64,000 bases of DNA from Nematocida ausubeli (Eukaryota), in assembly GCF_000738915.1 (NCBI RefSeq), contig NW_026515636.1:521175-585174 (forward strand), given 5' to 3'. A program made the position numbers and the translations under genes. This document shows, in pieces, positions 1 through 64,000 of the stretch; position 1 is the stretch's first letter, and every line of letters begins with the position of its first letter. The notes under the pieces are model-generated. The model saw only the letters and a program-made list of their open reading frames with translations. It was not told the origin of the DNA and made no database searches.

Positions 1-1542
1 TGTCTTAGATAGGCGTTTAAATAGCACTTCTGTGAACTTTTCAATTCTACCATGTAATTCATTTTTTAGTACTCCTTTCTGTTCCTTTAAGCTCTGTGCA
101 AAGCCAAGTATTTTGTCTTTTTCTTCTCTAGGGGCATTTACTACTTCAGCAATAACCATGAGCATGTTTATAAGACCACAGTCTAACTCGTTCCTTCCCT
201 TGCAGTATGCAATGCTAGGCTCATCTAGATCAGAAACAACTGTGCACCAATTCCTCTGGAACTTAGCCTTTGTTGTGTCAAATGACTTGTTCTCCTTTGG
301 GGCAAAGAATTCTTCCAGACTGGAAGAGACATCTCCCATGTGGTCTGTCCGATATATTCCTTCTACAGGATCATATGCCATACAGCAGAAAAGAGAAAGA
401 ATCATGCACTCTACGCAGTTGCTGTAGTCTTGCAAATAGTTAGTAGAAAATGAGTTTGTTTTTCGGCTGTACATAGGAACAGATATATATGCAGGAATCT
501 GCGTGCTATCAGTAAATGGAAAGGCCTTCTGCATATTCATAATATGCTCTACCTCCCTCACTAAGGCAATGCAGTCAGAACCTGCTTCAGTCCCAGCTGA
601 CTTAAACAGTCTGTCATACACAAAGTCATCTTTGCTTGGTGTCTCTGTCTTAGGTGCGTATTTCTCTGTCATTATGTGCACTGTCTGGATAAATTCTGTT
701 GCACGCTCTGCACTCTCAATAAATCCAAATATGTACGACTGAATCAGAAACTTAAGACTATCCAAGAACTTCCCAGACATAACTTCTTCCTGTGAGCACT
801 TGTCCTCCATCATTCTAAGTACTTCCTGATTGGCTGCATTCTCCTGGAAGAAGTTGATCAGTTGCTTAACCTTCTTCTGTTGGAATGTTTGTACTTTGTC
901 TTCCACAGGGTTTAACCATGGAATAACCATGGGCACTTCAAAGTATATTTCATCTTTTCCATTTGTTTCATAGACCTTTAGTACGCTGTTAGTGACTTTA
1001 ATGGGAATATTCACTCCTTCTGAGAAAAGAAGCAGCATAGCCAGAATTTTTAAAGAGTGCTTCTCTGTGGTCTCTGCCCGAAGGAACTGAACAAAGGACT
1101 GGTTTCCTCGTGTCTCAATTGTTATGTCGCCATTGGGTGATGGAAACAGCTCAATCAGATGATTGTGGTATTTCTCAGTGTACACATCCATTTTATTAGT
1201 GGATTGTTGTGCTGTGTACGCCCTGTCCTTTTGTCTATTTCGGGTATATAAAGCATCTTCATAAATATCCAAAGTATATTCATTGTCCTCCACAAAGTAT
1301 TCTGTATTAATCTCCGGGGAAAAGAATCTTTTGTTATACATGCACTCTATCTTCTGGTAGATGAGTCCCCGTAGAAAGTTAAGAGGTCCTTCTGGGTTTA
1401 TTTTTATAGAAGAAGAATCCGTTGTAATTTCAAATTTCTGAGTTAACTCCACTTCATCCAATGTTATGTCTGCCCTGCAGATGCCCGTAAGCAGAATGCC
1501 AATTAAGGCAACTGCCTTGATCAAAATAATGAAAGAACCCAT
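1..1542 (-). CDS. Nematocida large gene family 1 (NemLGF1)-like secreted protein, 3'-truncated by the window edge
   Basis: Not in the ORF track because it runs off the window. ATG at 1542 gives MGSFIILIKAVALIGILLTGICRADITL (signal peptide), then INPEGPLNFLRGLIYQKIECMYNKRFFSPEIN, ILAMLLLFSEGVNIPI and NCVECMILSLFCCMAYDP, motifs I recognise from NemLGF1. Frame checked at both ends and at these motifs. Confidence 0.8.
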   Translation of the reverse strand, partial: MGSFIILIKAVALIGILLTGICRADITLDEVELTQKFEITTDSSSIKINPEGPLNFLRGLIYQKIECMYNKRFFSPEINTEYFVEDNEYTLDIYEDALYTRNRQKDRAYTAQQSTNKMDVYTEKYHNHLIELFPSPNGDITIETRGNQSFVQFLRAETTEKHSLKILAMLLLFSEGVNIPIKVTNSVLKVYETNGKDEIYFEVPMVIPWLNPVEDKVQTFQQKKVKQLINFFQENAANQEVLRMMEDKCSQEEVMSGKFLDSLKFLIQSYIFGFIESAERATEFIQTVHIMTEKYAPKTETPSKDDFVYDRLFKSAGTEAGSDCIALVREVEHIMNMQKAFPFTDSTQIPAYISVPMYSRKTNSFSTNYLQDYSNCVECMILSLFCCMAYDPVEGIYRTDHMGDVSSSLEEFFAPKENKSFDTTKAKFQRNWCTVVSDLDEPSIAYCKGRNELDCGLINMLMVIAEVVNAPREEKDKILGFAQSLKEQKGVLKNELHGRIEKFTEVLFKRLSKT

Positions 1543-2220
1543 TTTTAGAAATAAAATAAATCATTTTTCAATATATTAACAGATAGGTTCAGAAGAGTAT
1601 TTATAAATTATTTTCCATTGACTACTTGCATGTTCATTAGTAGTTTCCACTGAATAAAACCCAATATAATATGTATATTCTAGCCATAAGAAAGTGGTCT
1701 AGAATAAAGCATATTACCATCATCTTATTAGTGTGTATTTCTATGTCTACACTGCAATACAGCCATTCTGCTTAGTGGTTTGCTTTTTTATTCATTTTTA
1801 GTATTCGGTTTCTCTTCCCACTCTATAAAAGTCTTCTTGTTTTTTGGTTTTCTAAACTCATTCCAAGCTAGTTATACACTAAGGAGACCGTGGCTCAGAG
1901 TAAAGAACTAGAAGATTTATCACAAGATAAGTATGCCTCTTCAATGTGAAATTGTCTTAGTACACCTCTTGCATAGCATGCCATCTTACAGAAATTCACT
2001 TAAGTTTATGTTAAACCATTATAAAAGTAGAGAATACAACAGTAGCACGAAACTCTTCAAAAATGCATAGTATGCCTGGATGTAAAATGAATAAGCATTT
2101 AACATAAGCATGCACTGTTAAAAGCTACTGCAATGGTTATAAGTCATTCTTTATGTAAATTCTATTTTAATCATAATATGGTATTTTCTGCATAAATGTA
2201 AAAGTTTTTTATCTAAGTTA

Positions 2221-4227
2221 ATGAAAAGAACAAAACTCTTATCTACATTCTTGAAAATAGCAGGTATCCTGCAGGGAAGCCTAGTAAGCGCACAATTTAA
2301 AGCGTATAATGACAGAAATACAAGGTATTCTTATATAGACTCTAATACTCCCGTATTTATAAGCACAAATTTGGAAATAATAGACACACAACCAGATAGT
2401 TTATTGAATTGTGTATACAGTTATTGCATCGATAAGCAAGGACTTTTCCAGGAACATAATGACATTGTGCTTGATTTCCAGACAAATAAGCCCCTTAATG
2501 CCCGCGATGAAAGAGTTATATTCATGGGAAAATACTGCAATATATTTCAAGTACTATTCCCATTCACTAAGCCAGAATTCCCCATACAGAATACCAAGAA
2601 AGGATCTTTTTTTCTTTTCTTGGTGAGTCTTCAAGAGTCCAAGAATGACATTGCTTTGCTTATGTATCTTCTACTACTCTGTGAGGGTGTTGATATGAGA
2701 ATGGACAAAATAGTCGATATGGAAGACTTGAAGAAAGAAGATATCACAGCCAGAGTAAACCATTTGAATATTATTTTTCAGTTAGGGAATAATATTAATA
2801 CAGAAAAAGACACTAAGAAGAAACCCCAAAATAAAATGGCTACAGTAGATAGAATATATCTGCCAGTGTTTGAGCAAGTATTAGGGTTTTTCCAGGAATA
2901 CAAAATACATCCAAAAGTAGACCTAAAAGGACCGTGTGATATGCCCATTCAAAAGTATAAATTGTTACAGCATATTCATCCAAGCACAAAGCTTCTAGTC
3001 CGAATGTACGTCTATTACTATTGCAATTATTTCAACTGCTGGGATGAACTTTTTAAAAATATCTACTTTATATTAAGGCCGTATTCAGACTATGCAAAGA
3101 ATAACTCTTCTACTAAGCAGTCTGCAGATAAAGATTGTATAATTGTAGATGTATTTAAGAATGAAAATGAAGACTCTAATATTCAAGAAAACTCTAGTAT
3201 ACTAAGTTCTGAGGAAGGTGTTAAAAGAAAATCCATTAAAACACCTGCTTCTAAGGCTTATTATAGAATATTTAGGGAAACACTACATGAAAAGAGCAAT
3301 TGTTCAAGTATGTTTAATAAGAAGTTCTTTACCCTTCTATATGCAACTCACCCAATTCCTTATTCTACCACGAACAATCTGCCATTTTACACAAAGACAC
3401 CATCTGGCACTGCAGTAGACCAGTTTCCTTTTAGACAGTCTATTTATAGTAGCAAATGCTGTGATGAAAGTTTACTTGTGATTTTTTCTTGTCTTGCATA
3501 CAATCCTGAAACCTTCAGTTATAATTATAATGGTGACTTTTATGGAGATAGAATATACAGTTTCTTAAAGAAATACAAAAGAATAACTGCTTCTCGTTGT
3601 AATAACCTAAATATGCACTGGTCTAAGGAAGTTATAAGCACGACCTTCAATAGGATTGGAACCACAGCCAAATCTAGGCTTAGAAAAGGGACTATTAATT
3701 TTCTAAACAGAATGCGACAACTAATGGATGGCCCAAATTGCAGACTGGGTGACACTTTAACCTTTCTTATACAAGAAACCAACAAAAAACCCATTGAACC
3801 AGATTATATTGAAAGGATACAGACAAAACTAACCACGTTTTTTAAAGGATATTCCACAAATAATAGTCTTACTGTTAGGGTTAAAAACCTCACTATAGCA
3901 AAAGTTGAAAATATGTTTGACTTTTTCGGGGATATTGAGCTGGAATATGAGCATAATGGAATATCAGGCGGAATAAATATAAATGTAGCACTAACTGGAG
4001 TAAAAGTCACTCTATTAGAGTCTAAGATTTCTAACCCTAAAAAAAGAAAAGAAGCCCTAGAAGAACTTCAGAAATTATGCTGGTACCCAGAGAGTGATGC
4101 AAAGAGTTTATTTATAGTACACACTAATACTCTAATACAAGAATGCAATTATTATCCAAAAAATACAACAGAACCAGTTGCAGGCCCTAGTGGTATATCT
4201 AATTCCAACCGAGCAACCAGAATCTAA
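2221..4227 (+). CDS. Divergent NemLGF1-like protein with predicted signal peptide
   Basis: 668-aa ORF sharing motifs with the neighbouring gene: LLMYLLLLCEGVDM vs ILAMLLLFSEGVNI, and KCCDESLLVIFSCLAYNP vs NCVECMILSLFCCMAYDP. Confidence 0.65.
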   Translation: MKRTKLLSTFLKIAGILQGSLVSAQFKAYNDRNTRYSYIDSNTPVFISTNLEIIDTQPDSLLNCVYSYCIDKQGLFQEHNDIVLDFQTNKPLNARDERVIFMGKYCNIFQVLFPFTKPEFPIQNTKKGSFFLFLVSLQESKNDIALLMYLLLLCEGVDMRMDKIVDMEDLKKEDITARVNHLNIIFQLGNNINTEKDTKKKPQNKMATVDRIYLPVFEQVLGFFQEYKIHPKVDLKGPCDMPIQKYKLLQHIHPSTKLLVRMYVYYYCNYFNCWDELFKNIYFILRPYSDYAKNNSSTKQSADKDCIIVDVFKNENEDSNIQENSSILSSEEGVKRKSIKTPASKAYYRIFRETLHEKSNCSSMFNKKFFTLLYATHPIPYSTTNNLPFYTKTPSGTAVDQFPFRQSIYSSKCCDESLLVIFSCLAYNPETFSYNYNGDFYGDRIYSFLKKYKRITASRCNNLNMHWSKEVISTTFNRIGTTAKSRLRKGTINFLNRMRQLMDGPNCRLGDTLTFLIQETNKKPIEPDYIERIQTKLTTFFKGYSTNNSLTVRVKNLTIAKVENMFDFFGDIELEYEHNGISGGININVALTGVKVTLLESKISNPKKRKEALEELQKLCWYPESDAKSLFIVHTNTLIQECNYYPKNTTEPVAGPSGISNSNRATRI

Positions 4228-4522
4228 AGATACAATGCTTTATGTCCTGTGATGTAATAAAATATTATTCATCTATATTCAGTCTCATGCGAATTTCTAA
4301 GAAATCCATATAACCCGAAATATATTTGCAGTCTAAAATATTTCTTGAATAGAATTATATGGTAGATATGTATTTTAGTGGTAATTTGTCTTGTATTCCA
4401 TGTATATCTCAGTATTTTGTATTTTCTTGCTTTTTCATTCCCTTTATGCTTTATGTTCTGTCTGTCATCTTCAGAACTGTTTTTTATTTGTGCTATTTGT
4501 ATTTTCGCCTTTTTGTTTTCAT

Positions 4523-5038
4523 ATGTCCGGAAGGGAAGTAGTGCACGGCTTGACTATTATTGGTGAGCATGGGAATAGAATAATAGGGAGTCCTTTGGTT
4601 ATTTCGCAGCACCAAAGAGAAACAGAAAGAAGGATGTTTGAAAAGGCAAAGGAAGCAGACGACTCAATTATTTTGTTTGAAGATAGTCTTGTCTTGTACA
4701 AGATAGTAGGAGATTTATGCATCTTGCTCTATGCCCCTATAAATGAGAATGAAATTGCACTTTCAAATGCACTTGATGCCTTCTACACGGCAGTGATTAA
4801 AACAGTCAGTGGGCCACTTACACAGAAATCCTTAGACAAGCATTATGATGAGGTTTTTATGTTAATTGACTCTTTCATCTACAAATCCACTATTATCACA
4901 GATAGTTCTACTGACCTTATAAGCACCCTGCAAAGAAGGACATTTGAGGGCCTGGATGCAATTCCTATGCCATCAAAGCTCTCAAGTGCTTTTAAAAAGG
5001 CACAAAAGTCATTTGCATCATCCTGGTTTAAAAAGTAA
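4523..5038 (+). CDS. RET3: Coatomer zeta subunit (longin / AP-sigma-like fold)
   Basis: Likely start MSGREVV at 4523. LVLYKIVGDLCILLYAPINENEIAL and HYDEVFMLID match zeta-COP. Confidence 0.75.
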   Translation: MSGREVVHGLTIIGEHGNRIIGSPLVISQHQRETERRMFEKAKEADDSIILFEDSLVLYKIVGDLCILLYAPINENEIALSNALDAFYTAVIKTVSGPLTQKSLDKHYDEVFMLIDSFIYKSTIITDSSTDLISTLQRRTFEGLDAIPMPSKLSSAFKKAQKSFASSWFKK

Positions 5039-5141
5039 ATAAATTCACAGGCCAGGCTCTTTATGTTCTATTCCCTGGGTATTCTTCTTATTGAATACAT
5101 CTGCAATATGTACACTCTCTATATAAAACCATATATTTATT

Positions 5142-6446
5142 CTAAGAATTCCTTATATCTGGATAATTTGACAGTTCTGCTCGTCTGTATTCATCAATGA
5201 CATTCTGCACAGATATCCTGGCTGGCTCAAACTCATCTATGTACGCATCTCCTTCTCTCCTGTACATGTCCAGAAATGCATTTCTTCTCTTTAGAACATC
5301 GTACTGCGAGGATATCTTCTGCAGGGCTCTGGAGAATCCTGTGGTATTTGTGAGGAGCATGCCAGAAATACTCTTGCTTGGTGACTTTGATACTGCCACC
5401 TGGATATTTTGCACAGTCCATGGGGCAAACCTAATTACCTCTCTTTGCCGCATTCTTTGCATACTTTTTTCAATCTCCCCAGCATCTACGCCCATCATAA
5501 TATTAACAGCAGCAATTACTCTGTTTGTTTCACTCTCTTCAAATCCCAGTAGCCCAGCCTTTGGGAGAACAAGTCTCCTTTGAACATCAACGCAAGTTAT
5601 TTTTCTGACTGCGCATGTGCCTGCCCCAATGAATGGAGCATACGAAGGCACTAGAAAGTGACAGCCTGGAACAGGTGAGGCAGCTGATAGAAGCGTACTC
5701 ATGTCACTGAATCTACTGCCAGGAAATCTCACAGTAACTGTAGATGCAGCTGCAACAGAAGATGCCAGTTGATTTGTATGTGCGACCGTTGGAGCAGACA
5801 CTTTCAGGGCATCTCCAATTGCTGCCGTCAAAGACCCATTGTCCATCGAAATAACTCCATCTGAATTCTCTATCAACCTTCTTAGTGAGAGCATTGTGTT
5901 ATATGGCTGGACAACAGACTCACTCACTTCAGAGTTATTTGGGAACACGGAAATAGTTTGAATAGTTTTCTTTGGATATTTTTCCCGGATTTCTTCAAGA
6001 AGATATGACCCTAGACCAGATCCTGTCCCACCACCCAAGGAATGGAAAAGAATAAATCCATCCAGGAAATTACTGCTCTCTGCTTCTTTTTGAATAATTT
6101 CCAGGATGGTCTCTCTGCTTTCTTTTCCTTGCTGGTATCCACTAGACCAAACATTCCCTGCTCCTCTGCTCTCTGCACCCATCCATATATTTTCTGGACT
6201 GAATAGATTTGGCTTACTATTTGTGATTGATGTGATTACACGGGGCTCTAAGTCTATTAGAATTCCTCTAGGAAAGTATCTTCCATCGTAAGATTCATAG
6301 AAGAATGCGTCCTTCCTATCACCTGCTGTCTGCTGCAGTACTTCCCCGTTGCTTGATATATTATGTTCACTGCACACTTTCTCCCAGAATTCACTTCCTA
6401 TTTGGTTTCCACATTGCCCTACCTGCAGAGTTATTATGTTTCCCAT
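5142..6446 (-). CDS. TUB4: Gamma-tubulin
   Basis: IITLQVGQCGNQIG, LIDLEPRVI, GAGNVWSSGY, GGGTGSG and VVQPYN; the last is gamma-type. Confidence 0.93.
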   Translation of the reverse strand: MGNIITLQVGQCGNQIGSEFWEKVCSEHNISSNGEVLQQTAGDRKDAFFYESYDGRYFPRGILIDLEPRVITSITNSKPNLFSPENIWMGAESRGAGNVWSSGYQQGKESRETILEIIQKEAESSNFLDGFILFHSLGGGTGSGLGSYLLEEIREKYPKKTIQTISVFPNNSEVSESVVQPYNTMLSLRRLIENSDGVISMDNGSLTAAIGDALKVSAPTVAHTNQLASSVAAASTVTVRFPGSRFSDMSTLLSAASPVPGCHFLVPSYAPFIGAGTCAVRKITCVDVQRRLVLPKAGLLGFEESETNRVIAAVNIMMGVDAGEIEKSMQRMRQREVIRFAPWTVQNIQVAVSKSPSKSISGMLLTNTTGFSRALQKISSQYDVLKRRNAFLDMYRREGDAYIDEFEPARISVQNVIDEYRRAELSNYPDIRNS

Positions 6447-6629
6447 AAAAATATTTTAGTTCTTTCTGTAGTTCAATAGACAGGTGCCCCTTCAAATAAT
6501 ATCCCAAGAGGCAGGAATTAATTATTCTTTAGGATATTTCATAGGAATAAGCCGTATTATCTGTATATTTATAAGATAATTCATATATTTATACTATAAT
6601 TAGTGGCAACAGCAAGACATACACCCAGG

Positions 6630-6735
6630 AAAACCATAAAAATAACAGTCACTCAAGGCCTTCACAGAAATAATACTCCTTTGACAACTACCCCTATTAG
6701 AATCTAAAATACTACTATCTCTGGCTGGAATATTG
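6630..6735 (-). repeat. Partial copy of dispersed intergenic repeat family A
   Basis: AATAATACTCCTTTGACAACTACCCCTATTAGAATCTAAAATACTACTAT is nearly identical to about 41946-41996. Confidence 0.8.
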
Positions 6736-7049
6736 CCCATTAAGGCATGTTAATTTGGATAAAATTATCTCTAAATGACTTTGTATTTATTAGTATCTGG
6801 TGCATCTTATTATCTATCTATATAATTCAGGTTTAGATATATTTATATTTGGGTTATACTGGTGAACTGTTATTTTTCTCTGAATTAATTAATTCTTTAA
6901 TCACCTGCCTACAAATATTTAATGAAAATTAATACTTCACTTGAAATAAACTGGATCTAAGACAAAACAGTAGAAATGTGCTTCTTGAGCAGAATATGAA
7001 TATGAGATATAAGCACTAAAAGTCATCCAAAGTGTGAATTTTCTTGTAC

Positions 7050-7285
7050 ACATTTCACTCTAGTGCATTCTAGTACAGTTCATTCTTTAGTAAATTTCAC
7101 TCTAGTACACTCTAGTATATTTCATTCTAGTATATTGCATTCTAGTACATTACATATCTTTCATTCTAGTACACTCTAGTACACAATTTCACATCTTTCA
7201 CTCTAGTGCACTTTTACATTTTAGTAAACTTCATTTTAGTACATTTGACTCTAGTACACTCTAGTAAACTTCATTCTAGTGAATT
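7050..7285. repeat. Degenerate tandem repeat with CA(C/T)TCTAGTA units
   Basis: More than 10 copies of CACTCTAGTA/CATTCTAGTA in intergenic DNA. Confidence 0.8.
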
Positions 7286-7472
7286 TTGAATGAACTTAAT
7301 TGAAAGCGTATATAGTACATTTTATTCTTCTGCATATCTCTTCTACATATCTCTTCTACATATGCCCCTCTACATATATCCTTATATTATGCTGTATCCC
7401 CAAGAGACAGTGGTTTCCTTCTATTATCCTTCTTTTCCATATATCTTTCTTAGTTTTCTCCTTGGAAAAAGA

Positions 7473-7772
7473 ATGCTGCAGAGTACGTATGAGAGTCTAT
7501 CCAAAGGCATAATGAAAAAGATCTATGAAACTATAGATCAAGTAGTAGACAGTGTCTCCTTAAAGGATAATGTAATTATAGTTGAAGTCCCAAAGGCAGG
7601 CATATTCGTAATAAACAGGCAACCATCAAAAGAAGAAATCTGGTTGTCATCACCTCTCTCTGGCCCATACCACTTCGCTAGAAAGAAGAACCAGTGGCTA
7701 GATAGAAATGGAAATAGTCTTCTTAAGATTATTTCAAAAGAAATCCTTAATGAACAAAGTCTAATTGAATAA
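7473..7772 (+). CDS. YFH1: Frataxin (CyaY/Yfh1), mitosomal Fe-S cluster assembly
   Basis: GIFVINRQPSKEEIWLSSPLSGPYHF frataxin signature. Likely start MLQSTY at 7473; the upstream ORF extension is low-complexity. Confidence 0.9.
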   Translation: MLQSTYESLSKGIMKKIYETIDQVVDSVSLKDNVIIVEVPKAGIFVINRQPSKEEIWLSSPLSGPYHFARKKNQWLDRNGNSLLKIISKEILNEQSLIE

Positions 7773-7776
7773 CTAT

Positions 7777-8202
7777 TTATTGTGTCTTTGTCTTTACATT
7801 CATGCGCCTAAATAGCTCATAGTATGCTGTGACTGGAATAATTAGCATAAGAATAAATGCTTTGCACCCAAAGAATACACTAGATACCTTTATACCATAG
7901 AATGTATATAGAATATCTATTATAACCCGAATTATCCCTCTACTCTGCAAATCTATTCCACTCTCCATTATTTCAAGGCCCTTGCTTGTTTTAATGTACT
8001 TCGGGTGCACTAAGTATGCAAGAATTCCTAGCACCAGAGACTCAAATACTACAGTAACCACTAAGGGTCCACTTACCAAACTCTTTCTAAATATTCCATT
8101 CCCAAGTACTGCACAGATACTCAATACTAATGCACTCCCAATTAGTATTTTCAGCTGCTGTGAATTTCTTTTTATTCTTCTTTTTGTTGACTCAGATGCC
8201 AT
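7777..8202 (-). CDS. SND2: TMEM208/Snd2 (DUF788) ER membrane protein
   Basis: MASESTKRRIKRN N-terminus, TM helices, GIDLQSRGIIRVIIDILY and LIIPVTAYY. Confidence 0.75.
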   Translation of the reverse strand: MASESTKRRIKRNSQQLKILIGSALVLSICAVLGNGIFRKSLVSGPLVVTVVFESLVLGILAYLVHPKYIKTSKGLEIMESGIDLQSRGIIRVIIDILYTFYGIKVSSVFFGCKAFILMLIIPVTAYYELFRRMNVKTKTQ

Positions 8203-8230
8203 TCTAAAATTGTCTCTTTAAATTTTTTAT

Positions 8231-9961
8231 ATGAAGCCTGTCCAGTTTACTACTACAGGCCTGTCTTCATTGGAAAAGAGTCTTATCATAAGGCTATTCA
8301 AAGGCACAGAATATATCCTGGAGGAAACAATGACATCAAGTATTTCGTATCTTTTATCAAATAAAAGTACATTTACAGAGAAGAGAATTCTTGCTGAGAG
8401 GTGGGGTATTCCTGTGATTAGCATTATGTGGGTGTATAAGTCACTGTCTCAAAAGAGCATCTTGCAGTTTAAATTAAGAAAGTATGAAGGATGCGTCTTC
8501 TGTACATCTGGAATTACAAATGACTTATTTATAAACTATTATAGATTGCATGGTGCATACCACTCATCAGTTCTCACTCGGTACTGTGACTTTCTGGTGG
8601 TTAATTCATTAGAACAAGATACTGATAAGATTATGTATGCGAAAGAGTGGAATATTCCAATTATCACAGCAGAGACAGTCTTTGATGACAGAATTACATT
8701 CTTCATGAAGACCATACAGTACGAGAGTTTTATTAGTGAGCCTCTTACGGATGAAATATTCAATGGAAAGATATTTTACTTTGAAGGAGAGACAGAGATA
8801 CATAAATTAGTACGGCGGCTGATAATTGAGCATGGTGGGAATAGAGTTGAGGAACCAGGGCCTGATGTAGACTATTCAATCTATTTTGGGAGTGATGGAA
8901 AAGGAAGGAATCTTGTGTGGTACCAATGGATCTTAGACAGTGCAGACCTAGGGACCCTTCTGTCCTCTGAAGGATACGAAGTGCATCATGCAGAACTTCC
9001 TTCACTTCCATTGGAAAATATGATTATTTTCCCTATAGTCTGCAAAGAAGAAGGTCTTAGAACAAAAAACAAAGTGAATGCCCTTGGGGGTGAAGTGTCG
9101 ATGCAAATAAGCAGCAAAATAACCCATTGCATTGTTGAAAGGAAAAGCAGACAGCTTCAAAGCAAGATGCAAGTATACATGAAGACGTACAAAATACACG
9201 TGTGCTTTTTGGAGTGGCTGAACCAGTCTATATACTATATGAAAAAACTAAATGAAAATAAGTTTGAAATGCCGGTGGGCCTTAAAACTATCCCGGAATC
9301 AGTGATGGACAGGACGGAAATGCGAAAAAGGGCATCTGTCAAATATATGCCTGGAAATCTTGATGGATGGAAGGTTCAATTTACAGGCCTAGTGGACACT
9401 CTGAAGGAACAGGCAGTTAAAGTACTGCAGGAGAAAGGCGTGGCAGTAATTGACTCCCCAGAGTACTCGCCAGAATGTACTCATTTAATTGTAGGGGCAG
9501 TGAATGTGTCATTGAAATTCCTGTGCGCAATCGCATGCGGGGCAGTTCTTATGGACTATCAGGTCATTGATGACTTAAAGCAGAATATCTACACGGCAGA
9601 GAAGAGCTACAATTTGGAGACAAGAAATATAAAGATTGATGCCCCAAGGAACGAGAAGATTATTCGAAAATTAATCAGGGCAGCTCCTGTATGGAAGGCC
9701 AAGAAAGAGAAATGCAAGAAAAAGGCATTTACAGGCTGGAGAGTACATATACTAGCGACCAAGGACACAGCCAGGATAGAACAACTAATTGAAAATGGTG
9801 GAGGTGAAGTGGTAGTCCATGGGGGTGATGAAAATATTCATAAAAATAGTTTCTATTTTGTGGATGCTGCAACCAAAGTGCCACCGGAAATACCGCCTGC
9901 ACAAATTATTGAAATGAAAGATATCATAGGACATCTAGCACAAGCTAAGCAGATTGGATAA
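8231..9961 (+). CDS. Multi-BRCT replication/checkpoint scaffold, TopBP1/Dpb11-like
   Basis: Several BRCT repeats (WGIPVISIMWV, WNIPII, WYQWILDS, ITHCIV...LEWLNQS). The C-terminal CTHLIVG...KFLCAIACG...AFTGWRVHI resembles TopBP1 BRCT7/8. Confidence 0.7.
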   Translation: MKPVQFTTTGLSSLEKSLIIRLFKGTEYILEETMTSSISYLLSNKSTFTEKRILAERWGIPVISIMWVYKSLSQKSILQFKLRKYEGCVFCTSGITNDLFINYYRLHGAYHSSVLTRYCDFLVVNSLEQDTDKIMYAKEWNIPIITAETVFDDRITFFMKTIQYESFISEPLTDEIFNGKIFYFEGETEIHKLVRRLIIEHGGNRVEEPGPDVDYSIYFGSDGKGRNLVWYQWILDSADLGTLLSSEGYEVHHAELPSLPLENMIIFPIVCKEEGLRTKNKVNALGGEVSMQISSKITHCIVERKSRQLQSKMQVYMKTYKIHVCFLEWLNQSIYYMKKLNENKFEMPVGLKTIPESVMDRTEMRKRASVKYMPGNLDGWKVQFTGLVDTLKEQAVKVLQEKGVAVIDSPEYSPECTHLIVGAVNVSLKFLCAIACGAVLMDYQVIDDLKQNIYTAEKSYNLETRNIKIDAPRNEKIIRKLIRAAPVWKAKKEKCKKKAFTGWRVHILATKDTARIEQLIENGGGEVVVHGGDENIHKNSFYFVDAATKVPPEIPPAQIIEMKDIIGHLAQAKQIG

Positions 9962-10506
9962 ATAAATAGATTATATTATCCTTATATAATATTCTATAGA
10001 GATATAGGATTCTTGTGGATTTTAGTCAGGATAGAGATCTTTATGACTAAAATCAAGAATTACTGTTTTCCAAGTTGCAACAAAATACTTATATATTTTA
10101 AAGAACTCCATTGTATATGCTGTTTATTCCCATGTAAATCTGTTTGTTCATAGGTTTCTTACTCCTTCTACTCTTCCCACAAGAATTTTATAGTTCTCCT
10201 TATGTTAATAGAATATATTAAGGTTTTTTATAATTATTTAAATATAAACCTGTTCATTTTTATTTTCTTATCTTTACGAGTGTGAAGGTTTTAAAAGTTT
10301 CAGATACCCAGAATATAATCAAAATTAAGATAAAGTGGTAGTTAAGTTATAGATACCCTGAAGAAAGTACTATAAGAAAGACCCTTATAAAGAGTAAATA
10401 ATTAGTAGAGACAGTATATCCTGTGGGTAAAGTATTCATGTGATTTATTTAAATTTGAAAGATTCTACTGTACCACAGAGAGCACAGTATAGTCATCACT
10501 TGTGTA

Positions 10507-11664
10507 TTATGAATTATCTGCAGTTTCCTTCTTATCTTTAAGATATTCTAGGATCTTTGGGATAATCATCTTCCCTACAAAGAATGTATCTGTCTCATAT
10601 AGAGTCAATTCCGGGTCATTGTTTATCTCTCGCTTAGAGACTTCTTTCCCATCAAATAATATTTTCTGTGCAAAGTCATTGCCTGGGGGTGCATATATAA
10701 AGAACTCTCTCTTACCATTTGCAATGGAGTTTATAATGTAGAACTCATAATTTCGACTCTTTCTGAACTCTTCTATTTCCTTCAAAAATCTCTCTTTTCC
10801 ATCCCTTTCTATCCACTCATTATAACCGTATTTAACTGAACATATTCCAAAAGACCTTTTTGATTTGTCTGGATATAAATACTTCTTATTCCGCATTCCA
10901 ATAATAATCCGAGTACTTCCAGTGCATTTTGCTTCTTCCTTCTTTTTTATTGTAGAGTGTATGGCTTTCGCCTTGTCTATAGGTACTTTTGTCATTTTTA
11001 GTATTCCTTCAATCGCAGATATATCTAATTTATGTGTTCTTTCCGTTAAGAATGACGTGTCTGTAAGGATAGGGATACTTAGAAGAAACATAAACTGGTA
11101 ATTTCCCGGGTTCAGATCAATTTCTGGCTTATAATACATCTGTATATAGTGAAATATTAACGTACAGCAGGAACCAGCATGCAGGTCAATCCACATGCCT
11201 TGAACATGAGGAAATACTCTTTCTTCCTCTATTATACTTCTGTGATCAAGAATTCTCTCTACATGAAAATTTTTGTTTTGAAGAAGTTCTTCTTCTGGGT
11301 TACTAAAATCAACAAGAAATGCATTAATTTCTGTTTCTTTAACGGAAATAGAATCTCTGCCTCTTACAAGAAAAATGTCTTTTCCTTTTGTCTCCAAAAA
11401 AACCAAGTCATCCAAGGATAAGCCCATCTGCTTAGTCACATAGCACAGGTCTTCTTTGTATTCAAATAATTCTCTTGAAATATTTACCACAGGAACTCGA
11501 TTCTCCATCAGACCCAGCACACAGGACCCAATGAATGAATCTTGGTCGCACCCTGTATTCCCTAACGTAATCATGATCTTACCAGTTCCCTTGTAAATCT
11601 TGTATATTTCATCAAATTTACGTGCAAGAGTGCATTTTTGTAGGATTTCTTCTAGTTTATGCAT
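10507..11664 (-). CDS. PPX1: DHH-family exopolyphosphatase (Ppx1/Prune-like)
   Basis: GNTGCDQDS, LVDFSN, ILDHR, GSCCTLI and ILTDT motifs. Confidence 0.8.
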   Translation of the reverse strand: MHKLEEILQKCTLARKFDEIYKIYKGTGKIMITLGNTGCDQDSFIGSCVLGLMENRVPVVNISRELFEYKEDLCYVTKQMGLSLDDLVFLETKGKDIFLVRGRDSISVKETEINAFLVDFSNPEEELLQNKNFHVERILDHRSIIEEERVFPHVQGMWIDLHAGSCCTLIFHYIQMYYKPEIDLNPGNYQFMFLLSIPILTDTSFLTERTHKLDISAIEGILKMTKVPIDKAKAIHSTIKKKEEAKCTGSTRIIIGMRNKKYLYPDKSKRSFGICSVKYGYNEWIERDGKERFLKEIEEFRKSRNYEFYIINSIANGKREFFIYAPPGNDFAQKILFDGKEVSKREINNDPELTLYETDTFFVGKMIIPKILEYLKDKKETADNS

Positions 11665-11827
11665 GAATTTGCACTTAAGAAAGGCTTTTATACTAAGCAG
11701 GGGAATATACGTTGATTATTGGCCATATATTCACATAAATAATTGGCGATATAGGAATATATTTTGGTCTAGAGGTTCTTTTGAACTGCAAGCCCATTAA
11801 TGCACCAGTCTTTATATTAGTCTAAAT

Positions 11828-11870
11828 TCGGGTTATATCGGGTTATATCGGGTTTATATTCGGGATATAT
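11828..11870. repeat. Tandem TCGGGTTATA motif cluster
   Basis: TCGGGTTATA twice plus two degenerate copies. It is the reverse complement of the cluster at 61788-61840. Confidence 0.8.
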
Positions 11871-12536
11871 TAGGGTATTTCAGTGAGTTTTAGTCTATAT
11901 TTCAATGAGATATTTTTATACTCAGAATTCTATTGGTCTCTCCCTTGCCATAGACCAATTTATAGAATAGATTTATAGAGTACTCTAGAGCCTTTGTTTC
12001 TTTGAATTTTCTGTAGGAAAATCACATGAAATATAGACAAAAAGACAGTCTATTTTACACAAAGAGTTCAGCAATTATATACATACAGAGTATACAGACT
12101 TGACTTCTTAAAAGGAGCCATTGTTAGAGTTTAGTATTTATTGAGAACTCAACTCTTTAATTATTTTGATTTTTAAGTTAATTTTGTCATTTATCAAACT
12201 GTTACTAATTAAAACTAAAGATAAAAATTCAGTTAAAATTACCACTATATAGACACTAGATACATATAATATTAATATGCCATCTATCAAAGTAAATGAA
12301 CAAATATTAATTTGTTATTCTAGCCAATATAATCCATGAAATTATATAATTTTCTGAAAATATAACGTACACCATAAGCACTACAATTTTAAATATACTC
12401 GATAAGATATGACTTAAATTGCATATATATGAGTTTATACAGTATTTTTACCTTTCCCCAAGCAGTATACCATAGAGACTACTTATTTCTTTCTGTTAAA
12501 ATTGAAATTAAAATATTTATTTTTTTTATTTTTTAT

Positions 12537-12640
12537 CCCCTGGGCTTAAAACCTCACTCTCCAAGACATAACTGAGATGATCAGCATGCCCCTGCGCAAG
12601 GACGGCATTTTGCTTTGAGAAGTACAGGGGAAACCCTTTA
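12537..12640 (+). ncRNA. U6: U6 spliceosomal snRNA (divergent)
   Basis: ACTGAGA (12571-12577; ACAGAGA-box variant), TGATC, AGC catalytic triad (12583-12585), then ISL ATGCC-CCT-GCGCA-AGG-AC-GGCAT (12586-12608). CCCCTGCGCAAGGA matches human U6 and GAGATGATCAGCA matches yeast U6. Telestem-like pairing of TCTCCAAGACA with TGCTTTGAGA. GC-rich island in AT-rich intergenic DNA; ends approximate. Confidence 0.9.
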
Positions 12641-12653
12641 GTGCTTAATATCC

Positions 12654-15600
12654 TTATTTAGTCTCAATAATTATATGTACCTTTGTGGTTGTAGCATAAC
12701 TTAAGTCAGAAATTAGCTTAGGCGTAATAACAATTGCTTGTTTATCACTGATTGACTTATCTCCAACCAGCATACTATGGATTGTTCTTTCATATCCTGC
12801 ATCCATTCCTTGATTTATTTCATCCACCAGCAAGAACGGGGCATCAGATAGTTTCTGCATAGAAAGAAGGTATAGAATAATGGAAACTGCCTTTTCACCT
12901 CCACTATGCCGTCCTGCTGAGAGTACTTCTAGTTGTCCTTCTGTTCTAAATTGCACCTTCAGGACTAATTTCCACCTACGAGGAAATTCGCAGTACTCTG
13001 CATGTACTTCAGATCCTATCCCAGCTGCATGGAAGAGAGAAGTGGCTTTTTCATTGATATTATTGATTAATCTGTCTATTTCCACTCTAAGTTCTGTTTC
13101 TTTCCTGGTCTTAATTATCTCATGTTTCTCTTGTTCTGACTCTTCTCTTTTAATTGATCTTTCCATCTGCTGCAGTTGTAGTTTACAAGTCTCATACTCT
13201 TCTATTGCAGAGTAGTCTACTATGGATATTTCTGCCTTTGCCTTTTCTTGGGCCAGCATTGAGGTGAGTGTCTTTATGCAGGTTGTGAGTGATTTTATTT
13301 TACTTTTCTTGTCCTCTGTGTCTATGGTGTACGTTGCATCTGCTTCTGCCTTCTTTCTGGTTGCTTGTCTTTTTAATTCTTCAATCTCTTCTGATGCCTT
13401 TAATATACTACTGTGGTCTTCCTTTAAGGCCTGCTTTCCATTAAGTATTTCTGTTTTCTTCTTATTCAGGTCATCGTACTGGGTCTCCATGATTCTTGAC
13501 TTCTGGGCTAACTCCTCAATACTGCTGTAGAGAGCAGTTAGTGGCAGGTTTTTCCAGAAAGGACCTTCTTCCTTCTTTATTCTTCTTAAATCTGCCTCTA
13601 TTCTTTCTTGTTTCTCATTCAAATCTGCACTTTCTTTTGAAATTTCTTCCATTCTTTCTTTGTATGCTTGTTCTTCTCGCTTCAATCTTTCATATTTCTC
13701 TTGCTCCATAAGATCTGCTTCTTTTATTTTCTTCAGTTCATTCAGTCTTTTTTCAATTTGCTCCCTCTTCTGTAGTACGTTCTTCCTGTACTCTGTTCTT
13801 TTTTCTCTTTCCAAAATTAACCGTTTTAATTCTTCTTTTTTTTCTGTTAGATTATATGGCTTTGAAAATACGTCAATTCCCTTTGATATTGGATATATAG
13901 TGAGTGTTTCATCCTTTGTGTACTGTGATCTTCTAATTTCAACTACCCTTTTGTTCGATATTATTCGGGTTATCTTCCTGTACTTACCAAAGAATTCATG
14001 TTCATCAGAAAGTGACAGTTTTGTAACAGGAATATACGATAATTTTGAGAAAATATTCAAGAATTCTTTCACTGCATCTGGTGCCTCAATGCACTCAGAG
14101 AGATAGACCATTTTATATTTTTCATCCAATGGAACTGACTGCATCTTTACTGCTCCTTCTGTACTGTTAATCTGTCTTTCTGTTACATTAATTGCAAGAC
14201 CTCTTTTATCTTTGAATTCCTGAATGAACTCATGGAATGAATCTTTTGAGTGACAGACAAAACACGTCAGTGCATGGACATTCAACTGACTGGAGACTTC
14301 TTCTTTATATTCGTCCTTTGTTATCTTCATTGTTAGAATTGCAGGCAGTGTCACATCCCATTTCTTCTCACTTTTCTTCAATATTTCTACTACAGTGTAT
14401 GTATCTCTATGCATGGCCTTAAGGGTTTCCATCAGTCTTTCTTCTGCTTCATCTCCTTTTTTCAGTTCTATCTCTAGATTCCTTAATTCAGATGCCTTTA
14501 AAGCAGATTCTATCTGCCATGAACTATCTTCCATCTTACTACGTTTATGTTCATCATCTAATCTACTGTACTCTTCTTGTAGATGACTAGTTAATTTTAT
14601 CTTTGGGATTTCTATCTTTCCATTTCTGTTGGGTACTGGCATCTCTACTTTCTCTTTGGTTAGACGAGATATTCTACCTTTTATCACATGAATTTCTTCT
14701 TCTACTAGTCGTTCTTTTTCTTCACTTCTTCTGATCTCAGAGATATTCTGTGTGAATGCTGAGATATCCACCATACTCTCAATCTCTGCTTTTATTCTTT
14801 TTATTCTATCAGTCTCTGCTGCATATTCTGTCTCTAGTACATCTATTCTTCTCTGTTGTTCTTTGTATATTTCTTCTTCTTTCTTTAGTTTTTCCCTTAG
14901 TTCATCTCTTTGGTTCTTTATTGTCTGATACTCCACCCACTTAATTTTACTTTGCAGCAAGCTAATGTGCTCCTTTCTCTCCAAGAATTCTTTTAATTTC
15001 TTCTGTTCTTCTTCAAGTCTTTCCATCTTCTGGTGTAGTTCATTTCTTTGTGATATTTCCTTCTGTAGTTTCTTTTTGTAATCGACTAATCCATCTGAAA
15101 TTTCCTCCAATTCCCTTTTCTTCTGCAGTAGATCTGGCTTACATGCAGTTAAGGTTGTCTCTAATTGTTCTTCTTCCGTGAGAGTAGAGAATTCAGTGAC
15201 TTTATCTTGAGGCAGAAATTGCCCAAGATTATTTATTTGGATACTCAGGGCTTCTGTTATTTCTTTCACTTGGTTTAATGTGGCAGGTATACTATTTATC
15301 TTATACGATGATCCATTTAGTGTTATGGTTCTGGTTATAATTATGTCTATTACTCTGTCTTTCCCGTTGATTTTTACAATTTTAGAGACTTCACTCCTTC
15401 TGTCTGTCCTAATAACAAGTTCAGAGACAGCCTTTGTCTCTCCGTACTTTATAAGCTCATGTACACCCAGAGTCTTACCCATGGTTTTACTGGTGCCCCC
15501 TAGAGTTAATGCAATTGCACCTGCCACTGTACTCTTACCAGAGCCATTCAATCCTGCAATTAAATTCCCATGCGGTGAGAAAATAAATCTAGTATTCGCG

Positions 15601-15656
15601 TACTTCTGGAAATTCACTAAACTCAATGAGTGCAAGAAAGTGTTTCCCATGTGCAA
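12654..15656 (-). CDS. SMC5: Structural maintenance of chromosomes protein 5
   Basis: Walker A GLNGSGKST, QINNLGQFLPQDKV, long coiled coils, HSGGEKAVS and LVDEINQGMD (SMC5-type). Confidence 0.92.
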   Translation of the reverse strand: MHMGNTFLHSLSLVNFQKYANTRFIFSPHGNLIAGLNGSGKSTVAGAIALTLGGTSKTMGKTLGVHELIKYGETKAVSELVIRTDRRSEVSKIVKINGKDRVIDIIITRTITLNGSSYKINSIPATLNQVKEITEALSIQINNLGQFLPQDKVTEFSTLTEEEQLETTLTACKPDLLQKKRELEEISDGLVDYKKKLQKEISQRNELHQKMERLEEEQKKLKEFLERKEHISLLQSKIKWVEYQTIKNQRDELREKLKKEEEIYKEQQRRIDVLETEYAAETDRIKRIKAEIESMVDISAFTQNISEIRRSEEKERLVEEEIHVIKGRISRLTKEKVEMPVPNRNGKIEIPKIKLTSHLQEEYSRLDDEHKRSKMEDSSWQIESALKASELRNLEIELKKGDEAEERLMETLKAMHRDTYTVVEILKKSEKKWDVTLPAILTMKITKDEYKEEVSSQLNVHALTCFVCHSKDSFHEFIQEFKDKRGLAINVTERQINSTEGAVKMQSVPLDEKYKMVYLSECIEAPDAVKEFLNIFSKLSYIPVTKLSLSDEHEFFGKYRKITRIISNKRVVEIRRSQYTKDETLTIYPISKGIDVFSKPYNLTEKKEELKRLILEREKRTEYRKNVLQKREQIEKRLNELKKIKEADLMEQEKYERLKREEQAYKERMEEISKESADLNEKQERIEADLRRIKKEEGPFWKNLPLTALYSSIEELAQKSRIMETQYDDLNKKKTEILNGKQALKEDHSSILKASEEIEELKRQATRKKAEADATYTIDTEDKKSKIKSLTTCIKTLTSMLAQEKAKAEISIVDYSAIEEYETCKLQLQQMERSIKREESEQEKHEIIKTRKETELRVEIDRLINNINEKATSLFHAAGIGSEVHAEYCEFPRRWKLVLKVQFRTEGQLEVLSAGRHSGGEKAVSIILYLLSMQKLSDAPFLLVDEINQGMDAGYERTIHSMLVGDKSISDKQAIVITPKLISDLSYATTTKVHIIIETK

Positions 15657-15870
15657 AAATATTTATATTTGTTTTTATAGAAATATTCAGCTGGAAATCA
15701 AAAATATAATAGAGTAGAAGAGAGATATTTCTGAATGAAAATTAACGGAAAATATACCTGATATAAATTATATTTTATATCTACAGGAATATCCACTCAA
15801 ATTAATAAGAGTGACTTATTTTATAGTAGTATAAGGACTATTTTATTCTATTATATTTGAAAATAAGTCT

Positions 15871-16170
15871 TATTGACGTGACTAAAGGGGGTGACAAGCT
15901 AGTCTGGAGATACTAGTCTAAGATGGTTAGATAGTAGTTGTCCAGTGAGTTATATTATCATATTTTTTCAGTTGGTGACTAAGACCTGTTGCATACTTGT
16001 TGGATGTACTTCTTACTGTTGACATGTTCTGCCTTTTCAGTATTGTTCTTACTATCTTACTATTATATAGTCAGTCTCTGGTATACAAGGAATCTTCTGG
16101 AAGTTGAATTTCTCATTGATGGACTCTTGTGGCTTCAGAATAATGAAAGTGGTATTTTTACCACACTTAT
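15871..16170 (+). repeat. Dispersed intergenic repeat family A, long copy
   Basis: Reverse complement of 41730-42035, for example TGACGTGACTAAAGGGGGTGAC and TATATAGTCAGTCTCTGGTATACAAGGAATCTTCTGGAAG. Confidence 0.85.
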
Positions 16171-16692
16171 TTAAGAAGATATTCTACTAGTATACTATAT
16201 ACTGGGTATAACTAAAATAGTTAAATTATTTGTGAGTTTTTATATAGTATGAAAATATGTTGAAATTAGTCCTTTTGTGTTCTAGTTTTAGAGTGCATTA
16301 TAAGATGTAAATATGTATATATATTAACCCACATACTCCTAGACTAATTAGTACTATTATTCGGGTTATATCTGTATATTTTTGAAGGTCTTTTTAGTAG
16401 AGACTTTACCATGAAAAATAAGCACTAGTTGATCGAACTGGAAATAAGCGAATCAAAGAATATTACTCCTTGATACAGAATTTCATGAATATTTGGCTGC
16501 TCCTATAGAGTGAAAATTAATACTGCATTTAAAATGGCTTTTTTTGACCAATTATTCTCTTCCTGTGCGAAATATTTCCTATGAAAAATATTCAATTGGG
16601 CAGAGAGAAGAAGGCCTTTGGTCCATAAGGAATTTGAATGATTGGTCTACCCCAGAATAAAATACTCCTTATACTACGTCCAAATAGAAGAT

Positions 16693-17250
16693 ATGCCTCC
16701 CTTCGACAACACTGCCTCTGGAGATAAAACAAATCTAAAACAAAGTGTTTCAGAAGACCAAAAGCACGTACAACTGGAGGAAATAATTCTCAAAAGCATA
16801 AATGATCAGGAAAGTCTGTTTACACGTGCATTCTTCACGGAACAGCCTAAATATGAATATACAGACACATATGCCAATGATATAATTGATATGTGCTCAG
16901 CCTACAACCTAGACGACATAATGTACAATCTTCCAAACATAGGTGTAGACAGGTTCGTGCACAGTTCATTAATTCATGATGACCGGGAGAAGGAAGACCA
17001 AATATTCAAGGCAAAGTGCCGTCAGAAGCACATGCCAAAAAGAGATGGCGAAGAAAATAGGCCATTCACCTGTACGTATTCGAATTGTCATAAGGCATTC
17101 AAGCGGTTTGAGCACTTAAAGCGTCATTACCGCATCCATACTGGCGAAAAACCCTTTAAATGCACGGTATACGGCTGCAATAAGTCATTCTCAAGGTCTG
17201 ACAATCTTATGCAGCATGAAAAAATACATATAAACAACCGAAAAATGTAG
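16693..17250 (+). CDS. Two-finger C2H2 zinc-finger transcription factor (Msn2/Seb1/SteA-like fingers)
   Basis: [53 protein letters not shown]. First in-frame ATG is at 16693. Confidence 0.88.
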
Positions 17251-17514
17251 CACCAATGGATGATGCACTAATGTTTCATTTTCGTATGGTAGGTTACGTC
17301 GATTCTGAGAAGAACATCTATCCTTGGAGGTGTTCATATTGTGAATAAAATTAAAGAATCTTTTCTAGTTATCAGGTGATAATTTTTGTTATCTGCAGGA
17401 ATAAACGGTTTATTCAATAATCCTAACGGATTTTGCTATTTGAAGATGCATTCTCAAATGTATCTGGTAAGAGATCATTTTGATTCAATCAAATTCTTCC
17501 ATGGAGATTGTCAG

Positions 17515-18912
17515 TTACTGTCTCATTACCCAGTTTGTAAGCAGTTTGACTGGTCTTCCAGTGGCACCCTTTCCATGCAGTTCTGGTGTCAGGGTATTGA
17601 ATGCTACGCCTGCTATGTCAAGGTGTGCCCAAGGTGTCTCCTTAACAAACTCCCTCAGGAAGAGTGCTGCTGTAATTGATCCTCCTGCTGGTCCCCCGAC
17701 ATTCTTTAAGTCTGCAACCTCGGATGAGATCAGGGACTTGTACTCGTCTGTCACAGGCAGTCTCCACAGCTTATCCCCCACCTCAAAGGACGTACTAGCC
17801 AGGGACTCAGCCAGTTCGTCTGAATTACTGAATAGTCCTGCCATGACAGGCCCAAGTGAGACTGTAATTGCACCTGTTAATGTGGCAATATCAATGATCT
17901 TGACAGGATTGAATTTCAATGCATGATCAAGTGCATCAGCCAGAACTAATCTTCCTTCTGCATCTGTGTTATCCACTTCCACACTCTTCCCTGCACTCCC
18001 AATATGTACATCTCCTGGCTTGGTTGCACTCCCGGATGGAAGGTTCTCTGTCAGAGGGATAATCCCAACTACATTTACATTCGCAGACAACCTGGCAAGT
18101 GCACCTATTGTACTAACTACAGAAGCACCTCCTCCCATGTCACCCTTCATGGCTGCCATCTTAGCAGAAGGCTTTAAGCTGATACCACCTGAGTCAAAGG
18201 TAATTCCCTTTCCAACCAAAGCAATACACTCCTTCCCGTCTTCCTTGCCCTTGCTGTAGGAAATCTCAAGAAGCTTAGGCTCTTCAACAGATCCATTCGA
18301 GACCCCTAAGAAGAGATTCATGTTCATCTTCTTTATTTCATCCCTTCCATATACCTTTACAGTTACATCCTTTGGGAGATATGCCTTAGAGTATTCCACG
18401 AATAAGGTTGGTGTCATTTTATTGGCAGGCGTATCCACTAGGAACCTGGCAAAGTTCTGGGCCTCAGATACTTGTATGGCCTGTAGTACATCTATACTTT
18501 CTCCTGTATACACTAGTCTCAATGGAGTATTCTTCTTGCTGTGCAGTAAATCATATTTATACGATGAGATAATAATACCTTCTACTACCCAGGGTGTAAT
18601 TACAGACTCTTTTTCCTTGTCAATTACCACAAACTCAACCTCTTCCTTCAATAGTCTTCCAGTTGCCTTGGCTGCTATGCTTCTGATTTCCGTCAAATTG
18701 TTCATTTTATCCTCTGTTACTTTGCATAGAACACAAACTCTCTCGTTATATACAGTCCACATATTAGATGGATTACCAGGGAGTACAGATGCAATTGCCT
18801 GGATATCACTGGGTAACTCACTTATTTCTTTAAAAAGTATTATTTCCCCTTGTTTTCCTTCTTTTATTTCTGTCTCACTTCTGCAGCATATTCTCTTCCA
18901 ATCTAAATCCAT
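17515..18912 (-). CDS. Cytosolic leucine aminopeptidase (M17)
   Basis: VGKGITFDSGG, MKGDMGG, NTDAEGRL, ATLTGA and WAHLDIAG. Confidence 0.95.
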   Translation of the reverse strand: MDLDWKRICCRSETEIKEGKQGEIILFKEISELPSDIQAIASVLPGNPSNMWTVYNERVCVLCKVTEDKMNNLTEIRSIAAKATGRLLKEEVEFVVIDKEKESVITPWVVEGIIISSYKYDLLHSKKNTPLRLVYTGESIDVLQAIQVSEAQNFARFLVDTPANKMTPTLFVEYSKAYLPKDVTVKVYGRDEIKKMNMNLFLGVSNGSVEEPKLLEISYSKGKEDGKECIALVGKGITFDSGGISLKPSAKMAAMKGDMGGGASVVSTIGALARLSANVNVVGIIPLTENLPSGSATKPGDVHIGSAGKSVEVDNTDAEGRLVLADALDHALKFNPVKIIDIATLTGAITVSLGPVMAGLFSNSDELAESLASTSFEVGDKLWRLPVTDEYKSLISSEVADLKNVGGPAGGSITAALFLREFVKETPWAHLDIAGVAFNTLTPELHGKGATGRPVKLLTNWVMRQ

Positions 18913-18984
18913 TAATATATAAAAATAAAAATACTTTTATGCTAAATTAACCTTAATATACATATATTTATTTAAGTAGACAAG

Positions 18985-19165
18985 AAGATAGTAGGTAGAT
19001 AGTAGTATAGGTAGTAGTATAGATAGGGTAGTAGTATAGATAGTAGTATGGGCAGTAGTATAGATAGGTTAGGTAGGGTAGGTAGATAGTAGTATAAATG
19101 GATAGGTTGGATAGTAGTATAGATATTAGTATAGGTTAGATGGGTAGTAGTATAGGTAGGGTAGT
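18985..19165. repeat. GATA/TAGG-rich simple repeat
   Basis: TAGTAGTATAG and TAGGTAG units directly 5' of a family-A copy. Confidence 0.8.
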
Positions 19166-19340
19166 TGTCAAAGGGGTTTTATTTTTACCATATACTTGAA
19201 TATCTTTGGTTCCTGTAGTATTTCTTATTAGTACTGAATATATTTCTATTGAGAATATTTTACTCTAGTTCTATTAATATTTTCACACTAGTATATGGTA
19301 TTGGTATAGGAAGAATCCTTCTGGAGAGTGAAATTGAAAT
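19160..19340 (+). repeat. Dispersed intergenic repeat family A copy
   Basis: AAAGGGGTTTT...TTTTACCATATAC...GAATATCTTTGG...CTATTGAGAATATTTTACTCT is shared with 32210-32440. Confidence 0.85.
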
Positions 19341-19626
19341 TAAAATTAAAATTGAATATTAGCTTACTAGTACTACAGACTGCAGTCAATATATATATGT
19401 AGATATATGTCTTAGTATAATATATGCCTTAGTGAATTCCCTCAAATATACCTAGATATAAGTACTTCTGGTTTATACTTGCATAATTTTATTTTTCGGT
19501 TATATTGAAGTATGTTGTGATTTGTGAGTTGCTTTTATTTTGTCTTGGAATTAGTTTTATTTTATTCTGGTCACTGCTGCTTCTAAGTATCTTTAATTTC
19601 TTTTCACTTTATTTCTCTTTTTTTTC

Positions 19627-20265
19627 ATGAAAAAAATGGGAAAAGTCTGGCCAGGCGAAATATTAGAGTACACGGATGACTGCCTAGAAGGACATGGAAT
19701 ATATAAAGAATTAGACAGTAAAAATGAAGAAATATTTGTTTCTAGCATAGCAGGCACTGTAAAACAAGTAGATAGACTAATAACAGTTGAAGCAAATACG
19801 TACTGGTATACTCCTGGGGTAGGAGATATTGTAGTAGGAAGAGTCACTGGCATAGCAAATAAAAGATGGTACATTGAGATAAACTCAAGACAGGAGGCAA
19901 TTTTACTCCTTAATGCGATCAGTCTCATAGGGAATGTTCAGAGAAGAAAGGGTGAATTAGATGAAATAATGATGACTGAGTACTACAGCATAGGAGACAT
20001 TGTAATAGCAGAGGTGCAGTCAACAGGGAATAAAATACAATTGCACACAAGAAGTTCCAGATATAGAAAGATATCCTTTGGGGTTCTGATTAAGCTAGAG
20101 AATATATCATCTGAGAATGGAGTGCAGTACCACAAGGAGAAGATCAATGGGAAAGAGGTTGAAATAGTCATAGGCAAGAATGGATATGCTGTAGTACATA
20201 GTGATGATCACACTGCTCATGCAGAGATAAAGGAAGTGGCACTATCACTATCCAACTATACATAA
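19627..20265 (+). CDS. RRP4: Exosome cap subunit Rrp4
   Basis: EGHGIY, YTPGVGDIVVGRV, QRRK, GDIVIAEVQ, LHTRS and IGKNGY. Confidence 0.88.
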   Translation: MKKMGKVWPGEILEYTDDCLEGHGIYKELDSKNEEIFVSSIAGTVKQVDRLITVEANTYWYTPGVGDIVVGRVTGIANKRWYIEINSRQEAILLLNAISLIGNVQRRKGELDEIMMTEYYSIGDIVIAEVQSTGNKIQLHTRSSRYRKISFGVLIKLENISSENGVQYHKEKINGKEVEIVIGKNGYAVVHSDDHTAHAEIKEVALSLSNYT

Positions 20266-20948
20266 AATATAATGAAATCTCATAAACTTTCAATAATATA
20301 CAATTAGATATATCTAGATAGAGAGTGACTTTATTGTCTCTTTTATAGGGATGGTGTCTAAATAAAAGTCCTTTTTAATGTATTTATTGTGCTTTGTATA
20401 TACTAGTATACTAGTCATATAAATGTCTGTTGATTTTCCTGGTATAAAATCAATTTATAACACAGTGGCAGTCAAAGAGACAGAAGTATTATAGTCTCTA
20501 TAAGGAATACTGTTGATCTTATTGTTTTGTTCTTTGTGATCAGTAGATTTTTATAAGTATCCTTTATAAAGTATCTTAATCAATAGATATATATTTCATT
20601 AAAAATCAGTTTATAACATACTATATTTACTGTAGTATTTATATCTTTATAAGGCATAAGACACAGAGATAGATGGAATATTTCCTTTATGTAAATTTCT
20701 ACTAGGTTTCATAATATTCCCTTATACTGTATTATTATACAGTAGTACATACTATTCTAATTTTCTGAATATTTCTAGTTGAAAATAAAATATTAACTCT
20801 CTTTTTTCTTCTGAAGGCTTTCATTTTCATTTTAAAGCGAGGAACTAATGAAGAGAGAAAAAATAAAACCACGGCAAGAACTAAAATAGAAATGCACAAA
20901 ATTAAATAATAAGTACTTTATTAACAAGAATACCATAAGATAGAGTAT

Positions 20949-21524
20949 TTATTGAAGACCCAGGACTGCTCTGATTCTTCCTTGAGCTCTTTCTGCTTTA
21001 ATCACATCAAGACCACCTGCTAATTCATGGTTTATGTAGACCTGCGGGTATGTGGGCCAGTCTCCATATTCCTTGATACCTTCCCGTACTGCATCCGTCT
21101 CCAAGACATTTACACTTTTGTAGTCTCTCTCTGGGGAAAGACCTTCTTCCTGGAATATCCCAAGAAGTTCTTTTGTGAACCTGCATTGCGGCCGGGTAGG
21201 TGTTCCCTTTATGAATATCACTCTTTTTTGCGTCTTTATCAGATCTATAGCTGCATCTAGTTGTTTTTTGTTGAATTCTCTTTCAATCTCTTGTACTGCA
21301 GCTATTTCCTCCATAGAGAAGACAGATCCATACGCGAGTATGCATGGGAGTGAATCTATTTTATAAAGTTTCCTAAGGGTTCTCTCTAAGTCTGGTTTTC
21401 CCTGCAGATTTAACTCATTAAATGTGAACATTTCATCAGTCACTTCAAATTCACCGTAGTACAAGACGATAATAGACTGTTCCACCAAGGACTTTATTGA
21501 ATTTTCATTTGAGTTTTCTCCCAT
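20949..21524 (-). CDS. Monothiol glutaredoxin (Grx3/4-type with degenerate N-terminal domain)
   Basis: FIKGTPTRPQCRFT, VREGIKEYGDWPTYPQVY and GGLD. Confidence 0.88.
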   Translation of the reverse strand: MGENSNENSIKSLVEQSIIVLYYGEFEVTDEMFTFNELNLQGKPDLERTLRKLYKIDSLPCILAYGSVFSMEEIAAVQEIEREFNKKQLDAAIDLIKTQKRVIFIKGTPTRPQCRFTKELLGIFQEEGLSPERDYKSVNVLETDAVREGIKEYGDWPTYPQVYINHELAGGLDVIKAERAQGRIRAVLGLQ

Positions 21525-21565
21525 GGGATAAAAGAAAATTCTCTTTGAAAAATATTTCAGAGAGA

Positions 21566-22270
21566 ATGGATGAGCACACGACTAGAACAATTCTTATCAC
21601 AGACTTTCCAAAAAATATAGCACATGCGCACTTACTCAGGATCTGTAAAACAGTTGGAGCAGTAAAAGAGCACTTTGTCATGAACAACAAGCACTCAGTC
21701 TTTTTTGTCTCATTCTATGACTTAAGAACAGCAAAGAAGGCAAAGGATGTGCTTTCAGGGGAAAAGAACGGGTTTACAGTGAAATATGCAATATCACAGC
21801 GAGAAATCCCAAAAGGCAGCGACAGCTGCACAGAAGACAAGAACCAAGGCAGTGTGGTCTATATGGCAAACGAAGCAGTAGAGCCAGAAAACCAAGAAGA
21901 AGTCATGGATAGTATTAAGAAAGGAAAAGAACACACAGTCAGGTTCTACAACTCAAAAGAAGCCTTAAAGTTCTTGAACTCCTTAAAGACAGAGCACCCA
22001 AGGAGCCAGCCTAAGATAGTATGGGACAATGACCTAAGGAAGAGAATAACCCTACTTAAGGCAGCAGAGGAAATTGTAAAGACAGCACCAGCCGGGTTCT
22101 TCAAAGGAGTCTCAGCAACAGAACAACCAATGAAGAGGCAAATGGAACAAGAGAATGGACCTGGCACAGAGACAATGAAAAGAACAAAAATGTCAACAAA
22201 TTGGATGCTTGCATTATTTGACAGTTTTATCACAGAGAATGCAGATAGAATCCTAGCAAACCTAGGATAG
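21566..22270 (+). CDS. RRM RNA-binding protein with Mei2-like N-terminal RRMs
   Basis: TRTILI, FFVSFYDLRTA and KNQGSV resemble Mei2-like RRM1/2. Likely start MDEHTT at 21566. Confidence 0.6.
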   Translation: MDEHTTRTILITDFPKNIAHAHLLRICKTVGAVKEHFVMNNKHSVFFVSFYDLRTAKKAKDVLSGEKNGFTVKYAISQREIPKGSDSCTEDKNQGSVVYMANEAVEPENQEEVMDSIKKGKEHTVRFYNSKEALKFLNSLKTEHPRSQPKIVWDNDLRKRITLLKAAEEIVKTAPAGFFKGVSATEQPMKRQMEQENGPGTETMKRTKMSTNWMLALFDSFITENADRILANLG

Positions 22271-22655
22271 ACTATCTCGGTACAATCTAAATTGAATCTT
22301 GCACTGCCACCCTTAAGAATATTTACACTAGAATGAGAGATAGAACAGAAGACTGTAAATAAAGTGAATTTCAATGAATATATAAAGATATTACTGCAAG
22401 AAACCCGTTATTACCAGTGCATAAGCTGCTAATAAATGAAATATTGCCAGTAATAGGCCAGGAATTGCTTCAGTATAGAAATTTAACTGAAAAAATATTT
22501 TGATTTTATCGAAATTTAACTGTAGAAATGTTTTGATTGAAATATACCTATTTACATGGAGATAATAACGTATAAATACAAAGATATACTGAGATATACA
22601 GAGATATGGTTATTTTGTATCCATGTAGAAATGATTTTATTGTAAGATATTTTTA

Positions 22656-25600
22656 TTAAAGAGATGGGAACCCTGCTAGGGTCTTCTTTGATTCATTGTA
22701 TCTTTCAAGTACTTCAGATGTACCTGCCAGACTATCTGATATCTGCACACCTGCCTCTTTAAAGAGAAGCAATAATTCATTCCTCTGGTACTCCTTTAAG
22801 TCAGCGCATATTTTGAAAAACCCGTCTTTCATTGTGCTTAAGTCCCCTAGTCTAGAGCTTATGAAGAGAAGCAAAGAGAGTGTTAATTCATCATATGATA
22901 ATACCCTGGATTTATGTCTTTTTTTAGATGCACCACTTGTCTTTATATAAAGGTACTTTGCTGCATCTATGACCACCTGAGAAGAAGACTCTTTGAGTTC
23001 TTTCTTAGAGAAATCTCTTATTATTTCGATTGTTTTATCTGTAAGGAGTGCCTTATCCATTGCGTATGTCAAGACCCTAATGATAAATACTTTCATTTTA
23101 TCATCAATACTTGCAGCAGATGGAAGTTTTGTCAAGGCAGTTATGAATCTGTCCGTTATTTTCATATCTTTTATTGAGATAATAAAATCAAAAATCATTT
23201 TTCGTCTTTTTTCATCTACATTTTTACCTTCTTTTGATGATTTATGGTACGTTCTTGCATTCTTTAGTTCTTTATGCATGTCAGTCCCAACTCTTTTAAA
23301 GACAATTTCCTCAGAAACCTTATATTCTTCTTGTTTTGTCACAGGATTGTACTCTTTTGTCTCATGCAGTTGTACATCCACCCTATCATACGAGTCAGTC
23401 TTCCTGCTGTCTGCTGTTAGGCTGACACCACTAGTGCATGACAGGTCAATTTCCGTTATAAACAGTGATGCAATCGTATTTCTTACAATACTCTTCACAG
23501 GAGTATAATGATTCGGGTCATTTGGCTTCTTACTGCCTCTCTTTAATTCCTTTTCCGTATATAATCCATCTAGTTCTATAAGTCGTCTTGTAAGCAAGGC
23601 AAGTGCCTCTTTCTCTGCTGTCCCTATGAATGTTCTTACAATTTTCTGAAGGGTTGAGAGAAAGTCCTTATGTCTCACGTACATAGGAAGGGTCTGAAGG
23701 AATATCACATCGTAAAGATGGCCATTCTCTAAGAAGACTGAGACAGGAGGGAATGTAAGTAGATGTGCACTGGCAGATATTTTATCAAAGAGTTGATGTG
23801 GTGATTTATGACGAAGAATATCCTTTGAGAAATTAAGTTCATTTGAGGTAATTAGTCCTTCCTTTAATAAGAATCCAAGTGAATTCCATTTCTCAGAGAA
23901 TATTCTATCAGCCAGGTCTTCAGTGCCATCGTACTTTTTTCCATCAAAAGAAGCAGGAATATTTATATTTGAAAAGAGAGAATAATGGTCATTAATAGGG
24001 ATTTCAACAGAACCAGATACTTTTGACAGATAAAGCAACAGATGAAGTAGTTTTATATGTGCCATTGCATATAGTAATGTATCGTATGTTGGTCTTTTCT
24101 TCCATTTAATTGCTTCTTTTACCTTCTCATATACAGTCTTGTATTCCTTGTTCAACATTGTAGTGAATATTAAGAGTGACTCTTGGGTTATTTTCACATT
24201 ATTAAGTCTTTCATTAGTCTCTGGGTGAGAATCTTCACTTTTTTCTGTTTCATCACTCTCTTGTGCACTTTCATCAGAGTCAGAGTCCTCTGAGTATTCA
24301 ACATCTTCCATCTCTGGGATAATACTTGCCTTAGTTTTCTTCTTAATTACCTTCTTTTCCACATAATTTTTTAATTTTTTTTGGTGATTTTTTTTGCTTT
24401 TTTCACCTGAGTGAATTGTTCTGTTGATAACAGAATTTGCAAGAATTTCAATTGTATCGATAATCTCAAGGACATCATCAGCTGACAAGAATTCACAAGA
24501 AGTATTTGTGAATGCAGTACAGAAATATCTAATGTACTTTATGGTATCATCAAATCTTTCATTAAATCCATCCATATGCATATGCAGGAATGCCCAGATA
24601 CCACGTGAAAATATAACTGTATTTTTTTCAACTGTATTTTCAGTTATATTTTTATCTAGTCGTTTAAATACAGGTGATAAACTAGTTTCCACCAGGGTTT
24701 TATCATTGATTGTGTGCATTATAGTGTAAAGAACACTTCTCTGTATATTTCTAGTGAATAATCCAGCAGTAACCTCCTTGTAGTAGTTCACAATATGGAC
24801 TCTTCCAAATAATTCAATCAAAAGATCACGTGTACCTTCTGTTTGTTCTATCTGAGAGAGTAAATCATAAGAGTGTTCTACAGTTACATCAGGTAAAATG
24901 CACTTTTCAAACAGATTTTTGATAATTTCAGTATAAGGGATTGTCTCCAAGTAGATCGATCTACAAGACCTGACAAAAAGTGATAATTCCACAATGCACT
25001 CATCTGATAGAAAGACAGGACCATCCTTTAACCTAGATAGAACATACAGTACAACATAAGGACTATCTGATTTATGAAGAATATTCAAGAATATTTTCTG
25101 AATAGTTTCAGTACTAAGTTTCCTAACAGTCTTAACCAAAGTATCTACCTTTGTAGTAAAGTCTTTGTTCCTGCTGTAATATAAAGATATTCTTTCTACA
25201 ATTTGTTCTGCCCTAGATACTCTCTTAAGACTCTCACTCTTACTACTTTCTTTTTTCTCTTTTTCAAGTTTCTTAAAGTCCACTTGAAATTTACTCTTAG
25301 ACTTCTCCAAGAGAGATGTTCCAAATTCTTTATCCTTATGCCTCAGAAGATCCTCTGAGATTGACTTAACTGTCCCAGATTCTACATTATTTCTTATAGA
25401 TATATATACGGATTTCTTATTATTTTCCATACTCTCCTTTCCCTTTAAGATATTCGCATTATCTTGCAGGATCTTCTCACTAATTAAATGTGATCCATCA
25501 ACCTTTTCCAACTGAATTTCTTTTTCACTGATTATCTTTCTTTCTTCCGGAATATTTTTTGTCTTATCATTTTTTCCGTTTGATTTTGTTTTTTCACTTG

Positions 25601-26225
25601 ATTTTGTTTTTTCACCTTCATCTTCACCTTTATCTTTATCTTTATCTTTATCTTTGTCTTCACCTTCACCTTCACCTTCTGGCTCTGTATTATTGCTTTG
25701 ATCATCACTGGCTGTGTCATCATCACTAGATACGTCTTCCTTACTACTCTTTTTCACATTCTCATCATCTTTACTACTTTTACTGTCCTTCTTATCCTTA
25801 CTGTCTTTACTACTCTTATCCTTTGTGTCTTTGTCTTTGTCTTTGTCATCTTTACTACTCTTACTATTCTTGTCATCTTTACTTTTTTTCACACTTTCAT
25901 CTTTCTTGTCTTTCTTACTGTCCTTGTCTTCTTTACTACTCTTACTACTCTTGTCTTCTTTACTACTCTTGTTCTTACCATCTTTACTCTTCTTCTTATC
26001 CATTGAATTCTTGTCTTCTTTACTACCCATTGAATCCTTTGAACCCTTACTACTCCTAACATCTTTACTCTTCTTATCCATTGAACCTTTACTATTCTTA
26101 TGAGTTTCATACTCACCTTCACTACTACTATACTCCTTCGTATTCCTACTGTCTCTTTCTTTCTTTTCTTCTTTCTTTTCTTTCTGTACTACCTTCTCTC
26201 TCTTTTTATCTTTTCCTTTGTCCAT
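22656..26225 (-). CDS. Large hypothetical protein with K/D/S low-complexity N-terminus and helical body
   Basis: 1189-aa ORF. The first ~230 aa are SSKEDK/KDKK repeats; no domain recognised. Confidence 0.8.
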   Translation of the reverse strand: MDKGKDKKREKVVQKEKKEEKKERDSRNTKEYSSSEGEYETHKNSKGSMDKKSKDVRSSKGSKDSMGSKEDKNSMDKKKSKDGKNKSSKEDKSSKSSKEDKDSKKDKKDESVKKSKDDKNSKSSKDDKDKDKDTKDKSSKDSKDKKDSKSSKDDENVKKSSKEDVSSDDDTASDDQSNNTEPEGEGEGEDKDKDKDKDKGEDEGEKTKSSEKTKSNGKNDKTKNIPEERKIISEKEIQLEKVDGSHLISEKILQDNANILKGKESMENNKKSVYISIRNNVESGTVKSISEDLLRHKDKEFGTSLLEKSKSKFQVDFKKLEKEKKESSKSESLKRVSRAEQIVERISLYYSRNKDFTTKVDTLVKTVRKLSTETIQKIFLNILHKSDSPYVVLYVLSRLKDGPVFLSDECIVELSLFVRSCRSIYLETIPYTEIIKNLFEKCILPDVTVEHSYDLLSQIEQTEGTRDLLIELFGRVHIVNYYKEVTAGLFTRNIQRSVLYTIMHTINDKTLVETSLSPVFKRLDKNITENTVEKNTVIFSRGIWAFLHMHMDGFNERFDDTIKYIRYFCTAFTNTSCEFLSADDVLEIIDTIEILANSVINRTIHSGEKSKKNHQKKLKNYVEKKVIKKKTKASIIPEMEDVEYSEDSDSDESAQESDETEKSEDSHPETNERLNNVKITQESLLIFTTMLNKEYKTVYEKVKEAIKWKKRPTYDTLLYAMAHIKLLHLLLYLSKVSGSVEIPINDHYSLFSNINIPASFDGKKYDGTEDLADRIFSEKWNSLGFLLKEGLITSNELNFSKDILRHKSPHQLFDKISASAHLLTFPPVSVFLENGHLYDVIFLQTLPMYVRHKDFLSTLQKIVRTFIGTAEKEALALLTRRLIELDGLYTEKELKRGSKKPNDPNHYTPVKSIVRNTIASLFITEIDLSCTSGVSLTADSRKTDSYDRVDVQLHETKEYNPVTKQEEYKVSEEIVFKRVGTDMHKELKNARTYHKSSKEGKNVDEKRRKMIFDFIISIKDMKITDRFITALTKLPSAASIDDKMKVFIIRVLTYAMDKALLTDKTIEIIRDFSKKELKESSSQVVIDAAKYLYIKTSGASKKRHKSRVLSYDELTLSLLLFISSRLGDLSTMKDGFFKICADLKEYQRNELLLLFKEAGVQISDSLAGTSEVLERYNESKKTLAGFPSL

Positions 26226-26328
26226 TCTGTTTTCTTCTCATTACACTGTCTATATCCCTATAATTCCCACATTGCTTCATATCCAGCCAATTATAAATAA
26301 TTATAAACTTGTACTTTTTTTTTCTCAT

Positions 26329-28830
26329 ATGAAAGTGAGAGTTAAATTATCTCCGAAAAGAGAGAGTTTAAATGTCCGTATATCCACTATCATATTAAAC
26401 CAAATAGAACCTAAAACAACAAGCATCAATGAGATAATATTAAATAAAATGAAGTATTTATTAAATCACATATATTTAATAAATATTGAAGATGTAAAGG
26501 AACAAGAGAAAAGACGACAGCTAATTAGGCTATATATAAAAGAGACAAATGAGATAATTAAAATAGTAACAATGGTACTAGCCATAAAACATAGTCATAA
26601 GATAAATAGTCTAGAGAGAAAGATACTTAGACTACAGAAGTATAATATGGAACAGGAAGAATTAGCAGATAAATTAGTCTATTTATGTAATGATTTGAAG
26701 ATGGGAGTATCTTCATCCTTTGATGTAAGCAAGGCATTTAGTGTTCTTTTAACTGGAAAAAGTGATTTTTCAACGGAAATTATCAGGATGGCAGAGACAC
26801 TCAGTAAAGAGAATGAAGTGAACCCTGGTGAGAATGCACTTGGGACTGTAAAGGATGAAGATATTGAGAATTATAGGAGATTAGACCAGATACTTATTCT
26901 AAATGTTAAAAGGTCTGGTATATGGAACAATGAGAATGTCTCATATACGGTTAAGAATGGTGTACTAGAACTATTTTCATACGGATTCAAAAGTAAACTT
27001 ATTCTGATGATGGTAAATAACCTGTATACTTGGCAAGTACTAAGCATAAAGCACTTGGATGATACAAAAAATATTCCTATAAAAGGTATAGTATTCAATA
27101 ATACGATTAAAGAGATAGTGCATATGACAAAATACACTGATTCCGTTATAAAAATAGAAGAAATATTCAAGATATTAAGGAATAGGGCAGATAGTAAAAT
27201 ATTTGACATGGAAATAACCGGAACCACAAAGAGTTTTACTGCCACAATCCTAGGGATCTTCAAAATATCCTTTACTGTGGGGAGTAGTTGGGATGGACCT
27301 GGGATTATTTGCCATGCTATATACAAAGGTACAAGAAAACTCGTTAGAGATGATTTCATAGAAAGAAGCTTTTCCGTTTTAAATGAAAACCTGAAAAGTA
27401 CAATCTCAGAACATGCTAGGATTAGCTTTGAAAAAGGCCTTTTCTACAAAGATAAGCCTATATTCACACTAAGAGATCTTCAGAAGGAAGCCCAACAGGA
27501 GACAGGAATATACAGAATTAACATCCCAGGTGTCATCATAAAAGAAAAGACTAATATTATATACGCAGGAAGGGCACTCCAACTGAATATATACATGAGA
27601 ATGAATGGGAATGTATTTGTTGGTCTGCATTGGTCAGCTGACAAGAAGATGGCCAGAATATTCTATGGTTTGCACCAGTCAGGTACCCTGCAGACAGGAA
27701 TAGAATTACCCATACGGTACATAAATCCAGTAGGCAGCAATATACAAATAGAGAAAACAGCAGAAAAAAATCAAAATGAACAAAAAAATAATAACCTGAA
27801 AAATAACGGAAATTACCATATAGAGAGCATACCTGAAGATATCCCAGGTTCATTTATTTTGGAGACACCCAGTAGTTCAAGTAACCTTATTAATAGAATC
27901 CTACAGACCCCACAGCACATTCTTCTTGCTGTCTCTGCCTTCTACACAGCACAGAAGAATAAATTCACAGCACCATTCCGTCTGGTAATTAAAGAGACAG
28001 GAATATTTTTGATTTTTGCAGAAATAACTGTATATTTAGGGGCAGTAGAAGGGAACAATATTAATATGAAGATTATCTCACCAAGGGTAAATATCCAAGA
28101 CCCTTTATCTTTAGATATTTTCCTGCAGATTATTTGGCTGGCTATTGTAGCACAGGTGCCAGGTAGAATATCTGTACATGGGAAACTACATGAAGATGGT
28201 AGTCTTACACTGCATGATAATATATCCCTTACAGTGACATATTCAAATAGAAGTTTAGTCGCATCATCAAGTAATTCTATTGCATGTACATGGGCAGATT
28301 CAGTCCTTAGAGAGCACAGTAGGGCAGCCTGCATCTCCTTCTTTGCAAATCACAAGATCCTTCTATTCCCAGGCCTAATTACCACACTACCACTCCATGG
28401 TACCCTAGGGGGTTCTCTTCAAAAAACCTGTAAGACATCAATCTTGTACAAAGTAGGTCAGAAGATAGAAGTATTCTGGGAAGAAAGATCATCAGAGATT
28501 GAAGAGTCAATGAAAGATATCCCAAAGATATCACAGTCAGAAAAAACTGCAGTATTTCAGTTAGAGTACCTGGATAAAGTATTAACTGCAATTTCAAAAT
28601 TACTGTCAATTGAAAGACTTCAGGTACTAGGTTCATCTGTACGTATACAGACAGAATCACAGGAATATGCAGTATATAAGATGGAATTAGTAGGACATAA
28701 ATTGAAAGCACAAAGGATAGAAGGAAATATATTTGTATCAGAAGCAATTATCACAGACATATTAGAGAATAGTCCATGCCCTGATAGAACCCTTCTAGAA
28801 CATAATTTATACCTTACACCACAGAAATAA
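26329..28830 (+). CDS. MED14: Mediator subunit Med14/Rgr1-like
   Basis: N-terminal KRRQLI...IIKIVTMV...LADKL...SFDVSKAFSVLLTG fits the Med14 domain. Likely start at 26329. Confidence 0.6.
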   Translation: MKVRVKLSPKRESLNVRISTIILNQIEPKTTSINEIILNKMKYLLNHIYLINIEDVKEQEKRRQLIRLYIKETNEIIKIVTMVLAIKHSHKINSLERKILRLQKYNMEQEELADKLVYLCNDLKMGVSSSFDVSKAFSVLLTGKSDFSTEIIRMAETLSKENEVNPGENALGTVKDEDIENYRRLDQILILNVKRSGIWNNENVSYTVKNGVLELFSYGFKSKLILMMVNNLYTWQVLSIKHLDDTKNIPIKGIVFNNTIKEIVHMTKYTDSVIKIEEIFKILRNRADSKIFDMEITGTTKSFTATILGIFKISFTVGSSWDGPGIICHAIYKGTRKLVRDDFIERSFSVLNENLKSTISEHARISFEKGLFYKDKPIFTLRDLQKEAQQETGIYRINIPGVIIKEKTNIIYAGRALQLNIYMRMNGNVFVGLHWSADKKMARIFYGLHQSGTLQTGIELPIRYINPVGSNIQIEKTAEKNQNEQKNNNLKNNGNYHIESIPEDIPGSFILETPSSSSNLINRILQTPQHILLAVSAFYTAQKNKFTAPFRLVIKETGIFLIFAEITVYLGAVEGNNINMKIISPRVNIQDPLSLDIFLQIIWLAIVAQVPGRISVHGKLHEDGSLTLHDNISLTVTYSNRSLVASSSNSIACTWADSVLREHSRAACISFFANHKILLFPGLITTLPLHGTLGGSLQKTCKTSILYKVGQKIEVFWEERSSEIEESMKDIPKISQSEKTAVFQLEYLDKVLTAISKLLSIERLQVLGSSVRIQTESQEYAVYKMELVGHKLKAQRIEGNIFVSEAIITDILENSPCPDRTLLEHNLYLTPQK

Positions 28831-28869
28831 TTAAAATTAATTATAAATAATTATTAAAATTGTTTTTTT

Positions 28870-29427
28870 ATGATGAAGCTAGGGCTAGTGATCTTATGTA
28901 TTGGAATATTCTTAGGGAATGTATTTGCACTGGGTGAAGGTGAAACTGAAATAAACAAAGAATCAGGACAAAGTGACCAGGGAATTAGTGAAGTAGGGTC
29001 TGATATAAATATTACTTTTGATGAATTATCCATAAGTGAAGTAGAAACACCTATTCTGACTGAAGAGAGCAGTGAAGACAAGAAGATCAAGCATGCTGAG
29101 AGTCTAGCAAGAATGAAGGCAATTGCAAAACTAACAAACATGGACCTGGATGTAGATGGAATCTTTGAAAAGATTGGTAAACACACTCTAACAGAGGAAG
29201 AATCCAAGTTAATCTACAAGGTTGATGAAGATATTGAAAGAATGGGTATTCCTGAGGATTCTGTTGTCTTAAAGACTATTTACACTGTACTCTTACAGGA
29301 AGAGAAATCATCTGGAAAGAAAGTAGCAACAAAACTTGTACTAGGAATGTACATCTATGAGAAGAAACAAGAGAATCCATTACTAAGGAAGACACCACAG
29401 ATTCGTGTCTTTAACATTAATGAATAA
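28870..29427 (+). CDS. Hypothetical acidic protein with signal peptide
   Basis: MMKLGLVILCIGIFLGNVFA signal-peptide-like N-terminus; 185 aa. Confidence 0.75.
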   Translation: MMKLGLVILCIGIFLGNVFALGEGETEINKESGQSDQGISEVGSDINITFDELSISEVETPILTEESSEDKKIKHAESLARMKAIAKLTNMDLDVDGIFEKIGKHTLTEEESKLIYKVDEDIERMGIPEDSVVLKTIYTVLLQEEKSSGKKVATKLVLGMYIYEKKQENPLLRKTPQIRVFNINE

Positions 29428-29519
29428 ATGATAAGTCTCATTGGAATGTAAGTCCTCTTTAGCAGGCACGAATTGTTTTTATACAAACTTTCATGCAGTT
29501 TATTGGTTTATAGTCAAAC

Positions 29520-29860
29520 AAGGGGTAGATAGATAGTACTGGAGAGATAGGTAGATAGGAGATATATAGTAGATAAGGTAGTTATCAGAAAATAGTAGAT
29601 AAGATAATAGTCAAAAATAATAGATAAGGTAGTTATCAGAAAATAATAGATAAGATAGTTGTCAAAAAATACTAGATAATAGATAAGAAATAGATAGATA
29701 GGATAGTTAAGAGAATAGATAGATAGTAGATAATACTGAAGAGATATTAGATAAGGTAGTTATAAGAAAATAATAGATAAGATAGTTGTTTGAAAATAAT
29801 AGATAATAGATAAGAAATAGATAGATAGGATAGTTAAGAGATAGAATAGATAGATAAGGT
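29520..29860. repeat. GATA-rich simple repeat with internal duplication
   Basis: TAGATAAGGTAGTTATCAGAAAATA and TAGATAATAGATAAGAAATAGATAGATAGGATAGTTAAGAGA each occur twice. Confidence 0.8.
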
Positions 29861-30020
29861 ATTTATCAAAGGGGTTTTATCTCATATACTCGAATATCTT
29901 TGTTCACTGTGATTTTTTATCTTTTTGTTGATTTTTTATCTTGTTGTTAAAATACAGTTATTTTTCGAATCTCACACTATAGTACTGATATACGAAGAAT
30001 TCTTCTGAAAGGTTGAAAGG
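29860..30020 (+). repeat. Dispersed intergenic repeat family A copy
   Basis: CAAAGGGGTTTTAT...CATATACTCGAATATCTTTG...CACACTA...TACGAAGAATTCTTCTGAA. Confidence 0.75.
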
Positions 30021-30457
30021 TGAAAGGTGAAAATATCTTAATGAGTACATTTGAGTCTAAAATTAATTATGAGATATTCTACTACATTTATTATTCTGTA
30101 TGCCTTGATACTAGTGGGTATGTCAGTAGTATATTTCTTAGTATTAAGGAATATTTAATTAAGTATTTCTGCAGAAATATCAGTCTATTCTAGTATGCAG
30201 GTATTTGGTCTCCACTAAAAACTCAAATAATTATCATATACGTTGTATCTGTGACTAATATAATCTACTCTACTTATACACATACACTGCATATATAAAC
30301 CATATTATTAGTACAGAAAAAGGCATAGAAATAATGAAGATACAAAGTGAAGTGAGTTAATAAGTAGATATAAATATAGTATAACTGTCAATCTATAGAT
30401 GGCCTAAATTAAGAAGATAAGTTTAAATATAAATACAGTGTAATTTTAGTCTCTAGT

Positions 30458-30541
30458 TTGTTGTCAACTAGAAATTTAAAGACAAAAATTTATTTAAATA
30501 GAGTACTAGTACTACTAGTACTACTAGTAGAGAGACAACAA
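30458..30541 (+). repeat. Inverted-repeat-bounded element B, copy 1
   Basis: TTGTTGTC (30458-30465) to GACAACAA (30534-30541), with a TAC/TAG-rich core. Confidence 0.75.
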
Positions 30542-30838
30542 TTACTAATAGACAAAATATAAACTAAAATAGAGATAAGATAATTAACAAACAAAACAAA
30601 AACAAACAGGAATAGAGATAAGATAATTAACAAATAAACATAGTAGTATTTAGTATATTACTGATAGACAGTAATATATGTGCTGTACGACACCAAATTT
30701 AATTAAATATTCGCATGAATACAAACAAAACAACAGTAATATGCTTGGGAAAACAACAATTCCATTGTTTAAAACAATATACATGTGATAATAGTGATAT
30801 ATTTAGTCTATAAATACAGAAGTAACATAGAAGACATA

Positions 30839-31135
30839 ATGCCCAGATATATAACTGGTAGTTATATTAGTACATTTAGTGCTAATGAGCCACAGGGAAG
30901 TAGATTATTTGGTGAAGGAGGATATTATAATGAAGATGAAACTTCATCAAGGATGTATAAAATGAAAAGATGTTTATGGAAGGTATGTTCTAGTAATATA
31001 ATGTGTGTTCTAGGTTATATAGCAGGGATTATTCTTATGATAGTACTGATTGGAGTATTTTTCTACCTAAATAGAATCAAAACCCCAAATACCGTTATAA
31101 ATGGACTTAGTGAGAAATTAGACTTCTTGGGTTAA
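30839..31135 (+). CDS. Small single-pass membrane protein, paralog 1
   Basis: ATG at 30839, 30 nt after TATAAATA. TM segment IMCVLGYIAGIILMIVLIGVFFYL; ends LSEKLDFLG. Confidence 0.8.
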   Translation: MPRYITGSYISTFSANEPQGSRLFGEGGYYNEDETSSRMYKMKRCLWKVCSSNIMCVLGYIAGIILMIVLIGVFFYLNRIKTPNTVINGLSEKLDFLG

Positions 31136-31355
31136 TGGAAAATTCAAATAGTTCTACGAAGGAGTAGTTATAAAGGCAACAAAATTACTACTTTCTGTCC
31201 CTAAGATACAGTCTTTATACCATAAGATGCTCTATTTGTATTATAAGACAGGAAATGATTGAATTTATGCTACATATTCACATAAATATCAATAATATTT
31301 CATTCCTGCAGGATATTTCCAGCTAGACACAATAGACAGCAGAAGTAAATTATTT

Positions 31356-31440
31356 TTGTTGTCGTCTTCTCTTCTACTACTACTACTACTAGTAGTAATT
31401 TTAAATAAATTTTCATTTTTAAATTTCCAGTCGACAACAA
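31356..31440 (-). repeat. Inverted-repeat-bounded element B, copy 2 (interior inverted)
   Basis: TTGTTGTCG to CGACAACAA. The interior is the reverse complement of copies 1 and 3. Confidence 0.75.
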
Positions 31441-31749
31441 TTACTAATAGACAAAATATAAACTAGAATGAAAATATGAATTAATTAACAAACAAAACAT
31501 AAACAAAGAAGCATAAATAGATTAATAATTAATATATCACAAACAAACATAGTAGTATTTAGTATATTTCTATCTTAAAGTGACTAATTAGTGCTCTTAA
31601 AACAATAAATTTAATTAAATATTCACATAAAAACAAACAAAACAACAGTTAATATACTCTAAAGAAGAATAATTATGCCATTCTAAACAATATACACATA
31701 ATAATAGTGATATTTAGTCTATAAATAAAGAAGTAACATAGAAGACATA

Positions 31750-32043
31750 ATGGTCAGAGAAGAAAAAAAGAGAGAAAGTGCCATATTTAATGAAGATGAG
31801 AATATTATATTATTCCCTATGGCTGGTGCACATTATGATGATGATGAAACTCCATCAAGAATATATAAAGTGAAAAGTTCTTTATCAAAGTTCTGCTCTA
31901 GTAATATAATGTGTGCTGTTGGTTGTATATTAGTAATTATTTTTGTAATAGTAATACTTGGGATAATTCTATATCTAAATAGAACCAGATATGAAATTAC
32001 TTTTATAAATAGACTCAGTGAGAAATTAGACTTCTTTGGTTAA
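31750..32043 (+). CDS. Small single-pass membrane protein, paralog 2
   Basis: Shares DETxSRxYKxK, CSSNIMC, the TM segment, YLNR and LSEKLDFxG with paralog 1; flanks are also duplicated. Confidence 0.8.
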   Translation: MVREEKKRESAIFNEDENIILFPMAGAHYDDDETPSRIYKVKSSLSKFCSSNIMCAVGCILVIIFVIVILGIILYLNRTRYEITFINRLSEKLDFFG

Positions 32044-32209
32044 TGGAAAATAAAATTCAAATAGTTCTATGAAGGAGTAGTTTATAAAGGTAGCAATTAC
32101 TACTGTCCATAATATATAAGGTATTTATACTACAGAGTGTCTTATTTGTATTATAAGACAGAAACAATAAAATATTTCAGTCAGAAGACACTAATATAAA
32201 TATTGATAG

Positions 32210-32440
32210 AAGTTGTTAAAGGGGTTTTATTTTTACCATATACACGAATATCTTTGGTGACTGTGATTCTTTGTCTTTTTGTTGAATATTTCTATTGAGA
32301 ATATTTTACTCTGGTTCTATTAATATTTTCACACTATTAGTCTTCTAGTATACGGAAGAATTCTTCTGAAGAGTGAGTTTATCATTGATGTACTTTGGTC
32401 ACAGAGTTAATGAAAGTGAGAATTTTCCCACAGTAAAAGG
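32210..32440 (+). repeat. Dispersed intergenic repeat family A copy
   Basis: Matches 19160-19340 and the reverse complement of 41730-41830 (TCATTGATG...GTCACAGAxTTAATGAAAGTGAG). Confidence 0.85.
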
Positions 32441-32630
32441 TGAATATTTGTTATCTCAGTGTAATTTATACGTACTCTATATCTTATATTCAGAAATAGT
32501 TAAACTTTAGTATTTATTTATACTCAATTACTTATGTAGTATTTCTTATAAACCAACAAGATAATAAATGACTTAATTAATCTGTTGGAAATAATATGTA
32601 ATTAGACTAAGTCAGGTGTATAGTACTATT

Positions 32631-33401
32631 TCATGCAGAATCCTCTGACTCTGGATTCTTTATACCAATATATTCCATGAAATACTTTTTGTTGTATATA
32701 TATAGAAATAATCCACCTAGGAATAAAATGAAGAAAATTAGTCCAATGGCTATTGCTAAATAACAGAAAAATAGTACAATTAAAGATAGTAGCCTTTTCA
32801 TTGATGAGCAATCACATGTTAAGGATTTATCTACTACCTTAATTTTATCACTTATTTTTGAGTCTGTTGTAATCTCGTATATATCACTCATGCTTTCACG
32901 TGATCTTTGAATATTCTTCTTATATGCACTAGTACTTAGTGTATTTTGTGCTGATTTTGTCTTTATTACACCAGATACAGATGGATTTTCTGATACTTTT
33001 TTATCACTAAGCCTATGGATGGAATGACTTCTAGTGGGAATATTATCGATGGTATTTTTAGACAGACGGTCTCCCATTTCTATATACGGGTTACTGTCAT
33101 CTTGTGAGGTACTTGCTAGATTCTCTGCTTTGTATGACTTTTTTAGGTTTGGTTTTGGGTTCACTTCCAATGACTCTGAGTCAGATTTGCAAGACCTGGT
33201 TAAAGAAAGTTCATTTTGTTCTTCTACAGATAAGATATTTTGAGTATTTTTATCTTTAATATCTGTAGATCCTTCTATACCAAGGGTATTATCTAAATAT
33301 TTTAGTGCTTTTCCTTCATTTTCTTCTAGTTTTCTACTAAGTCTTTTTTCTCTTTCTTGAACTGCCTTTGAAATATCCAGTTTAAGTTGTCTAGGATCCA
33401 T
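32631..33401 (-). CDS. Hypothetical protein, disordered N-terminus with C-terminal TM region
   Basis: 256-aa S/K-rich ORF with hydrophobic LLSLIVLFFCYLAIAIGLIFFILFLGGLFLYIY. Confidence 0.75.
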   Translation of the reverse strand: MDPRQLKLDISKAVQEREKRLSRKLEENEGKALKYLDNTLGIEGSTDIKDKNTQNILSVEEQNELSLTRSCKSDSESLEVNPKPNLKKSYKAENLASTSQDDSNPYIEMGDRLSKNTIDNIPTRSHSIHRLSDKKVSENPSVSGVIKTKSAQNTLSTSAYKKNIQRSRESMSDIYEITTDSKISDKIKVVDKSLTCDCSSMKRLLSLIVLFFCYLAIAIGLIFFILFLGGLFLYIYNKKYFMEYIGIKNPESEDSA

Positions 33402-34284
33402 ATTAAATATTTTAATTTTAGATTATATAAGCAGCAATCATAATCTTAGATTAAGTATTACAGTGAGTAGTCAATCTGATGTTCACTTTTCCTCCTGGAA
33501 ATATTACTATTTTTCTTCTAATTTTTCACCTATTTATAGACTATTTAGTCATTAATATACGAATAAATATGATATAAACTACAGTGGAAGTATGAGTTAA
33601 TGAAGTATAAGTTAATTAATGACAAAGTGAATTTCTTATAGAGAGTCATTATTATACTAGTTTATTTGTGAATTAAATTCTTTAATTATCTTGGTTTTAA
33701 TTAACTTTGGGATTAAACTAAACTAATTAATGTCATGTTTAGTGTAAACAAGCACAAATATATTTAATTAAATTTAACGGTTTTATTAGATATAACCCGA
33801 AGTCAATTTATAATCTACTGTATTAACAAATATACTACAATTATATCTAGTCTATAACCAGAATTACTAAAATACACGTACTCTTGTCTTTGCATAAATT
33901 CATGTTTATGTTCATATTTATAAAGAGAAGCATAAGAGGGTTAAACAGATAATAGAGATATATGTATACTTTTGTGTAGTATTAGAGTACTTCCAGGAAT
34001 ACTTATGTATTATATTGTCACAAATGGTTTAGTATAAAGAGTAAAAGGAATAAAATAGTTTAGTATAAAGACTGAAATTGTACAGAATAAAATTTAAAAA
34101 TAATTTAGTTCAAAGACTGAAGGGAATAAAATTCACTTTGAAAAGACTAAAATTTAAAAATAGTTTACTATAGAGACTAAAAGGAATAGAATAGTTTAGT
34201 ATAAAGACTGAGCTTGTACAAAGCCCAAAACTCACAACTATTAAGATGTATAAAAGAGTAAACCTGTACAGAGTAGATTGTTTA

Positions 34285-36453
34285 TTATTCTCGGCTTATG
34301 AGGTCAAACAGAATATTCTTTACTACGTCATTATCCGGGAGTATTTTGACTGTCTGCTTGCTTAGTGCACTTGATATTTCAATTGCCTTTACTTTTTCTG
34401 TCTCTGACAGTAAGTACTTCAGCAGTGATACTTTGCTTAGTAGGTCTAAGTATCTTTGAAGGGTGTCCTTTTTCTCTTTCAGTGGAGTCTGTGGGTCACC
34501 TGTGCTTAAAGACTCTAAAACAACAGAGAGTGCATCTAGTAGTAAATTAGTCTCAGTGTATACTGTGTTCTGTCTGCTCTCAAACCAATAGATTATTTGG
34601 TCATTGAAAACCTTCCAGTGTTTTACCTTTGAGATAACCTGTGGGTAAACGGAAAAAACTGCAGAATAATTATTTCTAAAGTACTCGTAGAAGAAGACGT
34701 GCAGATACTGTGCATCTTCTAAATTTGTCTGTTCAGAGTAGAATCTCTGCACTAATCTCTGCAGTAATTCTTTTGTTTGGTCTTCTGTGCAGAGACCTGT
34801 TAGAAGGATTTTTGTGATAGATTTATCCTGAAGCAAAAACTCTGTTGTTTTTACAATTTCAAAAACTAGATTAAAAATATCTGTTTTTTCCCTAAAAATA
34901 ATTGCTAGATCAACTAGTGCACACAATGCACTCTGTGAATTCTGTTTGGCCAGTGATAGCAACTGCTCTAATGCATCTGTACTCTGATTCTTCTCACAGG
35001 CACAAAGAACCTGTAGCCTAATACAACACTCTTTTATCTCTGCATCAGAAGAGAAAATTGCTGTTTTTGATTTTTCTTCAATCAGTTGGAAAACTGAAGG
35101 GAATTTTCCAATTGGAAGCTCCTTTGACTTCATCAGAGACTCAGCAAATAGAAGCTGTGTTCTTTCTTTTCCCACAGAAAGTGCCTTAATGTAGAATTTG
35201 TCATTTTCTGATCCACTACATGCTTTTATGATCATTTTGCAGACGGAGTCAACTACGCCTTGGAGTAAATCCACAGGCTGAGACAAGATGTAAAGTGCAC
35301 ATTTAACAAGAAGATTTCTTTCACTGCCCTGGAATACATCGTAATATTCCAGGAGTGCAAATAATGCATGGACTAAAGTCCCTTCATACTGGTCATCTAC
35401 TCCCACAGAACAAGCAGCATCTGCAATTGACTTCAGAAGGACAGCCATGTCAGGCAGTGAGATTGTGTCTCTTCCTCTCTCTTTATCAATGTGCTCCAGT
35501 GAGACCCACATGAGAAATAGAAGAGATGGAGTGGCTCTCTCCAAGAATTCTTCATTAAAACCATCTGCATATTCGTATCTTTTCATTAATTCTGCAAGTA
35601 CTCTCTCTAATGACTTATTATTTCTGTTCTCCAAATAGAATGCGTTAGTGAATAACTCGTACTTCCCATGGAATATTTCCTCGAAAATTATCTCAATTCT
35701 TTCCATACTTTTTTTTCTAATCTCTTCAACCCTTTCTTCCTCTAGAGATTGCAGTAGTGAAGACTTTTGTTCTAGATTTAAATCTTTTTCCCATGGGATA
35801 ACTGATAATTTACTTGTAGCAAAGACCATTCTGACTCCTTCATTTACATCTGCTGCCCTGCTTATAATTGCATCTATTGTGCTTTTATTAACCACAATAT
35901 ATTGAAGAACTAATTTGCGAACTTCTGCTGATGCGTCGTACCGTAGAAGGTCTTTAAAGAGTTTGTAAAATTGTAAGCCATTTTCAACTGCAGTCTCCTG
36001 GTACTTTGCTGCTATCCTAATTGCCTGTATCCTTACATTTACCTCTTTATCAAACAGTTTTTCACCAATTTTTATCTTAACGATCTCCCAAAGACGTGGA
36101 CTAACACTGTCTAAGTGCTCTATACAGCTCCAAAGTAAGGATAAACTATTATACCGAACATGTTTTAGCTTTGAGTCTAGTCCACGCACTAAATACTTAA
36201 TTAAATTATGCATGAAATTTCTCCCAATTTTCATATGCTTCAGTCTCTTCATTAACTCATTCATGAACTGAAGAAGACTCTTTGGAAGGTCACCCTTCTT
36301 GCATCCTATGATTATGCTGGTGCACTCACAGAATTCCTTAAATATGTCAGTCGTATCACCCTCCAATATTAATTGTTCCAGTTGCTGCAGTGCCTCCTTG
36401 GACTCCTGGATTTTCTCTGTCTGCACTGTATTCAACAGACTCCCAACACGCAT
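34285..36453 (-). CDS. YCG1: Condensin subunit CAP-G/Ycg1/Cnd3
   Basis: HEAT motifs RGLDSKLKHVRY, LFDKEVNVRIQA, DASAEVRKLVL and RAADVNEGVR. Confidence 0.82.
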   Translation of the reverse strand: MRVGSLLNTVQTEKIQESKEALQQLEQLILEGDTTDIFKEFCECTSIIIGCKKGDLPKSLLQFMNELMKRLKHMKIGRNFMHNLIKYLVRGLDSKLKHVRYNSLSLLWSCIEHLDSVSPRLWEIVKIKIGEKLFDKEVNVRIQAIRIAAKYQETAVENGLQFYKLFKDLLRYDASAEVRKLVLQYIVVNKSTIDAIISRAADVNEGVRMVFATSKLSVIPWEKDLNLEQKSSLLQSLEEERVEEIRKKSMERIEIIFEEIFHGKYELFTNAFYLENRNNKSLERVLAELMKRYEYADGFNEEFLERATPSLLFLMWVSLEHIDKERGRDTISLPDMAVLLKSIADAACSVGVDDQYEGTLVHALFALLEYYDVFQGSERNLLVKCALYILSQPVDLLQGVVDSVCKMIIKACSGSENDKFYIKALSVGKERTQLLFAESLMKSKELPIGKFPSVFQLIEEKSKTAIFSSDAEIKECCIRLQVLCACEKNQSTDALEQLLSLAKQNSQSALCALVDLAIIFREKTDIFNLVFEIVKTTEFLLQDKSITKILLTGLCTEDQTKELLQRLVQRFYSEQTNLEDAQYLHVFFYEYFRNNYSAVFSVYPQVISKVKHWKVFNDQIIYWFESRQNTVYTETNLLLDALSVVLESLSTGDPQTPLKEKKDTLQRYLDLLSKVSLLKYLLSETEKVKAIEISSALSKQTVKILPDNDVVKNILFDLISRE

Positions 36454-36483
36454 AAAAATAAATGAAATCTTGAAAAATTTACA

Positions 36484-36852
36484 ATGTCAGACCAAGAAAG
36501 CAGGGAAACATACGGAAGTGATGACAAGACATTTGAAGAGCACCAAGAAGAAATACTATTAGAAGAAGCAGATGTAGATGGAAGGATCAAAGAACCAGAG
36601 CAGGAGGCTGAGAAACGGTATACTTCACCAATTATGACTAAATTTGAGCGTGCTAAGATACTTGGTATCCGGGCACAGCAGATAAGCATGTCTGCCCCAA
36701 TTATGGTTGAGTATGGGGATGAAACAGATCCTGTTGAAATTGCAAAGAAAGAACTAAAAGAGAAGAAGACTCCATTAATTGTACTAAGAAGACTACCTGA
36801 TAATACGTATGAGAAGTGGGCAGTTAAAGACCTTATTAATTTCTATGACTAA
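36484..36852 (+). CDS. RPB6: RNA polymerase I/II/III shared subunit RPB6
   Basis: [26 protein letters not shown]...[11 protein letters not shown]. Confidence 0.96.
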
Positions 36853-37105
36853 AGCACTCAATATAGATAGTTTATGTACCCTGTGATAGTCTATATAGAA
36901 TATTTTATGAGTGAATTTTCACTAAGCCAGATAGTTTTAATCTATAAATATACAGTAGAAATTAGATGTAATATATATACAGTAGTATACGTATGAATAA
37001 GAATATCTTTTATATCTGTATTTCTGCATATTTTCAGACTAAAATATACAATATTCTACTATATGTTAAGTAAAGAGTGCAAAGTAATTTTATAATTAGT
37101 TTTTT

Positions 37106-38710
37106 ATGAACAAAGTAGAGGCAGTAATAAGAATACGGCCATTATCCACTCAGGAGAAGGACAGGGGAACAAAACAAGGCTGGTGCAGAATAGGGGACAG
37201 AGGCATAATACAACACTTGAATGCCCAGGGTCAAGAGGTTTCAGCACAGACATTACTGTTTGATTGGGTCTTTGGTGAAGACTCCAAGAATGAAGACGTA
37301 TTCACCCATATAAATAGTACAGTAGATGAGTCACTGTATGGTGTGAATGTATGTATAATTGCATATGGACAGACATCCTCTGGTAAGACACACACTATGA
37401 AGGGTGTTCTACCAGGTGGCTACTACACGGAAATGAGTGAGAACAGAAATGAAAATGTACATAAGTCATTGAATATAGAAAGAAATGGGACAGGATGCGG
37501 TAATGACCCGGGTGTAATACCCAGGTCACTCGATTGGATATTCAGTAAAAAGACACAGCACAGGATAAGTCTGTCTTACGTTGAAGTTTATAATGAGAAT
37601 ATTTATGACTTACTGGGTGATCCATCAGAGGCACTACAGATACGTGAGTCTGCAGATGGAGATGTCTATATTAAAGATGTCTCTGAGATAGAAGTAATGA
37701 CAAAATATGATGCAGCCTTATTATTCCGTAAGGGAAATGCAATTAGAAAGGTCTCTGCCACAAGGATGAACAGAGAGAGTAGTAGGAGTCATGCAGTCCT
37801 TAAGCTAACAATAAGACAGAAAGGGATAAGGTCTACTTTGGTTTTTGTGGATCTGGCTGGATCTGAAAGAGTCAGTACAGCGCACACCTCAGGGACAACA
37901 CTGAAGGAAGGTGCCTGCATAAATAAGAGTCTTCTGGCATTGACAAGCGTAATCTCAAAGTTATCCAAGAAGAACCCACATATTCCTTACAGAGATGCAA
38001 AACTAACAAGAATTTTACAACCGTCATTTTCAGGTGCATCAAAAACTGTTTTGATTTGTGCAATTTCACCAACACCTGCCTGCATAGATGAGACTATTTC
38101 AACACTCTCATTAGCAAGTAGAGCCAGAAATATAGAGATTAAGCCAACACAGAAACCACAGGTCAGAAAAGAACCTAAAATAAACCACATGAGAATGCAA
38201 GAAATTCAAGCTACAGTTGAATTAGCTAAAAGAACTATCACAGATATCAGGAAAGACCTTAAATCTGCTGAGTCAATTATCTCATCAATACCCTGGATTA
38301 AGAATTCCTCCTTAAATGACCATATATTTGCTGCAAGTATGCTTACTAGTATACTAGCAGAGATAAAAGACACAAAAAGAGAACATACAGATAAAGTAGC
38401 CCAATTAGCAGCATCTGTACAGTACTTACTAAAGCAAGAGAAGTACATCTCACAGTTAATTGCACCAGCCCCAGATGCAGCAATCCTTCTTGAGCACCTG
38501 GCAGAAGGAGATGCACTAATTCAAAGACAAAAAGAAGAAATAGAACAGCTTAAGAAGAGTAAACACATTGATGAGACAAATATCTCAATGGCAATGGAAA
38601 TGGACAGGCTTAAAAAGGCAACAGACCGAGAGAAAAGAATTCTTCAACTGAAAATAGCCCAATTAAAGTCACAAATCAAGACACAAGGATCACCAGACAC
38701 CACAGAATAA
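37106..38710 (+). CDS. N-terminal-motor kinesin (possibly kinesin-7/CENP-E-like)
   Basis: AYGQTSSGKT, NRESSRSH, VDLAGSE, HIPYRDAKLT and a C-terminal coiled coil. Confidence 0.92.
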   Translation: MNKVEAVIRIRPLSTQEKDRGTKQGWCRIGDRGIIQHLNAQGQEVSAQTLLFDWVFGEDSKNEDVFTHINSTVDESLYGVNVCIIAYGQTSSGKTHTMKGVLPGGYYTEMSENRNENVHKSLNIERNGTGCGNDPGVIPRSLDWIFSKKTQHRISLSYVEVYNENIYDLLGDPSEALQIRESADGDVYIKDVSEIEVMTKYDAALLFRKGNAIRKVSATRMNRESSRSHAVLKLTIRQKGIRSTLVFVDLAGSERVSTAHTSGTTLKEGACINKSLLALTSVISKLSKKNPHIPYRDAKLTRILQPSFSGASKTVLICAISPTPACIDETISTLSLASRARNIEIKPTQKPQVRKEPKINHMRMQEIQATVELAKRTITDIRKDLKSAESIISSIPWIKNSSLNDHIFAASMLTSILAEIKDTKREHTDKVAQLAASVQYLLKQEKYISQLIAPAPDAAILLEHLAEGDALIQRQKEEIEQLKKSKHIDETNISMAMEMDRLKKATDREKRILQLKIAQLKSQIKTQGSPDTTE

Positions 38711-38834
38711 AACAATGCATAAATATATCTATATATATAATAATGCACAAATATACAACTCATAGGAATATCGCATATCTTAGTCTATACTAACGGAAAC
38801 AAAAGAATAAAAATTATTTTTTTTTATTACCACC

Positions 38835-39344
38835 ATGCATATGAAAGAATACAAAGTACTCGCTTCTGAGAAACCATCTGCAGCCAACCCAGTGCCACAG
38901 ATCTTTGCAAACAATGTTTTCGCCCCAAATGAAATCATTGCAAGAAGCAAAACATTCAACTTATTAAGAAAGCAGTACAAAATCAAGCTTGCCACTGGTG
39001 TGGTTTTGAAGATGGAGGAAGTACCACAGCACAATGACGGAAAAGTAAGAACTTTTGGTGTCAGAGCAGCATACATAATCAAGAGAAAGACTGTCAATGT
39101 TCATAAGGAAATTAGAGCATTAAGCAGAGCAGAGGCTGTATTCAGCTTATGGCAGGACCTTAGAAGCAGACACAGCGTAAGACCAGAGACAGTTGGAATT
39201 ATTGAGGTAACTGAGATAGCCACAAAGGACATCACCAGCAAAGAACTCTTACAAATTGCAACAAACCCAAGATACCCACTCTTTGACAAGAGAATTCCAC
39301 TCAGTGACCCATCCTGCAAAGTAGTTGCACTTGACAGAGCATAA
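38835..39344 (+). CDS. RPL20: 60S ribosomal protein eL20 (L18a)
   Basis: VFAPNEIIARSK, KIKLATGVV, NVHKEIR and DLRSRH. Confidence 0.88.
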   Translation: MHMKEYKVLASEKPSAANPVPQIFANNVFAPNEIIARSKTFNLLRKQYKIKLATGVVLKMEEVPQHNDGKVRTFGVRAAYIIKRKTVNVHKEIRALSRAEAVFSLWQDLRSRHSVRPETVGIIEVTEIATKDITSKELLQIATNPRYPLFDKRIPLSDPSCKVVALDRA

Positions 39345-39619
39345 ATAAATTTATACTTTCAACTTAACCTTACCACCAGCCCACAGCATCACAGGATATA
39401 GAGTATTAGTCTGCTGCCTGGCATCACTCAAGAGTCTTTCACTGCACAGAACAAAATAACCGAAAATATCACAAAATACCACATGTTTATGAATACTTTT
39501 TAGAATACACAAGTCACTGCATACTGATTAGTCTATAATACACTGGAATATGCTTAGTCTTAGTGTACCTGTATATAACACGTTAGATAATTTAATTCGG
39601 GTTATTTTTAGTCACATGG

Positions 39620-40260
39620 ATTGCGTAGATAATCAGTGTATAGTGTATTATAGACTAATTAGTGTCTAGTGTATTATAGACTAATCAGTATATTACAAAA
39701 TATTTTCTACTGTAGTACAGACTAAGTATCACTGTATAGTGTAGTATAGACTAATTACTGCCTAATTCTTTGTATTACAATATAATTACTGTCTACTGTA
39801 TTACAGACTAATTACTGTCTAGTATTCTATAGAATAATATTTTTTATTGTCGACAAGAAATTTAAAAATGAAATTTATTTAAAATTACTACTAGTAGTAG
39901 TAGTAGTAGAGACAACAACAAAAATAATACACTGTCTAGTACTATATAGACTAACTATCACTGTCCAGTGTATTATAGACTAATTACTACTGTCTAGTAC
40001 TACGATATAGACTAATCAATTTATAGTGCATTATAGACTAATTGTTGCTGCCTAGTAGTATATGAAAACAATAACTTCACTGCCTAGTACTATATGAAAA
40101 TAATTACTACTGTCTAGTGGACTATAGACTAATTATCACTGCCTTAGTGTATTATAGACCAATTCCTCACAACATAACAATTTCACTACCTTAGTGCTTT
40201 ACAACATAATAATCTCACCACCTCACTGCCTTAGTACTGCCTTATTACTGCCTTATTAGT
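39620..40260. repeat. Degenerate TAGACTAAT/CTGTCTAGT tandem array
   Basis: About 10 copies of TATAGACTAAT-like units interleaved with ACTG(T/C)CTAGT. Confidence 0.75.
39844..39918 (+). repeat. Inverted-repeat-bounded element B, copy 3
   Basis: TTATTGTCGACAAGAAATTTAAAAATGAAATTTATTTAAAATTACTACTAGTAG...GACAACAA is a close reverse complement of 31356-31440. Confidence 0.8.
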
Positions 40261-40325
40261 ACAAAATCTTAAACTGCCATGAACCTGGTATAATTCAACG
40301 GATACTTCAATTAATAAGATATTTA

Positions 40326-41453
40326 TTAGTCTATAACACAGCACAGCTCAACTTGGAAGACAAGCACTGAGTTTGGTGGTATACCACCAACTCTAACAGA
40401 TCCATACCCTAGATGAGGTGGTATTGTTATGGTCCTTTTGCTTCCAACGTGCATTCCTTCTATTCCAAGCTCAAGTCCCCTGATTATCTGGCCATCTCCC
40501 ATTCTAAAGACAAGACCTGATGACTTGTTCTTCTCAACCATCTTGTTATTCACAAATAACGTATATTTTATCTTTACTTTATCTGTCTTCTGTGCTACCT
40601 TCTTTTGTTTTGACTTGAAAGTATCAACTATCTTTATGTCCTTCAAGTCCTTTTGTCTCTCAGCTAATTTCTTCTCTTCTTTTGAGAGTTTCTTCTCTGG
40701 GGTATTTAATTCTTGGGGTGATCTTCCTGGTGTTTTGTTCTTTTTTGCTACTCCCATGATGTGCTCCATCTTCTCGTCTGATATAAAGTCATTATCATTT
40801 ATTTCTTCACTCTCTTCTGTATCCTCGCAGTCACATTCTTCAAAGGGTAACCCGCATTCGTAACAGTCTTCTTCCTCTGAATCTTCTTCTGGTGCTGCAT
40901 ACCCTACTATTTCTACTTCTCCCTTGCCAACTATAAATAACTGAAGTTCTGCATCTTCAAAGGTCTCCAAGGATATTTCTGCTGTCTCTATCCTGTTAGG
41001 CACAAGATTAGCTAAGGTTATTTCTTCTCCATTCACTAAAAGACATAAAGACAGTCTCTCTGAGGCACAAGAAACAATGGATACTAAGCTATATACTGTA
41101 GGACCAGTCACTAAAACCTTCTCATGCTCCTTTATTCTTAGTGTAACCAAAGAAGTAGTCTCACTTGGGGCCTTCTCATATTCACTCTCTAAATATGAGA
41201 TATGAACTGCATTGTTCGTTGTAGATGACAACTTAAATATTTCCCCAGGCTGAAGAATTGTATTAGCTACAATACTCTCATTGACACCAGGAACAAGTGT
41301 ACATAGTATTATTCTATTCCCATGGACATCTTCTGCAATTAAAGATGTTTTTGTCTTTGATCCATCCTTTTTTATCAAAGTGAAATCATTAAGAAGGGTT
41401 TCAGTTGATGTTTTAAAGACTGTCTCTCCTAGTACTTCTATTCCTTTATGCAT
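40326..41453 (-). CDS. Nucleoplasmin-domain FKBP prolyl isomerase / histone chaperone (Fpr3/Fpr4-like)
   Basis: NPL-like IILCTLVPG and LANLVPN, an acidic tract, a basic tract, and a C-terminal FKBP domain (IIRGLELGIEGMHVGSKRTITIPPHLGYG...IPPNSVLVFQVEL). Confidence 0.88.
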   Translation of the reverse strand: MHKGIEVLGETVFKTSTETLLNDFTLIKKDGSKTKTSLIAEDVHGNRIILCTLVPGVNESIVANTILQPGEIFKLSSTTNNAVHISYLESEYEKAPSETTSLVTLRIKEHEKVLVTGPTVYSLVSIVSCASERLSLCLLVNGEEITLANLVPNRIETAEISLETFEDAELQLFIVGKGEVEIVGYAAPEEDSEEEDCYECGLPFEECDCEDTEESEEINDNDFISDEKMEHIMGVAKKNKTPGRSPQELNTPEKKLSKEEKKLAERQKDLKDIKIVDTFKSKQKKVAQKTDKVKIKYTLFVNNKMVEKNKSSGLVFRMGDGQIIRGLELGIEGMHVGSKRTITIPPHLGYGSVRVGGIPPNSVLVFQVELCCVID

Positions 41454-41729
41454 GTATAAATTTTTTAAATATTCATATTTATAAAAATGCCGTTATAAAT
41501 AATATATTTCATACAGTATATTAGTGCATATTAGTGTATTAGTATATATTAGTATATTGATTATTTATCTATTTCCCCATATCCTGTCAATATTATATCC
41601 ATTGTATACTATTATAACCCGAAATATAAATTTATAATATTTCTACTAGAAATAGTCGTATTTCATGTAGTATTACAGTGTATTAGTGTATATTAGTATG
41701 TATTAGTATATATTACAGTGTATTAGTAT

Positions 41730-42035
41730 GGTAAAATACTCACTTTCATTAAATCTGTGACTAAAGTGCGACTAAATTGCATCAATGATTAATGCACTCT
41801 TCCAGAAGATTCCTGGTATACCAGAGACTGACTATATAATAGTAAAATAGTAAGAACAATTCAAGGAAGAAGGAATATGTCAACAGTAAGAAATACATCC
41901 ATTAAGTACACAAAAGATAACAGTCACCAACCTTAGAATTACAAAAATAATACTCCCTTGACAACTACCCCTATTAGAGTCTAAAATACTACTATTCCCA
42001 GACTAGCTAGTCACCCTCCTTTAGTCACGTCAGTA
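41730..42035 (-). repeat. Dispersed intergenic repeat family A, long copy (reverse)
   Basis: Reverse complement of 15871-16170. Confidence 0.85.
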
Positions 42036-42465
42036 TTACAGTGTATTAGTATATAAGAATAGATGGTTTCAACAAGAAATAATAATTATCCCATATACCC
42101 CATATACTCCATATATCATATACTCCATATACCATACTACTACGCCCATGGTTCTAGAATATTTAATTATAATTCATTGATATTCTCATAGTCTAGTACT
42201 CTCACATACACATTCATTAATTCTCACTAATTAATATTCTAGTATATTACCATAATTATTAGTATAAATATACACTCATATATATTAATATACTTTAGTC
42301 ACACTGTCTTATTCACTAAATAGTTTAAATCCTTCTGTCTCTATAAGAATATATAAGAATAATTTACGAAGAGACCATTCCCTTCTGTACTAGAATGAAT
42401 TTCCTATGGATTTTATTTTTTTGCTAAATTGACTACTACAGAACAATTGTACACTATAGAGACTA

Positions 42466-42915
42466 TTATCGAATGAATCTTTGCTTAATCTCCTTTATCT
42501 TTGTGTCTTTGTAATCGATGGTTTTATTGAGGTAGTACCTTTCTTCTTCTACTTTTAGTCTTTCTTCCATTACAATTAGCTCATTGAAAGAATCTTCTTC
42601 TGAGCAAAGAATATTTGCTAGGGTACTTAATGTCTCTGTCATATCCTGTAGATCAGATACTCTATTTACACTACTATATATTAAGTCATCGTATGTTTGG
42701 GATAGAAATATATGGTAGGGAATGAGTGAGTCATAAGCACTTGTGATACTTGTGAATGGTTCTATTCTTGGATTTAGCACTTTATCTTGATCCCTTTTGA
42801 GTGCTTTAAGAATAATATCTTTATTTAACGGCGGATTCAAACGGTGTAAAATATTTTCTGTCGGAATACTTGTCTCATACACATTTTCATGCATAAATAA
42901 AAGTTTTAATTCCAT
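42466..42915 (-). CDS. Stand-alone GLTSCR1/BICRA-domain protein
   Basis: RDQDKVLNPRIEPFTSITSAYDSLIPYHIF fits the GLTSCR1 motif DQ..vl.P...PF.s..dA...L.PYH. Confidence 0.65.
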   Translation of the reverse strand: MELKLLFMHENVYETSIPTENILHRLNPPLNKDIILKALKRDQDKVLNPRIEPFTSITSAYDSLIPYHIFLSQTYDDLIYSSVNRVSDLQDMTETLSTLANILCSEEDSFNELIVMEERLKVEEERYYLNKTIDYKDTKIKEIKQRFIR

Positions 42916-42920
42916 TTTAT

Positions 42921-43841
42921 TTAACAGTGCAGTGAAAGATACTTTTCAGGGTAGATGGCACTCTCAGGTATCTCAGGCGGAGTATATTCACCGTATGAGT
43001 CCTTGCCACGTATTGAGACTGGTCTTAATATTCTTGTGGTACCACCACCTTTTATTGCCACATTAATTACCATGTTGTAAGAAATTGAAAAAAAGTCATT
43101 TCTTGATGTCTCTGAAGGAACAGTTTCATCTACTAATAGACTTATTTTTCCGTTTATTTCTGTTGTCTTACATGGAAATAGTAGGGTAATTGGGTTTATT
43201 GCATCTGTGAATGAACATAAATTCATTTCTAAATAGCACTCTATCTTCCCTATTGATGCCCCTGGGCTTAGAGAAATTTCCAGTGAATGAGTCTTACCTG
43301 CGTACAGGACTGAGTCATGTACTATGAATATTTCTGTGGATTTATTACCAAAGCAAAGACAGTTATTTATCTGGTGCTTATAATTTATCTTCTGAATATT
43401 CTCTAGGACTGGTTCTATAAGATGTATTTCCCGGGTGTATTTTGCTACTGGCTTAAATATCCCGTATATTTTCACTTCGCACCTGCTTATGTACTTATTC
43501 AAGGCGTAAATATTTTTTGTCTGGGTGATTTTCTTGTACTCAATTGTGGCTCCTTCATCAGAGACCATTCTAAAATTGAAGGGAAATGTGTGTACTCCTG
43601 GGAGCATTCTCTTTGTTCTATTTCCGTATATAATAAACCTGCCTAAATGTCTTGTTGCTCTTTCATTTGAGACTAATTTACTGTTGACTTCATCCACTTT
43701 AATTTCAGATTCTTTGTCGATTGTCAGGATAATGCTTTCAATTGAAATAACACTTGGGATCTGTAGGGTTATGTATCCTGAGATAAGTTCCCCTGCAGAA
43801 TATGCCTTCTTACAATAAAATATACCAACTAGACAAACCAT
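42921..43841 (-). CDS. Arrestin-fold (alpha-arrestin-like) protein
   Basis: YSAGELISGYITL, LPGVHTFPFNF and FFSISYNMVI. Likely start MVCLVG at 43841. Confidence 0.7.
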   Translation of the reverse strand: MVCLVGIFYCKKAYSAGELISGYITLQIPSVISIESIILTIDKESEIKVDEVNSKLVSNERATRHLGRFIIYGNRTKRMLPGVHTFPFNFRMVSDEGATIEYKKITQTKNIYALNKYISRCEVKIYGIFKPVAKYTREIHLIEPVLENIQKINYKHQINNCLCFGNKSTEIFIVHDSVLYAGKTHSLEISLSPGASIGKIECYLEMNLCSFTDAINPITLLFPCKTTEINGKISLLVDETVPSETSRNDFFSISYNMVINVAIKGGGTTRILRPVSIRGKDSYGEYTPPEIPESAIYPEKYLSLHC

Positions 43842-44358
43842 ATCTCTTCTCACCCAACATACTATATAGAATAATCCTGCCAATCCACACCTTCCATAAG
43901 TACCCAATAGAATGCAGATGGAATTAGCGAATTGCACAGGAATAAACCAGAATCATCAGAATATCTCACTACTACGCAGTTATAATCTGCTATAAAATAG
44001 ATTAATACAGTATATTTTTGTAATAAAATTATCTTAATTTCAGGAATTTCTTATCAACAAAGATTAAAAAGTCTTCACTATCTCAAGATCAGAAATTCAC
44101 TATAAATACAGATTAAATTCTACTGAGAACAAGAAATAAATGACAGAGGCACTTACTAAAAAATCAAAGAGAAATTAGAAGAAACAGTCCCAGTGACAGA
44201 CCCAGGACATGAATAAAAGTCCTTCTTTGAATAAGATATTATTTCTATTGGGTTATTACCCCCAGGCTATGATACTTTAGCTATTTTGGCACGTCAATTT
44301 TAATAAAGAGTGAATAATTAAGGTCTTAGATTTATTTGAGTACACATAAGGACTCTCT

Positions 44359-44640
44359 CTACGCCTGAAGGAGTGAATTTATAATGGATATGAGCTGATT
44401 AGTGTCCTCCTCTACGTCTTCTTTGTTTGTTGCCTTTTTGAATACCTCTGAGGCCCTTTTATGTATCTCTTTTTCTGTTTTTATTTCTTCGTCTAATTTC
44501 TCTGGTGAAACTTCCTTGGACTCCAGATATATTACTACTGACTCCAAATACTTCCCTAATTCCTGCAGTATTTCCCTGTCTTCCCTTAGTAAGGCAGTCC
44601 TTAATTCTTTTTCTCTTTCCGCAATTACTTCTGTTCCCAT
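44359..44640 (-). CDS. Hypothetical helical protein, 93 aa
   Basis: Charged ORF with coding-like composition within a tandem minus-strand gene run. Confidence 0.65.
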   Translation of the reverse strand: MGTEVIAEREKELRTALLREDREILQELGKYLESVVIYLESKEVSPEKLDEEIKTEKEIHKRASEVFKKATNKEDVEEDTNQLISIINSLLQA

Positions 44641-44660
44641 GGAAGTATAAATTTGTTTTA

Positions 44661-44906
44661 CTATTTATTTTTAAAGTCGGGGCTTATCATTGGCTTAGCT
44701 TGTCCCAGGAATATACAAGCCCAGGATATTATCATACAAAAGATAGTTGTCCAAACTGTGAACAAAACTGTCTCTTTTGTGGCTTTATTTTTTATCTTAA
44801 CAGACGTATTTATTATTCCCATGATGGTGTACCCTGCGACTAATCCCATTAGACTCACGAAGCCAACAACTGCAAGTGGTGGCCAGTCTTGAATTCTTAA
44901 AAACAT
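44661..44906 (-). CDS. VMA9: V-ATPase V0 subunit e
   Basis: Two TM helices; FCMIISWACIFLGQAKPMISP matches the W...L.Q..P.i.P motif. Confidence 0.8.
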   Translation of the reverse strand: MFLRIQDWPPLAVVGFVSLMGLVAGYTIMGIINTSVKIKNKATKETVLFTVWTTIFCMIISWACIFLGQAKPMISPDFKNK

Positions 44907-44928
44907 GAAGACTAAAAATTAAATTTTG

Positions 44929-45156
44929 CTAAAAGCAGCAGTCACAGTCAATTGGACAATTTGGTGTATTCCCACCCCTACCAATTTTAAGTTCTTCTTG
45001 TGTATATATCTTATATCCATCACATGAGAATATATCTTGTTCTAAGGCACTGCTGCCTCTTACTTCGTATGGTTTTTCTTTTTTTGTCTTTGTCTTTCTA
45101 TTGGGTTTTATGTCCTTTGGTTTCTGTGCAAATATGTCGTCTATTGGGCTAGCCAT
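44929..45156 (-). CDS. DUF1764 family protein
   Basis: IDDIF...DGYKIYTQEELKIGRGGNTPNCPIDCDCCF. Confidence 0.85.
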   Translation of the reverse strand: MASPIDDIFAQKPKDIKPNRKTKTKKEKPYEVRGSSALEQDIFSCDGYKIYTQEELKIGRGGNTPNCPIDCDCCF

Positions 45157-45339
45157 AAAATATTTTACAATAGAGATATTTTTAATTACTACAGAAAAGA
45201 CCGTTAGGTTGTCATTTTATATAAATATACTGGGTTATAGTGTATTTTTACTATAGAGTGAATTATTCTGGAATATATGGTCTTAGTAGTATATTGTACT
45301 ATTAAAGTACTTATTCATATACTGTCTCTAATAATTTGG

Positions 45340-45990
45340 ACGATTTATACTAGTGAATATTGAAGGTTATATGCTAGTGGGTGTTATATACTAGTGGGTG
45401 TTGAATAAGTTTGCTACTGACTGAATATATACACTAGTGAATGGTCTTTACTGTTGACTAAATACACTAGTGACTGAATTTTCTGCTGAATTTTATACTG
45501 AATTAATTTGCTACTAGTGACTGAATATACTGAATATTGACTGAATTGACTGAATATATACACTAGTGACTGAATTTTCTACTAAATGTTATATACTAGT
45601 GAATGAGTTTTCTGCTGAATGGTCTTTGCTGTTGAATGTTGAATGGTCTTTACTACTAGTGACTAAATTTACTTTTGAATGAATTTTCTACTAGTGAGTG
45701 GTCTTTTCTACTAGCAACTGAATACACTACTGAATGGTCTTTGCTACTAGTGACTGAATTGACTGAATGAATATACTAGTGACTGAATACACTACTGAAT
45801 GGTCTTTGCTGTTGAATGAATTTACTAGTGAATGAACTGATTATTGACTAAATACACTAGTAGCTGAATATACTAGTAACTGAATTGACTGTTGACTGAA
45901 TACACTAGTGAATGAATTGACTAAATACACTGCTGAATGGTCTTTTCTACTACTAACTGAATACACTACTGAATACTATACACTGTGACA
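45340..45990. repeat. Degenerate ACTAGTGACTGAAT tandem array
   Basis: Many ACTAGTGA, CTGAAT and GAATGGTCTT units over about 650 bp. Confidence 0.8.
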
Positions 45991-46430
45991 TTCTTGAATA
46001 TTTTGGTCATAGAGTATGTAGTAAGATAGACTATTCTATTTAGTAGGGCATTTATATCTGTTAATTGGTTATATCTATAGTACTAGTATGGTTATAGTGC
46101 ATTCTTTTCCAAAATTAATCTTATGTTTTACAACGTATTCAGTTGGAACTAAGTCTATTTTTGTGTTTGAAATTCAAAGTACCCATAGGTTAAGGGAATA
46201 TGTGTAAAAGGACACTGCACTGGTTCTATTTCTGTATATTAACCAATTAATCTACAAGAATAAAACTTGTCTTGTAAAAAGCCAATTATCTACTGATTAG
46301 AAATAAACCAGTAAGAATATTAAATGAACCAATTGAATCGGAATAATACTGCAGATAGAAGGCACTTGATTATATCTTGTGTAGACTTTCTGATTATATT
46401 TTCTATATAACCAGAAGTCATTGAAGAGAC

Positions 46431-46625
46431 ATGGCAGAAGCTGCAGAAGGAAATAACAAGAAAAAGATATGTATAATTGCAGGAGTAGTTCTTTTAATTG
46501 TAGCTGCTGGATTTATAGGACTTATGGTTATGAAAAATAAGAGCGCAGATGAAGGAGCTAACCCAACCCCCAGTGCAGCCACAGGTGGACCCGCAGGTGG
46601 GGAAACCGGTGATGGGAATTCATAG
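46431..46625 (+). CDS. Small single-pass membrane protein, 64 aa
   Basis: KKK followed by TM ICIIAGVVLLIVAAGFIGLMVM and a G/P/T-rich tail. TATATAA lies 27 nt upstream. Confidence 0.8.
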   Translation: MAEAAEGNNKKKICIIAGVVLLIVAAGFIGLMVMKNKSADEGANPTPSAATGGPAGGETGDGNS

Positions 46626-47189
46626 AAGCCTTAGTTTATAAACGTATAGAATCTTATTTGGTAGATATTTATAACTGTTAATAGATAAATAGTAAATTAT
46701 AACAGACATAATTAAATTTCTACTACAAAATAATCTATTCTATCTATTTTAAGTTCTAGATTAAGGTCTATTTTCATTATCTATTGGATTACTTTATTAT
46801 TTGACTTTGCATGCAGGTTCACAATAAATTCAGTTATTCATTTTTTGCTTTTTAACGGATTATTTCAGGTTTTCAAGTATATTTTTATTCTAACAGTATA
46901 AGATATCTCTCTTATTGATAACCTAAGTGCCTTTAGACATAGATTCAATGTGAATACTTCTACTCACCAGTTATTTGTTCTGGTGTATGACTGCCTTCTA
47001 CTGTTTTGTGTTAGAGTACAGGTTCTTTTAGTGACCAATTAATTCCTAAACTCAGTGACCATTCAGATACTGTTTACAACCTAACAAATCATCCTTTACT
47101 TCTATTGTTTCTGTTGGTTTTTTTGTTCGTTTGCAATTGGAGTATTCTTCTACAAAGGTATAAATATGCAGAAGAACTGTCTTTTCACA

Positions 47190-47291
47190 ATGGAAAAGAA
47201 AGGAAAATTAATTCTATCATGCGCATCAATCATTACAGGATCAGTGCTTGGGACAGTCTGTGTGAGGCATATGTGCAATATGTGGTTGTAG
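47190..47291 (+). CDS. Candidate 33-aa hydrophobic micropeptide
   Basis: MEKKGKLILSCASIITGSVLGTVCVRHMCNMWL*. TATAAATA at 47159, 31 nt upstream. Confidence 0.4.
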   Translation: MEKKGKLILSCASIITGSVLGTVCVRHMCNMWL

Positions 47292-47303
47292 TTGCGTAAT
47301 TAG

Positions 47304-48266
47304 TTAATTTGTTATTTGCTTGCCGTATTTTAATTTAGCTATGAATAAACTATCGCTGAATGGTAGCTTAACTGTTTCTTCTGTTTTTATGTTCTTTGTG
47401 CTTACTCCGTACTTATAAAGTGTTTGTTTTTCAATTGGAATCCTGGTTATATGTGGATTATTTTTAAGAGCCATTTGAATTACGCCTTCATTCTCTTCTT
47501 CTTCGAATGTGCATGTGGAATAGATCAGAATTCCATCTACTGCTAGCATATTTATCCCGTGAGATAGAATTTCCAACTGTTCTTGTGCATAATTCTTTGG
47601 TTTTGGAGTCTGTCCTTCTGCATATTTCACTGTGCTAGTCTGTGAGCACTCTGGGTCTACGATTATTCTATCATATTTGGCTTCTTTGTGCTTATGTCCT
47701 ATACGCCTAAGACTTGTGCTTGTGTAAAATGCACTTCCTCTTACACCTTCTGCCTCCATCTTGCATCTGCACGGGTGAATTTCACTTTTTACTTCTTCCT
47801 TAGAGACAGGATATACGGGAGTACTTGTAAAGGATGCACTATCCCCTAGAAGTAATCTTACATTAGGTACTTTATACTTCTGAATGAGTGATTTCGTTAT
47901 ACTTAGTCTACTCCTGGAAATATCTATTCCTGTGATTGTACCATATATCTGCTTACCTGCTGGTGCACTTGCTTGCATAAGCAGTCCTGCATATACTAGC
48001 TTCATTCCAGGTGCACAGCACATGTCAAGTATTTTTGAATTCTCGTTTATCTCCAGGTGATCTATTGCTATTATTGACCACAGTGACATTGAGAGGATTT
48101 TTCCTTCTATGTATTCCTTAGTGTTAGATATCTTATAGTCCCTGGGGTATGAGAATATTTTCGCACTGTATGGATCACATCTGAACAAGAATTCTTGTGA
48201 TCTGAGTGCACTTTCTACTCTTGCTGGATTCATTACGAAGAACTTTTTTCTCTTTTCTTCTTGCAT
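47304..48266 (-). CDS. NOL1/NOP2/Sun-family RNA m5C methyltransferase
   Basis: ILDMCCAPGMK, YDRIIVDPECS, and LIYSTCT...ENEGVI. Confidence 0.88.
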   Translation of the reverse strand: MQEEKRKKFFVMNPARVESALRSQEFLFRCDPYSAKIFSYPRDYKISNTKEYIEGKILSMSLWSIIAIDHLEINENSKILDMCCAPGMKLVYAGLLMQASAPAGKQIYGTITGIDISRSRLSITKSLIQKYKVPNVRLLLGDSASFTSTPVYPVSKEEVKSEIHPCRCKMEAEGVRGSAFYTSTSLRRIGHKHKEAKYDRIIVDPECSQTSTVKYAEGQTPKPKNYAQEQLEILSHGINMLAVDGILIYSTCTFEEEENEGVIQMALKNNPHITRIPIEKQTLYKYGVSTKNIKTEETVKLPFSDSLFIAKLKYGKQITN

Positions 48267-48689
48267 TTTTATGCATTTTTATCAAAAAAAATATATATTT
48301 ATACTTTTATATAGACTCTTCACTGAATATATGTATTTATAAAGGGTTTTAAAAATAAAAAATAAAAAGTATTTTATCAGTTAGGAAATACACTTAGAAC
48401 ACAAGTGTACAACATAGAAGGCACAGTGCACCGTATAGTATTAATTAGAATGACAAAATACCAGAAAATATACGGTTTTTATTGAATTAATCACATAATA
48501 TCATGGTTTATAATAGATTATAACAACAAATACTTTATTCATTATGATAGTACAATAAATCTATCAATTCTCAATGCATATCCTTATATATTCAGGGTAT
48601 ATCTCTAAAGCACATATTAAAAATATTTTAGTTCAAGAAATTCGGGGTATATAGAATTATAGAGAGAGTATAGAGAGAAATATTTGAGA

Positions 48690-48990
48690 GAATTTACAAG
48701 ATATAGGAGAAATTCACTAGACAATTCACTAGATACAGGAGAAATATTTGAGAATTTACAATAGAAAACCACTAGACAATTCACTAGACACAGAGAACTC
48801 ACTAGAGAAATATTTGAGAGAATCTACTAGACACTAGAGAATCTACTAGACACAATAGAAAACCACTAGAGAATTTACAAGATACAATAGAAATATTTGA
48901 GAGAATTCACTAGAGAACATAAAGAAAATCACTAGAACACAATAAACCACAACAGAAAACCACAAGAAAACAATAGAACAATAAACCAAT
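48690..48990. repeat. Degenerate CACTAGA(C/G)A tandem array
   Basis: Repeated TTCACTAGA and GAAATATTTGAGAGAAT units. Confidence 0.75.
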
Positions 48991-49064
48991 AATCCACTAG
49001 AAAACAAGACTGATTAGTCTATGGAATGGAACATTCAAAATATATTTTATTGAGTATACGGCAG

Positions 49065-51116
49065 TTATTTAATGTGGGCCAGGGTTCTGGCTTGGTTTAC
49101 AGACTCAGAAATACTTTCGTATCGACTGCATGATGCCTTAAATCCCTTTATGTTGCTGGATATAGCAGGAGAAGACTCACCTGACTTGAATATTGCAGTT
49201 ACGTGACCCATTTCTCCTGTTTTTCCCTTCCGTATCATAAACTGAATCGACAGTTCTTTCTCTGTGTAATGTATCTCGTAAGGAACAGAAACCCCCAACT
49301 TCTTAACTTCTTTTTCCACAGAAGTCATCCTTAAGACATAACGGATAATCACAGGAATACTTTGCACGAGTAAATCCATTGCAACTAGACCAGCACCCAC
49401 AGAGAGAGCAATGAACTCTTTAAAAAGGCTCTTTGTCTTTGTCTCTGCGTATACGTCTACAATATTCGTACCATCGTATATAACTGTAATAACTAGATCA
49501 CAGATTGAAAATAAAAGTCTACTGTGTGATATTTCAAGTATTTTTACTCCCAGTATCACTTCCATCCTTTGCACTGCAGATTTAACTTGCTCCAGGTCAT
49601 CCTTCTGAACTTCTTCAACTAACAGACTCTCTTGAATATTTTGTATCTCAGCCTTCTCTCTTTCAATTATTTCAGTTATTTCATCATTCTTCTCTTTGAG
49701 ACTGCAGAGTGTACTTGTTAATCCATTGAGTTTTTCCTTTAAGATTACCTCTTCTTCTTTATTTGTCTCTACTTCTTTCATAAATCCATTTACTTCTTCC
49801 TGGGAGAGAGACCCAATTGTCTGAAGAACCTTCTTCATTGACTTTTCTTTATTCTCTAAGCCAGACAGATCTATCTTCTTAACTCCTTCTTTTAATCTTT
49901 CAATTTTCTCAAGTAATGAACCCTTTTCCTTCTCAAAGTCATTGAATATTCTCTCTGTCTCATTAAGAAATTCCTTTTCAACTGTCAATCTTTTCTTGTG
50001 CCAGTGTGCTTTTCCTTCCTTTCTTGCATCTGACTTCATCTGTCTCAATTTCGATAGTAGTGCATTCCTATCGATCGATGAGAGACCTGTGCAATCTACT
50101 TCCCTCTCAATCACTTCAGTCTCTTCCCTTGTTCTTTCTATTTCTGCAGAAAGCCCTGAGGATAGGTTATTTTGGGTGTCAATTCGTCTCTGCATGAATT
50201 CCCGGTAGTAAATTACATTAGAAGGTTCAACCTTATTCCTTATCTTTGATAAAGTCTCCCTTCTATTCCCTAGGGACAGATTATCCAAGAACCTTATCCC
50301 TGTCTCTGCTAATATTTCACGTATCTTCTTTGTTTCTTCTTTCTTTGTTGTTTCATATTTACTTAAAACTTCTTCTACATTCACTGTATCATAGACTAAA
50401 GTATTACTGTCTGCAGCACAGACAATCTCAGATAGCATATCACTCAGAATATCATCTTTATCCCCATCTAAAGAATATTCTGGATTATTATTTTCTGCAT
50501 CTTCTGGTGTATAGTCATATACATCCTTAGTAGTAGGGATTGTCTCAGTGATATTTTCCATACTAAAGTCTTTTTCATGAGTAGATATACGTCTGTCACT
50601 AGAGATTATTTCTTCCTGTATATTTACATGACTATTTCTTCTAGTTTCATCAGGAATTACTGTCTCAAATTCACTTTGTACTTTGATGGGTGACCTACTA
50701 GACTGCACTGTGCCATCAGATGGTATTCTTATATTACATGCTGTATGCTCCATTGTTCTATTTCTGTCAACTGGACACATACTCATTCTTCTTTCTTCAA
50801 AGGTCTCTTCTGAATCATCCATAATGAAATTCTCTTCTTTTTCTTCACACAAAGGAAGTGTTTCATCTTGCATTAGATCATCTTCCATTATATTCTCTTC
50901 TAGTGATATTTCCATATTCATCTTACTTGTAGTCTCCATGCTTATTCCTGTAGAACTACTTTCTGATTTACTGTGGTCATCTTTACTGTGAGAATAGACT
51001 ATTTGAGGCTCTAAGGCAAAACTAACTCTTCTCACGGAAGGTCTTCTCTCTTCTATCTCACCCTGTGGGTTTTCATCCATTTTGAAGTATTGGTCTATTT
51101 CCCTTGACTTTTTCAT
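49065..51116 (-). CDS. SPC105: Kinetochore protein KNL1/Spc105/Spc7
   Basis: N-terminal RRVSF PP1-docking motif, MELT-like METT/MEIS/MEHT repeats, Spc7-type ILAETGIRFLDNL and a coiled coil. Confidence 0.82.
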   Translation of the reverse strand: MKKSREIDQYFKMDENPQGEIEERRPSVRRVSFALEPQIVYSHSKDDHSKSESSSTGISMETTSKMNMEISLEENIMEDDLMQDETLPLCEEKEENFIMDDSEETFEERRMSMCPVDRNRTMEHTACNIRIPSDGTVQSSRSPIKVQSEFETVIPDETRRNSHVNIQEEIISSDRRISTHEKDFSMENITETIPTTKDVYDYTPEDAENNNPEYSLDGDKDDILSDMLSEIVCAADSNTLVYDTVNVEEVLSKYETTKKEETKKIREILAETGIRFLDNLSLGNRRETLSKIRNKVEPSNVIYYREFMQRRIDTQNNLSSGLSAEIERTREETEVIEREVDCTGLSSIDRNALLSKLRQMKSDARKEGKAHWHKKRLTVEKEFLNETERIFNDFEKEKGSLLEKIERLKEGVKKIDLSGLENKEKSMKKVLQTIGSLSQEEVNGFMKEVETNKEEEVILKEKLNGLTSTLCSLKEKNDEITEIIEREKAEIQNIQESLLVEEVQKDDLEQVKSAVQRMEVILGVKILEISHSRLLFSICDLVITVIYDGTNIVDVYAETKTKSLFKEFIALSVGAGLVAMDLLVQSIPVIIRYVLRMTSVEKEVKKLGVSVPYEIHYTEKELSIQFMIRKGKTGEMGHVTAIFKSGESSPAISSNIKGFKASCSRYESISESVNQARTLAHIK

Positions 51117-51206
51117 ATTTTCAATTTCGCATTTTAATTTATGCAGTAGGAAGACAACTGAACTCTAAATAAAATTAATAAGAAATAAAGAGATAAACTG
51201 TTTTAT

Positions 51207-51428
51207 TTATAATATACACCCTAATAATTCATTTAGCCAAGGTAATTCTGCTCTTGTATTTGTCTCAATTGTGTCAATTGTCTCTTTTGTTTTATTTTCT
51301 GCTTCTGAGGTTTTCTTTCTGCGGCTTGTGATTGTATTAGATGCGAATTCCATTGTAATTGGATCCTTATTCTCTTTATCCCATTCATCCCTAAACTCCT
51401 CAGAAAAAGACAGTCTTGGTGCACGCAT
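51207..51428 (-). CDS. 73-aa protein with KEN box and D-box-like motif
   Basis: DKENKDP and RAELPWLN; coding-like composition. Confidence 0.55.
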   Translation of the reverse strand: MRAPRLSFSEEFRDEWDKENKDPITMEFASNTITSRRKKTSEAENKTKETIDTIETNTRAELPWLNELLGCIL

Positions 51429-51463
51429 CCTGCGGTTTATTTTCCAAGTATAAATAGAAATAA

Positions 51464-51485
51464 TTGGCGGGATTATTTGCCGCCA
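51464..51485. promoter_or_regulatory. Inverted pair of E2F-like GC elements
   Basis: TTGGCGGGA followed by TTTGCCGCCA, 36-57 nt upstream of the KEN-box ORF. Confidence 0.4.
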
Positions 51486-52142
51486 CTAATCATAAAGGAA
51501 TATCCAGAAGACAATCTAAAAGAATAATATCAAGTATAACCAGTAAACCATAAGAGACATAACCATATAATACATAAATATATCAAAGGAATTCACAAGA
51601 CACCATATATATAAGCAAGAATAATGCACCAATTAGATTTATGTATTGTCGTAGTAGAGCATATGTAGAAGAATAGACAGAATAGACGAAGTAGAAGATA
51701 TATTCAGGTAGTGATAGGAATAGAGCATGTTATTGTTATTGTTCTTGTGTACATTCTTGTAGATATTCTTGTATATTTCTGTATATTCTTGTATATTTCT
51801 GTATATAAATAGACTAATTTCTACATATTTTTCTCTATTTTTCTTCCTCTCTGTATATTCTTGTGTATTCATATAGAACTAGACTAAATTGTAAATATTT
51901 TCTTGTAGATTCTTGTACATATTCTTGTACATACTCAGATAGAACTAGACTAATTTCTACATATTCTTGTATATTCCTGTAGATCCAGATATAAATAGAC
52001 TAAATTGTACACATTCTCGTATATTCAGATATAAATAGACTAATTTATATATTTTCTCCCTCTCTCCATATTCTCTCTACTCCCTCTACTCTCCATATAT
52101 TCCCTCTATTATACTATTAAGATATAAATATTTTATTATTCC

Positions 52143-52760
52143 ATGGGAAGTGAATACGAAGACGAACTGGAGTTCTTCTCATTTCTGCCAGGTGACTTTC
52201 ATATGGAACTGTACCAGGGAATGAGCCGTATTATAGTGAATTCCTTGAATACAACAGAAAATATTCGGGGAAGAATGGATAAGATTGAGTCTGCCTTACA
52301 GAAGAATATGCTTATTTTTGAGAGATTCACATTAAGGAATATATTCACATTTCCTGAGGACTTCGTATACAACAGGAAGGAGTCTACTGCTAGTCCTATT
52401 TCACCAGAGGACCTTCGTACAGGAATTCTTTCACTTGCAATAAAAAAGGCAGAAATATCTGCCTTACAGGAGTCAATTGAGCAGAAGCAAGCAGCACAGA
52501 CAGACCTACAATGCAGATGGAATAGTCTTCAGAGTATCCCTGGTATGCAGCCTATCTTAGATGGTCTCTCAGAGCTAAATAATTTAATGAGGTGCACTAG
52601 AGAGATAAAGAACAAGTACATTCAAGGTCACTCTGTACCCCATGGGAAGAGTACTAAGAGAGAACTAGAAGAAGAGATAAGGAAGAATGAGTGTGCTGAA
52701 CTAGAAAGAAGAATTCCCATGGGAATACTATCTGCCTTAGAGAGTGCACTCTCTGGATAA
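52143..52760 (+). CDS. MIS12: Kinetochore protein Mis12/Mtw1
   Basis: EFFSFLP...IESALQKNMLIFERFTLRNIFTFP Mis12-domain signature followed by a coiled coil. Confidence 0.8.
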   Translation: MGSEYEDELEFFSFLPGDFHMELYQGMSRIIVNSLNTTENIRGRMDKIESALQKNMLIFERFTLRNIFTFPEDFVYNRKESTASPISPEDLRTGILSLAIKKAEISALQESIEQKQAAQTDLQCRWNSLQSIPGMQPILDGLSELNNLMRCTREIKNKYIQGHSVPHGKSTKRELEEEIRKNECAELERRIPMGILSALESALSG

Positions 52761-52791
52761 ATAAACTGCATAAAATAGAGGGATTTATTGT

Positions 52792-53631
52792 TTACTCCTC
52801 ATCACTCTCCTCTGCTGAAAGTGCTTCTTCTTCATCAAAGTCACCTTCTTCCTTGAACTCACCGTATGCCATGTTACTTTCCATGAGGGCATTTGTTCTG
52901 ATTCCTCTCTCCTTAGGGAGGGTGATCAGAGACTCACCTGCTGTTCCAATTGCCATTAGGTTATCTGTACGTGTTGTGTACATTCTTCCGTTAAGGTCTT
53001 CAAGTATGGAGATGGTAAACCCACTGATGTGCACTTTTACTTCTCTGATGATTCCAACGCACCCAAGGTTCTTTCCACGGAATGCGTATGCTGTGTTTCC
53101 TACTTTAAGAGGGAAAGACTCCATTACTTCTCCAGTCTCTAGGTTGAACTTTATACTGTCTCCAATGTTGATACTTGGGTCTGCGTACTTAATAGTTCTT
53201 CCATCATTTGTGTGGAGAGTAAGTATACTGCGTCCTTCTAGTCTCTTTGCAAGTACTTTGCAGATTTTGAACTTTGCCTCCTCCTTAGTGATTGGCTGCA
53301 GGCAGAATTTCTGGTTTACGTTGTAAAGAAGTCTGTAGTTTTCGTGTATCTTGTCAAAACTTATGACATCCATGATTCCTGCTGGGTACTTTGGGTCCTT
53401 TCTGATCTTTCCATCTACCTTGACAAGTCTGTCATTCAGAATGTGCAGAACTTCTTTTGTGTTCTGTGCAAAGCTAAGCTTTCTTCTGACTATTAAGCAC
53501 AATGGAAGGCACTCTCTTAGCTTGTGTGGTCCACATCTTGGCCTAGGGGCAAATGTACCTCCTAATTTATCAAGTATCCATGAGTTTGGAGCATTTAGTC
53601 TCTTTAAATGCTTTCGTGGTCCGTTTACCAT
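52792..53631 (-). CDS. RPS4: 40S ribosomal protein eS4
   Basis: GPRKHLKRLNAP...GPHKLRECLPL...YPAGIMDVI. Confidence 0.97.
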   Translation of the reverse strand: MVNGPRKHLKRLNAPNSWILDKLGGTFAPRPRCGPHKLRECLPLCLIVRRKLSFAQNTKEVLHILNDRLVKVDGKIRKDPKYPAGIMDVISFDKIHENYRLLYNVNQKFCLQPITKEEAKFKICKVLAKRLEGRSILTLHTNDGRTIKYADPSINIGDSIKFNLETGEVMESFPLKVGNTAYAFRGKNLGCVGIIREVKVHISGFTISILEDLNGRMYTTRTDNLMAIGTAGESLITLPKERGIRTNALMESNMAYGEFKEEGDFDEEEALSAEESDEE

Positions 53632-53669
53632 TTTTCAAGGGTATAAAAATTAAAAGATTAATATGCGTT

Positions 53670-54308
53670 TTATTTTTCAGAGAGTGGAGTAGAATATCCT
53701 GTTAAAAATGCATAATTTATACCATTCTCATAGAGTGTATTTATTAATGGAATATGTCTACCATCTTGTGTTAAATATATCTCACTCTCTTCTAATGGTC
53801 TTTCTTTATTTCTGTGCAAATTTTCTGGAATGGATAATTCTTTCAATACGTCTGGTGTTATATTGACTAAACTCCTATGGTCAATGCAATGAAGAGGGAA
53901 GAATGCGTCTCCTTGGAATATTTTATATATCTCAGTCAGATACAACTTACATTTATACCTCTCTAGTGCCTCTTTGTATACGGCTGCACCACCAAATATA
54001 ATAGGCTGAAGAGAAAGACTTCTACAGATGGAAATTGCACTCTCTAAGGACTTACAGAATAGTACGGAATAATTTGGATCATGAATATTCTCATTATCAT
54101 GGGATGTTATCACAATGGAAGTCCTTTTTGGAAGAGGTTTTCCAATTGACTCGTATGTAAGACGGCCCATAATTAGACCAGATGGATACTTTGTAGTCAA
54201 GTACTTCATAAATTTAAAATCAACCTGGATACTAGGCCAGGGTAGTCTGCCTTCTCTTCCTATTACGCCATTTCCTTCAGAATATGCAGCTAAAACTATA
54301 GGAAGCAT
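53670..54308 (-). CDS. DFR1: Dihydrofolate reductase
   Basis: IGREGRLPW, IMGRLTYESI, PLPKR, IFGGAAVY and GDAFFP. Likely start MLPIV at 54308. Confidence 0.92.
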   Translation of the reverse strand: MLPIVLAAYSEGNGVIGREGRLPWPSIQVDFKFMKYLTTKYPSGLIMGRLTYESIGKPLPKRTSIVITSHDNENIHDPNYSVLFCKSLESAISICRSLSLQPIIFGGAAVYKEALERYKCKLYLTEIYKIFQGDAFFPLHCIDHRSLVNITPDVLKELSIPENLHRNKERPLEESEIYLTQDGRHIPLINTLYENGINYAFLTGYSTPLSEK

Positions 54309-54338
54309 TGTGAAAAAATAAACCAATTCGAAATTTAA

Positions 54339-54869
54339 ATGGAAGACCACTTGGATGAGCTTTTTATTTACAAAACAACAGGACAGAGTATGAACAGACT
54401 GAGAGCAGAGATAAAGAAATTATTAAAGAAGAACTATCGTGTGGAGTATGAAGATTCATCTTCTGGGTCTTCGTTCATGGTTATTATAAAAGGACCAGAA
54501 AATACTCCATTTTCCCATGGAAAATACAAGATACGAATATTCCTACCGAAGGATTTTCCGTTCAAATCACCATCCATAGGATTTGTGACAAAAGTATTCC
54601 ATCCTAATATTGATGAGAGTAGTGGGAGTGTGTGCTTGGATGTTTTGAACCAAGTTTGGTCACCTCTGTATGATGTTTCGAATATAATTGAGACATTTTT
54701 ACCGCAATTACTTGCATATCCAAATCCAGATGATCCACTGAATATTGAAGCAGGAAGATTATACCGCGAAAATATTGTAGCATACGAAAGGAAAGTGAGT
54801 GAGTATGTGGACCAGTACGCCAGAGGAGAAGACTCTTTGGATGCAGATTTATTTGAGGAAATTATGTAA
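54339..54869 (+). CDS. UBC8: Ubiquitin-conjugating enzyme E2 (Ubc8/UBE2H type)
   Basis: PFKSPSIGF...FHPNIDESSGSVCLDVLNQ...FLPQLLAYPNP. Confidence 0.92.
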   Translation: MEDHLDELFIYKTTGQSMNRLRAEIKKLLKKNYRVEYEDSSSGSSFMVIIKGPENTPFSHGKYKIRIFLPKDFPFKSPSIGFVTKVFHPNIDESSGSVCLDVLNQVWSPLYDVSNIIETFLPQLLAYPNPDDPLNIEAGRLYRENIVAYERKVSEYVDQYARGEDSLDADLFEEIM

Positions 54870-54872
54870 AAT

Positions 54873-55028
54873 ATGAAATTCACAGGAGAGAAACTGAAAA
54901 AGGTCAAAGGAGTGTTTACAGCCCTTTCATCTGTGATAGATGAAACCCTGCACATAGGACCCTTGGCAGTAATGGATACGGATGTGGAGATAATAACAAA
55001 GTGGGACTTTGGATCATCAGAGCTGTAG
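54873..55028 (+). CDS. Candidate 51-aa small ORF
   Basis: MKFTGEKLKKVKGVFTALSSVIDETLHIGPLAVMDTDVEIITKWDFGSSEL*. Starts 3 nt after the UBC8 stop; coding-like GC content. Confidence 0.45.
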   Translation: MKFTGEKLKKVKGVFTALSSVIDETLHIGPLAVMDTDVEIITKWDFGSSEL

Positions 55029-55589
55029 AATGTAGAATAAATTGCTTTTGTCTTGGCTCTTGTCATATTTTATTTAATATGTGGTTTACAGTTGGATTTT
55101 AATTAGATTATATTGTTAGATTAACTAGAGTTAGATAGGTATATCTACAGATATATTCACTAGTGTATTTATCTGATACAAAGTGAATGTTTCACAGTAG
55201 CCTAAGACAAAGGAAATTTCTTGTCAATTCTTGTCGAATTTGACTCTAAGAAGGTTCTCTCTAAGTGGAGTATAAGTAAAGGCAGTGAGTGAATAATTGA
55301 ATATTTAGTCTACAGTATAAATAGCCTAAATAATTTGCACTTTTGTCAAATTGTATTACAACTGACAGTACTATAAAAGTAAATTTAAACTGTCATATTC
55401 AACAGACACTCTTAGTATTAGAATATTCAAAGATAAATAGTGTATAATAGAAATAACCAAGGGTCTATATGGTAAAATATCTTGTTATTAATTTGAAATT
55501 CCACCTTCTACCTTCCAGAATATTTCTCCCATTTAAGCACGTCATTATTTCTTGGCTGGAATATTTTGCATAAAATTACACACTAATAG

Positions 55590-55930
55590 GCTGTAGTAGA
55601 CTGTAATATAGACTAATATACACTGCAATAGACTGAAATATACAGTAATATAGACTAATATACTGTAAAAATACACTAATATACTGTAATACACTGTAAC
55701 AGACTAATATACACCAATAGACTGTAATAGACACTAATATAGACTAATATACTGTAACAGACTAATATATACTGTAATATAGACTAATATACTAATACAC
55801 TAATATACTGTAATACACTGTAATACACTGTAATACACACTAATACACTAATATTCCTACTAAATATACACCAATATACTAATATCCACCAATATTCCTA
55901 CTAAATATACACTAATACACTGCAATATTT
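55590..55930. repeat. Degenerate TAGACTAATATACTGTAA tandem array
   Basis: Repeated ACTAATATA and ACACTGTAA units. Related in reverse to about 41510-41730 and to 39620-40260. Confidence 0.8.
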
Positions 55931-56014
55931 ACTATAATTAAATTTCTTCTAAGGGGAAATATATCCAAAGAATAAGAGAGTGAAATAATCCATTTCTGTT
56001 GTAATATATGACTA

Positions 56015-56959
56015 TTATTCTCTCTTTAGTAATCTATCTACTTTATCTATGGAATATTTTGCAATTGTAGATATATTTAGTATATCCTCTATTGATGCTT
56101 TTCTTCTTGTTTCTTCCATTATATTAATGTCATTTTGTAATTCTTCTAGATTTCTTAGATTTCTTATCAATGAGATTTGCTTCTTATCTGTGATGTACAT
56201 GGTCTCTGGGGTCACTGGTATCTCATATAAATGGATTCCAATTCTTTCCATGCTGGGTACTTTAAGATGTGGATTTCTTTTGCTCCCGTACTTATAGACT
56301 GCGTATATTGATAGACCATGTGGATCACAGTCAAAAAGACCAAATATTCTTATAGATCTTGCAATAGACAGGAATTTAAGAGTATTAGTACATGGATAAC
56401 CCTTTCCTGTTACAATTATTATCTCTTCCATTCTATTTTTATATGCAGTATCTTGTATGATATCATTGAAGACTGCTTCTTTTTCTACTACAATTATTGC
56501 TGATGCCTTTGTGAATATTTTAGTTTCTTTCTGTATCCTTGGGATAATTGAAGTATTTTCCATCTGAACGACTTTTTCTTGGAATTTTAATGAAAATATT
56601 CCATGGACTAGTCCTTTGTACGATGGAACAATCAAAGATATCTCTATTTTTAGGCGTATCTTTATGTAATCTATCACACGCACTGTGTGATTTTGGTTCT
56701 TAAAGACTCTTTTGCATCTATAGAATATTTCTCTAATGGTTATTTCTTTGCACTCACAGAGTATCACATAATATACATTAAGCACAGGAATAGCACATTC
56801 TAATCGCATTCTACCAATAATTACGTCTTCAATGACTGCCAGAATATCATTATACAGGATATCAGAGTACTTGCACTCCTGATATCTCAGAAGAAATGCA
56901 CTTTTATCCTTAAGGATGCCTGCCAGAAATGAGACAGTAAGAAGGTTCTTCCTAGTCAT
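56015..56959 (-). CDS. SPO11: Meiotic recombination protein Spo11 (TopoVI-A)
   Basis: TIREIFY (catalytic Tyr), IIVVEKEAVF, TGKGYP and DCDPHG (TOPRIM). Confidence 0.93.
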   Translation of the reverse strand: MTRKNLLTVSFLAGILKDKSAFLLRYQECKYSDILYNDILAVIEDVIIGRMRLECAIPVLNVYYVILCECKEITIREIFYRCKRVFKNQNHTVRVIDYIKIRLKIEISLIVPSYKGLVHGIFSLKFQEKVVQMENTSIIPRIQKETKIFTKASAIIVVEKEAVFNDIIQDTAYKNRMEEIIIVTGKGYPCTNTLKFLSIARSIRIFGLFDCDPHGLSIYAVYKYGSKRNPHLKVPSMERIGIHLYEIPVTPETMYITDKKQISLIRNLRNLEELQNDINIMEETRRKASIEDILNISTIAKYSIDKVDRLLKRE

Positions 56960-57199
56960 ATTTTCCTTGCAGAGTGTTTGGTTTATATGGTAATAATCTT
57001 AAGATAATTATAAGACAGAAAGAAAAAAGTCACCAAGACTATATAATAAATATACATGGGATTACTAGAATAAACTATAACTGTAGTCATGTGAATCTAT
57101 GCGTATATATTAAAGCACTTTAAATAATATCATATTAAGACAAGATATACTTCACTAATAATAAGTACTTGACAGGTCAAACAAGAATAAAAAATATTT

Positions 57200-57810
57200 C
57201 AATAAATAGATAGGTAGGTAGATAGATAGGTGGATAGTAGGTGAATAGTAGATAGATAGTGGGTAGATAGTAGGTGGATAGATATGAGTACTTTTCAAGT
57301 GTGTATTATTTTTGTCTTATATTTGAATATCTTTGGTATCAGTTATTTGAATATATTTGGTGTCAGTTATTTCTATCTTATATTTGTCAGTTATATTTAT
57401 CTTATCCTTGAATATCTTTGGTGTCAGTTATATTTATCTTACTATTAATATTTCCATACGAGAACTAGTAGCCTTCTTCTGTACGAAAAATATTTCAGAG
57501 GGTGAAAATTGAAGGACTTTTAGCCTCAGAATAATAATGTGTAATTTTACCACAGTAATGGTATATTGCTTTATTATAGATGCGCCTATGAATAAACATG
57601 CAGAAATATGCCACTCACTGGCTCTAGGTGGAATATATAGTGTAGTAAAATACTCTCATTAGAAATTTCCACTTACCAAAGAATTCTTCAGAAATTCCTT
57701 CAGTATAAGAATGCGAAATTAACAAAAAGAGAAAATATCCTTAGAGAGAAATAGATCTAAAATGAACAAAAAGGGCAAATATTCACAGGAATAAAACTCC
57801 CTTAAGAACA
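57200..57810. repeat. GATA/TAGG repeat followed by degenerate family-A fragments in both orientations
   Basis: TAGG/TAGA repeat at 57200-57290, repeated GAATATCTTTGGT(G/A)TCAGTTAT, and reverse fragment GTAAAATACTCTCATT...CTTCAGAAATTCCT at 57644-57700. Confidence 0.55.
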
Positions 57811-57983
57811 GCACTATCTATACTTATAGACTAAATATGGTTATAGACTAATCTTCTTACTGAAATATTTCTACTTTTGAGTACTTCAGGCATAAATTCA
57901 TTACAACCCACCCATTCCCATGCCTTGCCTTATTATTGCTTAAAATATATCCATATTTATCTTTACTACTAGTATGCAAGGTA

Positions 57984-58502
57984 CTAATTTCCGTTGCAAA
58001 TCTTAATTCTTTCAATTATCCTTATAAGGGCATCATCCTCTTCGTTCATTGCCTGGTATTCTTCTATGGGAATATATGAGGACTCTGGGATACACTTGAT
58101 AATTTCATCATCGATTAAGAAGACATTCTTAACAGAGACATTCTCTAGTTCTGCTATTTTGTTCATGTCCTTACCTCTCTTATAAGAGTTTTCATCTAGT
58201 TTTGTTGCATGTGCATGGTAATATTTATGAATTGCTCTTGTCATACCCTTACTCTCTAATAAATTTGTCAGGTGAATACCATTATGCTCCATGGCTGTTG
58301 TCCATAGCATGTACGTTATATCATTTTCATGCAAGTAATTAATTAATTTGTCTAAATGTGGCCGTAAATATATCAGGTCACCTCGTCCTGGTATTATTGC
58401 ATCTGGCTTCTTCTTATCTAAGTATGTGCCTTTGTTCTCTTTCACTCTGCTTAAAAGTGTTCCATTTAAGTCAAACACAAATATCTTCTTCTCTACTGTC
58501 AT
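57984..58502 (-). CDS. FCP1/NIF-family HAD phosphatase-like protein (DLNGT variant)
   Basis: VFDLNGTLL, YLRPHL, LWTTA, KDM and FLIDD. Confidence 0.8.
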   Translation of the reverse strand: MTVEKKIFVFDLNGTLLSRVKENKGTYLDKKKPDAIIPGRGDLIYLRPHLDKLINYLHENDITYMLWTTAMEHNGIHLTNLLESKGMTRAIHKYYHAHATKLDENSYKRGKDMNKIAELENVSVKNVFLIDDEIIKCIPESSYIPIEEYQAMNEEDDALIRIIERIKICNGN

Positions 58503-58542
58503 TTTTTTCTTTAAAATATTTTATGTCTTAAATATTTTCATA

Positions 58543-61239
58543 ATGGTGTACTTAAGCTGGCTAACAAAAACCCCAAATATTGAAGAACTAGGGGGATTTG
58601 AAGAGTACATTAAGAGGGAAAAGGAAGAATCCGTGAGAATAATGAAGAGAAGACTTAAAAAAGGAAAAACCACAGATAGACAAATTGCTGAAGACACTTT
58701 AGGAGCAGCAAATAAACTATACGCAAAAGGAGATTTCCTAGGGGCAATCAACAAAATAAAAGAAGCCCTGACCTACCACAGTACAAATGACAATGCGTAC
58801 TATCTGCTTGGTGTTATATACGAAGAACAAGAAGAAGCAGAAAAGGCATTTAATGCATTTTTAATTTCAGCCAGTATTAAAAGGACAGATATTACACTAT
58901 GGAAGAGACTATATGAGTACAAGAGAAGAGAAGATGACTTAGAGTACCAAGTATATATACTGAAGAAAATAAAAAAATTAAAACCAACGAATGAAGTACT
59001 AGAAGACCTTCTGGAGATATACGAGAGACAGAAGAATCAAAGTAAAATATTTGAGATAAAAGCAGAGATGATGGGACCTGAATTTCCTGCTGAGATAATA
59101 TTTGAGATTCTAGAGAATATTCGTACGTTAAAGAATAGAGTGAAAATAATAGAGATAATTAGTAGGGCACTTGATAGAGAGAAAGTATTTGCTGACTTAT
59201 CAGACAGGTTTATCATAGGATATGTTGACTTACTGTTCACTCAGGGCCATTATTCCCTTCTTTCTCAACTGAATAATTCATTACAATACTGTAAGAAGAC
59301 GGTTATTTGTATTAGATCTCAAATAATTCTGTTTTTTTCTGTAATTATATCTGAGATTATGAATAAGTGCCAGATTTGCACAGGAAATAGTCTTTGTACA
59401 TGCAGGGATACAGCAGATATCGATGCCTCTTATAATATCTTAATTGAAACAAGCAAAAAAACTGCCATAATTAACGTAATTTTCAACACAGAAGCACTCT
59501 CAGATCCAATACATCTGCACCTAACAGGTTACCTAATAGATATACTAATTAAAATGCGTAAATATAAGCTGTCTGTTAAGTTATTACTAATTATTAATGG
59601 CCATATGGACAGAATACTTAGTCAGAAGGACAGTCTAAAGAGTGTAAATTTAATTAGAGACAGAATCCTTCATGAGAGTATAAATATTAAGAAGAGAATT
59701 GCCTTTATATACGACAGACTAAAGGAATATGATAAGAGTATCATGCATTACAAGGCAATTTTGGATGGAGGGTACGCAGATACAATGCAAAGTGTCTTAG
59801 AAGAAGTAAAAATGAGAATATCTGAGATCTACAAAAAAACCGGTAATATTGATCTAGCACTGGAATATGCACTCCAGATACAAACAGCAACAATATCAAC
59901 TGATCTACAAAGAGAAGACCTTCTATTTTATACAGAAATAGGGTGCATGCATATGAGATCTCTACTGTACAAGGCCATGCACATATACAGTGATGATAAA
60001 ATAGCATATGATCCATCTGTTAGAACATATTTTATCCGTTCAGCACAAGAATTAGTACAATTTCTGTTGAAAAACACTTTTGTTTTTGCAAAAAAAAAGA
60101 AAAAAAGAAGTCTTCAGGAGACAGATCATACTCCTGCACCAGAGGAACAACTTATTAGTACAAAAGAATTTGAGACAGATTATGATCTACTCCATGGGAC
60201 AAGTGGTCTTGGTAAAGTATTCTCTAATGAAGTATCTGAGGAGATATCAGCTGGGAAAAAAGTCTATTTTGACATGCTTGCGTCTTTGCTTGGGGGACTT
60301 ACAGTGAAAGAATGGCATGGTATTATATACAGATATATCACAGCACTGCATTATAATGGATCTAATGAAGCTGCAATTCTTCTCCTTAGGAAGGTCTTGA
60401 CATCTCCTGTACTGCGCAGTTTATTCGAAGAATACACTTTTCTTCTGTGGTTGCTCATCAGGATATCAAAGGACACAAAGGACATTGAGTCATTGCATTG
60501 GGGAATTACCCATATGGTGCGGTATTATGCTCACAGGGCAGGTGTAGATGCAGTTTCCTTCTATTATTTGTGCTATTTTCTTATCAGTCAGGTGCCTAGA
60601 TTTCACAGAAAATCAGAATATTACAAATTCCAGAAGAATGTTCAAAGGAATCTCAGGAGAAAGAGTCTTTCCAGGGGTACTGGTGCCCAGAATATTCTTA
60701 CAATTTTATGTTTCTCTTATATGCCTAGCTTTATATACACTGACACAGCAGCCCGTTTGGAGAAATATGTTGAAGACTCTGTGGTACTCCAGGCTAATAC
60801 GACCTTATTAGACATATTCAGGGCAATTGCACTATCATCACTATTTCTGACGCATGCATCCAGCAGGAAGGTTGTAGACAGGGATAGATACATTAAGAAA
60901 GGCATAAAAATACTGCAGGAATACACTATTTACTTTAAAGAATCACATAATCACAGTGAAAATAAAGTGACAGTTAGAAGTGAAAATGGATTAATTGAAT
61001 ATACAGTGTATGTAGACATACGGGAAGACCAAACATACGCAGAGGATGATCCAACTGAGAAATTGGGTCTACTGCAGTATAATCTTGCTAGGGCATTTCA
61101 CCAGTATAAATTGTACGGTCTTGCAGAGAACCTGTACATTGAGTCTGCAAAGCACACAAGAAACAAAGAACTTCTGTCTCTCCTGCAAATCAACACATTC
61201 CTCCTGGGAAAACCATTGAAAGTATCAGTTCTTCAATGA
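58543..61239 (+). CDS. TFC4: TFIIIC TPR subunit Tfc4/tau131
   Basis: TPRs (ANKLYAKGD...AYYLLGVIYEE) and C-terminal YNLARAFHQYKLYGLAENLY. Likely start at 58543. Confidence 0.78.
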   Translation: MVYLSWLTKTPNIEELGGFEEYIKREKEESVRIMKRRLKKGKTTDRQIAEDTLGAANKLYAKGDFLGAINKIKEALTYHSTNDNAYYLLGVIYEEQEEAEKAFNAFLISASIKRTDITLWKRLYEYKRREDDLEYQVYILKKIKKLKPTNEVLEDLLEIYERQKNQSKIFEIKAEMMGPEFPAEIIFEILENIRTLKNRVKIIEIISRALDREKVFADLSDRFIIGYVDLLFTQGHYSLLSQLNNSLQYCKKTVICIRSQIILFFSVIISEIMNKCQICTGNSLCTCRDTADIDASYNILIETSKKTAIINVIFNTEALSDPIHLHLTGYLIDILIKMRKYKLSVKLLLIINGHMDRILSQKDSLKSVNLIRDRILHESINIKKRIAFIYDRLKEYDKSIMHYKAILDGGYADTMQSVLEEVKMRISEIYKKTGNIDLALEYALQIQTATISTDLQREDLLFYTEIGCMHMRSLLYKAMHIYSDDKIAYDPSVRTYFIRSAQELVQFLLKNTFVFAKKKKKRSLQETDHTPAPEEQLISTKEFETDYDLLHGTSGLGKVFSNEVSEEISAGKKVYFDMLASLLGGLTVKEWHGIIYRYITALHYNGSNEAAILLLRKVLTSPVLRSLFEEYTFLLWLLIRISKDTKDIESLHWGITHMVRYYAHRAGVDAVSFYYLCYFLISQVPRFHRKSEYYKFQKNVQRNLRRKSLSRGTGAQNILTILCFSYMPSFIYTDTAARLEKYVEDSVVLQANTTLLDIFRAIALSSLFLTHASSRKVVDRDRYIKKGIKILQEYTIYFKESHNHSENKVTVRSENGLIEYTVYVDIREDQTYAEDDPTEKLGLLQYNLARAFHQYKLYGLAENLYIESAKHTRNKELLSLLQINTFLLGKPLKVSVLQ

Positions 61240-61787
61240 AAATACGCATTTAATTGTAATTATAACGAATAAACCAGCAATTCCATGCATAAACAAAAGA
61301 ATCACGTATATTCACCATATATTCACATGCACCATATGCTTAAAGTTGTTTTATCTTCAAATATTCCCAGTGTTTTCCACTTCTTAGTCTCTTAGTCTAG
61401 ACTATTTCCCGTAAGAGTTCACAAAAACCAGTAATTCCAGGAATAAATAGAAATACACTAGTGATACAGCAGACAAAGCCATAATGTACTCAGGCATAGT
61501 CTAAGAATAAAGCACTCTAAGACTTCATTTATTATAATGTAATATTTTCTTCCTAAGCTGCTTCAATTATAGCATATTACTGTACTTCTTTAAGGGTTTT
61601 CTTTGCTCTAGTATAAATATAGACTAAATCTATTATTTATTACTGCCCCATAAGTGTACTAGTACGCTTGTCACAGCACAAAAAGAAATTCTCTCTTAAA
61701 TTACGTCTAGAAGACTTTTCCACAGAGATTTCTGTCTAAAAATATCCCAAGATAATTTATGCATCAGACAACTACTAGAATGACTAG

Positions 61788-61840
61788 ATATAACCCGATA
61801 TAACCCAAATAACCCGATATAACCCGATATAACCCGAATT
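61788..61840. repeat. Tandem ATAACCCGAT motif cluster
   Basis: Five TAACCC units, four of them TAACCCGA. Confidence 0.8.
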
Positions 61841-61987
61841 CTTATAACTTTGCATTTTTCCTGTCATTTTTTCTTCTTTCTGTCTACTGGAATATTTTGT
61901 CTGGCTACTAGAATATTTTGTCTGTCTGTCTAGCTGGAGTATTTTCTCTGCCTACATGAAACATTTTGTCTGACTACTGGAACTCTT

Positions 61988-62263
61988 CTATTCCTTGTAC
62001 TTCTCTCTTAGCATTTTCTTCTTCTTTCTTGCTGCTAGTCTTGCACTTCTGTTGGCTACTAGTACTTTTTGGGCCTCTTCGTCTCTCTTCTGGATGACTG
62101 CCCGGAGTTCTCTCCTTTGGTCTCTTATTTCTGCCTTTTTGCTCCATGTATCTGCATGTCTATTCTTCTGTATCTCTTGTTTTCTCTTTCTTTCTTCAAT
62201 ATCCATATCACTTCTGGTTCTTTCTATTTTCCTTCTGTGCGCGCAGTCTCGTTGTTTTGCCAT
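61988..62263 (-). CDS. Small basic coiled-coil protein (weakly Cgr1-like)
   Basis: 91 aa, K/R-rich, contains TWSKKAEIRDQRRELR. Function is uncertain. Confidence 0.6.
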   Translation of the reverse strand: MAKQRDCAHRRKIERTRSDMDIEERKRKQEIQKNRHADTWSKKAEIRDQRRELRAVIQKRDEEAQKVLVANRSARLAARKKKKMLREKYKE

Positions 62264-62451
62264 TGATTTAATTATTTAAATTTTTGCACCCTGCTATTTA
62301 GTGTTACTCAGCAAATAATTTTGTCGGGTGTTGAAAATATCACACATTAAAGGAGAAGAGTCTTATTATACTCCTCTCCTACATTTTACAGTTAATTTCT
62401 TCTTTATTCTTATATACCACTGTGAATTTATCCTACAAAAATATTTTTACC

Positions 62452-62832
62452 ATGGAAAACTCACCAGAGAATGCACTCCGGACAGGCTTAGATGCCTTAG
62501 ATGCAGTAACTGAAAGAATTAGCATAGTCAATCAAATTGTAGACAGTATGAGAGAACTCCACCAGATAGACCAACCACAAAAAAACCAAGAAATCTCAGA
62601 AGAATATTACTTATTTGAACTGAATAAGTGGATTACAATTAGTGCACACCAAAGCACAGAGTTAGAAATGAAAAATGAACTCCTTCTGGTCACTCAGAAG
62701 AAGTATTTAGAGTCCCTAAAGAAACTCAAATTCCTTCAGACAGAAGTTGAAGCAGCAAATGAAAAGTACAAATACTACAAAGAACAAGCAGAACAATTAA
62801 AAAGAACAAGAAATATTTCAGTTGGAAATTAA
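62452..62832 (+). CDS. Hypothetical coiled-coil protein
   Basis: Likely start MENSPE at 62452; heptad-rich C-terminus. Confidence 0.7.
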   Translation: MENSPENALRTGLDALDAVTERISIVNQIVDSMRELHQIDQPQKNQEISEEYYLFELNKWITISAHQSTELEMKNELLLVTQKKYLESLKKLKFLQTEVEAANEKYKYYKEQAEQLKRTRNISVGN

Positions 62833-62976
62833 AATACTAATTATACAACTAGGAATATACCTAATAAGACTGAATTAATATGTAAAAGTATGCAAAAACT
62901 GTCTATTATTAATTCTCATGAATATCTCTATTCTAACTGCATAATACAGTCTACAATAAATTTGTACCCAAAATAC

Positions 62977-63489
62977 TCAGAATATCCTGCCTAGTGCATT
63001 GCAGTCCATTTTATTAAGGTCTTTACATTCAATGAACTCCTTGTTAGTCTTATCATATACATGAAATATCTCATCTATACCTGCCCTTATGTCTTCTGTA
63101 TTCTCATCCTTCGGGTATAAATTACTTGCAATTTCCTCTAAATCTGTTCTAGTAATTCTCCCGTCTACTGAGATTAAGTCAAAAAAGAATTTCACCTTCT
63201 CTTCATTCGTGGAATATTTACTGAAAATAGTAGCAGCAGATACAAACCCATTGAAGTCTATCTTCCCATCTTCATCACATATCTTCCTTATAACCCTCTC
63301 TCCAAATGGATTTATACTTATCTCCGGGATACATAGTAATTGGTCTACAAATATTCTTCCTATTTCTTCTTTATCTAGTTCTTTAAACCTAGTATAAAGA
63401 AGCTTTATTTGCTTAGGGGGTAACCTGCAGCCTGTCTGCCTTATAACCCTAATATCCTCCTTAGTCAATCCACTGAATACTGTTCCCAT
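62977..63489 (-). CDS. CNB1: Calcineurin B / CHP-like EF-hand protein
   Basis: MG myristoylation start, LYTRFKELD, IPEISINP, IDFNGFV and EEKVKFFF. Confidence 0.8.
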   Translation of the reverse strand: MGTVFSGLTKEDIRVIRQTGCRLPPKQIKLLYTRFKELDKEEIGRIFVDQLLCIPEISINPFGERVIRKICDEDGKIDFNGFVSAATIFSKYSTNEEKVKFFFDLISVDGRITRTDLEEIASNLYPKDENTEDIRAGIDEIFHVYDKTNKEFIECKDLNKMDCNALGRIF

Positions 63490-63526
63490 GCACTCTATTA
63501 ATATTTAAAATTTAATTGCCCAAGAA

Positions 63527-64000
63527 ATGCTCACAGGGAAAGGTGACACATATACGTATAAGACAGTGACTCTACCAAATGGAATTAGAACATTATTATC
63601 ACATAATCCAACAGCAGATAAGGCAGCTGTGGCTGTCTCAATTAAAGTAGGTAGTTATTCAGATCCTAGGCCACTGCCTGGTCTAGCCCACTTTCTTGAA
63701 CATATGTTGTTCATGGGAACAGAAGAACACCCAGATGAAAATGCATATATGGAATATATTCATATGCATAATGGGAATAGTAATGCAAATACAGCAGATG
63801 AAGTAACAAATTATTTCTATGATATAGATCCAGCGTACCTGAAAGAAAGTATGAAAATATTCAGTAGATTCTTTACATCACCACTTATCCGAGAAGATGC
63901 CCTAGCCAGGGAACTACAAGCAGTTAATAGTGAACACAGTGTAAATATACTAGCTGAGACATGGAGAAGATATCACCTACTTACACTTGTATCTAAGACA
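63527..64000 (+). CDS. Insulinase-family (M16A; IDE/Ste23-like) metalloprotease, 3'-truncated by the window edge
   Basis: Not in the ORF track. ATG at 63527 gives TLPNGIR...VGSYSDP..LPGLAHFLEHMLFMG (HxxEH)...RELQAVNSEH. Confidence 0.93.
   Translation, partial: MLTGKGDTYTYKTVTLPNGIRTLLSHNPTADKAAVAVSIKVGSYSDPRPLPGLAHFLEHMLFMGTEEHPDENAYMEYIHMHNGNSNANTADEVTNYFYDIDPAYLKESMKIFSRFFTSPLIREDALARELQAVNSEHSVNILAETWRRYHLLTLVSKT

What the first reader, a model, noticed from the sequence alone, without database searches (positions are those of the whole stretch)
12537..12640. An intact-looking U6 snRNA gene in a Nematocida-like genome with no visible introns
Seen: all U6 catalytic elements occur in the right order and spacing (ACxGAGA box, U2-pairing UGAUC, AGC triad, ISL with GCGCA loop, telestem-like pairing). 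No gene in this window needs an intron, including both ribosomal protein genes, the usual intron hosts in microsporidia. Known, from memory and to be verified: Nematocida has been described as having lost introns and most of the spliceosome. Inference: there is either a cryptic minimal spliceosome serving very few unannotated introns or trans-splicing, or U6 has been kept for another role.
Basis: partly seen in the sequence, partly recalled or inferred. Interest (0 to 1): 0.9.

Follow-up and report, generated by a model that had tools for sequence, protein, structure and literature searches.

The report
U6 splicing RNA in "intronless" Nematocida
A parasite genus described as having lost all introns and its U6 splicing RNA still carries a U6 gene, kept almost letter for letter between two very distant members, so it likely runs a hidden, stripped-down splicing machine whose targets have not yet been found.

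Summary
The U6 gene is real. It lies at about 12542-12642 (+), tail-to-tail with SMC5, which is 98-99% identical to Nematocida ausubeli SMC5. Rfam U6 scores 31.3 bits (E 6e-6), below the 44-bit cut-off, so a default scan misses it. Cuomo 2012 reported U2 and U6 missing in this genus.

One metagenome scan found an orthologue in the same gene order in a Nematocida-clade genome on the other side of the deepest split in my SMC5 tree. SMC5 is 39% identical and four-fold sites are saturated (144 of 558), yet 78 of 82 U6 core columns are identical. The RNA has microsporidian hallmarks, an ACUGAGA box predicted to pair with GUAAGU donors, and a group II-like AC bulge.

A published table lists Prp8 and SmB in all three Nematocida assemblies and in none of the three other non-splicing genomes. 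It lists no U2-snRNP or step-2 proteins there.

I found no intron, U2, U4 or U5 in the 79 kb available, and transcription is untested. Best reading: catalytic RNA of a cryptic minimal spliceosome with very few substrates (0.5). Rivals: cleavage-only ncRNA processing, or a non-splicing role. Ten literature searches found no report of it.

The parts
12542..12642 (+). U6 snRNA gene, about 100 nt; both ends inferred, not mapped
   Evidence: Rfam U6 31.3 bits; orthologue in L001; 89 of 96 identical by blastn
12542..12555 (+). short 5' stem-loop, predicted; sequence diverged, 3 pairs kept (one G-U/G-C change)
12571..12577 (+). ACUGAGA box (ACAGAGA variant); ACU would pair Watson-Crick with intron positions +4 to +6 AGU
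   Evidence: sequence; identical in L001; same variant in C. merolae and in Nosema apis and N. ceranae
12578..12585 (+). UGAUC (U2/U6 helix Ia) and AGC catalytic triad
   Evidence: 8 of 8 identical in L001
12586..12608 (+). internal stem-loop: 5-bp lower stem, 2-nt AC bulge (12602-12603), 3-bp upper stem, GCGCA loop
   Evidence: 23 of 23 identical; pair probabilities 0.63-1.0
12616..12625 (+). UGAGAAGUAC, predicted U2/U6 helix II and 3' telestem strand
   Evidence: inside a 27-nt exact match with L001; UUGAGA or UUGGGA at this place in other microsporidian U6 and CUCUCAA near the Encephalitozoon U2 5' end
12626..12642 (+). 3' GAAA-loop hairpin and short U tail; only three U in a row in the window, U5 further on in L001
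   Evidence: an extra 3' stem is described for Encephalitozoon U6 and is visible in the Nosema rows
12654..15650 (-). SMC5 gene, convergent neighbour, used as species and synteny marker (not part of the RNA)

Best explanation
This is a U6 snRNA gene conserved almost unchanged between two distant Nematocida-clade genomes, and it likely serves as the catalytic RNA of a cryptic, extremely reduced spliceosome that would remove one or a few still-unannotated introns. Shown: the gene, its catalytic motifs, its synteny and its strong sequence constraint. Inferred from known U6 chemistry: a transcript of about 100 nt is bound at its U tail by Lsm proteins, delivered paired to an unfound U4, and released by a Brr2-type helicase. 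Inside Prp8, ACUGAGA would pair with AGU at intron positions +4 to +6 (GUAAGU donors), UGAUC and UGAGAAGUAC would pair with an unfound U2 (predicted GAUCA and GUACUUCUCA), and the AGC triad with bulged C12603 would hold the catalytic metals. The substrates are predicted to be few, short or very close to the 5' end, and poorly spliced, which would explain why RNA-seq mapping missed them.
For: (1) Constraint: 78 of 82 columns identical over 12562-12643, against 41 of 102 and 37 of 80 in the flanks and 144 of 558 four-fold sites in 8 orthologous genes. It is the only conserved non-coding island found in the compared syntenic block. (2) Depth: the two genomes fall on opposite sides of the deepest Nematocida split, about 2.2 substitutions per site apart in SMC5. 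(3) The segments whose known job is to pair with an intron, U2 and U4 are all invariant. (4) Prp8 and SmB are listed for all 3 Nematocida assemblies and for 0 of the 3 other non-splicing genomes; Lsm2/4/5/7, Snu13, Prp43 and a Brr2/Slh1 group are also listed (Desjardins Supplementary Data 1). (5) Precedent for missed introns: TopHat could not detect E. cuniculi introns, short 5'-biased introns gave no split reads in S. lophii and N. bombycis, and an intron was predicted in the apparently intron-lacking Pseudoloma. (6) The gene scores under Rfam's cut-off, a simple reason why it could have been reported missing.
Against: Cuomo 2012 saw no spliced transcripts and no U2 or U2AF. Desjardins' table lists for Nematocida no Hsh155, Prp9, Prp11, Cus1, Hsh49, SmD1/D2/D3/F/G, Luc7, Cef1, Bud31, Yju2, Cwc24 or Prp2/16/22, most of which the splicing microsporidia keep. 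Snu13, Lsm proteins, Prp43 and the Brr2/Slh1 group have non-splicing jobs (established knowledge). Nematocida lacks the Poly-A gene whose long intron all intron-bearing microsporidia share. No convincing intron, U2, U4 or U5 was found in the window or in L001. The window copy has no run of four T at the predicted end. With two sequences there is no two-sided compensatory change (0 of 15 pairs). I could not retrieve a Nematocida Prp8 to check that it is intact.
Confidence: 0.5

Rival explanations
1. The U6-Prp8 core is active but kept only to process a non-coding RNA, for example a first-step-only cut that makes the 3' end of telomerase RNA, or release of a snoRNA from a non-coding host. No mRNA is spliced.
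For: It fits the absence of spliced mRNA reads and of the Prp16/Prp22 group in the table while the catalytic RNA and Prp8 are kept. The conserved microsporidian long introns carry potential C/D snoRNA motifs. Spliceosomal cleavage of telomerase RNA in fission yeast and other fungi is recalled, not from a call.
Against: The first step also needs U2 and branch-site proteins, which are not listed for Nematocida. No such substrate was seen here.
Confidence: 0.2
2. U6 has been kept without U2, U4 or U5 for a non-splicing job, as a U6-Lsm or U6-Prp8 particle acting as scaffold or guide.
For: U2 and most U2-snRNP, Sm and NTC proteins are reported absent. Desjardins raised an alternative purpose for the retained proteins.
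Against: The 5' splice-site box, helix I, triad, ISL and helix II segments are all invariant, which a new job would not obviously require. U6 itself was also reported absent and is present, so the reported absence of U2 is doubtful.
Confidence: 0.17
3. The U6 serves trans-splicing (a spliced leader, or exons from separate transcripts) rather than cis-splicing.
For: Trans-splicing occurs in other intron-poor parasites with reduced spliceosomes and can escape ordinary split-read mapping.
Against: No leader RNA or split gene was seen. Most Sm proteins are not listed. Cuomo reports very short or no UTRs and mentions no leader in the passages read.
Confidence: 0.08
4. It is a dead relic, a host- or fungus-derived copy, an assembly contaminant, or a conserved 3' UTR element of SMC5.
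For: The score is below Rfam's cut-off and expression is not shown.
Against: It has 95% core identity at saturated neutral divergence and the same gene neighbourhood in an independent assembly. It shares C at the bulge, GGCAU, UGAGA and a 3' hairpin with microsporidian U6 rather than with the human or yeast rows. It lies 11 nt from the SMC5 stop in the window and 340 nt away in L001.
Confidence: 0.03

Closest known systems
U6 snRNA of Nosema and Encephalitozoon (Belkorchia 2017, PMC5499648; passages and supplement part 7 of 10 read)
   Same: AGC triad, CCCCUGCG loop, C at the metal-binding bulge, GGACGGCAU as in Nosema, UGAGA in the 3' arm, extra 3' hairpin; ACUGAG box as in N. apis and N. ceranae.
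   Different: Helix Ia reads UGAUC as in yeast, not AGAUU. One base is missing from the 5' ISL strand, which gives a perfect 5-bp lower stem and a 2-nt AC bulge. The 3' hairpin is shorter. Those species have known introns and a full snRNA set; Nematocida has none on record.
Cyanidioschyzon merolae reduced spliceosome (Black 2023, PMC10158995, passages; Hudson 2015, PMC4829280, passages and section 8)
   Same: ACUGAGA box with GUAAGU donors, very few introns, strongly reduced protein set.
   Different: C. merolae has about 27 introns, U2/U4/U5 and 11 U2 proteins on record. Nematocida has no known intron and no U2-snRNP protein listed.
Group II intron domain V
   Same: AGC triad, five pairs, then a two-base AC bulge (domain V anatomy recalled; the ISL comparison is discussed).
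   Different: This is a free-standing snRNA-type gene with U6 flanking segments. The likeness is best read as convergence through a one-base loss.
Microsporidia reported to have lost splicing (Enterocytozoon, Vittaforma, Edhazardia, metchnikovellids)
   Same: No annotated introns.
   Different: Those genomes have no Prp8 listed; Nematocida keeps Prp8 and SmB and, as shown here, U6.

Membership tests
U6 snRNA (functional class) | ACAGAGA-type box, AGC triad and ISL in canonical order and spacing | tested here: met
   the box is the ACUGAGA variant also found in splicing species
U6 snRNA (functional class) | five pairs between triad and metal-binding bulge; pentaloop | tested here: met
   predicted fold; no covariation possible with invariant sequence
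U6 snRNA (functional class) | 5' stem-loop and telestem | tested here: inconclusive
   both can form in both species despite sequence change, but the stems are short and no two-sided change was counted
U6 snRNA (functional class) | purifying selection in relatives | tested here: met
   78 of 82 columns against 144 of 558 four-fold sites; one relative only
U6 snRNA (functional class) | transcribed as a RNA of about 100 nt with a 3' U tail | not testable with these tools
   only contigs were offered, which cannot show ends or strand
Rfam RF00026 curated membership | score of at least 44 bits | tested here: not met
   31.3 bits and 27.8 bits in L001. It is therefore not filed as an Rfam-threshold member; the U6 call rests on the features above
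U6atac (minor spliceosome) | better fit to U6atac than to U6 | tested here: not met
   U6 is the kept best match of its clan
Functional major spliceosome | U2, U4 and U5 snRNAs present | not testable with these tools
   no whole genome held; none in the window or L001
Functional major spliceosome | intact Prp8 | tested here: inconclusive
   listed for 3 of 3 Nematocida assemblies; the sequence was not reached
Functional major spliceosome | U2-snRNP proteins and Prp2/16/22 helicases | not tested
   not listed for Nematocida in the published table; no search of my own
Functional major spliceosome | at least one spliced substrate | tested here: inconclusive
   none in 64 kb plus 15 kb; too little sequence to tell

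The most novel reading that the evidence does not exclude
Nematocida runs the smallest spliceosome known: U6 and Prp8 with divergent U2/U4/U5, without recognisable U2-snRNP proteins, NTC or step-2 helicases. Its active site has collapsed to a group II-like domain V, and it acts on one or a few hidden substrates, possibly only by a single cut in a non-coding RNA.
Probability: 0.3. Interest if true: 0.92.

Novelty: new variant of a known kind. Interest (0 to 1): 0.76.

Why it matters
Nematocida is cited as one of the very few eukaryotes that lost introns and splicing completely, with U6 explicitly listed as missing. A U6 under strong constraint across the genus contradicts that listing. It also offers an answer to the puzzle left by Desjardins 2015 of why Prp8 persists there. 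The sequence gives concrete search keys for U2, U4 and the donor site, so the question of what the last job of a dying spliceosome is can be tested with existing genomes and RNA-seq of a C. elegans model pathogen. It also warns that claims of complete spliceosome loss based on default Rfam cut-offs need rechecking.

Tried and rejected
No whole genome was held and L001's record could not be searched further, so U1/U2/U4/U5 and genome-wide introns are untested.

Sequencing runs: no RNA holder listed. Four of the 8 runs were laid on 8000-20500. One contig (X2, 12592-12988) overlaps the 3' half of U6 together with the SMC5 end and cannot show strand. The other three have no cover over most of the gene. 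The only joint (15917-16039, ends CT..TC) is not GT-AG. None of this is used as evidence. The rest of the window was not examined for joints.

The U6 core pattern gave 0 hits in viral and prokaryote collections.

Intron candidates: the one intron-like motif (57655-57676, minus strand) is intergenic, has no upstream ATG and is below chance level. The frame break in L001's aminopeptidase gene is a one-base gap in a G run, not an intron. Motif scans for U2/U4/U5 gave only scattered short matches.

Hunt for Nematocida Prp8: a motif scan gave 0 loci in viral contigs and 2 in genome contigs, of which L003 held a eukaryotic Prp8 and L002 did not. The representative search listed 150 of 6177 hits. I looked up names for 20 of the 150; none was Nematocida and 6 clusters were unnamed. 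The unnamed P0239 returned no named Nematocida relative.

Covariance model R1 was built with a misplaced 3' hairpin and was not used. The sigma-70 promoter scan does not apply to a eukaryote. Five look-ups of earlier findings returned nothing bearing on this. The supplements of Cuomo 2012 could not be read; they may describe how U6 was sought.

Full report
Observation. The window reads ACUGAGA (12571-12577), UGAUC, AGC and an internal stem-loop with a GCGCA loop (12586-12608), in U6 order. Rfam at gathering level finds nothing in the window. With an E-value threshold, U6 (RF00026) matches 12531-12639 over the full model at 31.3 bits, E 6.4e-6 in 601 nt and E 6.9e-4 over 64 kb, the better of 2 hits. 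The cut-off is 44 bits. Folding energy is not unusual by itself (z -1.3).

Organism. The convergent neighbour 12654-15650 is SMC5. It is 98-99% identical to three proteins named Nematocida ausubeli, 68% to N. parisii, 61% to N. minor and N. major, and 42-43% to N. displodere and N. homosporus. No whole genome was available.

Conservation. One scan of the metagenome collection with the core pattern returned 1 locus, L001. Its SMC5 equals protein P0014 and is 39% identical to the window's. The neighbourhood is the same: gamma-tubulin, frataxin, TMEM208, BRCT protein, U6, SMC5 tail-to-tail, zinc finger, aminopeptidase, Rrp4. Only the 385-aa gene before U6 is missing there. Across 8 orthologous pairs, four-fold sites agree at 144 of 558 (26%, saturated). 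The U6 agrees at 89 of 96 by blastn, with exact runs of 43 and 27 nt, and at 78 of 82 columns over 12562-12643, against 41 of 102 and 37 of 80 in the flanks. With coding regions masked it is the only conserved island in the compared block. Rfam scores the L001 copy at 27.8 bits. A quick IQ-TREE tree of 20 of the 31 SMC5 hits (left out: one near-duplicate, one fragment, nine distant hits) puts L001 inside a 12-row Nematocida clade (SH-aLRT 100). It groups with N. displodere, N. homosporus and AWRm77 (92), opposite the 8-row group that holds the window (99), about 2.2 substitutions per site away (no bootstrap, the careful search did not finish). The gene therefore likely dates to the common ancestor of the sampled genus. 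This rests on two sequences only. The element is 11 nt from the SMC5 stop in the window and 340 nt away in L001, so it is not a positional 3' UTR signal.

Anatomy. Compared by eye with the U6 alignment in Belkorchia 2017 (PMC5499648, supplement part 7 of 10), the RNA is microsporidian in type: C at the bulge, GGACGGCAU as in Nosema, UGAGA in the 3' arm, and an extra 3' hairpin. This argues against a host or fungal origin. The ACUGAG box also occurs in N. apis and N. ceranae and in C. merolae, whose donors read GUAAGU (PMC10158995, passages). ACU would pair fully with intron positions +4 to +6 AGU (inference). Relative to Nosema one base is missing on the 5' side of the ISL. The predicted fold is a 5-bp lower stem, a two-base AC bulge and a 3-bp upper stem (pair probabilities 0.63-1.0). 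This keeps five pairs between triad and bulge and resembles group II domain V (recalled; bulge flexibility in reduced spliceosomes is discussed in PMC4829280 section 8). The differences between the two copies fall mostly in the 5' stem-loop and telestem, which can still pair in both. Of 15 named pairs, 14 never vary, 1 varies on one side and 0 vary on both, so there is no covariation evidence. The window copy ends in only three U before AGU, while L001 has a U5 run; the termination signal is unresolved.

What is known. Cuomo 2012 (PMC3514677, passages; supplements not readable) reports no introns, no spliced reads, and U2, U6 and U2AF missing. A 2020 review (PMC7017984, passages) and others (PMC6545626, PMC8476143, passages) repeat the loss. 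Desjardins 2015 (PMC4435813; passages and all of Supplementary Data 1) calls the retention of some splicing proteins intriguing. Its table shows Prp8 and SmB in all 3 Nematocida assemblies and in none of E. aedis, E. bieneusi and V. corneae. Metchnikovellids also lack Prp8 (PMC5381614, PMC6190962, passages). The same table lists Lsm2/4/5/7, Snu13, Prp43, Cbc2 and a Brr2/Slh1 group for Nematocida, but no U2-snRNP protein, SmD1/D2/D3/F/G, Cef1, Bud31, Yju2, Cwc24 or Prp2/16/22. Whelan 2019 (PMC6349667, passages and part 1 of 2 of the results) finds no long intron and no Poly-A gene in Nematocida. It also shows that short 5'-biased introns often give no split reads and predicts an intron in an apparently intron-lacking species. 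Grisdale 2013 (PMC3629993, passages) notes that TopHat could not detect E. cuniculi introns. Ten searches found no report of a Nematocida U6; two further hits were read in passages and do not mention one. The library lacks most subscription papers and theses, so prior notice cannot be excluded.

Substrates and partners. In the window 1 short-intron motif was found against 5.4 +/- 2.3 by chance, and none in L001. RPS4 and RPL18A are complete from their N-termini. This says little: at E. cuniculi's density (37 introns, about 1981 genes) fewer than one intron is expected in about 45 genes. No U2, U4 or U5 was found in the 79 kb held. Whether Nematocida Prp8 is intact remains open.

Mechanism. The segments held invariant are those that pair with an intron donor, with U2 (helices I and II) and with U4, plus the metal-binding core. 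Together with the lineage-specific retention of Prp8, this points to continued splicing-type chemistry (about 0.78 for the three catalytic readings together). I put cis-splicing of very few hidden introns at 0.5, cleavage-only or non-coding RNA processing at 0.2 (the telomerase precedent is recalled), trans-splicing at 0.08, a non-splicing role at 0.17, and relic or artefact at 0.03. The main difficulty for the best reading is the published absence of U2-snRNP and step-2 proteins; these would have to be too divergent to detect, or dispensable.

Verdict. The feature is real and is a U6 by its features and ancestry, though below Rfam's curated threshold. Its presence and constraint in a genus cited for total loss of splicing appear to be unreported. 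Novelty: new variant of a known kind. Interest 0.76; 0.92 if a spliceosome without U2-snRNP proteins is confirmed (probability 0.3).

Noticed in passing
window 57624-57676 (-): The only microsporidian-type intron motif in the window: GTAAGT followed by CTAATGAG (22 nt) or, further on, TACTACAC and TAG (53 nt). It is intergenic, has no upstream ATG and is below chance level.
   Followed up: partly
protein P0286: Pancytospora philotis has a 1714-aa Prp8 matching 6 Prp8 Pfam families, with an unnamed relative P0255. Whether this genus has introns or U6 was not checked.
   Followed up: partly
L003 5017-12300 (-): An intron-rich eukaryotic Prp8 gene on a 482-kb contig filed in a bacterial genome assembly; likely contamination of that assembly.
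   Followed up: partly
L001 4940-4950: One-base gap in a G run shifts the frame of the aminopeptidase gene near its end; likely a sequencing or assembly error.
   Followed up: yes
window 10507-11664 (-): A DHHA2-like (possibly exopolyphosphatase) gene lies between the BRCT gene and U6 in the window but is absent at that place in L001.
   Followed up: no
window 12592-12654: The SMC5 stop lies 11 nt from the end of the conserved U6 block, so the SMC5 3' UTR probably overlaps U6 in antisense in this species.
   Followed up: no
window 30839-31135 and 31750-32043 (+): Tandem paralogues of a 97-98 aa protein with a hydrophobic stretch and near-identical upstream sequence; no Pfam match.
   Followed up: no
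window 21566-22270 (+): RRM protein that looks Mei2-like (recalled motif); Spo11 lies at 56015-56959 (-).
   Followed up: no
window 44664-44918 and 44932-45216 (-): Two small genes below the 90-aa ORF list: V-ATPase subunit e (PF05493) and DUF1764; both have an in-frame ATG and need no intron.
   Followed up: partly
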